Source: an uncultured Gemmatimonas sp.
Lineage (GTDB): Bacteria > Gemmatimonadota > Gemmatimonadetes > Gemmatimonadales > GWC2-71-9
Direction: 5' to 3'
Length of the DNA stretch: 61,056 nt
Assembly: GCA_964521535.1 (NCBI GenBank)
Contig: CAZFSA010000003.1
Location: 1 to 61,056 of the forward strand
Shown in pieces: positions 1 through 61,056 of the stretch (position 1 is the first letter of the stretch; the number at the start of each line of letters is the position of its first letter). The position numbers and the translations under genes are program-made. The notes beneath the pieces were generated by a model. It did not search any database. It was not told the DNA's origin and saw only the letters and a program-made list of their open reading frames with translations.

Positions 1-15
1 GCCAGGGAGGTACGG

Positions 16-363
16 GTGGATGCCGACCGGGGAGGGCCGGTGCTTCCCGCGCGAGTGCTGCTCGAGCGCCGGGCCGGCGCGGAGGGCCACGCCCGGCTTT
101 TCGCCGAGCTGGCGCGCGCGGTGGACCTTGCGGCCCGGCCGGTAAGCGGTGTGGCCGTGCTGGACAGCGGGGTGTATGGTCATGCCTGGAGCGAGGTCTG
201 GCTCGAGGGCCGGTGGCTCGCCGTCGATCCGACCTTCGGCCAGGTGCCGGCCTCCACCCGGCTGGTGCGCGTCACCGTGGGCGGCGCCGGCCGCGCCATC
301 GACCTGGTGCCCGTCCTGGGCTCCGTCACGTTCACGCCAGTCTCGCCAGCGACGGCCCAATGA
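16..363 (+). CDS. Transglutaminase-like domain protein, C-terminal part (probably begins before the window)
   Basis: HAWSEVW...WLAVDPTFGQ motif typical of transglutaminase-like cores; stop overlaps the next ATG (ATGA at 360-363). Confidence 0.7.
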   Translation: MDADRGGPVLPARVLLERRAGAEGHARLFAELARAVDLAARPVSGVAVLDSGVYGHAWSEVWLEGRWLAVDPTFGQVPASTRLVRVTVGGAGRAIDLVPVLGSVTFTPVSPATAQ

Positions 364-1118
364 TTCAGCTGACCGATCTCACCAAGTGCTACGGCCGGTT
401 CACGGCGGTGGCGGGCATCACGCTGGAGATCCCGCCCGGGACCCTCTACGGCCTGCTGGGCCCCAACGGGGCGGGCAAGACCACCACGATGCGGATGATC
501 GCCGGGATCCTCCGGCCCACGTCCGGGACCGTGACCGTGGCGGGGTTCGACGTGGTGAGCCAGCCGATGCAGGCCAAACAGCGGCTCGGCTTCATTCCCG
601 ACCGCCCGTTCGTCTACGACAAGCTGACCGGGGTGGAGTTCCTCCGGTTCGTGGCGGGGCTCTACGGCCAGTCGGGGCCGGAGGTGGAGCGGCGGATCGA
701 CGAGCTGCTGGAGCTGTTCGAGCTCACGCCCTGGAAGCATGAGCTCACCGAGTCGTACAGTCACGGGATGCGCCAGAAGCTGATCATCTCGAGCGCCCTG
801 GTGCACCGGCCCCAGGTGATCGTGGTGGACGAGCCGATGGTGGGGCTCGACCCCAAGAGCGCCCGGCTCCTCCGGAACATCTTCCGGCATTTCGTGAATC
901 GCGGAGGGACGGTGCTGATGAGCACCCACACCCTGGAAATCGCCGAAGCGATGTGCGACCAGATCGGGATCGTCTTCGGCGGCCGGCTGGTGGCCGCGGG
1001 CACCATGGCCTCGATCCGGGAGCAGACGGCATCGGGCGACGCCAGTCTGGAGGACGTGTTCCTCAAGCTCACCGGCGGGCACGTGGAGCGCGAGTTGGAT
1101 GCCGTCCTCGGCGCCTGA
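360..1118 (+). CDS. ABC transporter ATP-binding protein
   Basis: Walker A GPNGAGKTT, signature YSHGMRQK, Walker B VIVVDEP, H-loop STH; ATG at 360. Confidence 0.95.
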   Translation: MIQLTDLTKCYGRFTAVAGITLEIPPGTLYGLLGPNGAGKTTTMRMIAGILRPTSGTVTVAGFDVVSQPMQAKQRLGFIPDRPFVYDKLTGVEFLRFVAGLYGQSGPEVERRIDELLELFELTPWKHELTESYSHGMRQKLIISSALVHRPQVIVVDEPMVGLDPKSARLLRNIFRHFVNRGGTVLMSTHTLEIAEAMCDQIGIVFGGRLVAAGTMASIREQTASGDASLEDVFLKLTGGHVERELDAVLGA

Positions 1119-2817
1119 GGCCCCGCCCCGGGGCTCCGGGGTGGTACGAATCCTCTATCCCAAGTGGCGCGCCGTGCTGGCCCGGCTGGCGCGGGAGCGC
1201 TCCGGGGCGGGCACCCGGGTGCTCCTCCTGGTGCTGATCGGCGGCGGGTTCTGGCTCGGCGCGTTCGGGGTGTTCTACCGGGTGCTCAAGTACCTCGGCA
1301 CCACGCCCGAGATCGGCGCCCTCCTGGCCGGCAAGATCCTGAGCATGATCCTGCTCGCCTTCGGGTCGATCCTCCTGCTTTCCAACCTGGTCACCGCGCT
1401 CTCGACCTTCTTCCTGGCCAAGGACCTCGACATGCTGGTGGCCGCCCCGGTGGACTGGGGACGCCTCTACCTGGCCAAGCTGGGCGAGACCGTGATCCAC
1501 TCCTCGTGGATGGTGGCGCTGATGCTGGTGCCCATCCTCACGGCCTACGCGGTAGTGTACGACGGGGGTGTGCTCTTCCCCTTTGCCGCGCTGGCGGCGC
1601 TGGCGCCGTTCTTCGTGCTCCCCACGGTGGTCGGGGCCGCGATCACGCTGGTGCTGGTGAACGTCTTCCCCGCCCGCCGCACCCGGGACCTGCTCAGTCT
1701 GGTGGCGATCGGCGCGGTGGCGGGCGTGGTGCTGTTCCTCCGGTTCCTGCGGCCGGAGCAGCTCTCCCGCCCGGAGGGATTCCGCAACCTGGTGGACTTC
1801 GTGGCGGAGCTCCAGGCGCCGGCCCATCCGCTTCTCCCCAGCGAGTGGGCGGCCAACGCCATCATGAACTGGCTCCAGCACGTGGGCGACCCGCTGCCGC
1901 TCCTCCTGCTCTGGTCCACCGCCGGCGCGTTCGTGGTGATGGGCGCCGCGCTCCACAGCCGCCTCTTCCCGACCGGATTCTCCAAGGCCCAGGAGGGCGC
2001 CGACCGCTACGTGGCCGGGCTGTTCTGGCAGCGGCTGATGAGCCGGGCGCTCCGGTTCCTGCCGGTGACCCGGCGGGAGTTCGTGATGAAGGACCTCCGG
2101 GTCTTCTTCCGCGACGCCACCCAGTGGAGCCAGCTGATCCTGCTGGCGGTGCTGCTGGTGGTGTACGTCTTCAACATCCGGGCGCTGCCGCTCTATACCG
2201 GCGAGCGGGTGCCGTACATGCTGGTGACGCTGGTGGTGTTCCTGAACCAGGGACTCGGCGGGTTCGTGCTGGCGGCGATCGCCGCGCGGTTCATTTTCCC
2301 GTCGGTGTCGCTCGAGGGCCGGCAGCTCTGGCTCCTCAAGTCGAGCCCCCTCGACCTCAAGGCGATGCTCTGGAGCAAGTACTGGGTGGGCACCGCGCCG
2401 CTCCTGGTGGTGGCGCTGGTAATCACCTTCGTGACCAACGCCATCCTCCGGGCCTCGCCCTTCATGATGTTCCTGAGCCTGGTGACCATCGCCTGCTTCA
2501 CCCTGGCGGCGGGGGCCCTGGCGCTGAGCCTCGGGGTGCTCTACCCCCAGTTCGACACCGAGAACGCGGCCCAGATCCCCACCAGCTTCGGCGGGCTGGT
2601 GTTCATGATGGCGGCGATCGGCCTGCTTGCGCTCATCATCGTGGTGGAGGCCAAGCCGGTCTCGGCCCACCTGGCGGAGTACCAGCAGTACGGACGGGCG
2701 CCCTCGTTCACGCCGGATCTCTGGCTGGCGGTGCTCCAGGTCTTCCTCATCTCCGCGGGGTTCACCCTCGTTCCCCTGCACCGGAGCCAGAAGCGGCTCG
2801 AGGCGCTCGAGCTGTAG
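1099..2817 (+). CDS. Putative ABC exporter permease (multi-pass membrane protein)
   Basis: 572 aa with many hydrophobic helices; overlaps the ABC ATPase gene. Confidence 0.85.
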   Translation: MPSSAPEAPPRGSGVVRILYPKWRAVLARLARERSGAGTRVLLLVLIGGGFWLGAFGVFYRVLKYLGTTPEIGALLAGKILSMILLAFGSILLLSNLVTALSTFFLAKDLDMLVAAPVDWGRLYLAKLGETVIHSSWMVALMLVPILTAYAVVYDGGVLFPFAALAALAPFFVLPTVVGAAITLVLVNVFPARRTRDLLSLVAIGAVAGVVLFLRFLRPEQLSRPEGFRNLVDFVAELQAPAHPLLPSEWAANAIMNWLQHVGDPLPLLLLWSTAGAFVVMGAALHSRLFPTGFSKAQEGADRYVAGLFWQRLMSRALRFLPVTRREFVMKDLRVFFRDATQWSQLILLAVLLVVYVFNIRALPLYTGERVPYMLVTLVVFLNQGLGGFVLAAIAARFIFPSVSLEGRQLWLLKSSPLDLKAMLWSKYWVGTAPLLVVALVITFVTNAILRASPFMMFLSLVTIACFTLAAGALALSLGVLYPQFDTENAAQIPTSFGGLVFMMAAIGLLALIIVVEAKPVSAHLAEYQQYGRAPSFTPDLWLAVLQVFLISAGFTLVPLHRSQKRLEALEL

Positions 2818-2853
2818 AATGCCCCGCGGGCGGCCGGCGGCTGCTCCGACAAG

Positions 2854-4554
2854 TCACCCGGGCGGCAATGGCTCTCCCCCTTCCCGAAGTGCCCGCACCA
2901 TCCGGTCGTCGCCGGTCAGCTCCCAGTGGATCAGCGAGACCGGAATCATCCCCGCCGCGTTCACTTCGTCGAAGAACCGCCGCAGCGTGAACCCGTCGCC
3001 CAGCTGGCGGGCCCGCAGGGCCATCGTCTCCTCCATCAGCCGCCCCCCGGTCACGTAGCTGGCCCCGTAGCCGGGCTGCCGGAGATAGAGGTGCTGCTCG
3101 AAGCCGAGCAGGGGGTCCCGGCGCATCCAGCCCCGCGGGGTCCAGTTCACGTGGATATCGCCCGCCTGCTCCATGGTGAGATCGTTGGCATGGGCGAAGA
3201 GATTCCCGAGCCCGCGCGCGGCCCGGGTGATCAGCATGATCCACACAATCTCGCGGGAGCGCGGGCTCTCGTCGTAGAGCCCGGCGTGCATCATCCACTC
3301 CTCCATCGCCGTGGCCATGCCTTCCGACCGGCTCATCCACACGTTGTAGAGCAGCGGGCCCCGGCGGATCGGGCTCGGGTGGGGCGATACCCGAAGCCGC
3401 ATGTTGTCCCACCAGTGATACAGATGGGTCCAGAGCGGAATCGGATCCCGATGGTTGGTTTGCGAAAAGAAGTTCCTGCTCTCGGGAGGCGAGAAGCCGG
3501 GCATCCGCTCCCGGAGGGCCCGCTCCATCCAGGGCTCCATGGTGACGATACCCTGCTCTTCCATGAAGCGGAGGTAGCGCCGAATGGCCCGGTCCTGGAG
3601 CGCGGCGAACGCCTCCGGCGTTTCCGCCACCGGCAGCGGCGGCAGCGCCCGGTTGCGGTTCTCCTCCAGACGCAGCGAGGCGTGGGCCCGGGCCAGCTCC
3701 CGGCGCGTGATGGTGACCTCGTCCTCCCAGGAGAGCGGCACCAGCAGCACGTTCCGGAGGAACCAGGTGTACTGCGCCTTGCCGATGCCCGACGGACCGG
3801 TCCGCCCGGGCGACTCGTCGCGAATCCACTGCGCGAACGCGTCGGTCGCCGCGCGGGCCTCGGCGATCGCGGCCGCCAGGGTCCGATCCGCGCTTCCGGC
3901 CCGCTGGCCGAGCCGCGTCAGGGCCTGGCTCTGCTCCTCGAAGGCCCGGACTCCGCCCACCCAGAGGTCGCGAGCGGTAGCGCCGGCCAGGTTGATCCGG
4001 GCCTGGCGGAGGAGCGGCGGGATGGTGCGGAGTTCTTCCGTCAGGCGGCGGGCGGCCTCCGGCGTGAGCGGTACCGCGGTGTCGAGCGCGGTACGGGGCC
4101 AGATCGAGTACCGCCAGAGCCGGATGGCGCCGTGGATGGTGGGCCCCTCGCGGTCGGGGGTATCGCTCTCCGCGGTGAGCACCGAGGCGTAGTACGCCGG
4201 ATCGCGGGCAAAGGGCTGGAGCACCGACAGGTGGTACTGCATCCCGTTCATCTCGGCGCGGACCAGGTGGTAATCGACCTGCTCCGGGATCGACCAGCCG
4301 GTGGTGTCGATCGCGGCCAGCCGGCGCTGCCAGCGGGCCAGTTCCTCCAGTCTCCGGGCGTTGGTAGGCGGGGTGTAATCGGGGACGCCGCCCACCCGAG
4401 GCGGTTCCTCGAAGGCGCGCCAGTCGTTGAACAGCGCGACCAGGTCCGCGTGGGTCCTGGCGCCCTGACCCGCGGCCACGGCCGCCGTGCCGGCGATCAG
4501 GGCCAGGGCCAGGCCGCACGGGAGGGCGATGCGGGTCAGCGCGGCGTGAGGCAT
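2854..4554 (-). CDS. Secreted DUF885-like protein
   Basis: Signal peptide MPHAALTRIALPCGLALALIAG; EG-x-A-x-x-E region, QPGYGASY and C-terminal FTLRRFFD..AGMIP pattern; start taken at ATG 4554. Confidence 0.7.
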   Translation of the reverse strand: MPHAALTRIALPCGLALALIAGTAAVAAGQGARTHADLVALFNDWRAFEEPPRVGGVPDYTPPTNARRLEELARWQRRLAAIDTTGWSIPEQVDYHLVRAEMNGMQYHLSVLQPFARDPAYYASVLTAESDTPDREGPTIHGAIRLWRYSIWPRTALDTAVPLTPEAARRLTEELRTIPPLLRQARINLAGATARDLWVGGVRAFEEQSQALTRLGQRAGSADRTLAAAIAEARAATDAFAQWIRDESPGRTGPSGIGKAQYTWFLRNVLLVPLSWEDEVTITRRELARAHASLRLEENRNRALPPLPVAETPEAFAALQDRAIRRYLRFMEEQGIVTMEPWMERALRERMPGFSPPESRNFFSQTNHRDPIPLWTHLYHWWDNMRLRVSPHPSPIRRGPLLYNVWMSRSEGMATAMEEWMMHAGLYDESPRSREIVWIMLITRAARGLGNLFAHANDLTMEQAGDIHVNWTPRGWMRRDPLLGFEQHLYLRQPGYGASYVTGGRLMEETMALRARQLGDGFTLRRFFDEVNAAGMIPVSLIHWELTGDDRMVRALREGGEPLPPG

Positions 4555-4717
4555 GAGAAGCTTCTGGCGGAGGATGCTGCGAAGGTAGGGCCCGCTCCAA
4601 TCCCACGCCAGCCGGGCGCCGGGGCGCCGGCCCTCAGCTACTGCGCGCAGCGCGCCGAGCCGACATCGGCCCGCTGCGGAGGGAGTGTGCTGGTCGGTCC
4701 TGACGGCCCCCAAGGGC

Positions 4718-5674
4718 CTAGGGTGACACCTGCCGGAGGGCCGCGTCGAGGAGCGTCACCAGCGAGTCGCGAGGGATGGTGAACCGGTGGCCCTGGTTGA
4801 GCAGGACCAGTTCCTCGAGCAGCTTCTGGGCGACCCGCGTCATGCCGGGGCCGGCGCTGGTGACCAGGTAGCGGGACTTGGGCGCCGGATCGGTCAGCGC
4901 GTGGTGGACCGCCTCGGCCACGTCGATCGGGTCCTCGTACTGGTCGTATCCCGCCATGACCCGGCCGAGCCGGCGAATGTCCTCGGGATAGCGGGACCGG
5001 GCGGCCCGGGCCTCGACGTCGCCAAGGCGGGAGAGCGCCGCGCGGCCCGCCTCCGAGCGGTAGTTGCCGGGCTCCACCGCGCTCACCTTGACGTCGAAGC
5101 GGGCCAGCTCCGCCGCCAGCGCGTCGGTGAACGCCTCGAGGGCGTGCTTGGTCATGCTGTACGCGCCCAGCATGGGCCCGCTCAGGACACCCGAGACCGA
5201 GCTGATGTTGCTGATCCGTCCCTTCGACTCGATCAGCATCGGTGCGAACGCCTTCACCAGCCGCCAGGGGCCGTAGACGTTGACGTCGAACTGCCAGACC
5301 ATCTCGGACTCTTCGTGCTCGATCAGCGGGCCCACGATGGCGCCCCCGGCGTTGTTGACCAGCCCGTAGAGCCCCCGGCCCTCCTTCCGCACCGTCTCCA
5401 CTGCCGCGGCAATCTCGTCGGGCCTCGTGACGTCGAGTCGGATCGCCTTGACGTTGGGCAGGCGGTCGAGCGCCGCCAGATCCTCCGACCTCCGGGCCGT
5501 GGCGTAGACGAAGTACCCGCGCGAGGCCAGGACGTCGGCGATCCGGCGTCCGATCCCGCTGCTGGCGCCCGTGACCAGGACCGCCTTCTGCCCCGACGGC
5601 TGCGGCTGGGCCGCCACCTGCGGCGCGGGCGAGGCGGCGAGGGCAACGAAGGCGAGCGCTCGGAACGTGGCCAT
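4718..5674 (-). CDS. SDR-family oxidoreductase with N-terminal signal-like segment
   Basis: TGASSGIG, NNAG and YSMTK (YxxxK) motifs. Confidence 0.9.
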   Translation of the reverse strand: MATFRALAFVALAASPAPQVAAQPQPSGQKAVLVTGASSGIGRRIADVLASRGYFVYATARRSEDLAALDRLPNVKAIRLDVTRPDEIAAAVETVRKEGRGLYGLVNNAGGAIVGPLIEHEESEMVWQFDVNVYGPWRLVKAFAPMLIESKGRISNISSVSGVLSGPMLGAYSMTKHALEAFTDALAAELARFDVKVSAVEPGNYRSEAGRAALSRLGDVEARAARSRYPEDIRRLGRVMAGYDQYEDPIDVAEAVHHALTDPAPKSRYLVTSAGPGMTRVAQKLLEELVLLNQGHRFTIPRDSLVTLLDAALRQVSP

Positions 5675-5772
5675 GGGAATCTCGAAGGGGAGGTTTGGCT
5701 GCGACTCGGCCCGGATCGGGGCGCCGGAAGACTCGGATCGACGGGAGCGGCTGTCAAGCCGCTCGGCCAACC

Positions 5773-6591
5773 TCACGGACGGGCGATCCCTTCCAGGAAG
5801 TCCACGATCGCCGCGATCATCCGGTCGCCCGCGAGCAGTTCGAGATCGTTGTGGTCGGCGCCGGGAATCATCACCAGCCGCTTGGCACCGGGCGCCGCCT
5901 CCCAGAGCCGCTCGCTCTGCCGCGGCGGGATGATTCCGTCGCGGTCGCCGGCAACCACCAGCAGCGGCACCTGCAGCCGGCGGATCCGGTCCAGCGAGGG
6001 ATAGCGCTCGCGGAGCAGGAGCCCGACGGGCAGGATCGGATAGTGATGGCGGCCGACATCCGCGAGGGACGTGAAGGGCGAGCGCAGGATCAGGGCGGCC
6101 GGCGGTCGCTCGACCGCGAGCCCCACCGCCACCGCCGCTCCCAGCGACTCGCCGAGGTAGGCTACCCGGTCGGGGGCCACCCCAGGTTGCCGGTCAACCC
6201 AGTCCCGGGCGGCGCGGGCGTCGAGTGCCAGCCCGCCTTCCGACGGCGCCCCCGGGTTGTCGCCGAAGCCCCGGTAGTCGAAGAGCAGGGTGGCGATGCC
6301 GCGCCGAGCCAGCGCCAGGGCGAGTGGCCCGCGGAACCCGCGGTGGCCGGCGTTGCCGTTGAAGACAATGACGGTCCACCCGGTCGGGGGACCGCTGGGG
6401 GGAACCAGCCAGCCGTGCAGCGTGAGGCCGTCGGCCGTGGGGAGCGAGACCGGCTCCGCGTCGGGCAGGCCGGCCCCGGCGGGCCCGGGCACCCCGCCCA
6501 TGGGAAAGTAGATGAGCCGCCGCTGCCCGGCCCAGACGAGGACGAGGAACAGGGCCACGACGGCGAGGAGGGTGAGCGCCAGGCGGAGCAC
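5773..6591 (-). CDS. Alpha/beta hydrolase with N-terminal membrane anchor (Bem46/ABHD13-like)
   Basis: QRRLIYFP, FNGNAG, DYRGFG, GESLG nucleophile elbow, GADHND; start uncertain (GTG 6591). Confidence 0.85.
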   Translation of the reverse strand: MLRLALTLLAVVALFLVLVWAGQRRLIYFPMGGVPGPAGAGLPDAEPVSLPTADGLTLHGWLVPPSGPPTGWTVIVFNGNAGHRGFRGPLALALARRGIATLLFDYRGFGDNPGAPSEGGLALDARAARDWVDRQPGVAPDRVAYLGESLGAAVAVGLAVERPPAALILRSPFTSLADVGRHHYPILPVGLLLRERYPSLDRIRRLQVPLLVVAGDRDGIIPPRQSERLWEAAPGAKRLVMIPGADHNDLELLAGDRMIAAIVDFLEGIARP

Positions 6592-6604
6592 GAGCCGGGG
6601 CTGA

Positions 6605-6660
6605 GTTAGCTGCAAGTGATGAGGAGGTTGTTCACTGAGCCGTAGCGCTGCACGACGGGG
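6605..6660 (-). mobile_element. IS481-like element end remnant
   Basis: Minus strand reads ...VVQRYGSVNNLLITCS*, resembling the NNLL-type terminus and terminal repeat of IS481 transposase genes. Confidence 0.45.
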
Positions 6661-6859
6661 TTTGACGGGGTTTGTCGAGAACACGCAATCGGCAAACGCC
6701 AGAGGACTCAGAGAACCAGCACAAGTTAGCAGGATTGACCCCGGTGGGGCGGGCCGGGATGGGCTGGCGGCTGGAAGGCGGCTATGAGCGGCCCGCCATA
6801 GTTCGCTCCAGATCGTGGCGGCGCTGCAGATGCCTCTGGCGTCGGTCGTCCACGTCCAG

Positions 6860-7045
6860 CGGGACTCGGGTGGCGCCGGCTCCCGCCCGCGGTCCGCCCG
6901 TGCACCGCTACGAGCGCCGGGTCCCCCGGGCCCTGGTCCATCTGGACATCAAGAGGCTCGGCGGGTCGGCCAGGGTGGCCGGCGGATCCACGGCAACCGG
7001 CGGACGCGGGTGCGGGGCATGGGCTGGAAGTACCCGCAGGGACGA
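6860..7045 (+). pseudogene. IS481-family transposase fragment (frameshifted)
   Basis: PVHRYERRVPRALVHLDIKRLG, then in another frame GGRRIHGNRRTRVRGMGWKY, matching the RYE..PG.LVH.D.KKLG / GGHRI.G...GWEY block of IS481 transposases. Confidence 0.75.
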
Positions 7046-7049
7046 ATCG

Positions 7050-7155
7050 ACCAGGTCCACGCTCGATGGCGACGTTCCTGACCCTGGCGTCCTGCCGGCA
7101 GATGAGATGATGACGTTTGTCGGGGTCCGCGTCGTAACTGCGCCGCTGGGCCACG
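7050..7155 (-). pseudogene. Fur-family regulator remnant (C-terminal metal-binding region)
   Basis: Translates YDADPDKRHHLICRQDARVRNV versus FEVNPDEHHHFICRKCGRVWDV in the intact fur at 11497-11985; DNA 7071-7152 aligns by eye with 11608-11688. Confidence 0.7.
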
Positions 7156-7573
7156 AGCACGGCCTGGCTGACCTGAGGGCTTGAGAAGGCCCTCGCCGCA
7201 GGCCAGATGGGCCTCAGGCAGGATGGGCCATACCCAACGAGCCTAACGGCAGGCCCGATGCCGTTGCGGACGCTTGAGACATGAAGACGACCTTTCGCCG
7301 GACAGCGAGAAGACCGTGGGCGTACATGCCCTCCCGACCCCACCTTCCAAACGCCTCCTCGACCTCGTAGATCGGGCTCCAGCTGGTTCCGGCGACGGTG
7401 CACGCCTCACTGATACTTCGTCCGCTGATTGGCCGCGGTTAGCGTGCTGCCCCGGGTGTCAATAGTCCCCTCTTGGTCAACTGAGTGACTTAGGCACCCG
7501 AGCTTGCGACCGAAGGGGCGGCAGGCAGACCCTCTCCCTAGCCCCCCACCTGTCCGCTCAGTTCGCGCCATAT

Positions 7574-7879
7574 TCAGGTTTGACCCCTGGGGTCGTCTAC
7601 GAACCCGTGTCGGATGCCGAGGACCACGAGATTCGGGTTCGACGTCGCCGCAAGGGTGCCACGCAGTTCGTGCAGGTACTGGTTCACCGTGTTCACGCTT
7701 ATTCCAAGGCTCCGCGCGATGCCTTTGGCAGGTAGGCCGTCGGCCAACGCCCTGAGCACGGCCGCCTTTCGAGGGCTTAGGGCCAGGCTTGGATCGATAC
7801 GTGACGTGACGCAACGCGACCGCGACACCGGTCCCTCAGCGGGTATACGACCAATATCGTTACGGGGGGGGGGGCACAA
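7574..7879 (-). CDS. Stand-alone LuxR-type HTH transcriptional regulator
   Basis: LSPRKAAVLRALADGLPAKGIARSLGISVNTVNQYL matches the LuxR/GerE HTH; start uncertain. Confidence 0.75.
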   Translation of the reverse strand: MCPPPRNDIGRIPAEGPVSRSRCVTSRIDPSLALSPRKAAVLRALADGLPAKGIARSLGISVNTVNQYLHELRGTLAATSNPNLVVLGIRHGFVDDPRGQT

Positions 7880-8048
7880 GAGGGTGAATAGTTCAGCTTA
7901 CCTGGTCATACCGTTCGCCGACGCACCTGGCACCGTGTGCTCCCGTCCGATTCTTGATCATCCCAGGAACTGAGGATTGTCGCTGCGGACGAACTGACGA
8001 AAGTTCAGACCCACGACCCACAGCAACCGTATAGGCCGGAACGAGATA

Positions 8049-8639
8049 ATGCTCCTCCAGAGCGACCGCCAGCACGCCGGCCTTCTGCGAACCGAGAGGC
8101 TCCCAGCGGCCGGCTACATTCGGCTTGTTCGGCTCTCCAGTAGCTGCCCTCAGGTCCACCTTGGTGTGCTCGTCGCCTTGCTGCTGATCTGCTTGAGCTG
8201 CACCTTCAACCGCGACATCCTTTCGCTAGACCTCGCAGATGGCAGCAATGTGAGCACCCTGGCCGGTGTCAATGATACCGTCGCCGTCCTGATGTATGAT
8301 CCCGCTGATTGCTTCACCTGCTCGACGCCGGTTCATGGCTGGCTCAGCTGGCAATCGGCGTCCGCTCATCGAACGGTCGTCCTTGTCCTCACGCGCCGCC
8401 CGACGCCGCTTGAGCGAAAGCTGCTCGTAGCGGCACGCCTTCGGGTGGGACCGACTCTGCGCCACACGGGCTCACGTCACCCGTGGCCAGCAATCGCGCT
8501 ATTTGCCCATGGCAGGACGCTCGCGATTGTTCGCGGCCGCACCGCCGTCCGGTCACTCGCCGACAACTACCTGCACGACCCGATCGCGATTGTCGCACCT
8601 GGCGCCGGCCCGCAGTCAGACCGTACCCATCCACAATAG
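8049..8639 (+). CDS. Putative exported/lipoprotein with thioredoxin-like CxxC motif
   Basis: Hydrophobic stretch ending LLLICLSC (lipobox-like); beta-strand then DPADCFTC; true start probably downstream of 8049. Confidence 0.6.
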   Translation: MLLQSDRQHAGLLRTERLPAAGYIRLVRLSSSCPQVHLGVLVALLLICLSCTFNRDILSLDLADGSNVSTLAGVNDTVAVLMYDPADCFTCSTPVHGWLSWQSASAHRTVVLVLTRRPTPLERKLLVAARLRVGPTLRHTGSRHPWPAIALFAHGRTLAIVRGRTAVRSLADNYLHDPIAIVAPGAGPQSDRTHPQ

Positions 8640-8658
8640 CAACAAAAGGGGCCTACAC

Positions 8659-8838
8659 ATGCAGACCACACTTGCTCTAAAGCGCGGACTGTTGCTCGCG
8701 TTGCTTCCACTCTCCGCTGGCACCCTCGTCTCGGGCCGCCCGGTTGAGGCGCAGGAGTTCTGTTACAAGATTCATCCCGTGACGGGTGTGTGCGAGTCTC
8801 CTGCTCTCACGGGCTGCAGCAAGGGCTGCAAGGGCTAA
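8659..8838 (+). CDS. Small secreted cysteine-rich peptide (59 aa)
   Basis: RBS-like AAAAGGGG before ATG 8659; Sec signal ending V-E-A; mature QEFCYKIHPVTGVCESPALTGCSKGCKG with 4 Cys. Confidence 0.75.
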   Translation: MQTTLALKRGLLLALLPLSAGTLVSGRPVEAQEFCYKIHPVTGVCESPALTGCSKGCKG

Positions 8839-8865
8839 CCGATTCGACGTACGCTTCGTACTTGA

Positions 8866-8902
8866 CCGAACCCTGGTCCGTGGGCCGGCACCAGGGCTTC
8901 GG
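8866..8902 (+). terminator. GC-rich stem-loop after the peptide gene (terminator or mRNA-stabilising hairpin)
   Basis: CCGAA-CCCTGGT-CCG pairs with CGG-(C)-ACCAGGG-(C)-TTCGG; no U-tract. Confidence 0.4.
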
Positions 8903-8954
8903 GGCCGTTGGCGCAGCTACTGGCCCCTCCGGACGATGACCGCGAGGCAACGCG

Positions 8955-10142
8955 ATGCCCAAGATCCCATTCCACCGACTCGCAGTTGGCGCTGCAATGG
9001 CAATGGCGGGCTGCAGCAATGGCCCACGGATGGCGTCGATTCGGAACGCCCATTGTACACCGGCCAGCAATCTGCAGCTGGCTCTGGTGGACTCCGTAGT
9101 CCTACGGGAGACCGACTCGGTCTATATCGGCGTGCCCGGTGCTAGCATCGTCGTGGCTCCGTCAGGCGATCTGCTAGTACCGGATTACGGCTTCGGTCGC
9201 TTGGTACGGTTCGCACGCAGCGGCGAGCTCCGCGGCACCATCGGCCACGTTGGCGGAGGACCTGGCGAGTTCCGCACTATCGGGGCCTTCGGGCTCGCGA
9301 CCGACCGCAGTCTTCTGCATATCGATGCCGGGGCCCGTCGGGTCAACGTCTTCGACGCGCAATCCGGCCTGTTTCGCACGGCGCTACCGTATGACGGCTA
9401 CATGTCTTGGATTACACATGACCGCGGCGAGTACTTGTTTGGCTTGATCGATTACGCCAACGGCATGTCGGTCGCAGTAGTACCCGATTCCCTGGTCGAC
9501 GGCTTGGCACCGATCGAAGGGACGAGACTGACCTCAGGCGCAGTGGCCTTGCCAGCCGAATATCGCACTTACCCGATGCTGCGCCAGTGGAACGATGCGA
9601 AGGTGACCCGCGCCCGTGACACACTCGTCGTCGCATTTGGCGGCCTTGACTACCTTGTCCGCGTGATCGGCTCAGACCGAGAAGTCGACACCTTCTACGT
9701 CCCGGTCTGCGGCCGACGCGGGACCTCCTCCGCAGTTCTTGAACAGTGGTTCCGGAACTCGCCGCGCACGCCGCGCGAGGCAGCCCACTTGGCAGCGGTG
9801 ACGGATAACGCCCTATCCGGCGCTGGCGGCCTCTGGCGACTCGGTGACGGCAAGTATCTCGTCTGGTATCAGGACCCTACGATTGACGCTGAGGGCAAGT
9901 CGCTCCTCGGCGTCGCGTTCGTCTCAGTTCTGTCGGCAGATCTACAGAGCGCATGTGTCGACGCCGCGATCAAAGCCCCCGGCTTGCAACGGCCGCGCAT
10001 TGGCTTCTACGCTGACTCGCTCTTTGTGCTTGACCAGACGACCGCAGATGTGGGAGGGGCGAGCCCCTCCACGGTCGTCAGGGTCTACGTACTCAAATCC
10101 GAGAACTGCCAGTGGCTTTCCACGAGTCAGCCCGATCGATGA
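8955..10142 (+). CDS. Lipoprotein with 6-bladed beta-propeller (NHL/TolB-like repeats)
   Basis: Lipobox MAGC; blades such as GDLLVPD...FARSGELRGTIGHVGGGPGEF and RVNVFDAQSG. Confidence 0.75.
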   Translation: MPKIPFHRLAVGAAMAMAGCSNGPRMASIRNAHCTPASNLQLALVDSVVLRETDSVYIGVPGASIVVAPSGDLLVPDYGFGRLVRFARSGELRGTIGHVGGGPGEFRTIGAFGLATDRSLLHIDAGARRVNVFDAQSGLFRTALPYDGYMSWITHDRGEYLFGLIDYANGMSVAVVPDSLVDGLAPIEGTRLTSGAVALPAEYRTYPMLRQWNDAKVTRARDTLVVAFGGLDYLVRVIGSDREVDTFYVPVCGRRGTSSAVLEQWFRNSPRTPREAAHLAAVTDNALSGAGGLWRLGDGKYLVWYQDPTIDAEGKSLLGVAFVSVLSADLQSACVDAAIKAPGLQRPRIGFYADSLFVLDQTTADVGGASPSTVVRVYVLKSENCQWLSTSQPDR

Positions 10143-10241
10143 GCGAACGACCCGAGTGTTGCCTGGGCGCCGTCGCGGCATCACAACGGAGTGAGAACTA
10201 GCACACAGAATTCGCGTTAAACAATCCCGCCGGACTCGCCG

Positions 10242-11263
10242 ATGCCGACATGCCCCGGTTCAGAACCGGACCCTGAGCCTCTGCCGACCCTGTATGCGCG
10301 CTGGTTGCGTGAGGCCTTGGGCACAGTCCCAAGCCGAGAACTGCGCGCCGACTGCGGCGACTGCCCCATGTCTAGCGACACCGCAGGCAGTCACGCGGCC
10401 GTCCGCTTCGACGACCGCGTGAAGTGCTGCACGTACTTGCCCGTGTTGCCGAACTACCTCGTCGGACAATGCCTGGCTGACCCGACGGTGCCCGCGGCGG
10501 GCGTCGCGATCGCTGCTTCGGTCGATCGCCGGCTCTTCAGTGCCCCCACCTGCTTCCGGAGTCAGGTCAATGCGGCATTTGGAATCACAGAAACGCAGTC
10601 TGTTCAACATGGTTTTGCAAGTACGATGGTGGCCGTGCCGGCTTTCGACAATGGCAAGCGATCGCCGCGCTGTTGGGCCTGGCCGAGCGCTCGCTGTCCC
10701 TCTGGGTGTGTCGCTCACTCGATATCGGCATCGACGCCCTCCGAGAACTCTGTTCGTACCGCGACGCGAAGACGGTGGACCTGTTGGGCGCGGAACTCCG
10801 CGGAAGCTGGCCCCTCGCGGCAGGCCGTCTCTGGGGGCCCTTGCTGGGCCGCGAACGGGACTTCTATCGCGAAGCAGCCGACCTGGTTGGAGCGCTGTCG
10901 TGGAGTGCAATACTGGAAATCGGGGGTTCAGAGCTAGAGATCTTGGCGCAACTCGCCCGGGACGCCGTCGAGAAGCGTGCCCTACCGGCCCCGACGCTCG
11001 TTCAACTCGGCACCTTTCGGATCCATGGTGGTCGGGAAGGGACGCCGCTGCTTGAAACCTACAGTCCGTATGATTGCCTGCCGGTCGGACCAGAGACGCT
11101 GGTGACGGTTCTGCGACGCCTGCCGAATCGCCGCCGGCGTGACCGTCGTGAGTTGGGCCTCAGCCAGTCGTCCGTCGAGGCGTTGCTGGCCCACGGAGTG
11201 CTCGTTGCGCCTGAATTCGAAGAGCAGGGCAAGGCTGCAGGGACCAGGGGTGGCGACCCGTAG
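10242..11263 (+). pseudogene. Cys-cluster (YkgJ/CxxCxxCC-like) protein, frameshifted near 10535
   Basis: Frame 1 gives CGDCPM...KCCTYLPVLPNYLVG; a different frame continues LQCPHLLPESGQCGIWNHRNAVCSTWFCKY into ORF 10673-11263. Confidence 0.7.
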
Positions 11264-11496
11264 GCCACCCGTTCCTTGGAATCGGCCGTCCAAATGGGTT
11301 GCCTGAACGTTCGGCGATCAACGGACAGCCGAGGGAGAACGAACGAGGGCGTACCACAACACCCTTCTCTGGTCCTCTGGAGACGGCGCAGCAGCCGGCG
11401 GCTGAATTCGTGGGCGGCCCGAACGGAGCTTCACGGATGGTGCGCTGCTGACGAAGCCCGAAACTCGGCAGACCCGCTCCGGCCGGTAGAGCCAGT

Positions 11497-11985
11497 TTAT
11501 CGGCAGCCCGCACACACCCCGTGCAGCTGCACCTCCCGCCGGTCGACCCGGAAGCCGTCGATCGCGGTCCGCCGGCGGTTGACCTTGACGTCCACGCCGG
11601 AGAGGTAGACGTCCCAGACCCGGCCGCACTTCCGGCAGATGAAGTGGTGATGCTCGTCGGGGTTCACCTCGAACTGCACCGCCGCGCCAGCCCGGTCCAG
11701 GGTGCGGATCAGGCCCTCGCGCACCAGCTCCTGCAGGTTCCGGTAGACCGTCGCGTGAGAGACCGTGGGCAGCACCCGGCGGACCTGGCGGACCAGGTCG
11801 TCTGCCGTGGGGTGGCCGACGGCGTCGCTCAGGACCCGGAGCAGCAGGTCGCGCTGGGGTGTGAGCCGGAGCCCGCGGCGCCGGCATTCCTCTCGGAGGC
11901 GGGCGTGGCCCTCCCCGGGCGGGGAGGGCCGCCGGGACGAATGGCGTGGGGCCTTGGCGGCCGTGGGTCCGGAGTGGTCAGGCAT
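11497..11985 (-). CDS. fur: Fur-family (PerR/FurA-like) transcriptional regulator
   Basis: RLTPQR, HPTAD, ATVYRNL, HHHFICRKC and C-terminal CAGC; divergent from katG. Confidence 0.92.
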   Translation of the reverse strand: MPDHSGPTAAKAPRHSSRRPSPPGEGHARLREECRRRGLRLTPQRDLLLRVLSDAVGHPTADDLVRQVRRVLPTVSHATVYRNLQELVREGLIRTLDRAGAAVQFEVNPDEHHHFICRKCGRVWDVYLSGVDVKVNRRRTAIDGFRVDRREVQLHGVCAGCR

Positions 11986-11991
11986 CCTACT

Positions 11992-12006
11992 TGATAATAG
12001 TTATCG
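11992..12006. promoter_or_regulatory. Fur/Per-box-like operator between fur and katG
   Basis: TGATAAT-A-GTTATCG, a near match to the 7-1-7 inverted repeat TGATAATnATTATCA, AT-rich in a GC-rich context. Confidence 0.7.
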
Positions 12007-12073
12007 GTCCGACTAGAGTCGAGGCCGGTCGCGCGAGGTCCTCCCTCGCCCACCCGCAACCCGCCAGGACTGA

Positions 12074-14269
<2,196 letters not shown>

Positions 14270-14313
14270 ACGCGCGCCCGGAAGACAGCAGGGCTCGGCG
14301 GGTGGGACCCGCG

Positions 14314-14838
14314 GTGCCGCCGGACGCGGCCCACACCAGCCGGTGGCGGATCTTCGAGGTGGTCTTCGGGATCCCGTTCCTGGCGGCCATCGTCCTGCAA
14401 CGGGCGTGGCCGCTTTCCCTGCCCCGGGGCCCTCTGACACCCGCGGTCCGCCTGGTGGGGGTGGCCCTGATCGTGGCCGGGCTGGCAATGGTGGCGCTGG
14501 CCCGCCGTGAACTGGGGCGGCAGGGCCAGCCGACCGACCCGGGACGGTCGACCAGCAGGCTGGTCACGACCGGCGTCTTCTCGGTATCGAGAAACCCGCT
14601 GTACCTGGGCGGAATCAGCCTGCTGGTGGGCATCGCGCTGGCGTTCGATCTGCCCTGGGTGCTGATCCTGCTGGTCCCCGCCATCCCGGTCGCGCAGGGC
14701 GTGCTGATCGCCCCTGAGGAGCGGTACCTGGCCGCCAGGTTCGGCGAGGAGTACCGGGCCTACAGCGCCTCCGTCCGCCGATGGATCGGCCGGTCCCGCG
14801 AGTCAGACGCCACGCGGCGTCGTCGCGGCCCTTCCTGA
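14314..14838 (+). CDS. Isoprenylcysteine carboxylmethyltransferase/PEMT-family membrane protein
   Basis: LVTTGVFSVSRNPLYLG and EERYLAARFGEEYRAY..VRRWI motifs; start uncertain. Confidence 0.85.
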   Translation: MPPDAAHTSRWRIFEVVFGIPFLAAIVLQRAWPLSLPRGPLTPAVRLVGVALIVAGLAMVALARRELGRQGQPTDPGRSTSRLVTTGVFSVSRNPLYLGGISLLVGIALAFDLPWVLILLVPAIPVAQGVLIAPEERYLAARFGEEYRAYSASVRRWIGRSRESDATRRRRGPS

Positions 14839-14887
14839 TCCCGGGAAGGGGCCGGCCAACGCCGGGCAGGCCCCGACCGGGAGCCAA

Positions 14888-15319
14888 CTATCGGCGCAGG
14901 AGGCCCCGGAGGCTGCCGAAGAAGCCCAGCCGCATCGCCCGGGTGTCGTGTCGCGCCCGCTCGAAGAAGACTTCCAGCGCCTCCAGTTCCCCTCGATCCA
15001 GCCACACCCCCTGGCAGCTGGCGCAGGCATCGATGAGAATGCGCGACGCGTAGCCGTACTCCTTCCGATCGAGCGTCCGGTCGCAGACCGGGCAGCGTCG
15101 CTCGCGCTCGCTCTTTTCCCGCGCCATGGCATAGGCGCGCGATACGCTGTCCGGAATGGCCCGGAGCTCGTCGCCGTAGTCGTGCTCGACCGCGTTCTGG
15201 ATTCGCTCCAGCTCGCCGGCTTCCAGCCAGACGCCATGGCAGGCCGGGCATTCGTCGATCACGATGTCCGATTCGTAGCGACGCTGCACCAGGGTCTGGT
15301 GGTCGATCGGGCACTGCAT
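14888..15319 (-). CDS. Protein with two zf-TFIIB-like zinc ribbons
   Basis: CPID...IDECPACHGVWLEAGEL and CPVC...IDACASCQGVWLDRGEL. Confidence 0.85.
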   Translation of the reverse strand: MQCPIDHQTLVQRRYESDIVIDECPACHGVWLEAGELERIQNAVEHDYGDELRAIPDSVSRAYAMAREKSERERRCPVCDRTLDRKEYGYASRILIDACASCQGVWLDRGELEALEVFFERARHDTRAMRLGFFGSLRGLLRR

Positions 15320-15468
15320 CTCTTTCCTCCCGGATTCCGGAGCCGATGGATCGCCGGGGAACATACACGGCCACGCGGGTCGACGCCTCCTTCCCTCCCG
15401 GAGGAGGAAGGGACAAGTTTGGCCCGTACCGGCGGCCCGACCGGTCGCCCGAAGGGAGGGATGCCCAC

Positions 15469-16359
15469 ATGACCCGCAAGACCGCCCACGACTTCGACCA
15501 GGAACTCCTGATCCTCTTCGACGCCTATGTCCATGGCGCGATCGACCGGCGGACCTTCCTCGACCGGGCGGCCAGGTTCGCCGTGGGTGGGGTGACCGCC
15601 GCGATGCTGCTGGAGCAGCTGAGCCCGAAGTTTCTCGAGGCCCAGGTGGTACGACCTGACGACCAACGGATCGCCGGTGAGTACCTGGAGTACGACTCGC
15701 CCAGGGGCCACGGGCGGATGCGGGGATACCTGGTGGCGCCCGCCGGCGGCTCCGGCCCGTGGCCGGGGATCCTGGTCATCCACGAGAACCGGGGCCTCAA
15801 TCCCCACATCGAGGACATCACCCGACGGCTCGCGCTCGATCAATTCGTGGCCTTCGCCCCGGACGCCCTGTTCCCGCTGGGCGGCTACCCTGGAGACGAG
15901 GATCGCGCCCGGGAACTCTTTCCGCAGCTCGATCAGGCCAGGACCCGCGAGGACTTCGTCGCCGCGGCCGGCTTCCTCCGCGGCCGGCCCGAGTGCACGG
16001 GGCGGGTCGGCGCAGTGGGCTTCTGCTACGGCGGCGGCATGGTGAACTACCTCGCCACCCGGCTGGGCGCCGACCTCGCCGCAGGGGTAGCCTTCTACGG
16101 ATCCTCGCCCAACCTGGAGGACGTGCCGAAGATCCGGGCCCCGCTCCTGATCCAGTCGGCCGAGAACGACCCCCGGATCAACGCCAGCTGGCCCGCCTAT
16201 GAGGAGGCGCTCAAGGCGGCGGGGGTGACCTACGAGCGCCACCTCTACCCCGGGACCCAGCACGGCTTCAACAACGACACCACCCCGCGCTACGACGCCG
16301 AGGCGGCGAAGCTCGCGTGGAGCCGGACGATCGCCTTCTTCAACCGGTACCTCCGATAG
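15469..16359 (+). CDS. Dienelactone hydrolase family (YghX-like)
   Basis: HENRGLNPHIED, GFCYGG, HGFNNDT; RBS GGAGG upstream. Confidence 0.92.
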   Translation: MTRKTAHDFDQELLILFDAYVHGAIDRRTFLDRAARFAVGGVTAAMLLEQLSPKFLEAQVVRPDDQRIAGEYLEYDSPRGHGRMRGYLVAPAGGSGPWPGILVIHENRGLNPHIEDITRRLALDQFVAFAPDALFPLGGYPGDEDRARELFPQLDQARTREDFVAAAGFLRGRPECTGRVGAVGFCYGGGMVNYLATRLGADLAAGVAFYGSSPNLEDVPKIRAPLLIQSAENDPRINASWPAYEEALKAAGVTYERHLYPGTQHGFNNDTTPRYDAEAAKLAWSRTIAFFNRYLR

Positions 16360-16368
16360 TCGAACCGG

Positions 16369-17910
16369 ATGGCGTTGACCTTCACCACGGTACGAACACC
16401 CATGCCGAAGCTTCGAACCTCGTCCTTCATGGTGGTGCTCTGGGTTGCCTTGACCGCCGCGTCCGCCGCCGCCCAGCAGCCAGCGCTCGACGGGCTGGAC
16501 CGGCACGTGACCGCCGCCCTCCAGGAGCTGGAGCACCCCGGGCTCGCGATCGCGATCGTGAAGAACGATTCGGTGGTCTATGCCAGGGGCTTTGGCGTCC
16601 GGGCGATCGGGCGCCCCGAGCCCGTCGACGCCCATACGATCTTCGCCATCGGCTCATCCTCGAAGGCCTTCACTGGCCTCTCCGTGGCGATGCTGGTCGA
16701 TCAGGGGAAGATGGCCTGGGATGAGCCGCTCGCGACCTACCTGCCCGGGTTTCAGCTCAAGGACCCCTACGTCAGCCGGGCGCTCACGGTCCGCGATGCC
16801 CTGACCCATCGGAGCGGGCTGGCCCGCACCGACCTGGTCTGGATCAGCGGCCAGTTCGACAGCGACGAGCTGCTCCGCCGCCTCCGCTTCGTCGAGCCGG
16901 CGGGCGGCTTCCGGGCGTCGTACGGGTATCAGAACCTGATGTACCTCGCGGCCGGCATGGCGGTGGCCAGGGTGGCCGGCCTCCCCTCGTGGCAGGACTT
17001 CGTGGCCCAGCGGATCTTTGCCCCGCTCGGGATGCGGGAGTCGAGTCTCAGCGTGCGGGCGCTCGAGGGGCAGTCCAACGTCGCCCTGCCCCACGCCCGG
17101 ATCGACGATACCCTTCGGGTCCTGGGCTACCGGAACGTCGACGCGGTGGCGCCGGCCGGGTCGATCAACTCCAACGTGCTCGACATGGCGCAATGGCTCC
17201 GATTCCAGCTGGCCGGCGGCAAGGTCGGCGGCAAGCCGCTCCTGGGCCAGCGCGCGTTCGAGGAGACCCGAACCCCGCAGTTCACGCTTCGTCGCGGCGG
17301 CGGCCCCACCGCCGACCGCGACGGCTACTTCTCGGCCTACGGCATGGGCTGGTTCCTCCAGGACTACCGCGGCCGGTTCGTGGTGCACCACGGCGGCAAC
17401 ATCGACGGGATGACGGCGCTGGTGGCGCTGATGCCCGACGAGCAGCTGGGCGTGGTGGTCCTCACCAACATGAACGGATCGCCGCTGCCCACGGCGCTCG
17501 TCTTCGACGTGTTCGACCGGTATCTCGGCCTGCCACCCAAGGATCGGATCGCCGAGATCAAGCAGGCCCGGGCCCGGGCTGCCGCCAGGGCCGCCGAGCA
17601 GCTCGCCGATGCCGAGGCCAAGCGGGTGAAGGGCACCAGACCGTCCCTGGCCCTCGAGCGGTACGCCGGCACCTATGCCGACAGCGCCAACGGCGAGATG
17701 CGGGTGACGCTGGAGGACGGGAAGCTGGTGCTCCGGTACGGGACCCAGTTCACCGGTGACCTGGAGCACTGGCACTTCGACACGTTCCGGGCGCGGTGGC
17801 GTCGGTCGGCGCTGTTCTCGCAGAACCTGGTGTCGTTCGGCCTGGGGCGGGACGGAGGGGTGAGCACCCTGTCGGTGGACCAGTTCGGGGAGTTCGGGCG
17901 CCGGCCCTGA
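16369..17910 (+). CDS. Serine hydrolase, beta-lactamase/PBP-like, with C-terminal DUF3471-like domain
   Basis: Signal peptide, SSSK (SxxK), YQN (YxN), HGG; C-terminal YAGTY..LEHWHFDTF; start may be 16402. Confidence 0.9.
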   Translation: MALTFTTVRTPMPKLRTSSFMVVLWVALTAASAAAQQPALDGLDRHVTAALQELEHPGLAIAIVKNDSVVYARGFGVRAIGRPEPVDAHTIFAIGSSSKAFTGLSVAMLVDQGKMAWDEPLATYLPGFQLKDPYVSRALTVRDALTHRSGLARTDLVWISGQFDSDELLRRLRFVEPAGGFRASYGYQNLMYLAAGMAVARVAGLPSWQDFVAQRIFAPLGMRESSLSVRALEGQSNVALPHARIDDTLRVLGYRNVDAVAPAGSINSNVLDMAQWLRFQLAGGKVGGKPLLGQRAFEETRTPQFTLRRGGGPTADRDGYFSAYGMGWFLQDYRGRFVVHHGGNIDGMTALVALMPDEQLGVVVLTNMNGSPLPTALVFDVFDRYLGLPPKDRIAEIKQARARAAARAAEQLADAEAKRVKGTRPSLALERYAGTYADSANGEMRVTLEDGKLVLRYGTQFTGDLEHWHFDTFRARWRRSALFSQNLVSFGLGRDGGVSTLSVDQFGEFGRRP

Positions 17911-17935
17911 GCCGTTCTGCGGCCCATATTGTTCA

Positions 17936-18277
17936 ATGAAGCCCTCCACCGCGCTCCGCACGGTGCGAGCCGTGCACACCGTCGCCTGGGCGATCCTCGC
18001 GGGCTGCGTCGTGGCGATCGGGCCGTTGGCGTGGGCGCGGCAGTGGACCGCGGCACTGGCAGTGAGCCTGGTGGTGCTGGTGGAGGTCCTGGTCCTGGCG
18101 ATGAACGGCTGGCGGTGCCCCCTGACCCCGATCGCGGCCCGCTACACCGACGATCGGCGGCCCAATTTCGACATCTATCTGCCGGAGTGGCTGGCGCGGT
18201 ACAACAAGGAGATCTTCGGAAGCCTGTACGTGGCCGGGCTGGTCACGTTGGTGGGGCGGTGGGCCGGCTGGTTCTAG
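17936..18277 (+). CDS. Small membrane protein (DUF2784-like)
   Basis: Three hydrophobic segments, WRCPLT motif, NFDIYLPEW. Confidence 0.65.
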   Translation: MKPSTALRTVRAVHTVAWAILAGCVVAIGPLAWARQWTAALAVSLVVLVEVLVLAMNGWRCPLTPIAARYTDDRRPNFDIYLPEWLARYNKEIFGSLYVAGLVTLVGRWAGWF

Positions 18278-18398
18278 CCGGAACCCGGTCCTGGGTGAAG
18301 ATCGGTCAGAGCCGGAGGCCCGCACCGTGGGCCGCCCCCGTTATGCGGACAGTCACTATCGCAACCGCTGCTCGACGACCCCAAACACGGGCCTGACA

Positions 18399-19874
18399 AT
18401 GGACCGCAGAGAATTTGTGACCGGCATGGCCGCGCTGGGGGCCGTCGTGAGCGGCGGCCTGAGCTGCCTCCCTCGCGTCCGCGCCAGGGCGGACTCCCTG
18501 GTCGCCCTGGAGCCGCCAGGGCCCGGAGTGAGCGTCTATGAGCCACACATCGCGATCGATCCCGGCAACCCCGATCGGATCGCCGTGGCTGCCCAGTATG
18601 GCGTTCGGGGCGGACGCGGAGGCCGCAACATCCAGCTCTGGGTCTCTGAAGACGGAGGCCGAACCTGGAGTTCGACACGTGTCCCGCGGCCGAAGCTCGA
18701 TGGCGAGTTCGCGGCGGACCCGCTGGTGGCCTTTCACGCGGATGGTGGCCTGATCGTCTGCAGCAACTTCGGCCGGCAATGGGTCGCCGACCTGAACGAC
18801 GGTAACACCCATTCGCGGCACACGGTCCCATCGTTCGAGAAGCTCTGGGGCATGGTGGACGGCCGGATCCAGGCGCCCGACGACCTTCTCACCGCCGGCG
18901 GGATCGCCATCTCCCGAACCGAGGATGGCGGGCGCACGCTCCGGGCCACGGTGGTCCCCGGGATCTCGCCCGGCGCGGACAAGACCTCCATGGCGCTCGA
19001 CCGTTCCCCGACGAGCCCTCATCGAGGTGCCGTGTACGTGGCATGGTCTGATCAGCTCCCTTCCGTTCGGGTCGCGCGGTCCGTCGATGGAGGACGGACC
19101 TTCGCGCCTCCTGTGACAGTCCAAACCCGGGCCCTGGCCGCGATGCACCAGATCGCGGTTCGACCCGACGGCTCCGTTCACCTGTTGTGGACCAGCGCGG
19201 GGATGCCGGGGATTGCCAGCCAACTCAACCCGCAAGCCGATGGGTCGCCGGACGCCGGCAAGCTCATCTACCAGGTGGTCTCCCGCGACGGAGGCGCCAC
19301 CTTCTCGGAGCCGCAGGCCGTGGCGGCCCATGCCGGGGTCGGGATGGTGGGCCTCCCGTCCCTCGCGGTCGGCACGAACGGCTCCATGCTTTGGGTGTGG
19401 GGACAGACCACTGTGCTTCCCGACCCGAACCAACGCCCGCTGCTCCAGGCGCGCCACCGTCTGTTCGCCATCCGGAGCGACGGAGACAGTGCCTGGTCGC
19501 TGCCCTACGAGCTCTGCCCCTGGGCGCCCGCCGGCACCCACATGGGTCTTCCCGTCGTCACGACCGCCGGGCCGACGTGGTGGCTCCTCACCTATCTTGC
19601 CGACGACCAGGGGACCAGCGTGGTCCTGCTGCGATCCGACGATGGTCGGCGGTTCGAGCTGGACCGCACGCTCGCCACTCGCCCGTATCCCGCCGAGGAG
19701 ATCAGCCTGATGGGATCGTACCTCGCCCGCTTCTGCGACGAGATCCCGCAGATCGGTGACTACGTGAGCCTCGCGGCCACGGGGGCCCGCGTCGCGTCAG
19801 CCTTTGTCCTGCCGGAGACCGTCGAGCCCACGTCCCGGGCAACGGTGCATGTCGCGCTCAGCGACGTTCGGTAG
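18399..19874 (+). CDS. Tat-exported BNR/Asp-box (sialidase-like) beta-propeller protein
   Basis: MDRREF twin-arginine signal; Asp boxes SEDGGRTW, TEDGGRTL, SVDGGRTF, SRDGGATF; C-terminal IGDY. Confidence 0.8.
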   Translation: MDRREFVTGMAALGAVVSGGLSCLPRVRARADSLVALEPPGPGVSVYEPHIAIDPGNPDRIAVAAQYGVRGGRGGRNIQLWVSEDGGRTWSSTRVPRPKLDGEFAADPLVAFHADGGLIVCSNFGRQWVADLNDGNTHSRHTVPSFEKLWGMVDGRIQAPDDLLTAGGIAISRTEDGGRTLRATVVPGISPGADKTSMALDRSPTSPHRGAVYVAWSDQLPSVRVARSVDGGRTFAPPVTVQTRALAAMHQIAVRPDGSVHLLWTSAGMPGIASQLNPQADGSPDAGKLIYQVVSRDGGATFSEPQAVAAHAGVGMVGLPSLAVGTNGSMLWVWGQTTVLPDPNQRPLLQARHRLFAIRSDGDSAWSLPYELCPWAPAGTHMGLPVVTTAGPTWWLLTYLADDQGTSVVLLRSDDGRRFELDRTLATRPYPAEEISLMGSYLARFCDEIPQIGDYVSLAATGARVASAFVLPETVEPTSRATVHVALSDVR

Positions 19875-20040
19875 GTCTGTCGGGTCCGCTTGGCTCGGAC
19901 TCGGACGCGGGTCGTGGCCCGGGGTCCGACTTGAGGACGGGGTCGCTGCCAGGGCGAGGCTCTCGGCTGGGCTCGCCGTTGCCGCGATACTTGGATCAGG
20001 CGGCAGCGTTGGCGCGGTTCGCGACTTCGAGCGCTGGGCG

Positions 20041-20545
20041 ATGTCGCCGAAGTCCTTACCGCTGCGACCTGTCCGCGATAAGGTACGCCATGGGCACTTA
20101 GCGCGCGAAGGGCATGCCTATCCACACTCGATCCTCCATTCGTCCGGTTCCACGGGGCCCGGAATCGCTTCGGTCTTGGGGGAGCGGGAGGCCACCCTCG
20201 TTCCGAACCCGGCTGGCGTTTCCCCTCACTCAGACGCAGACCCTGTGCGCGCCGCTGTTCTTGTTTGAGACGGTGCTCGGACGCCTACTCCACCACTTGC
20301 CAGGGATGACCTCAGCGCCGCGGCGCCCTCAGCTCGCCCCAGCCTGCCACGCGGGCTCAACCAAGCGGACGACCTGTCGTATCCTTCGACACTCGTTCGC
20401 GAGGCACTTGCTCAAGTCGGGGCACGACATCCCAGCTATCCAGCCGGTTGCGCGGCATTGTAAAGTGGCAACGACGTGGGATCTACACGCATGTACCCCC
20501 TCCCGGCGGGTGGGGTGGTTCGGAGCCCGCAGACGCTGCAGATGA
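20041..20545 (+). pseudogene. intI: Integron integrase remnant (frameshifts, large internal deletion)
   Basis: Fragments VRDKVRHGH..AY, FVRFHG, TQTQTLCAPLFLFETVLG (cf. TQNQALSALLFLY.VL), TKRTTCRILRHSFARHLLKSGHDI (cf. TCHTLRHSFATHLLE.GYDI), terminal VRSP. Confidence 0.85.
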
Positions 20546-20590
20546 GGAGGAGCGGGAGGTGACTTAGTCTTGCGGGGTGAGGCGGCGGGC

Positions 20591-20707
20591 TGCAGCTTAA
20601 TCAGAGGTTAGCCGGCGGGAGCTAACCTCCGCTGTATCAAAAAGAGTTCTGCCGTTCGCAGCGTTTTGCAGCTCTTGACCGCGCAGCTTAAGCCTTGTGC
20701 GTTATGC
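20591..20707 (+). other. Candidate attI / degenerate attC recombination-site region
   Basis: Two units GCAGCTTAA-spacer-GTTA (GTTAGCC 20607-20613; GTTATGC 20701-20707), GCTAAC at 20621-20626, and an internal AAGAG(TT)CTGC/GCAGCTCTT stem. Confidence 0.5.
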
Positions 20708-20782
20708 AGCACGGTTGGGAGAGCGGTCGTATGGCCGTTCGCGACTCGCAAGGGTCCCCAGCCGTTTTTCGTTCTCCCAGAA

Positions 20783-21589
20783 ATGTATCTCCTATATGTC
20801 GACGAATCCGGCGACACTGGCCTCAAGGGCTCTACGCATCTAATCCTCGCGGGCGCTGCTCTGTTCGAGGGCAAGTGGCGCTGGGTGCGGAACGACATCG
20901 AGGCGTTGCTTGCCAAGTTCCCGACCGCCTCAGATCGCCCAAGAGGGCTGCACGCTTCCGAAGTAAGGAAGGGGCGGGGCCCCTATAGCAAGCTCACACA
21001 GGACCAGCGTGATCAGCTCCTCAACGAAGCCTGCGCCATTCTGCGCAACCTCGGCGTCAAGGAGATCACGCTCTTCGGGATCGTCATCGACAAGCCTTGG
21101 TGGTTTGATCGCAACCCTGGTAAGACGGGCGACGAGCTCTACCTGGAGGCCTTCGAGGATCTCGTTTCCCGCTTCGACTACTACCTGCGCCGGCGACACG
21201 AAGAAGGCCAACCGGCGAAAGGGTTAATCATCGCCGACCCGCGGCACCAGTCGTTCTGTAGAGCACTGAAGAGTGCGCTTCAGCACTTCCATGCCGCCGG
21301 TACGCAATGGGCAAAGCTCCAGAACGTGATCGAGACCGTCCTGTTTCTCGAGTCCCATGAATCGCCCGTTGTTCAGCTGGCGGATCTCACCTCGTATTCC
21401 TTGTGGAGAGCGGCTGAGGCATCGGATCTGACGCTTGCAACGAAGATCAGATACCGCGTTGATCGCGAGGCGTTCGACTCCTCCTTCAATCCTGGCAAGT
21501 GGCACGGCGTTCGGTTTCGCGGGCCGAGCGTTTCCACCGTACGCGACAACCTGAACTCGCTTTGGCTGAGCAACCGGGGACATAGGTAA
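20783..21589 (+). CDS. DUF3800-family protein (integron cassette ORF; last codons replaced by the IS end)
   Basis: N-terminal YVDESG, LHASE and C-terminal VQLADL (QxxD) motifs; present stop lies inside the IS terminal repeat. Confidence 0.85.
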   Translation: MYLLYVDESGDTGLKGSTHLILAGAALFEGKWRWVRNDIEALLAKFPTASDRPRGLHASEVRKGRGPYSKLTQDQRDQLLNEACAILRNLGVKEITLFGIVIDKPWWFDRNPGKTGDELYLEAFEDLVSRFDYYLRRRHEEGQPAKGLIIADPRHQSFCRALKSALQHFHAAGTQWAKLQNVIETVLFLESHESPVVQLADLTSYSLWRAAEASDLTLATKIRYRVDREAFDSSFNPGKWHGVRFRGPSVSTVRDNLNSLWLSNRGHR

Positions 21590-22865
21590 CAGAGTTGTCC
21601 GGGAACATAGGTAACACTGGGATCAGCCTCGAATGATGTAGTCCCGCTCGTCGAGCTTGGCGAGGAGGATCGTGTTGAAGTAGATCGCCCAGATCCCGTT
21701 GGCGACCTCCTCGAGACCCACCCGATGGCCTTTCAGCGGGTTGGAGAGGAAGAGGAGCCGATGCTGGAACCGAAAGGTCCCGGCGTTGGTGATCCGCTTG
21801 ACGAGGAAGTGGCCGGGGTACTCCTGTGGGGGCAGGGTCCGCGGATACGGGCGCGGGGATGGCTGATACCGGGAGGCGGGGGTCTGGCCGTCCAGGGCGG
21901 CGTGGGGGCGGTCCTCGTTGTACTCGGTGCGGAACCGATTGAACGCCCGTTGCTGCGCGGCCGCATTCGGGCGCGGCGGTCGGATCGCGGCGCGCTTTAG
22001 GGTCCGGTGGATCCGTTCGTGGGCCCCGTTTTGCTGCGGCCGGCCAGGGTGAATCCGCTGGTGCTGAATCCCCAGCCGCCACCACCAGACGTTCAGGGTG
22101 GTGAGCCCATGCAGGCCACCGCTCGCGAAGGGGATGCCGTTGTCGGTGCGGATCGCCGTCGGGAGGCCGAACGTGCGGAAGGCCCGCTCGAAGACCGCGC
22201 GGGCGCCCATGGCCTTGGTCGAGGGCAAGGCCTGGCAGGTCAGGAGAAACCGGGTGTGCTGGTCGGCGATGGTCAGCGGGTAGCAGTAGATCCCGTCGCC
22301 GGTCGGGAACTGCCCTTTGAAGTCGGCGGTCCAGAGATCGGTGGGCGCGGTCGTGGTCGGCGGCACCACGCCGGGATGGTGGTGCGATCGGCGCCGGCGG
22401 CGCCGGGTCAGCAGGCGGTGCCGTCCCAGCAGATCGTTGACCGTGCTGACGGCCGGCCACGTCGTGCCGGGATGCCGGGGGGCCAGGTAGTCCAGCAGCT
22501 TCCCGGCGCCCCAGTCGGGGTGGGCGCGCCGGGTCTGGCAGAGCAGCTCGGCGAGGGCCCCGTCGATGCGGTGCGGACAGTGGTGCGGCGCCCGGCTCTG
22601 ATCATGGAGGCCGCGCCGCCCGCTCTCCGTGAACCGGGCCAGCCACTTGTAGCCGGTTCTCCGGCTCACGCCGTCGCGGGCACAGAGGTCCGTCATCGAG
22701 TACAGCCCCTGCTGGTAGTCGGCAATGAACGCGGTTCGTTGCTCCATCGGCGCGGTCTCCATCCAGGGCATCGGTCCGCCTCCTCTTGAGGTCGACCGTG
22801 CAGTTTAGAAGGAGTGTCACCCATGTTCCCGGACAAGCCTGTTACCTATCTACCCGGTTTGTACC
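21566..22865 (-). mobile_element. Complete IS481-family insertion sequence with about 50-bp imperfect terminal inverted repeats
   Basis: Left end ...AACCGGGGACATAGGTAACAGAGTTGTCCGGGAACATAGGTAACAC; right end reverse-complemented ...AACCGGGTAGATAGGTAACAGGCTTGTCCGGGAACATGGGTGACAC; GG(C) flanks both ends. Confidence 0.9.
21623..22771 (-). CDS. IS481-family DDE transposase
   Basis: N-terminal HTH (SRRTGYKW), WTADFKG, IRTDNG, NGAHERIHRT, YNEDRPH. Confidence 0.93.
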   Translation of the reverse strand: MPWMETAPMEQRTAFIADYQQGLYSMTDLCARDGVSRRTGYKWLARFTESGRRGLHDQSRAPHHCPHRIDGALAELLCQTRRAHPDWGAGKLLDYLAPRHPGTTWPAVSTVNDLLGRHRLLTRRRRRRSHHHPGVVPPTTTAPTDLWTADFKGQFPTGDGIYCYPLTIADQHTRFLLTCQALPSTKAMGARAVFERAFRTFGLPTAIRTDNGIPFASGGLHGLTTLNVWWWRLGIQHQRIHPGRPQQNGAHERIHRTLKRAAIRPPRPNAAAQQRAFNRFRTEYNEDRPHAALDGQTPASRYQPSPRPYPRTLPPQEYPGHFLVKRITNAGTFRFQHRLLFLSNPLKGHRVGLEEVANGIWAIYFNTILLAKLDERDYIIRG

Positions 22866-22873
22866 GGCCCGCT

Positions 22874-23010
22874 GGCTAACCAAATGTTGCAACGGCCGGG
22901 CGCTCCGAACTCCGCTTCCCAAGGCGCGGCCGCGGCTTCATGTTTTTCGGAGACCGCCGCGGCCGCGCTGCTCCATCGAGCGCCCGCCGCTGAACATTGG
23001 GTCGTTAGCT
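22874..23010 (+). other. Integron attC site
   Basis: R'' GGCTAAC (22874-22880) and R' GTTAGCT (23004-23010); arms CAAATGTTGCAACGGCCGGGCGCTC and GAGCGCCCGCCGCTGAACATTGG pair with extrahelical bases. Confidence 0.88.
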
Positions 23011-23238
23011 GGCGCGCCGCTGAAGTACCCCGCCCAGCTGCCGCGCACCAGCAGTTGGAAACCACCTGGTACCTTGGCGCTTGTGATGAGGGGACGAAGT
23101 CCCGTGACCCCTTCTCATCTCTGATGTGCGCCCGGCGCTCAGGGACGGACCCCCGGCCGCTCCTCATCTTGGCCACATTGTCCACACCGAAACCCGTTTA
23201 AGCTGTTGTTTTACAGGCATTTACGTCAATTGCAATCG

Positions 23239-23312
23239 ACAGCTCTCAGCTGTTCATCAACACAGCTCTTGACAGATAGCATAACAGCTCTATTGTTAGT
23301 CACCAACAGCTC
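23239..23312 (+). repeat. Four direct repeats ACAGCTC at 22-23 bp period
   Basis: Copies at 23239, 23262, 23284 and 23306; inverted AGCTGTT copies at 23201 and 23248. Confidence 0.85.
23269..23296 (+). promoter_or_regulatory. Sigma70-like promoter for the dndB-ATPase operon
   Basis: TTGACA (23269-23274), 16 nt, TATTGT (23291-23296); RBS GGGAGG before ATG 23360. Confidence 0.6.
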
Positions 23313-23359
23313 ATAATGCTATTGGACGGTCAGGCACCAATTAAAGCAGGGGAGGCGCA

Positions 23360-24478
23360 ATGAGAGTGTCAATCCCGGCGATTCAGGGCACAATGGGCGG
23401 TCGGCGATACTTCACCGTCTCGCTCTCGATGGCCGAAGTCCCAAGGCTGTTCCGATTCAATGACTGGGAACAATCCACCCCAGAACTCCGTGCACAGCGC
23501 GTTCTGAACAAGACGCGCGTGCCCGACATCATGAAGTACATCCTCGACAATGAGGACGGCTACCTCTTTTCGTCCATCACTGCATCCTTCTCGTGCGAGG
23601 TCAAGTTCACGCCCATCGCCGAGGGGTCAGACCTCGGTACTCTCGAACTGGAACTGGAGAACCTCGAGCTCATTATCAATGACGGTCAGCACAGGTCCGC
23701 TGCCATCGCAGCAGCTCTCAAGGAGAACCCTGCACTTGGCAAGGACCGCATCTCCGTTCTCCTATTCCCGATGGAAAACATCGAGCGCCTCCAGCAGATG
23801 TTCACGGACCTTAACCGCTACGCTCACAAGACATCGAAGTCGCTGGACATCCTCTACGACCACCGCGATAACCTCTCGGCCTTGACGATGGACGTCTCGG
23901 AGGCCGTAGAAGTATTCCGTGGCCTTCTCGACAAGGAGAAGATCACTATCCCCTTGCGCTCGGATAAGCTCTTCACGCTCTCCACGCTGTACGACGCGAA
24001 TGAAGAGTTGTTGGGCCCGAAGGTGGATAAGCGAGGCACGAAGGACTACGAGGCCAAGTTGAGTCTAGCGACCGAATACTGGACTGCCTTGTCGGGGGTC
24101 ATAACGGACTGGAAACGGGTCAAAGACGGTGACCTGAAGGCTCCCGCGCTCAGGCAGGAGAAAATCAACACGCACGCCGTTGTCATGCGCGCACTGGGCG
24201 GCGCAGGCAGGGCTCTCCTGGATGAGCATCCGTCCGACTGGAAGGCGCGATTGCAGCTCCTGGGGAAAATTGATTGGCGGAAGTCAGTAGGCGCGAAGGT
24301 CAATCCGCTGTGGGATAACGTATGCATCACGGCCGGCTCTGTCGTCTCGAACCGCCAGGCACGGGTGCAGACTCTGGCCGTGTTGAAGAAAGCGCTGGGC
24401 CTCAGCATCGCCCCGCGCGAGCAGACGCTCCTGGACCAAGTTCCCGCGAGAGCCAACAAGGCCCTCGCGCGTGCATAA
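23360..24478 (+). CDS. dndB: DndB-family / DGQHR-domain protein (ParB-like superfamily)
   Basis: RAQRVLNKTR, YLFSSITAS, INDGQHR, QQMFTDLNRYA, LYDHRD, KLFTLS. Confidence 0.88.
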   Translation: MRVSIPAIQGTMGGRRYFTVSLSMAEVPRLFRFNDWEQSTPELRAQRVLNKTRVPDIMKYILDNEDGYLFSSITASFSCEVKFTPIAEGSDLGTLELELENLELIINDGQHRSAAIAAALKENPALGKDRISVLLFPMENIERLQQMFTDLNRYAHKTSKSLDILYDHRDNLSALTMDVSEAVEVFRGLLDKEKITIPLRSDKLFTLSTLYDANEELLGPKVDKRGTKDYEAKLSLATEYWTALSGVITDWKRVKDGDLKAPALRQEKINTHAVVMRALGGAGRALLDEHPSDWKARLQLLGKIDWRKSVGAKVNPLWDNVCITAGSVVSNRQARVQTLAVLKKALGLSIAPREQTLLDQVPARANKALARA

Positions 24479-24488
24479 GGGGGGCACC

Positions 24489-26816
24489 ATGGACGACGTC
24501 ACGCTGTTCGACCGGCTTCTCCGTGCCGAGGACGAAGCGGAAGCAGACAAGATCTTGTCGCGTGCTGGGTTTGGCTTGGAGAACGAGGCTGTCTGGCATC
24601 CGCTTGGCGACATGCCGAACAATCGGTCCGTTGTCACAAACCAGCAGACAGAGCCAACGGCTGCTCTTGTTGAGAAGATCGTCAACGGCATCGACGCTCT
24701 CCTCATGGCAGAATCGCTGAGAAGGAGAATCGACCCCAAGGGCCCAACGGCGCCCGCGAGCATGGCTCGCGCGGTGCAGGAGTTCTTCGACGTCCCCGAC
24801 GGCTTGCTCGCCAACCTGACGGCCAAAGAGCAAACGGAACTCGCAAAAAAGCTCCACGTGGTCGTCGTCGGAGCGAAGGCTAATCCATCGTATCTGATCA
24901 TTGACAAGGGTGAGGGACAGCGTCCGGATAAGTTCCGTAACACATTCCTGTCGCTGATCCGGGAGAACAAGGTCGGCATCCCGTTCGTGCAAGGGAAGTA
25001 CAATTGCGGCGGGACGGGCGCGCTCCCATTCTGCGGAGAGCACAAGATGCAACTCATCGTTTCCCGGCGGCACCCGGATATCACCGACGACGGGGACAAC
25101 CCTTGGGGCTTCACAGTAGTAAGACGGCTGAAGCCCTCGGCGACGCGCCCGCTGTCCATGTACGTGTACCTCGCCCCGAACGGCAGAGTGCCCCGGTTCC
25201 AGGCGGACGCCATCAACGTGCTGCCGGAGGACCGCAGCACAGTGGCGCCGCGGCCCTATAGCATCGGCCTGCCCCATGGGACCTGCGTGAAGCTCTACAA
25301 CTTCCAGTGGAAGGGAGGGAGAGGTATCGCGACGCTCGAGGCCCGCTACGAGCTGGAGCGCTTCTTACACTCTCCGTGCCTTCCGTTCAGGTTGACTGAG
25401 ACCCGCGACTACAAGGCGAACTATTTCAGCACCACTGTGGCGGGGGTCTGGGCGACGATCGGTTCGGACGACGCCCCTGACGATGATAACGTTGAGCCTG
25501 GTTTCCCGGCCTTTGCGGACCTCGATCTCCGGGGCATCGGTCAGCTGCCTCAGCGAATCGCGGTATTCCGGGATTCCGTGAACCCAAGGCACGTGCCCCA
25601 TGGAGTGTTCTTTACGGTAAACGGTCAGGTTCACGGCAGTCTTCCGTCAGATTTCGTATCTCGTCACCTCAAGTTCGACTATCTGAAGGATCACCTTCTC
25701 GTATCGATCGACTGCACGAGCATGGACCCCAGTGTCCGCGAAGACTTCTTCATGGCCTCCCGGGATCGCGTCCGCAAGAACGATGTCTACGATAAGGTGG
25801 TGGACCAACTTAAAGAAACCCTCAAGGACCACCCTGGCCTGCGGCAGTTGAACGCCGCACGGCGCAAGAAGGAGATCGACGACACGCTCAGTGACGACGA
25901 AGAGACTAAGAACCTCTTCAGCGAGCTCTTGAAAGCAGATCCCATGCTCGCTCGGCTCTTTGGGATGGGGGACCGCTTGATCACAAGAGCGGGACCAGGT
26001 CCTGAAGTCCCCTTCGCGGGCAAGAAGTTCCCCACCTATTTCCGGCTGACCAAGAGCCCGTCCGGCGGTCTCGTGAAGGCCTGCCCAATAAACGTCACGT
26101 GTCGCGTAGAGTTTGAGACGGATGCGGTCAACGATTATTTCAGGCGGGCCGACTCACCCGGTTCCGTGACCGTCGATCCCGGCAACATCATCGAGCACTC
26201 CCACCTTTGGAACGGACGTTTCACCGCTCAGTTTCGCTGCCCCTGGGACGCGAAACCCGGTGATCGCATCGACGTGACGGTCACCGTGGCCGACGTGCAG
26301 ACCGACGCTCGCAATGCGCCGTTCGTTTCACGCTTTACGCTCGTAGCCGAACGCGAGGTGGATCCTAGACGCTCCGGAACGAACGGCGTTCGTGACCGGA
26401 CCAAGCCCGGACCACGATCGCCGGCGCCGACACTCGCGATCCCGGAACTGAAGTGGAAGTTCTACGAGGACCGCCGCGTCTCTCTCAAGGTCTCACACGA
26501 CGACCGAGGCCAGTTGGAGTATTTCGCGAATTCGAATAATGCATACCTCACGGATGCACTAGTCCGGGCCAAGGAAGAAGAGCATCCTCTCATCAAGTAT
26601 TGGTTTGGCTATGGGCTCTTGCTGTGCGCTCTTGGCATACAGAAGGAACTAGAGGACCGCTCTCATAGTGAGGGTGGGAAGGGGCAGAAGGGTGACGCTA
26701 ACGAGGGTGATCCTAACGATCTCGACCGCATCAACGTGACGTGCGACGGGCTCGCCCGAGTGATCATCCCCTTGATCCGCACACTGTATCGGGGGCCGCA
26801 GCTCGCGACGGCATAG
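24489..26816 (+). CDS. Large GHKL (Hsp90/MutL/MORC-like) ATPase-domain protein
   Basis: Bergerat-fold motifs EKIVNGID, IDKGEG, GKYNCGGTG, HGTCVKL; long uncharacterised C-terminal region; RBS before ATG 24489. Confidence 0.72.
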   Translation: MDDVTLFDRLLRAEDEAEADKILSRAGFGLENEAVWHPLGDMPNNRSVVTNQQTEPTAALVEKIVNGIDALLMAESLRRRIDPKGPTAPASMARAVQEFFDVPDGLLANLTAKEQTELAKKLHVVVVGAKANPSYLIIDKGEGQRPDKFRNTFLSLIRENKVGIPFVQGKYNCGGTGALPFCGEHKMQLIVSRRHPDITDDGDNPWGFTVVRRLKPSATRPLSMYVYLAPNGRVPRFQADAINVLPEDRSTVAPRPYSIGLPHGTCVKLYNFQWKGGRGIATLEARYELERFLHSPCLPFRLTETRDYKANYFSTTVAGVWATIGSDDAPDDDNVEPGFPAFADLDLRGIGQLPQRIAVFRDSVNPRHVPHGVFFTVNGQVHGSLPSDFVSRHLKFDYLKDHLLVSIDCTSMDPSVREDFFMASRDRVRKNDVYDKVVDQLKETLKDHPGLRQLNAARRKKEIDDTLSDDEETKNLFSELLKADPMLARLFGMGDRLITRAGPGPEVPFAGKKFPTYFRLTKSPSGGLVKACPINVTCRVEFETDAVNDYFRRADSPGSVTVDPGNIIEHSHLWNGRFTAQFRCPWDAKPGDRIDVTVTVADVQTDARNAPFVSRFTLVAEREVDPRRSGTNGVRDRTKPGPRSPAPTLAIPELKWKFYEDRRVSLKVSHDDRGQLEYFANSNNAYLTDALVRAKEEEHPLIKYWFGYGLLLCALGIQKELEDRSHSEGGKGQKGDANEGDPNDLDRINVTCDGLARVIIPLIRTLYRGPQLATA

Positions 26817-28008
26817 GCTCCGGGACAAGGCGGTACACTCGCGGGTGTCGTGGACGATGGATCAGAAGGACTTCACTCGACGCGTCCACGGCACCCTGGA
26901 GGTTCGCATACCACCGGCGATTCGGAACTCGCCGAACAAGCCGGGGCTGTGCCGATCCTCGAATCTGGACCTCCTCGAATCCGGCAGCGTCCATAGCTTC
27001 GAGATACCTAGGCAACTGTTCACCTGTGTGTCCGAATCCTACAAGTTGGACAACTGTCGCATCTGGTGCCACGAGCTGCCTCACAGACGAGAAGGCATCT
27101 ACAATCATAGCGAAATACGCGCGCTCGCCCGTCGGCGTTCTGCTCCCCCCAGTGTAGTGACTTCCGGGCTTTCCATCTCTGAGCTGCGCAATCCAGTACG
27201 GAGCCGCAGTCTCCCTGCGGCCGCGCACCTGCCAGCGGTGGTACAAGACGTGTACGCGCGGGTATGGCGGCGACGTGAACACGAGGCGCGGTCGTTCCCT
27301 GAGACCCCGCAGCCGGGCATCCTGATGGAGCCCCGCAGAACTCCGGCACAGGAGCAGCCGACGGCTAGAGATCTGGTTCTTGCTTATGCCGCCTGACCTG
27401 CAACACTCCACAAACGCTCGGAGGCCCGTCAGCATCTCCTCGGTGAGAGTCGTGAGCCTATCGAGTATGAAAGTAATAGGCGCGGCGTCGTGGTCTCGGC
27501 AGTCCACTGCCCACTGCCCGAGCCGGAGCAATACGCCGCGAGCGAAGGCTCGTTGCCGTGGGAACCGCAGGCGCGCTGTTGCGCGCAGTGCGCTTGACAT
27601 GAAGGCCGATACTCTTGGGGGTAGATTTCGCACGACCGGTTGCGCGGGGCCCGTTACGTTGGCTGCCCTAGCCACATTCCTGACCCATGTTCGGATAGCA
27701 TCCTCATCCAACGGCGAGAGTGGCGTTGTTTTCACGCACGCGACGAAGTGTGCCAGGGCATTCAGGTCAACGCCCACCACCGACCGGCCGAGTGCAAGAC
27801 CCTCAACGACAGCGGTCCCACCCCCCATGAACGGGTCCAGGATCACGTCGTTGGGGTCCGAGAACCGTTCAATGATCGTGCGCGCGATTGCGGGAGGAAA
27901 CCGGGCCGGATAAAGGTAGAAGTTGTGCGTGCTACCGGTGATGACCTTCTCCGACGCCATGGCAGCCCGAAGGCCCTCGAGCGATTGGCGGTCTAAGAGA
28001 ACACTCAT
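26764..28008 (-). CDS. DNA amino-methyltransferase (probably N4-cytosine, alpha-type motif order)
   Basis: THNFYLYPARF, motif I ILDPFMGGGT, motif IV VFTSPPY. Confidence 0.88.
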   Translation of the reverse strand: MSVLLDRQSLEGLRAAMASEKVITGSTHNFYLYPARFPPAIARTIIERFSDPNDVILDPFMGGGTAVVEGLALGRSVVGVDLNALAHFVACVKTTPLSPLDEDAIRTWVRNVARAANVTGPAQPVVRNLPPRVSAFMSSALRATARLRFPRQRAFARGVLLRLGQWAVDCRDHDAAPITFILDRLTTLTEEMLTGLRAFVECCRSGGISKNQISSRRLLLCRSSAGLHQDARLRGLRERPRLVFTSPPYPRVHVLYHRWQVRGRRETAAPYWIAQLRDGKPGSHYTGGSRTPTGERAYFAMIVDAFSSVRQLVAPDATVVQLVGFGHTGEQLPRYLEAMDAAGFEEVQIRGSAQPRLVRRVPNRRWYANLQGAVDASSEVLLIHRPRHPRVYRLVPEPMPSRAAAPDTVCGSRG

Positions 28009-28199
28009 CGCTCGCGCTCCGCCCGCTGGTCAGCAGCCTGTAGCCCAACCAACCTGAGCCACGTCGAGACGCCCAAGCCCGCCCTGCGGGCGGCGCGGCT
28101 CAACTTCTCCTTCTCATCGCTGGTAACCCGCACACGTATCTGGCTCTCCTTCCGGTCTTCACTTGACTTCGTGGCCGACTTGCCAAGTCTGGGGAGCAT
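28005..28199 (-). CDS. Small ribbon-helix-helix regulator (MobC/DUF1778-like), translationally coupled to the MTase
   Basis: KESQIRVRVTSDEKEKLSRAARRAGLGVSTWLR; ATGA overlap at 28005-28008. Confidence 0.8.
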   Translation of the reverse strand: MLPRLGKSATKSSEDRKESQIRVRVTSDEKEKLSRAARRAGLGVSTWLRLVGLQAADQRAERER

Positions 28200-28204
28200 A
28201 GCCT

Positions 28205-28233
28205 ACATTAGTGCCACATTGTGGCCATGTCAA
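28205..28233 (-). promoter_or_regulatory. Sigma70 promoter with palindromic operator in the spacer
   Basis: Minus strand TTGACA-tgGCCACAATGTGGCac (17-nt spacer containing the palindrome)-TAATGT, 5 nt before ATG 28199. Confidence 0.75.
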
Positions 28234-28249
28234 ATACACTTCGCGAAGG

Positions 28250-28690
28250 GCTGAACAGCCGGGAACATAGCTGACAGAGTGTCCGGGGACATGGTTAACA
28301 CTTCTCCTCCTTGCGGAAGGGGCCCCCGGTGATGAGGTGGGTGCGTTCGTCGAAGCGCCCAGGAGGGTCTCGTAGTAGCCGACGTTCCAGAGGTTGTCGG
28401 CGATCTCCTCGAAGCCAACATACTCGTGATTGAGGCCGGACTCAGGAAGTGCTGGCCGGAGTGCAGGCGGAAGGTGGCTGCCCGGCGTGATGCGCGGGTG
28501 GACAATGCCGAGCTGGAGCCACCAGACCTTGGGGCGGTTGAGGCCGTGGATGCCGGTGGACGCGAAGGGCGCGCCGTTGTCGCTGTGGATCGCCTCGGGA
28601 AGGCCACAGCGGGTGCAGAGTTCGGTCATGGTCCAGGCCCCACTGGCGCAGTCCTGGGCGAAAGGCTGGCGTTTGGCTGCATGGTTGGAG
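28250..28690 (-). mobile_element. Internally deleted remnant of a related IS481-family element
   Basis: Terminal repeat CTGAACAGCCGGGAACATAGCTGACAGAGTGTCCGGGGACATGGTTAACAC resembles 21566-21617; fragments MTELCTRCGLPEAIHSDNGAPFAS, WWLQLGIVH, VGFEEIADNLW. Confidence 0.85.
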
Positions 28691-28716
28691 ACAGCGAGGC
28701 CGAACGAGGGACGACG

Positions 28717-29067
28717 GTGGAACAAGCCATACCAAACCTACCGGCGGATGACCTGCAGATGGCAAAGGCCTTCTGCGTCGGCAAGCTCGGGTTCAGCGTC
28801 ACGTACGAGGGACGGAGAACGGCGCGATCGGGTTGATCGGGTTCGCGACGCGGCGGGTTCGTCCTGCACTTGGATGCTCCGATGAGCGGGCACGGCCGTA
28901 ACGTGGTCGTGACGCTCGAGGTTGATGACGCGGATGCCCTCTACGACCAGTGGCGCCGGCAGGTTGAGATCGAGAGATCGCCGAGGAATGAGGATTGGGG
29001 AGGACGCACGTTCGGCGTCACCGATCCGTTCGGCAACCTGCTCTTTGTCGTTGGACCCGTCAAGTAG
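28717..29067 (+). pseudogene. VOC/glyoxalase (bleomycin-resistance-like) gene, frameshifted
   Basis: AIPNLPADDLQMAKAF..KLGF, then after frameshifts LEVDDADALY...EDWGGRTFGVTDPFGNLL. Confidence 0.8.
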
Positions 29068-29206
29068 ACCTGCCGTGACGGTGATTCCGCGACAGGTCCG
29101 CACACCCCGGGGCTGGCGGCCGACGCGGTAGAGGCCAGGACCCGCAGCGGATGGCGCCGGTTCACCCACCACCTGTACCTTCCGGTCTCTGCCCGGAGCG
29201 TCCTTG

Positions 29207-30319
29207 ATGCCACCGCTGCTCCCCCTCGGCGATGACCTGGGCCCCGCCAAGGTCATCCGGATCCACGAGCCGGCCTCGGGCCTGGACGCGGCTCTGGTAA
29301 TCGACAACGTGGCCCGGGGCCCCTCGATCGGCGGGCTCCGGATGGCGCCGGATGTCACGCTGGAGGAGTGCTTCCGGCTGGCCCGGGCGATGACCTTCAA
29401 GAACGCGGCCGCCGACCTCCGGCACGGCGGAGGCAAGGCGGTCCTCCGCGCCGACCCTCATCTGCCCCGCCCCGAGAAGGAACGCCTGATCCGGACCTTC
29501 GCCCACGCGCTCCGGCACGAGACCGACTACATCTTCGGGCCCGACATGGGTACCGACGAAACCTGCATGGGCTGGGTCCACGACGAGATCGGCCGGGCGG
29601 TGGGACTCCCGGCCGCGCTCGGGGGGATTCCGCTGGACGAGCTGGGTGCCACCGGCTGGGGTCTCCGCCATGCGGCTGAGGTGGCGGCGCCGTTCGCCAA
29701 GGTGAAGCTCAAGGGCGCGCGGGTGGCCGTTCAGGGCTTCGGCGCGGTGGGAAAGCACGCGGCCCGGTTCCTGGTGGAGGCCGGCGCGGTGCTGGTGGCG
29801 GCGAGCGATTCCCACGGGACGGCGCTCGATCCCGCCGGCCTGGATGTCGGCGCCCTGATCCGTCACAAGGACCAGGGCGGCACGCTGGCCGACGCCCCCG
29901 CGGCGAGGCACGGTGACCTCGACGTGATCCTGGATGCCGAGTGCGAGATCTGGATTCCCGCGGCGCGCCCGGACGTGGTGCGCGACGACAACGTGGGACG
30001 GCTCCGGACCCGGCTCATCCTCCAGGGCGCCAACATTCCGATCACCGAGACCGCGGAAGCGTCCCTGGCCGCGAACGGGGTGGTCGTGGTCCCCGACTTC
30101 ATCGCCAACGCGGGCGGGGTGATCTGCGCGGCGATGGAATACGCCGGAGCCACCCGGACCGCGGCCTTCGACGCCATCGCCGAGAAGATCCGGGGCAACG
30201 TCGAGGCGGTGCTGGCCCGGAGCCGCCGGGACAAGATGCTGCCCCGCGAGGCGGCGGTCGCCCTCGCCGGCGACCGGGTTCGGGCGGCGATGGCGCTCCG
30301 GCGGTATACCATCCTCTGA
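29207..30319 (+). CDS. Glu/Leu/Phe/Val dehydrogenase
   Basis: GGLR, AMTFKNA, GGGKAV, GPDMGT, VQGFGAVG, GANIP, PDFIANAGGV. Confidence 0.93.
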   Translation: MPPLLPLGDDLGPAKVIRIHEPASGLDAALVIDNVARGPSIGGLRMAPDVTLEECFRLARAMTFKNAAADLRHGGGKAVLRADPHLPRPEKERLIRTFAHALRHETDYIFGPDMGTDETCMGWVHDEIGRAVGLPAALGGIPLDELGATGWGLRHAAEVAAPFAKVKLKGARVAVQGFGAVGKHAARFLVEAGAVLVAASDSHGTALDPAGLDVGALIRHKDQGGTLADAPAARHGDLDVILDAECEIWIPAARPDVVRDDNVGRLRTRLILQGANIPITETAEASLAANGVVVVPDFIANAGGVICAAMEYAGATRTAAFDAIAEKIRGNVEAVLARSRRDKMLPREAAVALAGDRVRAAMALRRYTIL

Positions 30320-30496
30320 GCCGCGGGAAGCCCACCGGCATCGGCACCGGCGGCGATTGCCGCTTCGATCACCCGCACAAATCGGCACCGGCTCGCACAA
30401 GTCGGGTTACCGGCCCCTTCCCCAACCTTCCCAACGTCGGAGCGACCCTGGCGCGTCCCCGCGCCGCTCGCTCCTTCATCGCCGTTGGGAGGAATC

Positions 30497-31738
30497 ATGT
30501 CTTGCCGTCTCCGTGTGCTCGCCGTCGGCCTGGGCCTCACCCTGGCCGCCTGCTCCGCCGACGACCCGACCGTCACCGCGCCCGCCCTGCCCCCGGTGGC
30601 CCCGCCACCCGATCAACAGCCGCCGGCGCCCCCCTCGCTCGCCCAGGACCGGATCCGCCACGAGCGGCTGGCGCTCCGGATGGCCCAGGCGCTCCGGGAT
30701 CCCGGGTTCCGCCAGGCCGTCTGGCGGGCGATCGATGCCTCGCGCTACCGAGAGCAGAAGATCCATCTCCAGGCCTTTCTCGACGCCGACGGGGGGCTCC
30801 AGCGCCGGCGGCTGGCCGCCCTCTCGCTGGCCCCGGAAGCGGCCGTGGTCAAGGACCTGAACGAGGCCCCGACCCTGGAGTTCTACCTCCCCGTCCCGGA
30901 GCACCGCCGGCGCTGGCAGGGAGGGACCGACGTCCTCGTGGCCACGGCCGAGCTGGATGGCGACGCCCCCGTGGCCTACGACCTGATGGGACGCCGCCAG
31001 CGCCTCAGTCCCGACACCCCGCCCGACCTGCCGGTCCTGATGGTGAGCCGGGCGGAGCTGCGTTTCGACGCCGGCCCCCTGGGCATCGAGTGCCTCGCCG
31101 ACTGCGGCGGCGCCGGCGGCGGCGGCTCCTACACCGGCCCGCCCGCCGCCGGCCTCTTCCTCACCCAGACCCGCTTCAACGGCACCTACGAAAGCTGGTT
31201 CAAGGGAAGCCCGGAGTTCGAGATCCACGTCCTGGGCCGGGATGGCGCGAGCAGCAAGCTCCGCACCCTTCAGTGCGCGGGCGAACACGCTGGCGGCCCC
31301 TACGCCTTCGACCAGCAGAGCGACGCCTGGTCGGGGAGCGTGATGCTGTTCAGTCAGACCCAACTGGACCAGTACCGGGCGACCTATCCGGGGGAAGCGC
31401 TCCGGATCCTGGCGCTGGAGGATGACGACGGCACCTGCGTGATCAAGGTGGATTCGACCCGGGTGACCAAGATGCTCCAGCAGCTGAATGCGGCCTACGG
31501 CGGGTTCACCGGCGGGATCGACGCCAAGGACTCCTTCCTCCGGAAGATCTTCAAGGCGGCGCCGATCCTCTACACCGTCTACGCCGCGCTCGCCAACTGG
31601 TTCCTGACCAACGACGACCTGATCGGGAACGCGGTGGCCGACAGCGCCGCGGCCGCGGCGTTCTTCAACGGGGCCAACTGGGTGGTGAAGGGGGAGAACT
31701 CGGTGGCGAACGGCGGGCTCAGACTGGAGATGCGGTGA
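30497..31738 (+). CDS. Uncharacterised lipoprotein
   Basis: RBS GGAGG, lipobox LAAC, Pro-rich linker, CLADC plus Gly linker between two domains. Confidence 0.75.
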   Translation: MSCRLRVLAVGLGLTLAACSADDPTVTAPALPPVAPPPDQQPPAPPSLAQDRIRHERLALRMAQALRDPGFRQAVWRAIDASRYREQKIHLQAFLDADGGLQRRRLAALSLAPEAAVVKDLNEAPTLEFYLPVPEHRRRWQGGTDVLVATAELDGDAPVAYDLMGRRQRLSPDTPPDLPVLMVSRAELRFDAGPLGIECLADCGGAGGGGSYTGPPAAGLFLTQTRFNGTYESWFKGSPEFEIHVLGRDGASSKLRTLQCAGEHAGGPYAFDQQSDAWSGSVMLFSQTQLDQYRATYPGEALRILALEDDDGTCVIKVDSTRVTKMLQQLNAAYGGFTGGIDAKDSFLRKIFKAAPILYTVYAALANWFLTNDDLIGNAVADSAAAAAFFNGANWVVKGENSVANGGLRLEMR

Positions 31739-32156
31739 CCACCGAGCGCCCGCAGGAGGAGCAGAAGAGCGCGTCCGCCTCGGGCCGGGGGCCGCACCGC
31801 GGGCAGCTCGCCGCCCCACCCCCCGGGGTGGCGAGCTCGGCCGCGCGCCGGGCCACCAGGGCTTCGGCCTCGTCGCGCGGCCTCGCTTCCTCCTCGCGGA
31901 GCACCGCCAGCGCCTCGTCGACGAACCGGGCCTTGAGCGACTCGTAGTCGCTGTCGGCCAGTTTGCCGGTGGCATGGTCGAAGTCGAGATCGCGAATGGC
32001 CAGGAGGGCCTGGCCCCGGCGGGTTTCCTCCGGCGGCAGGCCCTCCTCGTCCGCGGCCAGGTCCCGGCCGGTGTCCGCCGCGCCGAGGAGTGGGCCGAGC
32101 ACGATCGCCAGGACCAGGAGGCCCAGGAGCGCGGCGGCCACGAGCTCCAGCGTCAC
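31719..32156 (-). CDS. CcmI-like membrane-anchored protein with C-terminal zinc ribbon
   Basis: N-terminal TM, IRDLDFDHATGKLADSDY, CPRCG...FCSSCG; last gene of the ccm operon. Confidence 0.7.
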   Translation of the reverse strand: MTLELVAAALLGLLVLAIVLGPLLGAADTGRDLAADEEGLPPEETRRGQALLAIRDLDFDHATGKLADSDYESLKARFVDEALAVLREEEARPRDEAEALVARRAAELATPGGGAASCPRCGPRPEADALFCSSCGRSVVTASPV

Positions 32157-32740
32157 TGATCCAGCTCTCGAACGGCTCGCTCCAGGCGGGCCAGCTCATC
32201 CGGCGATCCGTCCGGCTCCGGTGGAGGGGCGCCGGTCACGCCTGGTGCAGCCGGCGCCGCGGCTACCCGGTCCCGGCGAAGCAGTACCCAGGCCAGCAGC
32301 GTCCCCGCTCCCAGGATCGCCGCGCCGGGGAGGACGTAGCCCAGCACGCCGAAGCCGGCTGCCCGCGGGGCCATCAGGATCTGCTCGCCATACTTGGCGA
32401 CGAAGTCGTCGACCACCTGGTCCGGCGTCCGGCCCGCCTCGAGCAGCGCGATCACCTCGCGGTGCAGGGCCGGCGAGTAGGTGCAGGTGAAGTCGGTGGT
32501 GCGACAGGTGTAGATGTCGAGCCCGCAGGGACAGGTGCACCCCAGCTTCCGCTCGATCACCTTGACGATGGGATCGTTGTCCATGATGCGGACTTCGGCC
32601 CGCGGCCGCCCGGCCCAGTCGGGCCGGGCCAAGGGGTCGGCGGCGCGGGCGGTGTCGCCCGGGGTCTGGGCCCGAACCGAAGCGCCCGCCGCCAGGGCTG
32701 CCGGGGCGCCGAGCCAGGCGAGGAACCGGCGACGATTCAT
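32153..32740 (-). CDS. ccmH: Cytochrome c biogenesis protein CcmH
   Basis: LGCTCPCG...FVAKYGEQILMAP followed by a TM segment; follows ccmF. Confidence 0.8.
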   Translation of the reverse strand: MNRRRFLAWLGAPAALAAGASVRAQTPGDTARAADPLARPDWAGRPRAEVRIMDNDPIVKVIERKLGCTCPCGLDIYTCRTTDFTCTYSPALHREVIALLEAGRTPDQVVDDFVAKYGEQILMAPRAAGFGVLGYVLPGAAILGAGTLLAWVLLRRDRVAAAPAAPGVTGAPPPEPDGSPDELARLERAVRELDQ

Positions 32741-34764
32741 GCGGGCACCGCCTCCTCCGCCTGCCGCTCGGCCCGGCGGATCGGGACCGGCACCGGCGCG
32801 GCGCCACCGGGCCAGAGGGTGATCAGGCCGCCGAGCACCAGGAGACCGCCCCCAAACCAGACCCACCAGACCAGCGGGTGTACGGTGATGGCGAAGGACG
32901 CCCGGTCGGTGAAGTCCACGGTTCCGGCGAAGACCACGTACAGGTCCTCCCGGAGGGAGCCCATGATGCCCACTTCGGTGGAAGGCTGGAAGGTGGGCTG
33001 ACCGAAGCTGTCGACGTGCTGGCGCTTCTCGGAGAACACCCTGCCCACCCGCTTGCCGTTCCGGCTGACCTCGAGCGCCGCGGCCGTCACCCGGCGGTTC
33101 AGGGCCTCGTATTGCGAGAGCCCCATGTGGGTCAGCGTGTAGGTGTGACCGTACGGGCTTCGAATGTCCACCGACTCGCCCACGTTGAGGGTGGCCTCCC
33201 TGGTGACCTTGAAGGCCCCGCCCGCGAACGCCACGAAGTAGACCACGATCGCCACGTGGACGATGTAGCCGCCGTAGCGCCGCCGGTTCTTGCCGATCAG
33301 CTTCAGGAACGCGAGCGGCGGGGACTCCTGGTAGAGCCGGCCCCGGGCCCGGATGCCCCGATAGAACTCCTGCGCCACGGTTCCGAGCACGAACCCACCG
33401 AGCCCGAACGCCATCAAGGCGTAGCCATCGCGGATCCCGACCGCGGCCAGGACGGCCACGGTCACCACGCCACTGACCAGCGGCCAGAGGAACTGCCGCT
33501 GGAGATTCGGGAGCGAGGTCTTGCGCCACGCAATGAGCGGTCCGATGCCGGTCAGGGCGAGGAGCATCAGGCCGAGGGGCACGTTCACCTTGTTGAAGAA
33601 CGGCGGCCCGACCGAGATCTTGGTGCCCCGCACCCACTCGGAGAGGATCGGGAAGAGCGTGCCCCAGAGCACGCTGAAGGCCACGCCCACCAGCGCCAGG
33701 TTATTGAACAGAAACGCCGCCTCCCGGCTGGCCAGGGATTCCAGCTGGGCGTCGGGCTCGAGCGCCGGCCACCGGGTGTAGAGCAGCGTGAAGCTCAGCG
33801 CGCCGGCGATCACCAGAAATCCGAGAAAGAGATACCCGACGCTCGACTGCGCGAAGCTGTGGACGCTCGCGATCACCCCCGACCGGGTCAGGAAGGTGCC
33901 CAGGATCGAAAGCAGGAACGATCCGATGACCAGCCCCAGGTTCCAGCGCTTGAGCATCCCGCGCTTCTCCTGGATCATCACCGAATGGAGAAACGCCGTG
34001 ATGGTGAGCCAGGGCAGCAGGCTGGCGTTCTCCACCGGGTCCCAGGCCCAGTACCCTCCCCATCCCAGCTCCACGTAGGCCCACCACATGCCGATGGTGG
34101 TGCCGACCGACAGGAAGAGCCAGGACAGCAGCGACCACTTGCGAATGGCGTGCACCCAGCCCGAGTCGAGCTTCCGGGACAGGAGGGCGGCGATCGCGAA
34201 GGCGAACGGAATGGTGATCCCGATATACCCGATGTAGAGCATCGGCGGGTGGATCACCATGCCGGGGTTCTGGAGCTGGGGGTTGAGCCCCCGGCCGTCG
34301 GCCGGGGTGAAGGGCAGTCGCTCGAAGGGATTGGCCCCGCCCACCAGCATCACCAGGACAAAGAACACCAGCACCGCGCTGGTGACGCCCGCCACGTACG
34401 GCAGGAGGTCCCGGTACCGGGCGCTGGTGACCGCCTGGGTGAGGGCCGCGAAGCTGGAGAGGACCAGCGCCCAGAAGAGGAGCGACCCCTTCTGGCCCGC
34501 CCAGAAGGCCGCGAACAGGTAGTAGTCCGGGAGGTTCCGGGAGGTGTAGGCGGCGACGTACTCGATGTTGAAGTCGTGCGCGAAGAGGCCCTTCCAGAGC
34601 GCGAGCGAGGCGACCCAGATCAGAAGAGCCAGGGCGTACGGGGCCCGGGTAACGGCGGCGGTCAGGTCGGCCCGGCCCCTCCAGCGGCCCGAGAGGGAGA
34701 CCACCGCGGTCCAGACGCCCAGCAGCAGGGCCGCCCAGAGCGCAAAATTGCCGAGCAGCGTCAC
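32737..34764 (-). CDS. ccmF: Heme lyase CcmF/NrfE
   Basis: GLNPQLQ, HPPMLY, WAYVELGWGGYWAWDPVENAS, SVHSFA. Confidence 0.97.
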   Translation of the reverse strand: MTLLGNFALWAALLLGVWTAVVSLSGRWRGRADLTAAVTRAPYALALLIWVASLALWKGLFAHDFNIEYVAAYTSRNLPDYYLFAAFWAGQKGSLLFWALVLSSFAALTQAVTSARYRDLLPYVAGVTSAVLVFFVLVMLVGGANPFERLPFTPADGRGLNPQLQNPGMVIHPPMLYIGYIGITIPFAFAIAALLSRKLDSGWVHAIRKWSLLSWLFLSVGTTIGMWWAYVELGWGGYWAWDPVENASLLPWLTITAFLHSVMIQEKRGMLKRWNLGLVIGSFLLSILGTFLTRSGVIASVHSFAQSSVGYLFLGFLVIAGALSFTLLYTRWPALEPDAQLESLASREAAFLFNNLALVGVAFSVLWGTLFPILSEWVRGTKISVGPPFFNKVNVPLGLMLLALTGIGPLIAWRKTSLPNLQRQFLWPLVSGVVTVAVLAAVGIRDGYALMAFGLGGFVLGTVAQEFYRGIRARGRLYQESPPLAFLKLIGKNRRRYGGYIVHVAIVVYFVAFAGGAFKVTREATLNVGESVDIRSPYGHTYTLTHMGLSQYEALNRRVTAAALEVSRNGKRVGRVFSEKRQHVDSFGQPTFQPSTEVGIMGSLREDLYVVFAGTVDFTDRASFAITVHPLVWWVWFGGGLLVLGGLITLWPGGAAPVPVPIRRAERQAEEAVPA

Positions 34765-34774
34765 CTGGCTTGCC

Positions 34775-35200
34775 TCAGCTCTGCCGCTTCAGATCGTCCA
34801 TCGCGGCCTCGTAGCGCGAGCCGCACTTGGCCAGGACCTCGGTGGCGTGGAACACGCCGTCCCGGCCCAGCTTGCCGGACATGATCACTTCGATGTCGTT
34901 GGCGTCGGTGAAGGTGTCGGGCACCAGACCCTCGTAGGTGACCGGAAAGCTCCGGGAGCCGTCGCTCACCTCGAAGGCAATCCGCTGGCTCCCCGGATCC
35001 CGCTGGATGGAGCCGGGCACCACCTTGGCCCCGACCTTGAGGCCGACGTCGTGAAAGGACGGGTCTCGCTCGGTACGGTCCAGCAGCTCGCTGGGACTCA
35101 GGAAGTAGACCCCGGTTTGCTTCACCCCCTGGAAGATCAGGGCAAAGACCGCCAGGACGATCACCGACGCGCCCAGCGCGAACTTCGAAGACGGCTTCAC
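34775..35200 (-). CDS. ccmE: Heme chaperone CcmE (CxxxY variant)
   Basis: N-terminal TM, VTYEG..PDTF, FHATEVLAKCGSRY. Confidence 0.9.
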   Translation of the reverse strand: MKPSSKFALGASVIVLAVFALIFQGVKQTGVYFLSPSELLDRTERDPSFHDVGLKVGAKVVPGSIQRDPGSQRIAFEVSDGSRSFPVTYEGLVPDTFTDANDIEVIMSGKLGRDGVFHATEVLAKCGSRYEAAMDDLKRQS

Positions 35201-35252
35201 GGAGCAACCCCTGCCGGAACCTCCCGGATTATAACCCGCCGGCCCCCGGTCC

Positions 35253-36731
35253 TCACCCCCCGCGGGCCCAGTGCAGAGTGGCCGCCACGGCCCGGTTCCA
35301 GCCCTGGACCCACCGCTCGCGCTCTTCCGGTCCGACCCGGGGATGAAATGCGGTCAGCTGCCGCGTAGCGACGAAATCGTCCAGGCTCGGCCAGACCCCG
35401 GTGGCCAGCCCCGCCAGGGCGGCCGCGCCCAGCGCGGTGGTCTCCACCACGTCGGGCCGCTCCACGGGAACGCCGAGGACATCGGCCTGGAACTGCATCA
35501 GCCAGTTGTTGGCGGTGGCCCCCCCGTCCACCCGGAGCCGGGGCAGGTGGAGGCCGGTTGCCGCCAGCATCCCCTCCAGAAGATCGCGAGAGCCGAAGGC
35601 CATGGATTCCAGGCCGGCCCGGACCAGGTGAGCGCGGGTGGTTCCGCGGGTGATGCCGGTGATGGTGCCGCGGGCGGCCGGCTCCCAGTGGGGCGAGCCC
35701 AACCCCACGAACGCCGGTACGAAGTGGACGCCTCCGGTGTCGGGGACGGAGGCGGCCAGCACCGCGGACTCGGCGGCGGTGGGAAGGATGCCGAGGCCGT
35801 CGCGGAGCCACTGGATGACCGCGCCCGCAATGAACACGCTGCCCTCCAGCGCATGGGCCACCCCGCCTTTGGCGTTGCAGGCAGCGGTGGCCAGCAGGCC
35901 CGGACCGGGAGTCGGGGGCTCGGCTCCGGAATAGAGCAGGAGGAACGCGCCGGTTCCGTAGGTGTTCTTGGCCATCCCCGGACTGGCACAGCCCTGGCCG
36001 AACAGCGCGGCCTGCTGGTCGCCCGCGATTCCCGCGATCGGGATCCGGTGCCCCAGGACCGCCGGGTCGGTTTCCGCCACCACCGCACTGGACGGCACGA
36101 TGGCCGGCAGCAGCGATCGGGGCACGTTGAAGAGGGCGAGCAGCTCGGGATCCCAGTCCCGGGCGGCCAGGTTGTAGAGGAGCGTGCGCGAGGCGTTGGT
36201 GGGGTCGGTGAGGTGGGGCGCGCCGCCCGCCAGCCGGGCGATCAGCCAGCTGTCCACCGTGCCGGCGGCGAGTTCCCCGCGCTCCGCCCGGGCCCGGAGG
36301 TCGTGGCTGGCCAGCAGCCATTCGAGCTTGGTGCCGGAGAAGTAGGGGTCGAGCACCAAGCCGGTCCTCGCCCGGACCATGGGCTCGACCCCGGCCGACT
36401 TGAGGGCCGCACAGCGGGCGGTGGTCCGGCGATCCTGCCAGACGATGGCCGGGGCGACGGGCCGGAGGGTCCGGCGCTCCCAGATCACCACCGTCTCGCG
36501 CTGATTGGTGATCCCGACGGCCACCGGCCGCTCGCCAGCCTGCGCCAGCGCCGCCCGGGCCGAGGCCACGGTCGACTCCAGGAGATCCATCGGGTCGTGC
36601 TCCACCCACCCCGGCTCCGGAAAGTGCTGGGGGAACTCCTGACGGGCCTCGGCCAGCACCCTGCCGTCCTGATGGATGACCACGGCCCGGGAGCTGGTGG
36701 TGCCCTGATCGAGGGCCAACACGGCTGGCAT
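35253..36731 (-). CDS. glpK: Glycerol kinase
   Basis: LDQGTTSSRA, GITNQRET, WQDRRT, DPYFSGTK, GDQQAALFGQ, KNTYGTG. Confidence 0.97.
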   Translation of the reverse strand: MPAVLALDQGTTSSRAVVIHQDGRVLAEARQEFPQHFPEPGWVEHDPMDLLESTVASARAALAQAGERPVAVGITNQRETVVIWERRTLRPVAPAIVWQDRRTTARCAALKSAGVEPMVRARTGLVLDPYFSGTKLEWLLASHDLRARAERGELAAGTVDSWLIARLAGGAPHLTDPTNASRTLLYNLAARDWDPELLALFNVPRSLLPAIVPSSAVVAETDPAVLGHRIPIAGIAGDQQAALFGQGCASPGMAKNTYGTGAFLLLYSGAEPPTPGPGLLATAACNAKGGVAHALEGSVFIAGAVIQWLRDGLGILPTAAESAVLAASVPDTGGVHFVPAFVGLGSPHWEPAARGTITGITRGTTRAHLVRAGLESMAFGSRDLLEGMLAATGLHLPRLRVDGGATANNWLMQFQADVLGVPVERPDVVETTALGAAALAGLATGVWPSLDDFVATRQLTAFHPRVGPEERERWVQGWNRAVAATLHWARGG

Positions 36732-36814
36732 GCTCGAATTGTACGTTGGGGTGGAAGGGGCCAGGCAACCGGCTAACTTGAAGGCCTTACCTCCAACCTG
36801 GCGTTCCGACATCC

Positions 36815-37597
36815 ATGGCCTATTCCTCACTGCTGTTCGACGTCCGGGACGGAGTCGCGGTGATCACCGTGAACCGTCCCGAGAAGCTCAACGCCCTCAA
36901 CGCCACCGTGATCGGAGAGCTGGGCACGGCCGTGGACGCGGTCCGTTCCACCACCGAGATCCGCGCCGCCGTGATCACCGGCGCCGGCCCCAAGTCCTTC
37001 GTGGCGGGCGCCGACATCTCGGAGTTTCAGACCCTGAGCGGGCCCACCGCGCGCCGGCACTCGGCCCGAGGGTCCGGGATCTTCCGGAGCATCGAGAAGT
37101 GCCCCAAGCCCTGGATCGCGGCGGTGAACGGCTTCGCCCTGGGCGGCGGGTGCGAGCTGGCCATGGCGTGCCACATCCGCCTGGCAAGCGAGAACGCGAA
37201 GTTCGGGCAGCCGGAAGTGAAGCTGGGGATCCCGCCGGGCTATGGCGGGACGGTCCGGCTGGCCCGGCTGGTAGGCCGGGGCCGGGCGATCGAGCTGCTC
37301 ACGACCGGAGCGATGATCGACGCCGCCGAGGCCTACCGGATCGGGCTGGTGAACCGGGTCCATCCCGCCGATCAACTGCTCGCCGAGGCGGAGAAGCTGG
37401 CCCGGACCATCGGCGCCAATGCCCCGCTCGCCGTGGCCGCCTGCCTCGACCTTGCCACGGTGCAGGACGGGATGCAGCTGGACGATGCCCTGGCGATGGA
37501 GTCGGCGCTCTTCGGCGTGGTGTTCGAGACGGCAGATGCCCGCGAGGGCGCCACGGCATTCTTGGAGAAGCGCGCCCCGGTCTGGCAGGGACGCTGA
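36815..37597 (+). CDS. Enoyl-CoA hydratase/crotonase
   Basis: NRPEKLNALN, FVAGADI, GGGCELAMAC, FGQPEVKLG. Confidence 0.93.
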   Translation: MAYSSLLFDVRDGVAVITVNRPEKLNALNATVIGELGTAVDAVRSTTEIRAAVITGAGPKSFVAGADISEFQTLSGPTARRHSARGSGIFRSIEKCPKPWIAAVNGFALGGGCELAMACHIRLASENAKFGQPEVKLGIPPGYGGTVRLARLVGRGRAIELLTTGAMIDAAEAYRIGLVNRVHPADQLLAEAEKLARTIGANAPLAVAACLDLATVQDGMQLDDALAMESALFGVVFETADAREGATAFLEKRAPVWQGR

Positions 37598-37619
37598 ACG
37601 CGGGGTCGTTCGTCCGCCA

Positions 37620-38720
37620 ATGCGTGCGTTGCGTCTCACCGCCCGGGGATTCCGGAACCTGGCGCCGTTGGAGCTGTCGCTCCCGGTCGGGGGCGCCGTG
37701 CTCCTGGGCCCGAACGGGCATGGCAAGACCAGCCTGCTCGAGGCGATCTACTATCCGGTGATCTTCCGGAGCATGCGCGGCGCCCCGGACGCCGAGGTCG
37801 TGGCCTCGGCAGAGCAGGCCTTCCACCTGAGCCTCACTGTTCGAGGCCCGGGGGAGGTTGAGCGGGTGGTCGAGGCCGGCTTCGCCCACGAAGGCCGCCG
37901 CAAGCTGGTGAGGGTCGATGGCGCCGAGCAGGAGCGCGTCAGCGACGCGATGGGCGTCTGGCTGGCGGTGGCGTTCCAGCCGTCCGACGTCGGGCTGATC
38001 TCGGGTGGGGCGCGGGAGCGGCGGCGGTACCTGGACCGGGTCCTCTCCCTGGCCGACCGGGCCTACCTGACCGCGGCCCGCCGCTACCGGGCCGCCCTCG
38101 AGCAGCGCAACGCGGCCCTCCGGCGAGGACGGGCGAACGAGGCCGCGGCGTTCGACGCCGCCCTGGCCGTGGCCGGAGCGACGCTGATCCGGGAGCGGAA
38201 GGCATGGGTGGCCGAGTGGGGGCCGGAGGTTGCCCGGACCTGCGACGCGCTGGGGGAGCCGATGGCGGTGACGGTGGACTACAGGGGGATCGGTGCGTTG
38301 GCGGACCCCGCCGCCTGGCCCGAGGTCCTGGCGGACGCCCGCGCGAGGGACCGGGCCGCGCGATCGACGACCGTGGGACCCCACCGGGACGACCTCATCC
38401 TCCGCCTGAACGGCGCCCTCCTCCGGGACCTGGGCTCCACTGGCCAGCAGCGGACCGCTGCCATCGCGCTCAAGCTGTGCGAGCATGGCACGCTGACCGC
38501 CCGGACCGGCCGGAAGCCGGCGCTGCTCCTCGACGACGTATTCGCCGAGCTGGACCGGGCCCGGCAGGAGCTGCTGGCCGCGACGCTCGCCGCCCCGGAG
38601 CGGGGACAGGTGGTGGTGACGGCCCCCCGGCGCGATGAGCTGCCCGCCGGGCTGGGCCTTCCGGTGTTCGCGGTGCGGGACGGCCGGGTGGTCCAGGATC
38701 CGGAGCGGGCTCTGGCATGA
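37620..38720 (+). CDS. recF: DNA replication/repair protein RecF
   Basis: FRNL, GPNGHGKT, ERRRYLD, QRNAAL, GPHRDD, STGQQR, LLLDDVFAELD. Confidence 0.95.
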   Translation: MRALRLTARGFRNLAPLELSLPVGGAVLLGPNGHGKTSLLEAIYYPVIFRSMRGAPDAEVVASAEQAFHLSLTVRGPGEVERVVEAGFAHEGRRKLVRVDGAEQERVSDAMGVWLAVAFQPSDVGLISGGARERRRYLDRVLSLADRAYLTAARRYRAALEQRNAALRRGRANEAAAFDAALAVAGATLIRERKAWVAEWGPEVARTCDALGEPMAVTVDYRGIGALADPAAWPEVLADARARDRAARSTTVGPHRDDLILRLNGALLRDLGSTGQQRTAAIALKLCEHGTLTARTGRKPALLLDDVFAELDRARQELLAATLAAPERGQVVVTAPRRDELPAGLGLPVFAVRDGRVVQDPERALA

Positions 38721-39067
38721 CGCCCCGGCGCCCCGACCGACTGGCGGACCTGGTGGGAGAATACCTCACCGAGGAGGGCCTGGCCGAGCGGGTGGACCTG
38801 GCTGGTGCGGTGGACCGGTGGGCCGCGGCGGTCGGGCCGCAGGTCGCGGCCGTCACCCGGGCCGAATCGGTCTCGGCGGACGGTACCCTGTGGGTCCGGG
38901 TGCTGTCGTCGGCGTGGGCCGCCGAACTCTCGCTCATGGCACCCGGGATTCTGGCCCGCCTCAACGCCGGGCGCACAGGCCGGATCCGGGAGCTGCGATG
39001 CCGGGTGGGACCGGTTCGCCCGCCCCCGCCTACGGCTGCGGACGGAGATCCAGCGACACCGAGTTGA
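38717..39067 (+). CDS. dciA: DciA (DUF721) helicase-loader-like protein
   Basis: W...[20 protein letters not shown]; directly after recF. Confidence 0.85.
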
Positions 39068-39428
39068 TGCAGTACCGCAGGCCACCGGGCCCCGGTCCGT
39101 CAGGGAAGACGTGCCCGAGGTGCGCGCCGCACCGCCGGCAGTGCACTTCGGTCCGGATCATCCCGTAGCTCCGATCAGTCTCCTCCTCTACCGCCCCCGG
39201 GCTGGCGGGCTCCGTGAAGCTCGGCCATCCGGTGCCGGAATCGAACTTCCGGTCCGAACGGAACAGCTCCGCGCCGCAGCAGACGCAGTGGTAGGCGCCC
39301 TCCTGGTGGCAGTCCCAGTAGGCTCCGGAGAAGGCCCGCTCGGTACCGTGCTCGCGGGTGACCCGGAACTGTTCCGGGGTCAGCTGGCGACGCCACTCGG
39401 CGTCGGATTTCGTGATCCGGTCGCTCAT
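39030..39428 (-). CDS. msrB: Peptide-methionine (R)-S-oxide reductase
   Basis: [33 protein letters not shown]. Confidence 0.97.
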
Positions 39429-39465
39429 GAAGTCGAGGTTAGCCAGACCGCCCGGTGGGCGGTAG

Positions 39466-41586
<2,121 letters not shown>

Positions 41587-41607
41587 CGCCGCGGCCGGCG
41601 GTGGGTC

Positions 41608-42528
41608 CTAGCCGCGCCGCCGCCGTGCCAGATAGCGCTCGAAGCAGCGAAGCACCCAGCCGAAACCGCCGGGCTCGCGCACCCCGCCGATGGTCTCGTT
41701 GGCGTGGCGCCTGAGCATCCGCCCCAGCGCCGAGCCCGAGGTGAGCCCCACGGACCGGGCGATCATCCCGATTGGCTCGGTCGACCGCTCCAGCCGATAC
41801 GCCGCCGTGAGGAGCCGGCTCCAGGTGACGAGCGCGGCGAGGGGCGGCATCCCGGCGCGGCGGAGCTCGGCCGCCAGCTGGCGGGTGGTCAGCCCGACCG
41901 AGCGGGCGATGACCTCCGCGGGCGGCATCGCCGCCGCGCGGTCCAGCACGTAGCGGACGACCGGGATCAACGCCTCCGGGACGCGGCGTGACAGCGCCTG
42001 GTCGGTCAGCTGGTGGAAGGTGACGTCGGTCGCCCGGGTCAGGGCGCTCAGCAACCGCTGCTCCAGGTCCGAATCGTCGCGAAAGACGAGCGCCGAGATC
42101 CCGGCCCCCACCACCTCCCCGAACGCGGGCAGCGGCACCGCCCGGCGGTCGCACCAGAGCACGATCGGCATCCCGGGCCGATCGCGATGGATGGCCTCTA
42201 TGGCCCGCGTGGTCGGGCGCTTCCATCGATCGGTCACGTCCACCACCACCGCGAGGGCCTGACGCACTCCGGCCCGGGGGACCAGCTCGTCGAGGTCGTC
42301 GCACCAGACGATGTCGCCGAACGCCTTGCAGCTCTCGGCGAAGCGGGGGCGGAGCCCGGCGTCGGCCAGCTGGACCAGGATGTGGTGGACGCTGGTCAGC
42401 CCCCGGGCCTCGAGCGCCCGGGGTCCGGGACCGGCCGCCCGGCCCGGTCCCCCGTTCCCGGGCGACCCGGGCGGGCGGCCCTCCCCATACCAGGCGGCCG
42501 CCCGATCGGCAGCTGCGGTTCCCGTCAT
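41608..42528 (-). CDS. AraC-type regulator with receiver-like N-terminal region
   Basis: C-terminal double HTH ([12 protein letters not shown]; [17 protein letters not shown]); start uncertain. Confidence 0.7.
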
Positions 42529-42775
42529 CCTGACCTCTCACCTGGGCTGCAAGCCCCTGCATCTCCGGCCCGCCATGCCGGACGCGCAGCGGTCCGAGGG
42601 CTGGCGTTTTGCCCCCCCGGCGCCATCGCGCCAGCTGCGGAGCGCGCCGCCAACCCGTTGCTCCCCAGGCACCTGGCCCAGGAGCAGGCTTGAATCCGGA
42701 ATCTGGTCGGCAAGGGGCGGGCCGGGGCCAAACCAGGCCGCGCCCCGCCGAACACCGGGTTCGACGGGCCGGGGC

Positions 42776-44104
42776 CTAGGCGGGCAGGCTCTCGACCCCG
42801 GCGGCGGTGATCCGATGCGTGATCAGCGGAGCCGGATGGGCGGTGTCCCCGATGACGATCGCCTGCCGCACCGCGGCGAGAGCCCGCATCGCCGCGTCGG
42901 GCGTGCCGGCATGCACCTCTGCCAGGGGCGCCCCGGGCGTGACCGGGTCGCCGGGCTTGGCGTAGACGAGGATCCCGACGGCCGGGTCGATCCGATCGTC
43001 CGTTCGGGTGCGTCCCCCTCCCAGCTCAACGATCGCATGGCCGATGGCCCGGGGCTCGACCTGGCAGATCACGCCGGTCCGCTCGGAGAGGAGCCGCTCG
43101 CGGACCGGGGCCCGGGGAAGGCGGTCCGGTCGCTCGATCACGCGGGGATCGCCACCCTGAGCTTCGACGATGCGCCGGAAGCGCTCCAGTGCCCGGCCTG
43201 ACGTCACGGTGTCCTCGGCCCGGCGACGGGCGGCAGCGGGGTCGGACTCCGCTCCCCCCGCAAGCAGCATCTCGGTCGCGAGCGCGAACGTCACTTCCAT
43301 CAGATCGGCCGGGCCGCGCCCGGACAACCCGTCGATCGCCTCCGCCACCTCCAGGGCGTTGCCACAGGCCACCCCCAGCGGTCGGTCCATGGCGGTGAGC
43401 AGCGCCACTGTGCGGCAGCCATGCGCCTCACCCAGCTCGATCATGGTGCGGGCCAGGACCAGCGACTCCGCCGGATCGGTGATGAAGGCTCCACTTCCGG
43501 TCTTGATGTCGAGCACCAGCGCGGTCAGGCTCTCGGCCAGCTTCTTGGCCATGATGCTGGCCGCGATGAGCGGAATCGATTCGACGGTGCCGGTCACGTC
43601 CCGCAGGGCATAGAGCTTCCGGTCGGCGGGCACCAGCTCCTCGGTCTGCCCCAGGAACACGGCCCCCAGCCGCTCCAACTGCAACCTCGCCTGGGCGAGC
43701 GTCAGCCCGGTGCGGAAGCCGGGAATCGCCTCCAGCTTGTCGAGGGTACCGCCGGTATGGCCCAGGCCGCGGCCGGAGATCATCGGGACCGCAAGCCCCG
43801 CCTCGGCCACCATCGGGGCGAGCAGGAGCGAGGTCTTGTCGCCCACGCCGCCGATCGAGTGTTTGTCCACCCGGGCCACGGGCCAGTCGGCCAGATCGAA
43901 ACGCTCGCCCGACCGCAACATGGCGCCCGTGAGCGCGGCAAGCTCCCGGGGGGTGAGCCCGCGGAAGAACACTGCCATGGCGAGCGCCGCCATCTGGTAA
44001 TCGGGAACCCGGCCGGCCACGTAGTCGGTGATCAACTGCTCCCATTCGGGCGGGTCGATCGTGCCGCCATCGCGCTTCCGCTCGATCAGTCGCACCACGT
44101 TCAC
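42776..44104 (-). CDS. pdp: Pyrimidine-nucleoside/thymidine phosphorylase
   Basis: PDYQMAA, DKHSxGGVGDK, SGRGLGHTGGTLDKLE, ADRKLYALRDVT, SIMAKKLA. Confidence 0.95.
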   Translation of the reverse strand: MNVVRLIERKRDGGTIDPPEWEQLITDYVAGRVPDYQMAALAMAVFFRGLTPRELAALTGAMLRSGERFDLADWPVARVDKHSIGGVGDKTSLLLAPMVAEAGLAVPMISGRGLGHTGGTLDKLEAIPGFRTGLTLAQARLQLERLGAVFLGQTEELVPADRKLYALRDVTGTVESIPLIAASIMAKKLAESLTALVLDIKTGSGAFITDPAESLVLARTMIELGEAHGCRTVALLTAMDRPLGVACGNALEVAEAIDGLSGRGPADLMEVTFALATEMLLAGGAESDPAAARRRAEDTVTSGRALERFRRIVEAQGGDPRVIERPDRLPRAPVRERLLSERTGVICQVEPRAIGHAIVELGGGRTRTDDRIDPAVGILVYAKPGDPVTPGAPLAEVHAGTPDAAMRALAAVRQAIVIGDTAHPAPLITHRITAAGVESLPA

Positions 44105-44151
44105 CGGGACGCTCCCGCGGACGGCGTGGAGCCCCGCCTATATTGCGGCCG

Positions 44152-45174
44152 ATGAAACCGGTGATCCTGGCGCTCGGGTTGCTGGCGGCCCTGAGCCGCC
44201 CGGTCCGCCCCCAGTCGCTCGACCAGCTGGTCGCGTGGGGGCGGGCTGTGGCGGAGACCGCGCCGGACGCTGCCCTGCGCTACTTCGAGGAGGCACTCCG
44301 CGCCGATTCGCTCCACTACGAGGCCAATTGGCGGGCGGCGGTGGCAGCGGTCGAACTCGGGCAGGAGACGCCGGATTCGGTCCCGAGCCCATTCCGGGAC
44401 TCGCTCTACGCCCGGGCCGAGCGGCTGGCCCGGCGCGCGGTGGCGATCGACTCCGTGGCGGTCGATGGCAACTTCGCGCTGGCCATGGCGCTCGGCCGGG
44501 CCGCGTTGACCCGGAGTCGCCGGGAGCGCCTGGCCTACGCCCTCGACATCCACGCCGCCGCCACGCGGGCCCTGGCGGCCCAACCCCGCCACGACGGGGC
44601 CCATCACGTGATGGGGCTCTGGCACGCCGAGGTCATGCGGGTCTCGGGGTTCAACCGGTTCATGGCGCGGAATCTCCTCGGCGCAAGCCTGCTCGGCCAG
44701 GCGAGCTGGGCCCGGGCGATCGAGCACCTGGAGAGGGCGGTCGCGCTGGACCCCACCCGGATCTACCACCGACTGGATCTGGCGCGGGTGTACGTGAACC
44801 GGCGCCGCTACCGGGACGCCAGGGCGCAGCTGCTCGCGATCCACGATCTGCCCGATCGGGTGCGGCTCGACAGCCGCTACCGCGAGGAGGCGAGGGCCCT
44901 GCTGGCGGCGATCGCCCCCAGGGCGGCGGAGGAGGAACGCAAGGCCGAGGAGCGGGCCCGCGCCCGGCCGGACTCAGCCCTGACGGAGCCGGCGACGGAC
45001 CCGACGCCGCATCTCCTGGACGTCGTCGCCGATCCGGTCCCGGGCGTCCTCGAGGCCGCGTCGGATCTGCTTGCGGAGGTCCCGTCCCGAGGCCGGCGCG
45101 ACGAGGAGGGCGGCGCCCGCACCAACCACGATCCCCACCAGCAATCCGACCGCGAAGCCGCTGGCCCGACCTGA
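44152..45174 (+). CDS. Secreted TPR-repeat protein
   Basis: Signal peptide, helical repeats (HLERAVALDP...HRLDLARVY); C-terminal tail overlaps the opposite-strand gene. Confidence 0.75.
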   Translation: MKPVILALGLLAALSRPVRPQSLDQLVAWGRAVAETAPDAALRYFEEALRADSLHYEANWRAAVAAVELGQETPDSVPSPFRDSLYARAERLARRAVAIDSVAVDGNFALAMALGRAALTRSRRERLAYALDIHAAATRALAAQPRHDGAHHVMGLWHAEVMRVSGFNRFMARNLLGASLLGQASWARAIEHLERAVALDPTRIYHRLDLARVYVNRRRYRDARAQLLAIHDLPDRVRLDSRYREEARALLAAIAPRAAEEERKAEERARARPDSALTEPATDPTPHLLDVVADPVPGVLEAASDLLAEVPSRGRRDEEGGARTNHDPHQQSDREAAGPT

Positions 45175-45252
45175 ACCTATTGTTCCCTCGTCCTCCAGGT
45201 CCTCTTCTCCGAGGTCTTCGTCGTCGAGGTCGGTGTCGTCACGATCGCGCAT
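44974..45252 (-). CDS. YtxH-domain protein
   Basis: GFAVGLLVGIVVGAGAALLVAPASGRDLR. Confidence 0.85.
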   Translation of the reverse strand: MRDRDDTDLDDEDLGEEDLEDEGTIGSGRASGFAVGLLVGIVVGAGAALLVAPASGRDLRKQIRRGLEDARDRIGDDVQEMRRRVRRRLRQG

Positions 45253-45351
45253 GATCCAAACTACCCCGGCCGACGGAGCGTATCAACCGAACCGCGCCGA
45301 CACCCGGCTTGACCTGCGCGCGGGCCAGCCAGCATCTTGAGGGCCCCGACC

Positions 45352-46134
45352 ATGACCGCGTCAGCCGCCCGGCCGTTGCCAACGGACTCCGACCGTCTCC
45401 AGGCACGGATCGCCGAGCTGGAGGCCGACCGGCGAAGGCTGCTGGCAGTGATCGAGCTGCTCCGGGAGCTGAGCGGCGCCCTGCACTATCGGGACATCGT
45501 TCAGGCGGTCGCGCGGCGCCTGGGCCACGCCCTCGGGCTGGACCGGTGCTCGGTGTTCCTGATCGAGCGCTCTCGCGGCACGGTGCACCTGGTGGCGAGC
45601 TACGAGGATCCCACCCTCCGAAACCAGGTCGTGGACCTGGCCCGGTATCCCGAGCTCAAGCAGGCCCTCGATACCGGCGAAGTCGTGAGCATTCCCGACG
45701 CCGCGGCCGAGCGGACCCTCGAGCCGGTGCGCGACGTGCTGTCGATCCGGCGGGTGCGTTCGATCGCCGTGGTCCCGATTCGGTGGAAGGGTGCGCCGAT
45801 CGGCGCCATCTTCCTGCGCACTGACCGGACCCGCCCACCCCTCGAACCGGCCGATCTCCAGCTGGCCCGGACCGTGTCAGAGGTCACCGCGAGCGCGCTC
45901 CGCCACGCCAACCGGATCGAGCGGCTCGAAAGCCGGCTCCGGGGCGGGCGGCGGGCGCTGGCGCTGGATCGGGAGCGGGCCGCCCTGCTGGAATTCACGC
46001 GCCGCCTGCTGGCGGCGTTCGCGAGCCGCGAGCAGGATCAGGAAGCCGGGCTGGTGCCGCGCGCCGGCGACGCGGAGCTGGAGCGATTGGTGGGGGTCGC
46101 CCTGCGGGTGCTCGAGCGCGAAGCGACGCGATGA
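45352..46134 (+). CDS. GAF-domain protein
   Basis: Coiled coil, then LGLDRCSVFL...YPEL..AL.TGEVV.IPD...RSIAVVPI. Confidence 0.8.
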   Translation: MTASAARPLPTDSDRLQARIAELEADRRRLLAVIELLRELSGALHYRDIVQAVARRLGHALGLDRCSVFLIERSRGTVHLVASYEDPTLRNQVVDLARYPELKQALDTGEVVSIPDAAAERTLEPVRDVLSIRRVRSIAVVPIRWKGAPIGAIFLRTDRTRPPLEPADLQLARTVSEVTASALRHANRIERLESRLRGGRRALALDRERAALLEFTRRLLAAFASREQDQEAGLVPRAGDAELERLVGVALRVLEREATR

Positions 46135-48155
46135 GCCGTCCGCCGGCCGAGGCCCGCGAGCGGGCGGCCGAGCTGAGGCGCCTGATCGACCGGGCCAACT
46201 ATCTCTACTACGTCGAGGACGCGCCCGAAATCTCGGACGCGGAGTGGGACCGACTCTTCCACGAGCTCAAGGAGCTGGAGGGCCGGTATCCCTCGCTGGC
46301 GACCCCCGACAGCCCCACGCGGCGGGTCGGGGCCGAGCCGCAGTCGGCCCTCCGGAAGCATCGCCATCACCGCCCGATGCTGTCCCTGGCCAACGCCTTT
46401 TCCGACGAGGAGCTGGCCGCGTGGGAGGAGCGGAACGCCCGGATCAACCCGGACGTACGGAACGCCGGCTACACCACCGAGGTCAAGATCGACGGCGCAG
46501 CCGTGAGCCTCACCTATCGGGACGGCGAGCTCACGGTCGGCGCCACTCGGGGGAACGGGCTGGTCGGCGAGGACGTGACCCCGAACCTCCGGACCATCAC
46601 CGACGTGCCGCTGGTGCTGGCCGGGACCGGGCACCCGCCGCTGGTGGAGATCCGGGGCGAGGTCTACCTCCCGGCCACCGCGTTCCGGCGGCTGAACGAG
46701 CGCCGCGACGCCGAGGGCGAGCCCCGCTTCGCCAACCCCCGCAACGCGGCCGCCGGAAGCCTGCGACAGCTCGACCCCTCGGTCACCCGAAGTCGCCGCC
46801 TCCGGATGTTCGCCTTCCACCTGGAAGTGATCGAGGGTCGGCTCGACATCGCGACCCATCACGAGGTTCTGGCTCTGCTGGCCCGGTGGGGGTTCCGGGT
46901 GGAGCCGCACCACCGCCGCTTCCGGACCCTGGCCGAGGTCCAGGCGGCGATCCCCGAATACGAGGCGCTCCTCGACTCGCTCCCCTTCGAAGCCGATGGG
47001 GTCGTGGTCAAGGTCGACAACCGCGCCCTTCAGGAGGACCTGGGGGTGGTCGGCGGCCGGGAGCCCCGGTGGGAGATCGCCAGGAAGTTCGCGCCCGAGG
47101 TGGTGGTGACCCGACTCCGGCGGATCCGGATCAACGTGGGCCGAACGGGCGCCCTCAATCCGTACGCCGAGCTGGAGCCGGTCGAGGTGGGAGGGGTGAC
47201 CGTCTCCAGCGCCACGCTCCACAACGAGGATCTGATCGCCCAGAAGGACATCCGCGAGGGCGACTGGGTGGAGGTGATGCGCGCCGGCGAGGTCATCCCC
47301 CAGGTCGTCGGACCGCTTCGGGAGCGGCGGGATGGAACCGAGCGCGCCTGGACCCCGCCGGCCTCGTGCCCGGCGTGCGGTACCCGGACCGTGCGCCCCC
47401 CCGACGAGGCAATGCGCTACTGCCCCAATGCCGCCTGTCCGGGGAGGGTCTTCGAGAGCATCGTTCACTTCGCCTCCCGCGAGGCGATGGATATCCGGGG
47501 ACTCGGGTACGAGCGGGTCCGCCAGCTCCTGGACGCGGGCCTGATCCGGGACGTGAGCGATCTCTACGCGCTCACGGTCGATCAGCTGGTCGCGCTGGAT
47601 CGCTTTGCCGAGCAGTCGGCATCGCAGCTGGTGCAGGCGATCGCGGATTCGAAGCGCCAGCCCCTGTCTCTGCTCCTGTTCGGGCTGGGGATTCGGCATG
47701 TGGGCAAGACGGTGGCGCAACTCCTGGCTCGACGGTTCGGCACTCTCCCGGCCCTCGCCGCCGCCAGCGCCGAGGAGATCGCACAGGTGCCAGGAATCGG
47801 CCCCACGATCGCGGAGGCCGTGGTGGAGTTCTTCGCCATGCCCGAGAATCAGAAGCTGATCGAGAGGCTGAGTCGGGCCGGGGTCAACTTCAGCGAGCCC
47901 ACTGCTACCCGCGGGGCGGGGGTCTTCGACGGGAAGAGTTTCGTGCTGACCGGCACCCTGCCGACCCTCTCCCGCGCGGCAGCGACCGCGCTGATTGAGG
48001 GGGCCGGGGGCCGGATCTCCAGTACGGTGAGCCGCAAGACCGATTTCGTGGTGGCTGGCGAGGAGGCCGGCGGCAAGCTCGAAAAGGCCCGGGCCCTGGG
48101 CGTGACCGTGATCGACGAGACGGAACTCTTGCGTCGCCTCGGCACCACGTCCTAG
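46131..48155 (+). CDS. ligA: NAD-dependent DNA ligase
   Basis: KIDG, ATRGNG..GEDVT, ANPRNAAAGSLRQLD, C4 zinc finger, HhH, BRCT. Confidence 0.98.
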   Translation: MSRPPAEARERAAELRRLIDRANYLYYVEDAPEISDAEWDRLFHELKELEGRYPSLATPDSPTRRVGAEPQSALRKHRHHRPMLSLANAFSDEELAAWEERNARINPDVRNAGYTTEVKIDGAAVSLTYRDGELTVGATRGNGLVGEDVTPNLRTITDVPLVLAGTGHPPLVEIRGEVYLPATAFRRLNERRDAEGEPRFANPRNAAAGSLRQLDPSVTRSRRLRMFAFHLEVIEGRLDIATHHEVLALLARWGFRVEPHHRRFRTLAEVQAAIPEYEALLDSLPFEADGVVVKVDNRALQEDLGVVGGREPRWEIARKFAPEVVVTRLRRIRINVGRTGALNPYAELEPVEVGGVTVSSATLHNEDLIAQKDIREGDWVEVMRAGEVIPQVVGPLRERRDGTERAWTPPASCPACGTRTVRPPDEAMRYCPNAACPGRVFESIVHFASREAMDIRGLGYERVRQLLDAGLIRDVSDLYALTVDQLVALDRFAEQSASQLVQAIADSKRQPLSLLLFGLGIRHVGKTVAQLLARRFGTLPALAAASAEEIAQVPGIGPTIAEAVVEFFAMPENQKLIERLSRAGVNFSEPTATRGAGVFDGKSFVLTGTLPTLSRAAATALIEGAGGRISSTVSRKTDFVVAGEEAGGKLEKARALGVTVIDETELLRRLGTTS

Positions 48156-48165
48156 CTTCGACGCC

Positions 48166-48720
48166 ATGTCCACTGCCCTGTCGGTCCCGCGCCTGGCCCT
48201 TGGTCGGGCGGCGTTGCTCAGGCTTCGCGACGTGCTCGAACGGATTTCCCCGGAGCAGGCCCCGAGCCTGCTCCGCGAAGTGGGCTTCGCGGCCGGCGAG
48301 GCGCTGTACGGCGGGTTCGTGGCCTCGGTCTCCGAACGGTTCGGGGTGGAGGCGCCCCAGGGACTCGACGCCCGCTATCTGAGCGATGCCCTGGGCGGGT
48401 TCTTCCGGGACGAGGGATGGGGCACGGCCACCAGCGAGCAGCTGGCGCGCGGCATCCTGGCGTTCGACAGCCCGGACTGGAGTGAGGCCGACGCCCGCGG
48501 GGCGCCGTTTCCGTCGTGCCACTTCTCGACCGGGATGCTGTCCGACTTCTTCACCCGCCTCGGGGGCCAGCCGGCGGCCGTGCTGGAGGTGGAGTGCCGG
48601 AGTCGGGGCGATGCCCGCTGCCGGTTCCTCATCGGGGGTCCGGACATGCTGAACTGGGTCTACCAGGGACTGGCCGCGGGCACGCCCTACCCCGACCTGG
48701 TAGCCCGCGCGGCCCGCTAG
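48166..48720 (+). CDS. V4R (4-vinyl reductase-like) domain protein
   Basis: GWG, SCHFSTGML, EVECRSRGDARCRF. Confidence 0.8.
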   Translation: MSTALSVPRLALGRAALLRLRDVLERISPEQAPSLLREVGFAAGEALYGGFVASVSERFGVEAPQGLDARYLSDALGGFFRDEGWGTATSEQLARGILAFDSPDWSEADARGAPFPSCHFSTGMLSDFFTRLGGQPAAVLEVECRSRGDARCRFLIGGPDMLNWVYQGLAAGTPYPDLVARAAR

Positions 48721-48747
48721 GCGATCGACGGCACGGCGGCGTTGGGG

Positions 48748-50025
48748 CTACGAGCCCCGGCTGAGGTCCAGCCCCTCCACCACCAGGGACGGAAGCTGCC
48801 AGGCGCCGCGCCACTCGGCGTCGCGACCGACGGCCAATACCCTCGCCAGCAGGTCGAACGCGTTCCCGGAGACCACGGCATCGGGAAGGCGCCCCACGAT
48901 CTCGCCGCCACGAAGCAGAAAGGTCCACGGGGCGCGGGCGCGGAACACCCCGGACAGACGCGACGGCGCCGGCCCCCAGGGCAGATCCAGAACCACCAGA
49001 CCGTCTCCCACGGCCGCCGCGAGTTGCTCGTCGGTGGCATCCCCAGCGAGGAGCCGAACGTTGGAGAAGCCGGCGCGCGGGGCACCCAGCGTCCGCCGAA
49101 CGCCATGACCGGTCGCGGGCAGCCCGGAACGGCAGGCAGCCATCAGATCCAGGATGCCCTGCCTGGGCTTCCCCGCGTCGACCAGGACTATCGGCCGCGT
49201 CGGAACGCCGTCGTCGCAGATCGGCCGGCTGCCGGGCCGGCAGGGCACCAGCGGATCATCCACCAGTGACAGCGCAGGGTCGAGCGCAAACGACTCCCGG
49301 CCGTCGCCAACCCAGACCTCGCCGGTCAGGCGGCCGAGCACCGGCCAGAGCAGGGTGCGGACCGCGGCGGGCATGAGCCACGCCCGGGTCGGCCCATCCT
49401 CCTCGGGCTCCACGACCGGCCACCCGAGCCAGTGGTCGATCGATCCGGCCAATGCCGCCACCGCATCGAGACCGACGGCAGCAGTCTCGATCGCCTCGAC
49501 CCGAAGGGGGGAATCGGGCGGAGCATCGGACGTCCGAACCACCGCGCCCACCCCCCAGATCGCGCGAGGGTAGCGAGCGGCCACCCCACGGGTGTTGGCC
49601 ACAGCCACGGACCCCCACGATTGCTGAGCCCAGACCTCCACCCGGCGGCCGGGCCGGGCGACCCGGTCGCGAAGCGCCCGCGCCACCGCCAGGATCTCGG
49701 GAGGGTCAATTCGATAGCCGGCCGACCGGACGGTGGTCACCTCGGGCAACGCCGAAGGGGCCGGAAGCATCAGCTCCAGCGCCTCGCCGGAGCGGGCCGA
49801 TCGAAGGGCTGCCTCGACCACCGCTGCGGGGGTCGCAGCGGACCCCCCAGCCCACCCGACCCGGCCGGCCGCGGCCACGCGAACGTGGAGGCCCGCGAGG
49901 TCGTCGGCTTCAACCGCTACGTCACCGGCGCCATCCAGGACCACGGTGAGGGTGTTGTCGGTGGTGTGAACGAGGTCTGCAGCGGCCGCGCGGCGGGACA
50001 GCTCTTCGGCCAGGGCGGCGATCAT
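48748..50025 (-). CDS. pmbA: PmbA/TldE-family protein
   Basis: VANTRG, DDP...SRPICDDGVPT, TGHG, SNVRL..G, VSGNAFDLL. Confidence 0.75.
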   Translation of the reverse strand: MIAALAEELSRRAAAADLVHTTDNTLTVVLDGAGDVAVEADDLAGLHVRVAAAGRVGWAGGSAATPAAVVEAALRSARSGEALELMLPAPSALPEVTTVRSAGYRIDPPEILAVARALRDRVARPGRRVEVWAQQSWGSVAVANTRGVAARYPRAIWGVGAVVRTSDAPPDSPLRVEAIETAAVGLDAVAALAGSIDHWLGWPVVEPEEDGPTRAWLMPAAVRTLLWPVLGRLTGEVWVGDGRESFALDPALSLVDDPLVPCRPGSRPICDDGVPTRPIVLVDAGKPRQGILDLMAACRSGLPATGHGVRRTLGAPRAGFSNVRLLAGDATDEQLAAAVGDGLVVLDLPWGPAPSRLSGVFRARAPWTFLLRGGEIVGRLPDAVVSGNAFDLLARVLAVGRDAEWRGAWQLPSLVVEGLDLSRGS

Positions 50026-51389
50026 GCGTACACGGCGCCAATGTCCAGATCGAGGAACCGGGTGTGGGGGGCGCCGGTGGTGACGGCACGGCGGGGGTTC
50101 GCTCCCTCATGGAGCTGCGAGGCGCTGGCATCCCAGACGAAATCAGCGGCCACCGAGTCGAGCCGGCCGAAGAGGGTGAAGAGATCGGCGCCGATCGCGG
50201 GGCACCTCACCGCCTCCCCAAGCTCGCCTCCCCGGATCACGCGGGCCAGGCCGGGCACCAGGGTGACCCGGCGGCCTTCGGACCCCACTACCAGGACGTC
50301 GCTCAGGTAGAGCCCCTCGCCCGTCTCCGCGATCAGCCGGTCGGCAGGGACCAGCCCGCGGGCCAGGTAGGTGTTGGTCGGCCGGGCGCCGGGAACGGCG
50401 CGCAGGGCCGGCGCGAGGGCGTGTCCGGTTGGGGCGGCACCGTCGCGGGCGGCCGTCTCCCGGGTGTGCAGATGGCCAACGACCACCCCGTGTCGGACCA
50501 GCACGGTATTGCTGACCGGGGTCCCCTCATCGTCCAGAAACAGGCTGGTCCTGAGCCCCGAGGCAGTCGGATCATCGCCGATCGAGAGACACTCCGGGCC
50601 GATCCGGCTGCCGAGCGAGAGCACATCCCGCTCATGGCCGCGGGACGCGGCCCGGCAGTGATCGGCGACGGCCTGGAGCACCAGCGCGCCGGAAGCGCGG
50701 GGATCGAGAATCACCTGGTACCGGCCCGACTTCACGGGCCGGGCGTGGAGGCGCTGCACCGCCTGCTCCACCACGCCGCGGAAGACGTTGTCGCGGGTGC
50801 GGACCGCTGTCCAGCCGCCCTCAACGGCCACCGAATCGACCGCCCGCTCGGTCGCGCCACCTTCGCTGGCCACCACCAGCCCCCCCAACGCGGCCTCCGC
50901 CCTCAACTCGTGGAGCCAGGCGCCCTCGCTGGTCGCCAGCCAGGTCTCCCGGACGGTATCGCTGTAGGTGGTTCGGGAATCGACGATCCGCCGGTCGGCC
51001 CCGAGAAGCTCGCCGGTGAGCTGCTCCAGGAAGCGGCGCTTCTCATCGAGCGGCACCAGTCTCGGGTCGTCGTCCAGCGGCCCGGCACGGTCAATCTGCC
51101 GGATCGGGATCGGCGCCAGCGCGATGGGCACTCCCGGTCGCAGCTCGAGCGACAACTCCCGAGCGCGCCGAACCGCGGCCGCGGCCCGGTCCACGGCGCT
51201 GAAGGCCACGGCTCCCCAGCCATGACCCGGCATCAGACAGCGGACCACCCCACCCAGCAGGTCGGCCTCGGCCGCGACCTCGGGACGAAGGCGCCGATAG
51301 ACGATCGAGGTCGTCCACCGGTGGCGGAGGCGAATCTCGCAGTAGCCGTCGGAGGCCAGCTCGAGGGCCGCCTGGAGCTCCTCCTGCAT
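50022..51389 (-). CDS. tldD: TldD-family protein (catalytic motif degenerate)
   Basis: GRYQVILDP, DDPT...DDEGTP, PTGHA, RPTNTYL, TGAPH. Confidence 0.75.
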   Translation of the reverse strand: MQEELQAALELASDGYCEIRLRHRWTTSIVYRRLRPEVAAEADLLGGVVRCLMPGHGWGAVAFSAVDRAAAAVRRARELSLELRPGVPIALAPIPIRQIDRAGPLDDDPRLVPLDEKRRFLEQLTGELLGADRRIVDSRTTYSDTVRETWLATSEGAWLHELRAEAALGGLVVASEGGATERAVDSVAVEGGWTAVRTRDNVFRGVVEQAVQRLHARPVKSGRYQVILDPRASGALVLQAVADHCRAASRGHERDVLSLGSRIGPECLSIGDDPTASGLRTSLFLDDEGTPVSNTVLVRHGVVVGHLHTRETAARDGAAPTGHALAPALRAVPGARPTNTYLARGLVPADRLIAETGEGLYLSDVLVVGSEGRRVTLVPGLARVIRGGELGEAVRCPAIGADLFTLFGRLDSVAADFVWDASASQLHEGANPRRAVTTGAPHTRFLDLDIGAVYA

Positions 51390-51898
51390 CAGGTGGGGGC
51401 TCCCGGCACCCAGTCGGGCCGCGGCACCAGCTCCCCATCCCTGATGACCTCCCGGTCCCAGGGCAGGATGATCGCCTTCTCGGTGGCGAAGGAGTGGAAG
51501 TCCGGCTCGTACGGTCCGGTCCGGAACGAGACCGCAGTCCGCACCTCGGCTGGCTCGAGGGCCCGGACCTCGTTGAGCGCGAGCTTGAGCGTGTGGCCGG
51601 TGTCGCAGGTCTCGTCCACGATCAGGATTCGCCGCCCCCGGATCGAGGGGGGCGGCCCGCTCACCAGCACCGGCAGGCTGCCCGCCGAGGCCCTCGTGAC
51701 GGTCATCGACGCGAACTCCCGCTGGAGAATCGACGCGATCACGGCCCCCGGAATCACGCCAGCCTTGGCGATGCCCAGCACGATCTCGGGGTCGTAGTCC
51801 CTGGCGACCTTGACCGCCAGAGCGCGGCAAAGCTCCCCAAAAAGGGGCCAGTCGATCTCCAGGACTCCGCGGGTGGTATCGAGCTGGCGGCGAGGCAT
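51389..51898 (-). CDS. Phosphoribosyltransferase-family protein
   Basis: VLGIAKAG, PRPP motif ILIVDETCDTGHTL, ILPWD. Confidence 0.88.
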   Translation of the reverse strand: MPRRQLDTTRGVLEIDWPLFGELCRALAVKVARDYDPEIVLGIAKAGVIPGAVIASILQREFASMTVTRASAGSLPVLVSGPPPSIRGRRILIVDETCDTGHTLKLALNEVRALEPAEVRTAVSFRTGPYEPDFHSFATEKAIILPWDREVIRDGELVPRPDWVPGAPT

Positions 51899-52133
51899 GG
51901 AAACTCCCGGTAGCGGACCTCACGGCGGACCCCTAACAATAGGCCCGAACCCCGGCGTCCGAAAGCCGGTCGGTTCCGGGCCGAACGTCCGCCGCAAGGT
52001 GTCGCCGATCAAGCCAGTGCGACAACGAGTTGTGTTGCACGGCGTGAAGATCTTTCTTATGTTGTAGCGGGTGTTGTAGCGGGCCCGCAGCAGCGCCCCG
52101 ACCCATCCCCCAGACCGGAGTGGCGACCGGCCC

Positions 52134-52589
52134 ATGAGCATCTGGCGACGCCTGATCGGCGGCCTGACCCGACCAGCCTCCAAGCCGCAGCGCCTGGACT
52201 ACCTCAATGAAGCGCTGGCCCTGGAACGCCAGGGCGACTACACCGCGGCGCTCACTTCCTATCGTCTGGGCCTTCGGGAGAATCCTCGCGACCCGCGGAT
52301 CCTCCAGAACATGGCCATCGCGTTCACCAGGACGGGGCAGCCGGACGAGGCCATCCGCCACTACCGGCGGGCCCTCGATCTGGACTCGACGCTGTCGGGC
52401 GCCCATTATGGACTGGCGTTCCTGCTGCTGAAGCGTGGGGACGAGGAGAAGGCCACGGAGCACCTCCGGGCCTTCCTGAGACGGCCACCCCGCGGGCCCG
52501 ACGCCGAGCAGTGGATTCAGCACGCCGAAACCGTCCTTCGCCGACTGAGCGACACGCCCGCCGAATCCGCAGCGGTCGGCACGGCGTGA
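52134..52589 (+). CDS. TPR-repeat protein
   Basis: Three TPR-like helix pairs. Confidence 0.8.
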   Translation: MSIWRRLIGGLTRPASKPQRLDYLNEALALERQGDYTAALTSYRLGLRENPRDPRILQNMAIAFTRTGQPDEAIRHYRRALDLDSTLSGAHYGLAFLLLKRGDEEKATEHLRAFLRRPPRGPDAEQWIQHAETVLRRLSDTPAESAAVGTA

Positions 52590-53299
52590 GTCGTGCGTGG
52601 CTGGCCGCGCTCCTCGCGGCCGCCTGCAGCTCCCTGGTAGAAAACGAGGATGGCGTCGCTACCCTGGAGATCCGGGTACCGGCCAACGTGTACCTCGAGC
52701 ACGGGGTGACCACGCGCCTTGAGGCGGCTGCCCGCAATCGGGCTGGCGAGGTCGTGGATGTGCGCCTCACCTGGCGGACTCCGGATACCACGGTCACGCT
52801 CGATCGGCAGACCGGCGACATCACCCCGCGCCAGAGCACCGGCAGCGCCCGGGTGCAGGTCGCTGCCATGGGAAAGGACACCCTCGCCTCGAGCCTCTCC
52901 GGTCTGGTCTTCACCCTCACGGCCCGCGCGGACTCGCTTCGCCTGGTGGGACCCGATTCCCTGGACGTCCGCCGCGATGCCGACAGCAGCGCGGCCCTCG
53001 ACGTCCGGCTGGTGGCGCTCCCCGAGGGAACGGGCGTGAGCGGGCGACCGATCGGGTTCCGAATCGTGGACCCGGCCCCGGGGGGTGACACCGTGGTGCT
53101 GCTCGGTCGGGGCCTGGTGCGGGACTCGGTCCTTTCGACCGGCACCGGGGGCCCGCCCGCGCCGGTCCGGGTCTGGGCCCGGGCCGGGCGCGTTCCACCG
53201 GACCGGGTGGTCGTCGAGGCCACGGCCTACCGGGCCTCCGGCGCGCCGATTCCCGGCTCCGGCATCCGGTTCGTGATCCGGTTCCGCCACGAGCCCTGA
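52586..53299 (+). CDS. Lipoprotein with Ig-like beta-rich domains
   Basis: GTG start overlapping the upstream stop; lipobox AAAC; beta-strand-rich sequence. Confidence 0.7.
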   Translation: MSRAWLAALLAAACSSLVENEDGVATLEIRVPANVYLEHGVTTRLEAAARNRAGEVVDVRLTWRTPDTTVTLDRQTGDITPRQSTGSARVQVAAMGKDTLASSLSGLVFTLTARADSLRLVGPDSLDVRRDADSSAALDVRLVALPEGTGVSGRPIGFRIVDPAPGGDTVVLLGRGLVRDSVLSTGTGGPPAPVRVWARAGRVPPDRVVVEATAYRASGAPIPGSGIRFVIRFRHEP

Positions 53300-53301
53300 G
53301 C

Positions 53302-55119
53302 ATGGCCACGCCCGCCACCCTGACGGAACTCTTCTTCGGGGCGATCGACCGCTGCGCGGCGCGCCCGGTGGCGATGCGGTACCGGGACGAGACCCGCTGG
53401 ATCCCGATCGGGTACGCCGAGCTCCTCGACCGCGTTCGCGCGGTGAGCCTCGGGCTGCTGGAGCTGGGCCTCGCGCCCGGAGACCGCGTGGCTCTCCTCT
53501 CCGAGAACCGGCCCGAATGGGCCATCGTCGACTACGCCTGCCTTGCCGCGCGGGTGGTTGACGTTCCGATCTACCCCACGCTCACTGCCCGTCAGATCGA
53601 GTTCCTGCTCCGGGATTCGGGCGCCCGGCTGGTGTTCGTGTCCACCGCCCAGCAGCTCGCCAAGGTGCAGGAGGTTCGGAGCGGCCTGCCCGCCCTGGGA
53701 TGGGTCGTCGGCTTCGACGCGGAGCTGTCGGGAGACGGGGTGATGCCGCTGGAGGTGCTGGAGGCCAGGGGCCGGGCGGCCGCCGACCGGCATCCCGGAT
53801 GGCGGGCCGACGCCCTGCGGGTGGAACCCGGCGCGCTCGCTACCATCATCTATACCTCGGGGACCACGGGCGAGCCCAAGGGCGTGATGCTCACTCACGG
53901 CAACATCGCCTCCAATGTGGCCGCCGGCTCCGCCGTGCTGCCACTGGCCCAGGACGACGAATGCCTGTCGCTTCTGCCGCTGTCGCACATCTTCGAGCGG
54001 ATGACCGGCCACTACAGCATGCTCCACAACAGCGTGATCATCAACTACGCCCGGAGCATCGAGACGGTGCCGCAGGACCTGATCGAGACCCGGCCCACGG
54101 TCGTGGCGGCCGTCCCGCGCCTCTACGAGAAGATCTACGCCCGGGCGGTCGAGACCGCGGCGCACGGCTCCGCGATCAAGCGCCGGGTCTTCCAGTGGGC
54201 CAGGCAGGTCGGCGACGCCTGGGCCGATCGCCGACTGGCCGGTCAGGCGATTCCGGTCGGGCTGAGCCTCCGCCATCGGGTGGCCGACGAGCTGGTTTTC
54301 GCCAAGCTTCGGGCGCGCGTGGGAGGACGGCTCCGCTACTTCATCTCGGGCGGCGCCCCGCTCAACCCGGACGTCGCGCGATTCTTCTACGCGGCCGGGA
54401 TGCCGATCCTGGAGGGCTACGGGCTGACCGAGACGTCGCCGGTGATCTCCGTGAACACGCCCACCGCCATCCGGCTCGGCACCGTGGGCCGGGTGGTGCC
54501 GGGCGTCGAGGTCCGGATCGCAGACGACGGCGAGATCCTGGCCCGCGGCCCCAACGTCATGAAGGGGTATTACAACCGGCCGGCGGACACGGCCCAGGCG
54601 ATCGACGCCGAGGGATGGTTCCACACCGGCGACATTGGAGAGTTCGACGCCGATGGGTTCCTCCGGATCACCGACCGGAAGAAGGACCTCATCGCCACCG
54701 CCGGCGGCAAGAAGATCGCACCTCAGCCGATCGAGGATCTGCTCCGCCAGAACCCCTTCATCGCCAACGCCGTGATGCTCGGCGACCGCCGCAAGTTCCC
54801 GATCATGCTGCTCGCCCCCGCCTTCGACCGGCTCGAGGCCTGGGCGCGACAGGCAGGATTGGCATGGACCTCCCGGGAGGAGCTGATCCAGCTACCCGCA
54901 GTCGTGGCCCATCTCGAGGCCGAGGCCAAGAAGCACTTCCGGGATCTGGCGCGCTTCGAGGTGCCAAAGCGGTTCCTGATCCTGCCCCGCGAGTTCTCGA
55001 TCGAGACGGGGGAGCTCACGCCGAAGCTTTCGGTTCGCCGCAAGGTGGTCGAGGATCATTATCGCGAACAGATCGACGCCCTGTATCTGGCTGCCGAGCA
55101 GGACGCGGCGGAGCGCTAG
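53302..55119 (+). CDS. Long-chain fatty-acid--CoA ligase
   Basis: YTSGTTGEPKG, LPLSHIFER, GYGLTE, WFHTGDIG, ITDRKKD. Confidence 0.95.
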   Translation: MATPATLTELFFGAIDRCAARPVAMRYRDETRWIPIGYAELLDRVRAVSLGLLELGLAPGDRVALLSENRPEWAIVDYACLAARVVDVPIYPTLTARQIEFLLRDSGARLVFVSTAQQLAKVQEVRSGLPALGWVVGFDAELSGDGVMPLEVLEARGRAAADRHPGWRADALRVEPGALATIIYTSGTTGEPKGVMLTHGNIASNVAAGSAVLPLAQDDECLSLLPLSHIFERMTGHYSMLHNSVIINYARSIETVPQDLIETRPTVVAAVPRLYEKIYARAVETAAHGSAIKRRVFQWARQVGDAWADRRLAGQAIPVGLSLRHRVADELVFAKLRARVGGRLRYFISGGAPLNPDVARFFYAAGMPILEGYGLTETSPVISVNTPTAIRLGTVGRVVPGVEVRIADDGEILARGPNVMKGYYNRPADTAQAIDAEGWFHTGDIGEFDADGFLRITDRKKDLIATAGGKKIAPQPIEDLLRQNPFIANAVMLGDRRKFPIMLLAPAFDRLEAWARQAGLAWTSREELIQLPAVVAHLEAEAKKHFRDLARFEVPKRFLILPREFSIETGELTPKLSVRRKVVEDHYREQIDALYLAAEQDAAER

Positions 55120-55254
55120 AAACCCGGCAGGCCTGACCGCGTCCGGAAAAAGCTGCAACTGGCGCCGAATCCGGATCGACTCATCAACCGCTTGTCCCAC
55201 AGCGGGTTACAGCACGCACCCGGGTCGGGCCCGGGTTCTGCCAGTTGCCGCAGC

Positions 55255-56322
55255 GTGCGCACCTTCCTGCTCGCCGGATTGGCCGTCGCCGCTCCCCTGG
55301 GCTCCGTTCCAGGGCAACTTCCCCCCGTGGAGTGGCGGATAGCGGGCGCTGACAGTCTCCTCCAGCACCCCCGGGTCACTCACTATCTGGACTATTTCAC
55401 CGGGCCCGCCCGGGACCGGATGGCAAGATGGTTGGAACGGGGCAGCGCGGTGCGGACGCCGATCCGCGCTCGGCTGGCCCGCGAGGGCCTGCCTGAGGAG
55501 TTCGAATTCCTGCCCCTGATCGAGAGCGGCTACTCGAACACCGCGGTAAGTCGCGCGGGGGCGGTCGGGATGTGGCAGTTCGTTCCGGAAACCGCCCGCG
55601 ACCTGGGCCTCAGGGTCAATCGGTTCCTCGACGAGCGTCGCGACCCCGCCCGGGCCACCGACGCGGCGGCCCGCCACCTCGGGCAGCTGGCCCGGCAGTT
55701 CGGGTCCCCCCTGCTCGCCGCGGCGGCATACAACGCCGGGGCCGGGCGGGTAAGCCGGGCGCTCGGGCTCCTCCCGTCAGACTCGGGCGGGTTCGCCGAC
55801 CATGACTTCTTTCGTCTGGCCGATCGGGGGCTCCTGGCCGCCGAGACCCGCGAGTACGTGCCGCAACTGCTCGCGGCCACCATCATCGGGCGCGACCCGG
55901 CGCGGTTCGGGTTTCGGGTGCCGGTCGCTGCCCCGCCGGGTCACGACTCCGTCCGCGTCCACCGGGCGGTGAGCCTCGCCGGCGCGGCTCGGGCAATCGG
56001 CCTCGCCGCGCCGGAACTGGAACGGCTCAACCCCCAGTTCCTTCGCGGGGTGACTCCACCCGGCGCCCCGGCGTGGATCCGGGTTCCCGAAGGCCTCGGG
56101 GGACGCCTGACGCAGGCGCTGCCTTCCCTCCCCGGCGCCCATCAGGCCGATTCGCGGCACCGGCCGGAGGCCGGACGCCGGATCCGCGTCCGCCGGGGCG
56201 ATTCGGTGGAGGCCATCGCGGAACGGCACGGCGTTGGCGTGGACGCCCTGCGGCGGGTCAACGCCCTGCCCCGCTGGTACCGGCTCACGGCCGGCCAGGT
56301 GCTCCGGCTGCCGGACGGCTGA
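55255..56322 (+). CDS. MltD-like lytic transglycosylase with LysM domain
   Basis: IESG, AVGMWQF, AAYNAG, ETREYVP, C-terminal VRRGDS..IA LysM; start uncertain. Confidence 0.9.
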   Translation: MRTFLLAGLAVAAPLGSVPGQLPPVEWRIAGADSLLQHPRVTHYLDYFTGPARDRMARWLERGSAVRTPIRARLAREGLPEEFEFLPLIESGYSNTAVSRAGAVGMWQFVPETARDLGLRVNRFLDERRDPARATDAAARHLGQLARQFGSPLLAAAAYNAGAGRVSRALGLLPSDSGGFADHDFFRLADRGLLAAETREYVPQLLAATIIGRDPARFGFRVPVAAPPGHDSVRVHRAVSLAGAARAIGLAAPELERLNPQFLRGVTPPGAPAWIRVPEGLGGRLTQALPSLPGAHQADSRHRPEAGRRIRVRRGDSVEAIAERHGVGVDALRRVNALPRWYRLTAGQVLRLPDG

Positions 56323-56905
56323 GCTTCCTCGCCACCCACACCCCCCCGGCTTCGGCCAGCAGCTCGACGCCGGGTACTTCCACCACCGGCCCCTCGACCA
56401 CCACCCGGTTCCCTGGAAGCACGGCCCGGAGAGCGGCCTCGACCCAGCGGCGGTCCGACCCGGCCGACGGCCCAAGGACGGCCGCGCGAACGCTCGACTC
56501 CTTGAGCGGCAGCCTCGGGGACCGCACGACGCTCGCCCACTCGGTGTCCTCGGTGCCTGGAGGGGGATTGACGAGGGCGAATCGAACCCCTGGCAGCAGC
56601 GCGCCCAGGTCGGCGGCCAGCGAGGACGCCTCGGCCACGAGCGCCACGAACCCGCCCGGACCCTCGATCCCGACCAGGGCCCGCACGGCCTCGGCCGAGA
56701 GCGCCGAGGCCCGAGCCACGCCCGGCGTCGGGGCCGGCCCGAACTCGACGGAGCCACGCTCCAGCATCACCACCTGCCGGCAGACCGGACATCCCAGCCA
56801 CCCGGCCACGACCCGGCGTCCTTCCATCCGTTCCGGGAGGAGCACCAGAAACCGCTCCTCGTGATCGGACGGGCAACGGAGATGATCGGTCAGCTCGATG
56901 AACAC
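56285..56905 (-). CDS. Protein with Trm112-like N-terminus and degenerate methyltransferase-like C-terminus
   Basis: LTDHLRCP..H...GWLGCPVC; C-terminal LPLKESSVRA...ALRAVLPG. Confidence 0.55.
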   Translation of the reverse strand: MFIELTDHLRCPSDHEERFLVLLPERMEGRRVVAGWLGCPVCRQVVMLERGSVEFGPAPTPGVARASALSAEAVRALVGIEGPGGFVALVAEASSLAADLGALLPGVRFALVNPPPGTEDTEWASVVRSPRLPLKESSVRAAVLGPSAGSDRRWVEAALRAVLPGNRVVVEGPVVEVPGVELLAEAGGVWVARKLSRPAAGAPGRP

Positions 56906-56912
56906 GCCTGCC

Positions 56913-57608
56913 TCACGCCGGACCCAGCTGAATCCAGGCGACGTCGACTCGCGGAGGCAGGCCGGCAATCCAGCAGACCGCCTCCGCCACGTCCTCGGGG
57001 CGGAGCATCGTCGCTCGCGAAGGCAGGTCGGATCGACGGTCGGGGTCGTAGGGATCCCACACCGGCGTGTCCGTCGGGCCCGGGCTCACGAGCGTGCAGA
57101 GGACGCCGGATCCCCGGTATTCCTCGCGCAGCACTTCGTGCAGCCCGCGAGCGCCGAACTTGGTGGCGGCGTAGGCGCTGTTGCCGGGGAAGGCCCGGTG
57201 ATCGGCGACGCTCCCGACCAGCAGATGCCGGCCGCGAGCCGCGGCCCGCATAACCGGCAGCAGACGCTGGGCCACCGCGAAGGGGGCCCGGAGGTTGGTT
57301 CGGTAGAGGCGATCGAGATCGGCGAGCGGCTGCGACTCGAACGCCCCCAGGGTGAAGGCACCGGCGTTGTTCACCACTAGGTCCGGAACACCCAGGGCCA
57401 GGATCCGGTCCAGAGCGGCTTCCCGGCTGGCGTCATCGACCAGGTCGGCCGCCAGGTCGATCACCCGCTCGCCGACCGCGGGGACGAGGCTTCGGGCCAG
57501 GCGAGCCACCCGGGCCCCCTCCGCCAGCAGCCGATCGGCCACCGCCCGCCCGATGCCGCGGGACGCCCCGGTCACGACGGCATAGGACCCGGCGAGCCTG
57601 CCGCTCAC
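56913..57608 (-). CDS. SDR-family oxidoreductase
   Basis: TGASRGIG, NNAG, YAATK. Confidence 0.92.
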   Translation of the reverse strand: MSGRLAGSYAVVTGASRGIGRAVADRLLAEGARVARLARSLVPAVGERVIDLAADLVDDASREAALDRILALGVPDLVVNNAGAFTLGAFESQPLADLDRLYRTNLRAPFAVAQRLLPVMRAAARGRHLLVGSVADHRAFPGNSAYAATKFGARGLHEVLREEYRGSGVLCTLVSPGPTDTPVWDPYDPDRRSDLPSRATMLRPEDVAEAVCWIAGLPPRVDVAWIQLGPA

Positions 57609-57609
57609 C

Positions 57610-58194
57610 CTAGATCTCGATTCCGCGCCCGCCGTGCGCCAGGCGGAGGAATTCGTCGCGGGTGCGGGGATCGTCCCGGAAGACCCCACGAAGGGCACTG
57701 GTGACGGTCCGGGAGTTCTGCTTCTCCACCCCCCGCATCATCATGCACAGGTGAACCGCCTCCACCACCACCCCCGCGCCCTGCGGCTCCAGGACCTCCA
57801 TCACCGCGTCCGCGACCTGGTCGGTGAGCCGCTCCTGCACCTGGAGCCTCCGCGCGAAGAGTTCGACAATCCGCGGGATCTTCGACAGGCCGATGATCCG
57901 GCCGCGCGGGATGTACGCCACATGGGCCCGCCCGAAGAACGGGAGCATGTGGTGCTCGCAGAGCGAGTACAGCTCCACGTCCCGGACCAGGATCATGTTC
58001 TCGTGCGCCTCCTCGAAGACGCCGCCGCCCACCACATCGGCCACGGTCAGGTCGTAGCCGCGAGTGAGCCAGCGCATCGCCTTGGCCACGCGGTCCGGCG
58101 TCCGTTTCAGGCCCGGCCGTTCCGGGTCTTCGCCCAGGGCAGCAATCATCGCCCGGACGTGCTTGCGCAGATCAGGCGCCCTGGTATTCGACAT
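57610..58194 (-). CDS. folE: GTP cyclohydrolase I
   Basis: [40 protein letters not shown]. Confidence 0.97.
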
Positions 58195-58585
58195 AGTTCC
58201 TGGGAGTCTCCCACAGGCGGATGAGTTTGAGCCGACCGGACGGCAGCCGGGGCGCGATCCGCTCCCAGCAGAACACGGCGATGTTCTCGGCCGAGGCCAG
58301 GCGGTCACGGAACCAGGCGACGTCGAGGTTCAGGTTCCGATGATCCAGCTCCGCCACCACCGCCTCGTGCGCGATCCGCTTCAGGTCGCCCACGTCGATG
58401 ACGTACCCGGTCTCCGGATCGATCGGCCCCTCCACCAAAACCTCGAGCTCGTAGTTGTGACCGTGGTAGTTGGGCAGGTTGCAGGCACCGAAGGTGGCGC
58501 GGTTCCACTCATCCGACCGGGCCGGATTGTGGAGCCGATGCGCCGCATTGAAGTGCAGGCGTTTTGCTACCACACAGCTCGGCAT
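58172..58585 (-). CDS. 6-pyruvoyl-tetrahydropterin synthase family protein (CX5HGH type)
   Basis: [41 protein letters not shown]. Confidence 0.9.
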
Positions 58586-58864
58586 TGGCCGTCTCCGGGG
58601 CCGGGACGCAACGAGGCGCCGACGACTCGCTGGTCGGTCGGCGCCCCGGAGTCGGATGGTCACCGGGAGGTTGATTGAAGCCCGAACCCAATGCTTGGCG
58701 CCCTCACCGAGCGCGTCTGCCTTCCCCCGAGGGGCGTGACATCGGCGCCGGTATCTGGACCCGGTTTCGGACCTGTTGGCTCAATAACGTTGTTCCCGGC
58801 CACCAGCCGACGCCATATTATATCGGTCGCCAGGAACACCGTCAACGCATCGGGGCCGCCCGGC

Positions 58865-59020
58865 ATGATCGATCTCATTGGCGCGATCGTTGCACTCACG
58901 CTCTGGTTCGTGCTGACGTTCGTGGTACCGGTCGGCCTGGGTCTGGTGCATGTCCTGCTGGCCGCCGGCGTCGTGCTGTGGATCCGCTGGTGGGCGCTTC
59001 GACCCTCGCCCGCGGCCTGA
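58865..59020 (+). CDS. Small membrane protein (2 TM)
   Basis: MIDLIGAIVALTLWFVLTF...VHVLLAAGVVLWIRWW. Confidence 0.6.
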   Translation: MIDLIGAIVALTLWFVLTFVVPVGLGLVHVLLAAGVVLWIRWWALRPSPAA

Positions 59021-59027
59021 ACGCGGC

Positions 59028-59519
59028 TCAGGCCGGCGACGGCTTCTCCAGCTGGGCCTCGATGTCGCTCGCGATCGCTTCAGGGGTGTCTCGCGGCGCG
59101 TAGCGTTTCGCCACCCTCCCGTCGCGCGCCACCAGGAACTTGGTGAAGTTCCACTTGATCGTCTTCGAGCCCAGCACTCCGGGCTGAGCCTCCTTGAGCC
59201 GGCGGTAGACGGGGTGTGTGCCCGGGCCGTTGACGTCGATCTTGGCAAACATCGGGAACGTCACCTCGTACCGGGTGGAGCAGAATTCGCGAATCGCCGC
59301 CTCGTCGCCGGGCTCCTGGTGGCCAAACTGGTCGCAGGGGAAGCCCAGCACCGCGAAGCCGCGGCTGCGATAGCGGCGATGGAGCTGCTCCAGACCCTGG
59401 TACTGCGGCGTGAACCCGCAGCGGCTGGCCACGTTCACCACCAGCAGCACCTGGCCCCGGAACTCGCCCAGGGATCGCGGGGTCCCGTCGATCGCGGTGG
59501 CCTCCAGGTCGTAAATCAC
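59028..59519 (-). CDS. Glutathione peroxidase family protein
   Basis: VNVASRCGFTPQY, LGFPCDQF, IKWNFTKFL. Confidence 0.95.
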   Translation of the reverse strand: MIYDLEATAIDGTPRSLGEFRGQVLLVVNVASRCGFTPQYQGLEQLHRRYRSRGFAVLGFPCDQFGHQEPGDEAAIREFCSTRYEVTFPMFAKIDVNGPGTHPVYRRLKEAQPGVLGSKTIKWNFTKFLVARDGRVAKRYAPRDTPEAIASDIEAQLEKPSPA

Positions 59520-60476
59520 TCAGATCTCCCAGTTCGAGAAGACCACGCCTCGCTCCGGGCGTCGCTCCGGGAAGCCGGCGAGGAACATCCTGAGGTCCGT
59601 CCAGTGCACCCGGAAGCCCAGGTCCAGCAGCGCCGCATAGGCGTCGCTGAATCCGGTCTGGCAGCGGATCGTGATGCGGCGGAATCCGAGCCCGGCGGCC
59701 CGCGCGACGACCCGCCGCACCAGGGCGACGAACCCGGCGTGATCCGCGGCCACCACCTTGAGCACCCGGAGCTCGTCGCTCCCGCGGGCCGCCGCGAGCG
59801 GCGCGGAGTGCCAGAGCGCGAACGCCGAGAGTTCCCTTCCTCCGAGCCCGGTCACGTCGCCCAGGCCGTGCTCGCGGGTGAGGGCGATTTCCCGGCCGTA
59901 GTCGGGACCTGGCAGTACCCGGCTGGTCAGCGCCTGGCAGGCCTCTACCGGCACCGGCTCTCCGGCGGTCTCCGGCCCGTCGGCGGCGGACTCGACGCGA
60001 TCCGCCGGCTTGAGGTCGCGCACCAGGGAGACCGTCAGGTGGGCGGGCCGGAACCCCAGTCCGCTGTAGAACCCGATGTTGTCGATCGTCCGGGGCATGG
60101 TCTCGAGTCCGATGACGGCTGACCGGTGCGCCACCAGCCGTTCGATGCCGGCCGTCACGATGGCGCGACCGAGGCCCTGTCCCTGGCAGTCCGGCCGGAC
60201 CGCGAGCGGTCCCATCCAGCCCTCGGCGCCGGCCTGGTGGATCATGTTGAACGCGGCCACCGCGCCCTCGGCGTCCCGCCAGATCAGAGCGCCGTCTCCC
60301 GCCGCGGCGATCGCGTATCGCCACACGGCCGGGTTGAGCTCCGGCACCCGGACCGACCCCATGCCGTCGCGGTGGTATCGATCGGTGAACGCCTCGGCGA
60401 AGACCCGATTGATCCCCTCGATGTCGTCGGGACTGGCGGGGAACGGGCCCCGGACGCCGGCGTTACGCCGCCACAT
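59520..60476 (-). CDS. GNAT-family acetyltransferase (tandem domains)
   Basis: LAVRPDCQGQGLG motif A, NIGFYSGLGF. Confidence 0.85.
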   Translation of the reverse strand: MWRRNAGVRGPFPASPDDIEGINRVFAEAFTDRYHRDGMGSVRVPELNPAVWRYAIAAAGDGALIWRDAEGAVAAFNMIHQAGAEGWMGPLAVRPDCQGQGLGRAIVTAGIERLVAHRSAVIGLETMPRTIDNIGFYSGLGFRPAHLTVSLVRDLKPADRVESAADGPETAGEPVPVEACQALTSRVLPGPDYGREIALTREHGLGDVTGLGGRELSAFALWHSAPLAAARGSDELRVLKVVAADHAGFVALVRRVVARAAGLGFRRITIRCQTGFSDAYAALLDLGFRVHWTDLRMFLAGFPERRPERGVVFSNWEI

Positions 60477-61056
60477 GCGGGACCTCTGATCGTGGGCTCT
60501 CCTCCCGGGCGGTCGCCGAGTCCCGCTCCCGGTCGTACTCGATCCGGATCACCCGATCGACGCCATCCCGAACGGCCTCGATGTGGGTGATGAGCACGAC
60601 TTGCGGGAAGCGGTCGGCGAGGCCCCGGAGCAGGTCCAGCACGGCCGCGCGGCGCTCCTCGTCGAGCGAACCGAAGATCTCGTCCAGGACCAGCAGGCTG
60701 AAGGGCTGCCCCGCCCGGTCCGCGATCATCTGACTGATGGCGAGCCGGAGGGCCAGGTTCGCCACGTCCTCCTCCCCCCCCGAGATCACCGTCTGCGGTT
60801 CGCCTTCGTCGTAGATGGTCGGGCGGTACTCCTCGTTCAGTTCCAGATCGCTGTACCGGCCGTTGGTCAGGTCGCGCACCAGGACGGACGCCGCGTCGGA
60901 CAGGTCGGGCCGGATGGTGGCGTTCAGCTCGTCCTGGAGAGCGGTCAACGCCCGGTCCAGCTCCTGATTGAGCAGGAGTTCATCGCGCAACTGGTCCAAC
61001 TGCGCCTGGCGCCGGTCGCGCTCGGCCCGCCGCGCGGCCACGGCGGCCCGGTGCTC
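60463..61056 (-). CDS. SbcC/Rad50 (SMC-like) ATPase, C-terminal part
   Basis: Coiled coil, ISGGEE signature, LVLDEIFGSLD Walker B/D-loop, LITH; runs off the window. Confidence 0.9.
   Translation of the reverse strand, partial: EHRAAVAARRAERDRRQAQLDQLRDELLLNQELDRALTALQDELNATIRPDLSDAASVLVRDLTNGRYSDLELNEEYRPTIYDEGEPQTVISGGEEDVANLALRLAISQMIADRAGQPFSLLVLDEIFGSLDEERRAAVLDLLRGLADRFPQVVLITHIEAVRDGVDRVIRIEYDRERDSATAREESPRSEVPHVAA

Follow-up and report, generated by a model that had tools for sequence, protein, structure and literature searches.

Does a lower-GC block in the genome of an uncultured Gemmatimonas sp. carry a peptide-based system analogous to those of Bacteroidota, or a set of unrelated neighbouring genes? 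The block lies in the stretch of DNA analysed here (61,056 nucleotides, hereafter the window). Our tentative answer, held at a little less than even confidence, is that this island may be a single instance of an envelope module that recurs among Gemmatimonadota and consists of a CxxC lipoprotein, an exported Cys-rich peptide and a six-bladed propeller lipoprotein. We found no literature on this Gemmatimonadota trio.

Gene content of the island

GC content is 0.652-0.624 over positions 7001-11500, compared with 0.690-0.762 at 5501-7000 and 0.694-0.724 at 11501-13000 (rounded, 0.62-0.65 in surroundings of about 0.69-0.76). What is left of a transposase of the rve type (integrase core) marks the left edge (6894..7083, + strand). 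It was recognised by BLASTP: in a single comparison, window positions 6672-7184 matched the intact rve transposase beside the propeller gene of locus L012 with E 1e-11, 45% of residues being identical in an alignment of 66 aa. The L012 transposase carries PF00665 and PF13683, and the remnant ORF has no Pfam match. Within the block, the gene for a stand-alone LuxR/GerE HTH regulator of 101 aa (7574..7879, - strand; PF00196, E 7.1e-11, 42 bits with a cut-off of 23.5) diverges from four co-oriented genes. Its start codon is uncertain, and codons 3-6 of the called ORF contain a run of 11 G (7864..7874; C on the coding strand). The four + strand genes encode a CxxC lipoprotein, on its family motifs a putative thioredoxin-like thiol-disulfide oxidoreductase (8049..8639, CFTC motif at 8310-8321); a 59-aa precursor of a putative secreted four-Cys peptide (8659..8838, MQTT...CKG), recognised as an ORF with homologues; a six-bladed NHL/DUF5128-like beta-propeller lipoprotein of 395 aa with the lipobox AMAG-C20 (8955..10142); and an 8-Cys cytoplasmic cluster protein (10242..11263). 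Between the peptide and propeller genes lies a 116-nt spacer with stable hairpins (8839..8954, + strand); the predicted fold of 8830-8960 (-58.8 kcal/mol, z -2.14) was equalled by 5 of 200 shuffles, and no terminator-like site was found on the + strand. Directly downstream of the island are genes of the Fur family (PF01475, E 7.8e-25) and for a catalase-peroxidase (PF00141, E 6.1e-73).

The original prediction described a lower-GC block with a LuxR gene divergent from four co-oriented genes and included the Cys-cluster gene in the system. GC content, ORFs and Pfam matches bear out the layout, but the fifth gene is not intact. Its N-terminal CxxC...CC part lies in frame 3 (10242 to about 10535) and the remainder in frame 2, open from 10481 (10481-11263), so that it was called as two overlapping ORFs (10242-10937 and 10673-11263), and about 30 linker residues present in every full-length homologue are absent. 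Full-length homologues, 352-379 aa long, were examined at 23 loci from five phyla; at all 23 the gene is one uninterrupted ORF, and the neighbours are varied. By comparison with them the window's copy is probably a pseudogene outside the system, and the core is the trio of CxxC, peptide and propeller genes.

Distribution and linkage of the trio

Homologues of the CxxC lipoprotein were found in 31 of 301 Gemmatimonadota genomes (about a tenth), from 17 of 127 genera. Outside the window's genome, all 29 CxxC loci have a propeller HMM match within 1.5 kb of the CxxC homologue. Candidate peptides were defined by a signal peptide and at least three Cys; an ORF passing this rule occurs in 21 of the 29 loci, compared with an expectation of about 0.7 at genome-wide density. 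Enlarging the loci added four peptide ORFs (L092 and L093 by the rule, L077 and L085 by eye), bringing the total to about 25 of 29. The window's genome encodes 30 propeller ORFs, eight of which have a rule-passing peptide within 1 kb. Counted from the other side, 10 of its 31 rule-passing ORFs lie within 1 kb of a propeller ORF with 0.69 expected, and the arrangement is therefore far beyond chance. At least two of the ten look spurious (antisense ORFs C3 8807-9070 and C143 5755-6039). Small Cys-rich ORFs thus do stand beside homologues of the CxxC and propeller genes, as had been anticipated. The remaining 22 propeller genes have no rule-passing peptide and only two of the 30 have a CxxC gene, which suggests that most propellers function without these partners.

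The peptide

Judged from its sequence conservation, the peptide ORF is a real gene, on three grounds. A strain from a second study shows no differences in the peptide gene, and 10 substitutions in the propeller gene, nine of them at third codon positions. Loci L020 and L022 encode an identical 26-aa mature core despite 12 differences in 78 nt, all synonymous, and their neighbouring propellers are identical at 268 of 397 positions. The number of Cys past the signal peptide is even in 32 of 34 distinct peptides. That the ORF is instead a chance frame in GC-rich DNA among unrelated neighbours is scarcely credible: spurious ORFs are common in high-GC DNA, as the antisense ORFs near propellers illustrate, but besides the synonymous changes and the genomic enrichment described above, the position of the ORF is kept across the phylum, a Shine-Dalgarno-like AAGGGG lies 7 nt upstream of its ATG, and it belongs to a homologous family with invariant residues. 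These homologues occupy the matching position at L013, L048, L050 and L069, and share Q32, K37, H39, G43, C45, P48 and C57. Counting against the proposed module, 16 of 17 pairs have a high pN/pS over the entire peptide (0.58-0.96). C-termini vary widely and cores are hypervariable between loci.

The precursor has a predicted Sec-type signal peptide, and with the cleavage site read by eye the predicted mature peptide is the 28-mer QEFCYKIHPVTGVCESPALTGCSKGCKG (8752-8835), with four Cys. The original prediction took the sequence PVEAQ at this site as a counterpart of the NVEALA motif. This reading is rejected, as none of 27 Gemmatimonadota peptides matches PF14055, nor is there any PF14055 match in the window's genome; the site is an ordinary signal-peptidase site (small-x-small/Gln), and the homologous peptides read ..NAQG, ..KAQD and ..SAQG in this region.

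The CxxC lipoprotein

An N-terminal Cys, the C-x-x-C motif, and a Trp, an Arg and a Pro are nearly invariant in the family (alignment A3), which comprises 552 cluster representatives at E<=1e-3 and has no Pfam match in any of 70 members. The gene start is uncertain: the ATG at 8049 puts a 35-aa extension ahead of the hydrophobic segment and the Cys. The model follows the order b-a-b-a-b-b-a at a mean pLDDT of only 65.5, and searches for a thioredoxin fold did not confirm one, with a best Foldseek E of 0.12, a best VIA Z of 4.0 and, in hhalign against a TlpA-like protein, a probability of 1%. Its linkage to the peptide gene, its CxxC and Pro motifs and the even numbers of Cys in the peptides lead us to infer that the protein may act on the disulfides of the peptide, in line with the proposal that it folds it. 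Among genes for possible redox partners, the window's genome has one VKOR and two DsbD_TM.

The propeller and its predicted complex with the peptide

The propeller scores 18.4 bits against PF17170, under the Pfam cut-off of 22.9, and is placed in the PF17170 (DUF5128) group on account of its fold and paralogues. Its model (pLDDT 87.0, pTM 0.84) is closest in Foldseek to 3s9j, a DUF4221 protein of Bacteroides vulgatus (E 3.5e-12, TM 0.60/0.65); the next matches are NHL domains, among which 4raa (BF0058) takes fifth place in the overall list. The propeller profile (A2) also matches NHL propellers in the PDB strongly (for instance Thin, E 7e-38; TRIM71, E 4.9e-34). Across 17 propellers the invariant or nearly invariant columns are G90, P200, G256, D336, L50, D77, G97, G100, G102, P103, E105, R254, S288, G299, D307, C334 and C385.

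The peptide is predicted to bind to the propeller lipoprotein, so that the proposed binding is supported in silico. Three predictions of the complex gave ipSAE values of 0.69, 0.68 and 0.76 (median 0.69), compared with 0.02 for the best of three controls. Among 80 solved complexes 58 attain this mark, as do 2 among 110 mismatched pairs; these counts apply only roughly, since our own alignments were used. The runs share at least 74% of contacts with partner pLDDT of at least 58, that of the peptide being only 59-65. The conserved peptide loop is predicted to lie on the central face of the propeller, with contact residues 37-38, 40-52 and 57, including the invariant K37, G43, C45, P48 and C57. 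The interface columns of the propeller are more variable than the rest (2.59 versus 2.07 bits, a value reached in 0 of 10,000 permutations), which fits pair-specific recognition but may reflect merely the difference between surface and core.

Comparison with known systems

Bacteroidota loci that combine NVEALA peptides, propellers and CxxC proteins do exist, as seen in one genome of Phocaeicola (gut Bacteroidales), and the Gemmatimonadota island, as an analogous trio in another phylum, matches their gene order. This Phocaeicola genome (G325) has 20 PF14055 matches; 17 exceed the cut-off, and 15 are gathered in about 32 kb. Of 12 NVEALA ORFs, 8 are followed by a gene that matches a propeller family in Pfam (PF17170 DUF5128, PF15869 TolB_like or PF13970 DUF4221), and an NVEALA gene follows 4 of 4 CxxC-DUF1573 genes. 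In this genome as in the island, a CxxC lipoprotein is followed by a small exported peptide whose Cys-rich tail is hypervariable and by a propeller lipoprotein (about 340-390 aa), and the window's propeller is structurally nearest to the Bacteroides DUF4221 protein named above. Both CxxC proteins carry the lipobox Cys and then ..D-x-x-x-C-x-x-C-x-x-x-L-x-x-W; hhalign between the two families gave a probability of 43-50% (E about 2e-4, 67 columns), and the Gemmatimonadota CxxC HMM has no match in the Phocaeicola genome at E<=1. The phyla differ in that Gemmatimonadota peptides have ordinary Sec signal peptides in place of NVEALA, their CxxC protein lacks the DUF1573 Ig-like domain, and their modules are single or few, without long tandem arrays. 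The regulator in the island is an HTH-only LuxR protein, and the island has neither the dedicated S26 signal peptidase nor the Trans_reg_C membrane protein of the Phocaeicola arrays.

Eukaryotes offer a precedent for such a pairing in plant SOQ1 (10.1101/2021.03.16.435614) and human NHLRC2 (PMC6107167), in which a Trx-like, CxxC-bearing domain is fused to a six-bladed propeller of the NHL type and acts with it outside the cytoplasm. The island differs in encoding the CxxC and propeller proteins by separate genes with the peptide gene between them. SOQ1 matches the propeller profile weakly (E 0.06-0.24). We know of no small Cys-rich peptide partner of SOQ1 or NHLRC2.

Two bacterial systems offer analogies. 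In LanI-type immunity to lantibiotics (NisI, SpaI) the gene for an exported peptide adjoins that for a lipoprotein anchored in the membrane, and the lipoprotein binds the peptide once it has left the cytoplasm. The propeller lipoprotein beside its exported-peptide gene may be compared with these in manner of working only: the LanI fold is unrelated to the propeller, LanI hosts are Gram-positive, and antimicrobial activity of the island peptides is conjectural. Methylamine dehydrogenase has an analogous cast in mauB, mauA and mauD, which encode a propeller heavy subunit, a small disulfide-rich exported light subunit and a CxxC thioredoxin-like helper on which the disulfides of that subunit depend. 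MauB, however, forms a propeller of seven blades, and the light subunit, at about 130 aa, bears a cofactor that MauG makes from tryptophan; mauG-like, mauE-like and haem genes are absent from the island.

Alternative readings and a proposed mechanism

The exported peptide might be a signal, either one that the cell makes for itself or one that conveys the condition of its envelope, with the propeller as receptor and the LuxR-type HTH protein as transcriptional output. The window's LuxR protein belongs to an HTH-only subfamily whose best seven members in the genome (contigs C3, C143, C75, C91, C95, C60 and C85) each have a propeller ORF no more than 1.3 kb away; a REC-LuxR response regulator adjoins another propeller on C87, the layout of a peptide gene divergent from a LuxR-propeller pair recurs in a sister genome (L245), and LuxR-type ORFs adjoin the trio in L020, L083 and L080. 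On C143, an HTH (PF00196, E 2.5e-6), a hydrophobic segment and a propeller form a single open frame of 504 aa, from which a Cys-rich peptide gene diverges. This form is seen in only one of 75 matches (41 genomes), and its closest orthologue has the HTH and propeller in separate frames, so that the fusion may be a frameshift or assembly error. The window's LuxR protein is moreover a bare HTH that lacks both a sensor and a membrane segment, and no transducer connects it with the propeller, a lipoprotein located outside the cytoplasm. Most trio loci outside the window's genome lack the LuxR gene (HMM matches at only 4 of 32; no phmmer match to the window's LuxR in 20 enlarged loci), and the Phocaeicola arrays hold a dozen or more peptide-propeller pairs, which is unusual for signalling systems. 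We regard a signalling role as unlikely.

It is also improbable that the propeller modifies or chaperones the peptide, or that the peptide plugs it permanently as a small subunit, a role that small Cys-rich subunits have in methylamine dehydrogenase and quinohemoprotein amine dehydrogenase. The predicted seat of the peptide is the central face, which in propeller enzymes carries the active site; relatives include peptidyl-hydroxyglycine amidating lyase (3fvz, E 8.9e-8, A2 profile against the PDB) and virginiamycin B lyase (2z2o, E 1.5e-8, Foldseek), and the window's peptide ends in Gly. Yet neither His nor another usual metal ligand is among the conserved columns of the 17 propellers, variability is greater in the predicted contact columns than elsewhere, peptide C-termini are diverse, most propellers have no peptide gene nearby, and the island genes include none for radical-SAM, haem or flavin maturation. 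The Fur-family and KatG neighbours and a Cys-rich peptide with an invariant His could point to oxidative stress, with the peptide as a periplasmic metal binder or redox buffer recycled by the CxxC protein. This neighbourhood is absent from the other loci examined, however, the island's GC is unlike that of these two genes, the hypervariable cores are unlike metal-binding motifs and the cognate propeller is left unexplained, making a buffer very improbable.

The module thus gives the best explanation, which as a whole, mechanism included, we place slightly below an even chance. Sec would export the 59-aa precursor, and cleavage after ..VEA would release a 28-residue peptide with N-terminal Gln and four Cys. 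The membrane-tethered CxxC lipoprotein would form or reshuffle its two disulfides, and once the peptide has folded, its conserved K-x-H-P-x-x-G-x-C-x-x-P loop would enter the central face of the cognate propeller, touching all six blades. Taken together, export, oxidation and binding are probable. The propeller would then retain the peptide at the membrane, where self-protection against a bacteriocin-like peptide, or its capture, seems the likeliest purpose; we give such a toxin/immunity role, which would be akin to lipoprotein immunity against lantibiotics, rather less than an even chance, and propellers lacking a peptide could then be orphan binders. Neither an outer-membrane exporter nor an antimicrobial-type family is encoded among the island genes; lacking such an exporter, the peptide may stay periplasmic for good. 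Transcription of the operon may be controlled by the LuxR protein. A divergent HTH-only LuxR regulator accompanies the module in the window's genus.

Organization of the island

The results support a module that pairs an exported peptide with a propeller lipoprotein, the two being predicted to recognise each other, and that has a CxxC protein as helper. In the window the three genes are co-oriented on the forward strand. The CxxC lipoprotein gene (8049-8639) encodes a hydrophobic N-terminus closing in Cys and a CFTC motif; it is followed by the gene for a small exported Cys-rich peptide (8659-8838; product MQTTLALKRGLLLALLPLSAGTLVSGRPVEAQEFCYKIHPVTGVCESPALTGCSKGCKG), the ORF of which starts 19 nt past the end of the CxxC gene and 7 nt past the sequence AAGGGG, and then by the propeller lipoprotein gene (8955-10142; 395 aa, lipobox AMAG-C20). 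The 116-nt spacer between the peptide and propeller genes (8839-8954) gives a stable fold (z -2.14). Upstream lies a LuxR/GerE-type HTH gene on the reverse strand (7574-7879, 101 aa), and downstream a broken fifth gene for a Cys-cluster protein, which occupies two frames (10242-11263).

The lower-GC block described in the original prediction is confirmed, GC being 0.62-0.65 across approximately 7000-11500 and 0.69-0.76 on both sides. At the left edge of the island is a degraded remnant of an rve-type transposase (6894-7083), which has 45% identity over 66 aa to an intact transposase from a different genome of the genus (L012:4164-4931), where it adjoins a related propeller gene. This edge remnant, its intact counterpart and the drop in GC suggest that the module is mobile. 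Analysis of flank synteny found a close orthologue of the flanking hydrolase in none of 22 relatives, and orthologues of the flanking Fur gene in four. Directly past the island, this Fur-family regulator gene (11497-11985, reverse strand) is divergent from a KatG-type catalase-peroxidase gene (12086-14269, forward strand), both with a GC content normal for the genome. PADLOC returned nothing for four island proteins, and generic HTH matches only for the LuxR protein.

Conservation of the gene trio

Of 41 related genomes, 28 have relatives of the propeller; within the genus the count is 20 of 21. The CxxC profile is positive in 31 of 301 genomes of the phylum, distributed over 17 of 127 genera, and all 29 CxxC loci outside the window's genome have a propeller HMM match within their 1.5-kb flanks. 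Peptide genes were called with a strict rule (13 residues with at least 9 AILVFM, uncharged, then 12-75 residues with at least 3 Cys). The scan of small ORFs beside propeller and CxxC homologues that the original prediction proposed had a positive outcome: ORFs passing the rule are present at 21 of the 29 loci, and 20 enlarged loci add four more peptides, two by the rule (L092 and L093) and two by eye, with longer linkers (L077 and L085). No peptide ORF was seen by rule or eye at the enlarged loci L081 and L090, and L047/L017 and L072 were counted neither as peptide-positive nor as peptide-negative. The trio is arranged in three ways: as CxxC-peptide-propeller (the window's order), as peptide-propeller-CxxC, or as peptide-CxxC-propeller.

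The window's own genome (4.49 Mb) carries 30 propeller ORFs by HMM search but only two CxxC genes. It has 31 ORFs that pass the peptide rule. No more than 1 kb separates 10 of these from a propeller ORF, against an expectation of 0.69; two of the 10 look like antisense artefacts.

The propeller lipoprotein

The confident structural model of the propeller (pLDDT 87, pTM 0.84) has as its top Foldseek match the DUF4221 protein 3s9j of Bacteroides vulgatus (E 3.5e-12, TM 0.60/0.65), followed by NHL domains (E 2e-10 to 4e-9) and the B. fragilis protein BF0058 (4raa). In the PDB, a profile built from 17 relatives matches Thin (E 7e-38), TRIM71 (4.9e-34) and Brat (4.5e-14), as well as 4raa (E 1.7e-9) and peptidyl-hydroxyglycine amidating lyase (E 8.9e-8). 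Profile match and modelled fold together place it among the NHL-repeat six-bladed beta-propellers. The window copy itself scores below the Pfam cut-off for DUF5128 (PF17170; 18.4 bits against 22.9, E 1.4e-3), and it is placed in the DUF5128/TolB_like/DUF4221 group through its paralogue L022:10935-12050, which passes PF17170 with 38.6 bits, through the homologues P0002 and P0006, in which PF17170 is present, through its fold, and through the Atlas, where the closest clusters are 75-96% PF17170 and come from Rhodothermota, Aminicenantota, Acidobacteriota and Gemmatimonadota.

The exported peptides

We gathered 34 distinct peptides, all with Sec-type signal peptides and 32 with an even number of Cys. 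A small-x-small-Gln site stands ahead of the first Cys in 19 of the 34, Gln making up just 2.7% of all residues. These 19 mature peptides would begin with Gln, perhaps as pyroglutamate, which is reminiscent of the Bacteroidetes Q-rule. According to PMC5837995, the text of which leaves Gemmatimonadetes unmentioned, the rule is not valid throughout the FCB group.

The peptide cores split into several families that look unrelated. The window peptide groups with those of L048, L050, L069 and L013 (the paralogous locus on contig C153 of the same genome), with invariant Q32, K37, H39, G43, C45, P48 and C57; it has four Cys, and its group six. Two lines of evidence show the peptides to be genuine genes. 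L020 and L022 encode the same 26 mature residues with 12 synonymous differences in 78 nt, and the propellers of these loci are 67.5% identical. In an approximately 99% identical strain from a second study the window's peptide gene is unchanged and the propeller gene has 10 substitutions, of which nine affect third codon positions. For the whole precursor, 16 of 17 pairs give a pN/pS of 0.58-0.96, which counts against strong constraint on the peptides. A 93-aa Cys-rich ORF 5' of the L017 propeller was dropped from the set, as the rule finds no signal peptide in it.

Tandem duplicates occur, with two peptide copies between the CxxC and propeller genes at L048/L076 and L050/L078, and three peptide genes in a row ahead of another propeller gene at L094:11613-12660. 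One subfamily (L054, L058, L059, L061 and L070) has a conserved hydrophobic tail, CC-x-x-x-PPIIV, and in other subfamilies (L062, L064, L071 and L052) kindred tails (DPIIV, PPIII and PPVVV) come after the last C-x-C. Such a tail may be a strand added to the propeller, or a sorting signal.

Predicted peptide-propeller complex

Complex prediction was run with propeller residues 29-395 (17-row alignment) and peptide residues 28-59 (6-row alignment). The docking envisaged by the original prediction succeeds in silico, with scores of 0.69, 0.68 and 0.76 against 0.02, 0.01 and 0.00 for the controls; 58 of 80 solved complexes and 2 of 110 mismatched pairs pass the tool's mark, counts that apply only roughly given the custom alignments. 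At least 74% of contacts are common to the runs, partner pLDDT is at least 58, and peptide residues 37-38, 40-52 and 57 contact residues of all blades. The contact columns vary more than the remaining propeller columns. Peptides are often seen on the top face of propellers in solved structures, and likeness to these known complexes may therefore account for part of the score.

The CxxC protein

The product of the CxxC gene matches no Pfam or NCBIfam model, and none of 70 sampled family members has a Pfam match. A word-index search with the protein finds itself alone, and of 10 relatives nine are nameless in their records and one is a "hypothetical protein". An exhaustive profile search puts 552 cluster representatives in the family at E<=1e-3, of which 351 reach E<=1e-10. 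Near-invariant are the N-terminal Cys, which supports its status as a lipoprotein, both Cys of the CxxC (C53/C56), a Trp seven residues on, an Arg and a Pro (P112).

The order of elements in the predicted secondary structure (b-a-b-a-b-b-a) is that of thioredoxin. The model, however, is of low quality (pLDDT only 65.5), its top Foldseek match is a thioredoxin at E 0.12, the best VIA Z is 4.0, the family profile has no PDB match below E 0.1, and alignment with a TlpA-like protein by hhalign gives a probability of 1%. The homologue in L017 has an AhpC-TSA match at E 0.052. Given the poor model and the lack of significant fold or profile matches, we call the protein putatively thioredoxin-like. 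As for redox partners, the window's genome has VKOR and DsbD-type genes and DsbB was not found in it, so that either redox direction is possible for the CxxC protein.

Comparison with Bacteroidota

A scan for the back-translated NVEALA motif identified a Phocaeicola genome (G325) in which 17 NVEALA (PF14055) genes score above the cut-off, the majority lying in a single array of approximately 32 kb. Here the gene next after 8 of 12 NVEALA ORFs encodes a DUF5128, TolB_like or DUF4221 lipoprotein, and four lipoproteins of approximately 289 aa, each consisting of an N-terminal domain with YVDSVGCMSCKLQLPRW and a DUF1573 domain, have an NVEALA gene next after them. The Bacteroidota loci described in the original prediction, and the analogous set in the window, thus find support in this one Phocaeicola genome, down to the same order CxxC, peptide, propeller (at 2531/3679/4020 in L236, and at 361/1475/1779 and 5430/6572/6879 in L237), with all three genes on the forward strand in the window.

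The view of the window peptide as an NVEALA counterpart is not supported. Neither NVEALA nor any other Pfam family matched the peptides: PF14055 (cut-off 27 bits) gives no match at E<=10 among 27 of them, and none at E<=1 in the window's genome; the Phocaeicola genome, as a positive control, returns the 17 genes above the cut-off. The two kinds of CxxC protein are borderline in hhalign comparisons (probability 43%, E 2.5e-4 with P0158, and 49.7%, E 1.7e-4 over 67 columns with A5, both on the Bacteroidota side), and the window-type family HMM finds nothing at E<=1 in the Phocaeicola genome. The DUF1573 domain of the Phocaeicola lipoproteins is absent from the window protein. The Phocaeicola CxxC domain alone has 2360 relatives at E<=1e-5, which, where source names are given, are called "DUF1573 domain-containing protein" (Bacteroidaceae, Bacteroides, Phocaeicola).

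The Phocaeicola arrays also carry S26 signal-peptidase paralogues (PF10502, E 4e-32 and 2e-30) and Trans_reg_C membrane proteins, whereas S26 signal peptidase is absent from all six ORFs of the island. The S26 paralogues within the NVEALA arrays are oversized (L236:8717-9631 and L237:17853-18752), and the A-L-A of NVEALA, approximately 20 residues past the hydrophobic segment, could be their cleavage site.

Possible function and the LuxR-type gene

For the predicted peptide-propeller recognition we favour a role in capturing a bacteriocin-like peptide or in protecting the cell itself against one, on four grounds: the hypervariability of the peptide families from locus to locus, the many propellers that lack a peptide gene, the tandem arrays of Bacteroidota, and the commonest gene orders, which put the peptide gene immediately before the propeller gene. 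The main rival is signalling through the LuxR protein. This protein has a clear HTH domain (PF00196, residues 33-86, 42 bits against a cut-off of 23.5, E 7.1e-11), and its seven most similar HTH proteins in the window's genome all adjoin propeller genes; Pfam and NCBIfam searches found no receiver or autoinducer-binding domain in it, and its gene is outside the phylum-wide core. Its propeller-linked paralogues are HTH-only as well, for which reason the reading as a truncated response regulator was rejected.

On another contig of the genome (C143:4308-5822, reverse strand, equal to L239:809-2323), an HTH, a hydrophobic segment and a propeller share one 504-aa frame, with a divergent 6-Cys peptide gene. 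None of 74 other matches has this single-frame form, and the closest orthologue, L245 of a sister genome, has the same layout and an orthologous divergent peptide with the genes in separate frames. A conserved LuxR-TM-propeller fusion was rejected on these grounds, and the single frame reflects a genuine fusion of recent date or else a frameshift. In the window, a run of 11 G (7864-7874) covers codons 3-6 of the called LuxR ORF, inside the 7831-8001 gap of the second-study contigs; it could be a slippage site or a weak point of the assembly.

More broadly, it is possible, though less likely than not, that Gemmatimonadota and Bacteroidota have an undescribed envelope system in common, in which each hypervariable family of disulfide-rich exported peptides would have its own recognising six-bladed propeller lipoprotein and a dedicated CxxC lipoprotein would make the disulfides, as a new class of toxin-immunity (or peptide-receptor) system. 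If true, this would explain the large NVEALA/DUF5128/DUF4221 arrays of human-gut Bacteroidales. The DUF5128, DUF4221 and TolB_like propellers and the NVEALA peptides are annotated without an assigned function, and a literature search on the NVEALA, DUF5128, BF3164, DUF4221, TolB_like (PF15869) and DUF4934 families found no relevant paper. Recurrence of the layout in a second phylum, where the signal peptides are ordinary and accessory genes are lacking, delimits a minimal core, and the in-silico docking provides a concrete hypothesis testable by binding, specificity, disulfide formation and growth inhibition. Should the peptides be antagonistic or signalling, they would give access to a large reservoir, as yet unexplored, of small bacterial peptides rich in disulfides.

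The fifth gene

The Cys-cluster gene, counted as a member of the system in the original prediction, is probably a bystander and a pseudogene. The CxxC...CC head and the remainder lie in different frames, and the gene lacks approximately 30 residues that all full-length relatives have. Proteins of the family (approximately 360 aa; L023:2557-3693 and 22 other loci) have eight invariant Cys (C-x2-C...CC...C-x10-C-x9-C-x4-C), a conserved C-terminal domain and no signal peptide. They are encoded as single ORFs among unrelated neighbours in at least five phyla (Gemmatimonadota, Chloroflexi, Acidobacteriota, Myxococcota and Methylomirabilota), and beside a propeller gene in just two places, the window and L022. 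A full-length homologue has no Pfam (PF03692 included), NCBIfam or PDB match; in the Atlas a YkgJ cluster is listed at only 0.83, which is a lead only, and the nearest clusters are mostly from Myxococcota. A role as peptide maturase was rejected on the missing signal peptide, the varied neighbours in five phyla and the broken state of the gene here.

For 7500-11300 seven sequencing runs were listed, all of them DNA contigs, from two studies, and none RNA. The second-study contigs end at 10509 and restart at 10519 (run X4) or 10543 (run X3), so that the decisive frameshift stretch falls between them. In one X3 contig of that strain, the spacer between the propeller and Cys-cluster genes carries a 2-nt insertion and a 1-nt deletion (window positions 10167 and 10219).

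Follow-up and report, generated by a model that had tools for sequence, protein, structure and literature searches.

A DndB gene without DndC

Which protein reads the row of short ACAGCTC repeats ahead of a dndB-family gene in an uncultured Gemmatimonas sp., and to what end? In the window (the whole 61,056-nt stretch of DNA analysed), the gene that follows the row (23360–24478, plus strand) encodes a 372-aa DndB-family protein, a DGQHR-type ParB-like NTPase and the candidate reader of the array, which scored 349.5 bits with PF14072 (E 2.4e-104; cut-off 29.1), 337.9 with TIGR03233 (cut-off 328) and 363.7 with the PADLOC DndB profile. It is not part of a dnd operon, a point on which the original prediction needs correcting: the order dndB followed by dndC, dndD and dndE is not found at this locus, DndC (TIGR03183) had no match in the 96.1%-complete genome, and the next gene encodes a 781-aa protein without a family match. 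DndC is also absent from the genomes carrying two related loci, L003 and L022.

The start of the gene for this 781-aa partner (24471–26816, plus strand) overlaps the end of dndB, and the two genes therefore share an operon. Searches of the partner against Pfam, NCBIfam, PADLOC and PDB chains returned no match, and Pfam searches with eight partner homologues at E values up to 1 returned nothing. Since its AlphaFold model (mean pLDDT 45.7) was too poor for a structure search, the suggestion that the partner could be a GHKL-type ATPase—only a lead at this stage—rests on an Atlas hit (two clusters near the partner have HATPase_c_3 in 30% and 26% of their members) together with the invariant residues E68, N72 and D75, D145, G147 and G149, and G180, G181 and G183, which we take to correspond to GHKL motifs.

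Convergent on the partner lies an N6_N4_Mtase DNA methyltransferase gene (26764–28008, minus strand), which is a member of the conserved cassette but not of the array; it is preceded by a 64-aa NikA-like ribbon-helix-helix (RHH) gene (28005–28199, minus strand; PF21983, E 6.2e-10). Of the 80 loci with DndB relatives that were compared, 14 have DndB together with the partner, among them loci of Methylomirabilota, Acidobacteriota and Chloroflexota; a methylase was detected in 10 of these 14, some of which end early at a contig boundary. The DndB/781-aa/methylase cassette may be an undescribed restriction-modification-like system. Its GC content is below that of its flanks, as expected for imported DNA. 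To its left, an IS481-family element (21572–22859; 382-aa transposase, 47-nt inverted repeats that are 87% complementary) ends 340 bp before the array and adjoins a gene for a DUF3800 protein (20666–21589); to its right lies a decayed, integrase-core-like ORF fragment (about 28300–28750).

Four phased sites interleave with the dndB promoter

Direct reading of the plus strand bore out both the predicted positions of the ACAGCTC copies (23239, 23262, 23284 and 23306) and their spacings of 23, 22 and 22 bp. A promoter scan of 22860–23420 returned a single sigma-70-like site, in which a TTGACA hexamer (23269–23274) and a TATTGT hexamer (23291–23296) are parted by 16 nt, with 10 of 12 positions matched. 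It also upheld the claim that two copies directly abut these boxes: the −35 and −10 hexamers begin exactly where copies 2 and 3 end. Site 1 (23239–23245; core CAGCTC) is centred ~61 bp 5′ of the predicted transcription start, site 2 (23262–23268) abuts the −35 hexamer, site 3 (23284–23290) lies within the promoter spacer and abuts the −10 hexamer, and site 4 (23306–23312) covers the predicted start and the early leader. If transcription starts ~7 nt after the −10 hexamer, as the promoter sequence suggests, the cores would be centred near −61, −38, −16 and +6. Relative to the DndB ATG at 23360 they stand at −117, −94, −72 and −50, with a GGGGAGG ribosome-binding site (23349–23355) just before the ATG. 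The array region forms an AT-rich dip, with a GC content of 0.475–0.525 compared with 0.6–0.75 in the surrounding stretch.

Two other elements of the predicted architecture held only in part. The inverted AGCTGTT copies are indeed present on the plus strand, at 23248–23254 (7 bp from site 1) and 23201–23207 (40 bp from site 1), but both fall outside the 22-bp register and are not conserved in relatives; the more distant one is probably no part of the operator. Doublets 6–9 bp apart that resemble site 1 and the 23248 copy also occur in L003, L005 and L022. As to the proposed placement of all sites on one face of the helix, a step of 22 bp amounts to ~2.1 helical turns (about 75 Å), slightly more than two, and successive sites therefore drift by roughly 34 degrees; the phasing is real, but "same face" is an approximation. 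The register positions flanking the array (centres at about 23220 and about 23331) carry no recognisable site, and a copy close to the ribosome-binding site, present in most relatives, is absent from the window array.

Several measures set this arrangement apart from background. ACAGCTC occurs 14 times in the window against 6.9 expected, with four copies inside 74 bp and ten outside the array. In 200 dinucleotide shuffles of the 200 bp upstream, no 6-mer ever formed a row of four at 20–24-bp steps (0/200). When the 4,492,829-base genome was scanned for three SAGCTS sites (S = C or G) at 22-bp steps, a single place matched, namely this array, and the reversed control pattern matched nowhere in the same genome. 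Tandem Repeats Finder reported no tandem repeat in the array region because only the 6–7-bp core repeats and the 22-bp unit does not; conservation of the whole 22-bp unit between copies, the hallmark of iterons and tandem repeats, is not seen here. An Rfam scan of 22800–23500 found nothing relevant, its one row being a chance-level snoRNA (E 0.51).

Core and register are conserved upstream of DndB relatives

The original prediction had called for a motif search upstream of DndB homologues, and this search was positive: the same place and the same spacing recur across phyla. In the 80 loci fetched for comparison, relatives carry CAGCTC, GAGCTG or GAGCTC copies at 22-bp steps, one of them abutting TTGACA. 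In addition to the window, 17 of the 79 relatives' loci tested gave 0/200 in the shuffle test, and 15 of these 17 chains have an AGCT core, the others being built on CCGCTC (L016) and ACTTCC (L065).

To describe the unit, we surveyed in-register sites by requiring AGCT alone, which yielded 141 sites at 31 loci (three loci contributed one site each). Every one of the 141 is flanked by C or G on both sides, although these flanks were not imposed, and the sites divide into 55 CAGCTC, 40 GAGCTG, 40 GAGCTC and 6 CAGCTG. Among 102 single steps, 90 measure 22 bp, 3 measure 21 bp and 9 measure 23 bp, and there are 8 double steps besides. Given the C/G on both flanks and the mixture of hexamer types, the conserved unit at the level of sequence is a near-palindromic hexamer, SAGCTS, in either orientation and 22 bp from centre to centre. 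Of the motif first proposed, the AGCT core and the 22-bp phasing therefore stand, but ACAGCTC as a directional heptamer does not.

The junction with the promoter is shared as well. The string AGCTSTTGAC, present in the window as CAGCTC-TTGACA at 23263–23274, was found in 14 of the 31 array loci. An alignment of seven upstream regions, with a mean column identity of 46%, has as its invariant columns the four AGCT cores (that of site 1 included), the −35 junction (CTT and the C of TTGACA, so that AGCTCTT is invariant at site 2), the spacer columns C66 and G137, and the ATG. For assigning arrays to a class we required at least three cores at 21–23-bp steps, conservation of the core only, and a position within 175 bp upstream of the operon start; the window array, with four cores, unconserved spacers and one core abutting the −35 hexamer, belongs to this class.

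Chains of at least three sites number 19 in the 710,299 bp made up by the window and the 80 loci, and all 19 lie 17–173 bp upstream of a DndB start. None was found elsewhere in these 710,299 bp, including before genes downstream of DndB. Direct control of far-off cargo genes is therefore not supported, there being no second array before them.

A scan made without reference to genes leads back to DndB

We also scanned species-representative genomes for four SAGCTS sites at 22-bp steps, irrespective of gene content, and at least 120 loci matched. Among the matches listed, 113 are ordinary tandem repeats with a non-core identity of at least 0.45 (mostly 0.6–1.0), and seven are arrays conserved in the core only, with a non-core identity of 0.24–0.34. 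All seven core-only arrays among the matches listed adjoin a DndB gene, one of them being the L002 contig again. For 40 of the 120 listed loci the flanks comprised 300 bp only, and none of these 40 is a core-only array.

Many of the 22-bp tandem repeats come from gut Bacteroidales (Prevotella, Segatella and other Bacteroidales loci, among them L083, L084, L091 and L097–L099). They are built on a CAGCTG palindrome between conserved flanking sequences (as in tgtCAGCTGaca) and are unrelated to DndB.

DndB is the gene family common to array loci

When the ORFs around 24 array loci were compared all against all, DndB emerged as the one genuine gene family that every one of the 24 possesses; the remaining large clusters proved to be DndB and partner sequences read in alternative frames. 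What follows DndB varies, the genes encoding TIR, TIR plus caspase, Schlafen/AlbA_2 or several proteins without a known family. Neighbours of the SNF2-helicase, PLD-helicase and methylase kinds turned up only at clade members for which no array was detected. In a quick maximum-likelihood tree of 81 DndB rows (L018 was left out), all 24 rows with an AGCT chain fall in one clade of 37 rows with a support of 99.

The other 13 rows of this clade lack a chain of three exact cores. In L011–L013 the 22-bp register persists but the cores are degenerate (CAGGTC and AGGGCT, for example), L010 and L016 have variant cores, and no array was found upstream of DndB in L015, L028, L034, L042 and L048. At L007 (region 3510–3950), the phased array precedes a 97-aa ORF without a known family that is inserted ahead of DndB, which places the array with the operon promoter and not with the DndB start as such; the coding sequence directly upstream of DndB at L006 and L018 is the same as at L007.

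As a side observation, DndB genes of the clade (L010, L021, L022 and others) have TIR, TIR plus caspase, Schlafen/AlbA_2, SNF2, PLD-helicase or methylase genes as neighbours, never dndC. These neighbours are often 80–370 bp away, without a second array.

What was observed directly is the array itself, with its register, its conservation and its restriction to the promoters of DndB operons. Neither the RHH protein nor the methylase nor the 781-aa partner is shared by the array loci, which makes all three poor candidates for the reader, and a host factor is unlikely in that role because the loci span so many phyla. With DndB as the sole family common to them, the best reading is autorepression by DndB from a promoter-spanning array: the four sites are probably the operator of an autorepressed promoter of dndB and the 781-aa gene, with DndB as the presumed binder. 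The predicted operator array for this DndB is in this sense upheld, on comparative grounds, as a conserved operator-like element tied to DndB; binding and cooperativity enter it by inference.

A predicted ParB-like dimer and the alternatives to the proposed DndB operator

We modelled DndB with AlphaFold from an alignment of 32 sequences (mean pLDDT 86), in all of which the DGQHR motif (D108, G109, Q110, H111 and R112) is invariant. Residues 12–169 of the model align to the ParB-N domain of pNOB8 over 109 residues (Z 7.7, rmsd 3.1), and the other fold matches of the N-terminal part are PadC (Z 7.2), KorB (Z 5.8) and sulfiredoxin (Z 5.2). The C-terminal half, which is helical and presumed to read the DNA, gave no clear match (best Z 5.1), neither to a helix-turn-helix nor to another recognisable DNA-binding fold. 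Foldseek linked the model to the PDB only weakly, through ParB rows that all fell short of E 0.001, and the DndB sequence had no useful match among PDB chains. A homodimer prediction scored 0.70 against 0.00 for the best control, a mark reached by 20 of 30 proteins solved as one-chain pairs and by 1 of 23 solved as single chains. The dimer runs agreed in at least 57% of contacts with a partner pLDDT of at least 78; they used a custom alignment, and likeness to solved ParB-type dimers may contribute to the result. The predicted interface is symmetric and lies within residues 6–155, the DGQHR region included, and the models thus support dimerisation of DndB through its N-terminal domain.

Such a protein could also use the array as a ParB- or KorB-like loading site, from which nucleotide-locked DndB clamps would slide or spread, promoter occlusion then playing only a partial role. 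The ParB fold of the N-terminal domain points this way, as do KorB, a ParB-family repressor, among its matches and the predicted dimer through residues 6–155. A DndB-like protein moreover binds ATP and GTP, according to a preprint (10.1101/2025.10.10.680097). The DNA itself offers less: the sites are 6-bp cores and not palindromes of 13–16 bp or the ~16 bp of a parS site, the genome holds a single array, no ParA-type partner is found among the genes annotated around it, and nothing in the sequence favours spreading. We thus consider loading and spreading unlikely; this element of the original prediction found no support beyond the fold.

Considerably less probable is an epigenetic switch, in which the AGCT cores would be targets of the cassette methyltransferase and the array would couple modification state to expression. 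The methylase is conserved in the cassette, and in Streptomyces lividans modification sites near dndB affect its expression (PMC6186775). However, AGCT arrays of the same kind precede DndB genes whose surroundings, as far as compared, contain TIR, caspase or Schlafen-type genes, for example, and no methylase, and ACAGCTC is not depleted outside the array (10 copies in the window, with 6.9 expected). Methylation would also fail to account for the rigid 22-bp spacing and for sites that interleave with the promoter.

We give marginally less weight again to the idea that the NikA-like RHH protein, which the original prediction named as a second possible binder, or another small regulator of the cassette reads the array. 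Arrays of short repeats are common targets of RHH proteins, and an RHH gene sits in the same cassette. Yet of nine further loci with a methylase that were inspected, L003 alone has an intact RHH gene, and in L002 and L004 the gene has decayed; L006, L007, L008 and L018 have a different small protein in its stead, and L005 and L014 have none, with arrays nevertheless present among these loci. Arrays also occur at loci without a methylase within the stretch compared. The RHH gene, furthermore, has a promoter with a different palindrome of its own: the RHH-methylase promoter (28205–28233, minus strand) consists of TTGACA, 17 nt and TAATGT, and its spacer is the palindrome-like TGGCCACAATGTGGCAC. 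The promoter element ATGTGGCAC is kept in L002 and L003, and the window has one further copy of the 10-mer GCCACATTGT, at 23172–23181, 60 bp upstream of the DndB array, so that a putative RHH operator may lie at both cassette edges.

Finally, a chance repeat or a decaying tandem duplication without function has a practically negligible probability: short repeats are common in AT-rich intergenic DNA, but the shuffles, the single occurrence in 4.49 Mb and the silence of Tandem Repeats Finder speak against it, as do cores that stay invariant across phyla while their spacers diverge.

Upstream motifs of other DndB clades, and related systems

Phased sites are not confined to the AGCT clade. At three Actinobacterial dndBCDE promoters (L066, L067 and L069), three to four GTAC(G) cores stand at 22-bp steps upstream of DndB, one copy abutting TTGACA in two of the three (L067 and L069); phased GTACGTAC sites before another DndB gene agree with this pattern. 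The layout equals that of the window array, whereas the core is GTAC(G) there and AGCT here, and only there does dndC follow (it lies directly downstream of DndB in L066, L067 and L069). That the 22-bp step is kept while the core changes between clades suggests a fixed protein–protein spacing. Cyanobacterial and Firmicutes DndB groups, and one of Bacteroidota type, have motifs of their own at 21–22 bp, mostly in two copies. Variation of the motif along with the DndB clade is in keeping with DndB as the reader.

A 22-bp layout universal to DndB was considered and rejected. At an E. coli dndBCDE locus (L202 2280–2395, upstream of dndB), which shows the layout of the enterobacterial operator, TTACGTAA-type copies are 31 and 12 bp apart and the same region has two GTAC copies 16 bp apart; in two DndB subclades, of seven and four loci, no shared upstream motif was found.

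The precedent for a DndB operator comes from Salmonella enterica Cerro 87, whose DndB (DptB) binds its own dndBCDE promoter in footprinting and EMSA and protects two regions that each contain TACG-N10-CGTA (He et al. 2015, PMC4507180). That operator is like the present one in the protein family involved, in the placement on its own promoter, in having several short sites with a palindromic 4-bp core, and in repression. It differs in comprising two TACG-N10-CGTA boxes, whereas the window type has four to eight SAGCTS sites at 22 bp that interleave with the −35 and −10 hexamers, and no dndCDE. By direct reading, 23199–23360 of the window contains a single TACG, and no CGTA follows it at a distance of 10 nt. 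The footprinted enterobacterial operator therefore serves as precedent for the DndB family and not for the 22-bp architecture.

Two further groups of systems invite comparison. KorB of plasmid RK2 and Noc, which regulate by binding DNA in a CTP-dependent manner, share the ParB-type N-terminal fold with DndB, and ParB-type proteins have been put to use as transcriptional repressors. KorB and Noc recognise palindromes of 13–16 bp through a helix-turn-helix domain and slide after loading; the C-terminal part of DndB, by contrast, is a different helical domain, and its sites are 6-bp cores in a phased row. In the centromere-operator arrays of type Ib and type II partition loci (such as parC-ParR of R1 and the omega heptads of pSM19035), a row of repeats spans the promoter of the binder's own gene and is coated cooperatively. 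There, the repeats are contiguous units of 7–11 bp, bound by RHH proteins and serving segregation, while the cores in the window are parted by 16 unconserved bases and belong to a chromosomal defence-type cassette.

A model of DndB autorepression and its implications

For the preferred reading of the array as a DndB operator, we infer the following course of events. DndB, a ParB-fold NTPase with a predicted N-terminal dimer, would bind the near-palindromic (C/G)AGCT(C/G) cores, and neighbouring units at the fixed 22-bp pitch would probably touch along roughly one side of the helix. The bound units would occupy the sequence flanking the −35 hexamer, the spacer together with the −10 hexamer, and the start site, so that RNA polymerase would be shut out of the dndB/781-aa operon. 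By analogy with Salmonella DndB, binding of a nucleotide would probably loosen the complex; ATP control of DndB is said to have been described by Xia and colleagues in 2019 in Mol Microbiol.

Autoregulation by DndB is already known; the architecture of this operator, its breadth and the partners outside dnd are not known to have been described. A literature search, conducted largely outside subscription journals, turned up neither an account of phased AGCT arrays at promoters of DndB genes nor one of a DndB clade that lacks dnd genes and has such an operator. So far DndB has been known as a repressor of phosphorothioation operons, on the strength of one Salmonella footprint. A large, horizontally spread clade of DndB proteins without dnd genes carries a rigid, readily recognised putative operator, SAGCTS every 22 bp in the promoter, and for this clade the array provides a testable binding motif and geometry. 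The array is also a sequence signature for finding such cassettes, as the seven of seven core-only arrays beside DndB among the matches listed illustrate, and it points to unexplored partners of DndB, including the DndB/781-aa/methylase cassette, whose partner protein is unmatched in PADLOC.

A more far-reaching and rather doubtful proposal is that array and DndB together form a portable, nucleotide-gated switch. The phased dimers would build a higher-order assembly over the promoter that disassembles once infection alters the nucleotide pool or the DNA, and this would free cassettes unconnected with phosphorothioation. The cargo would be, here, a 781-aa possible GHKL ATPase beside a methylase and, elsewhere, TIR, caspase and Schlafen-type genes. 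If this were true, a large clade of DndB proteins would act as the sensor-regulators of undescribed defence systems.
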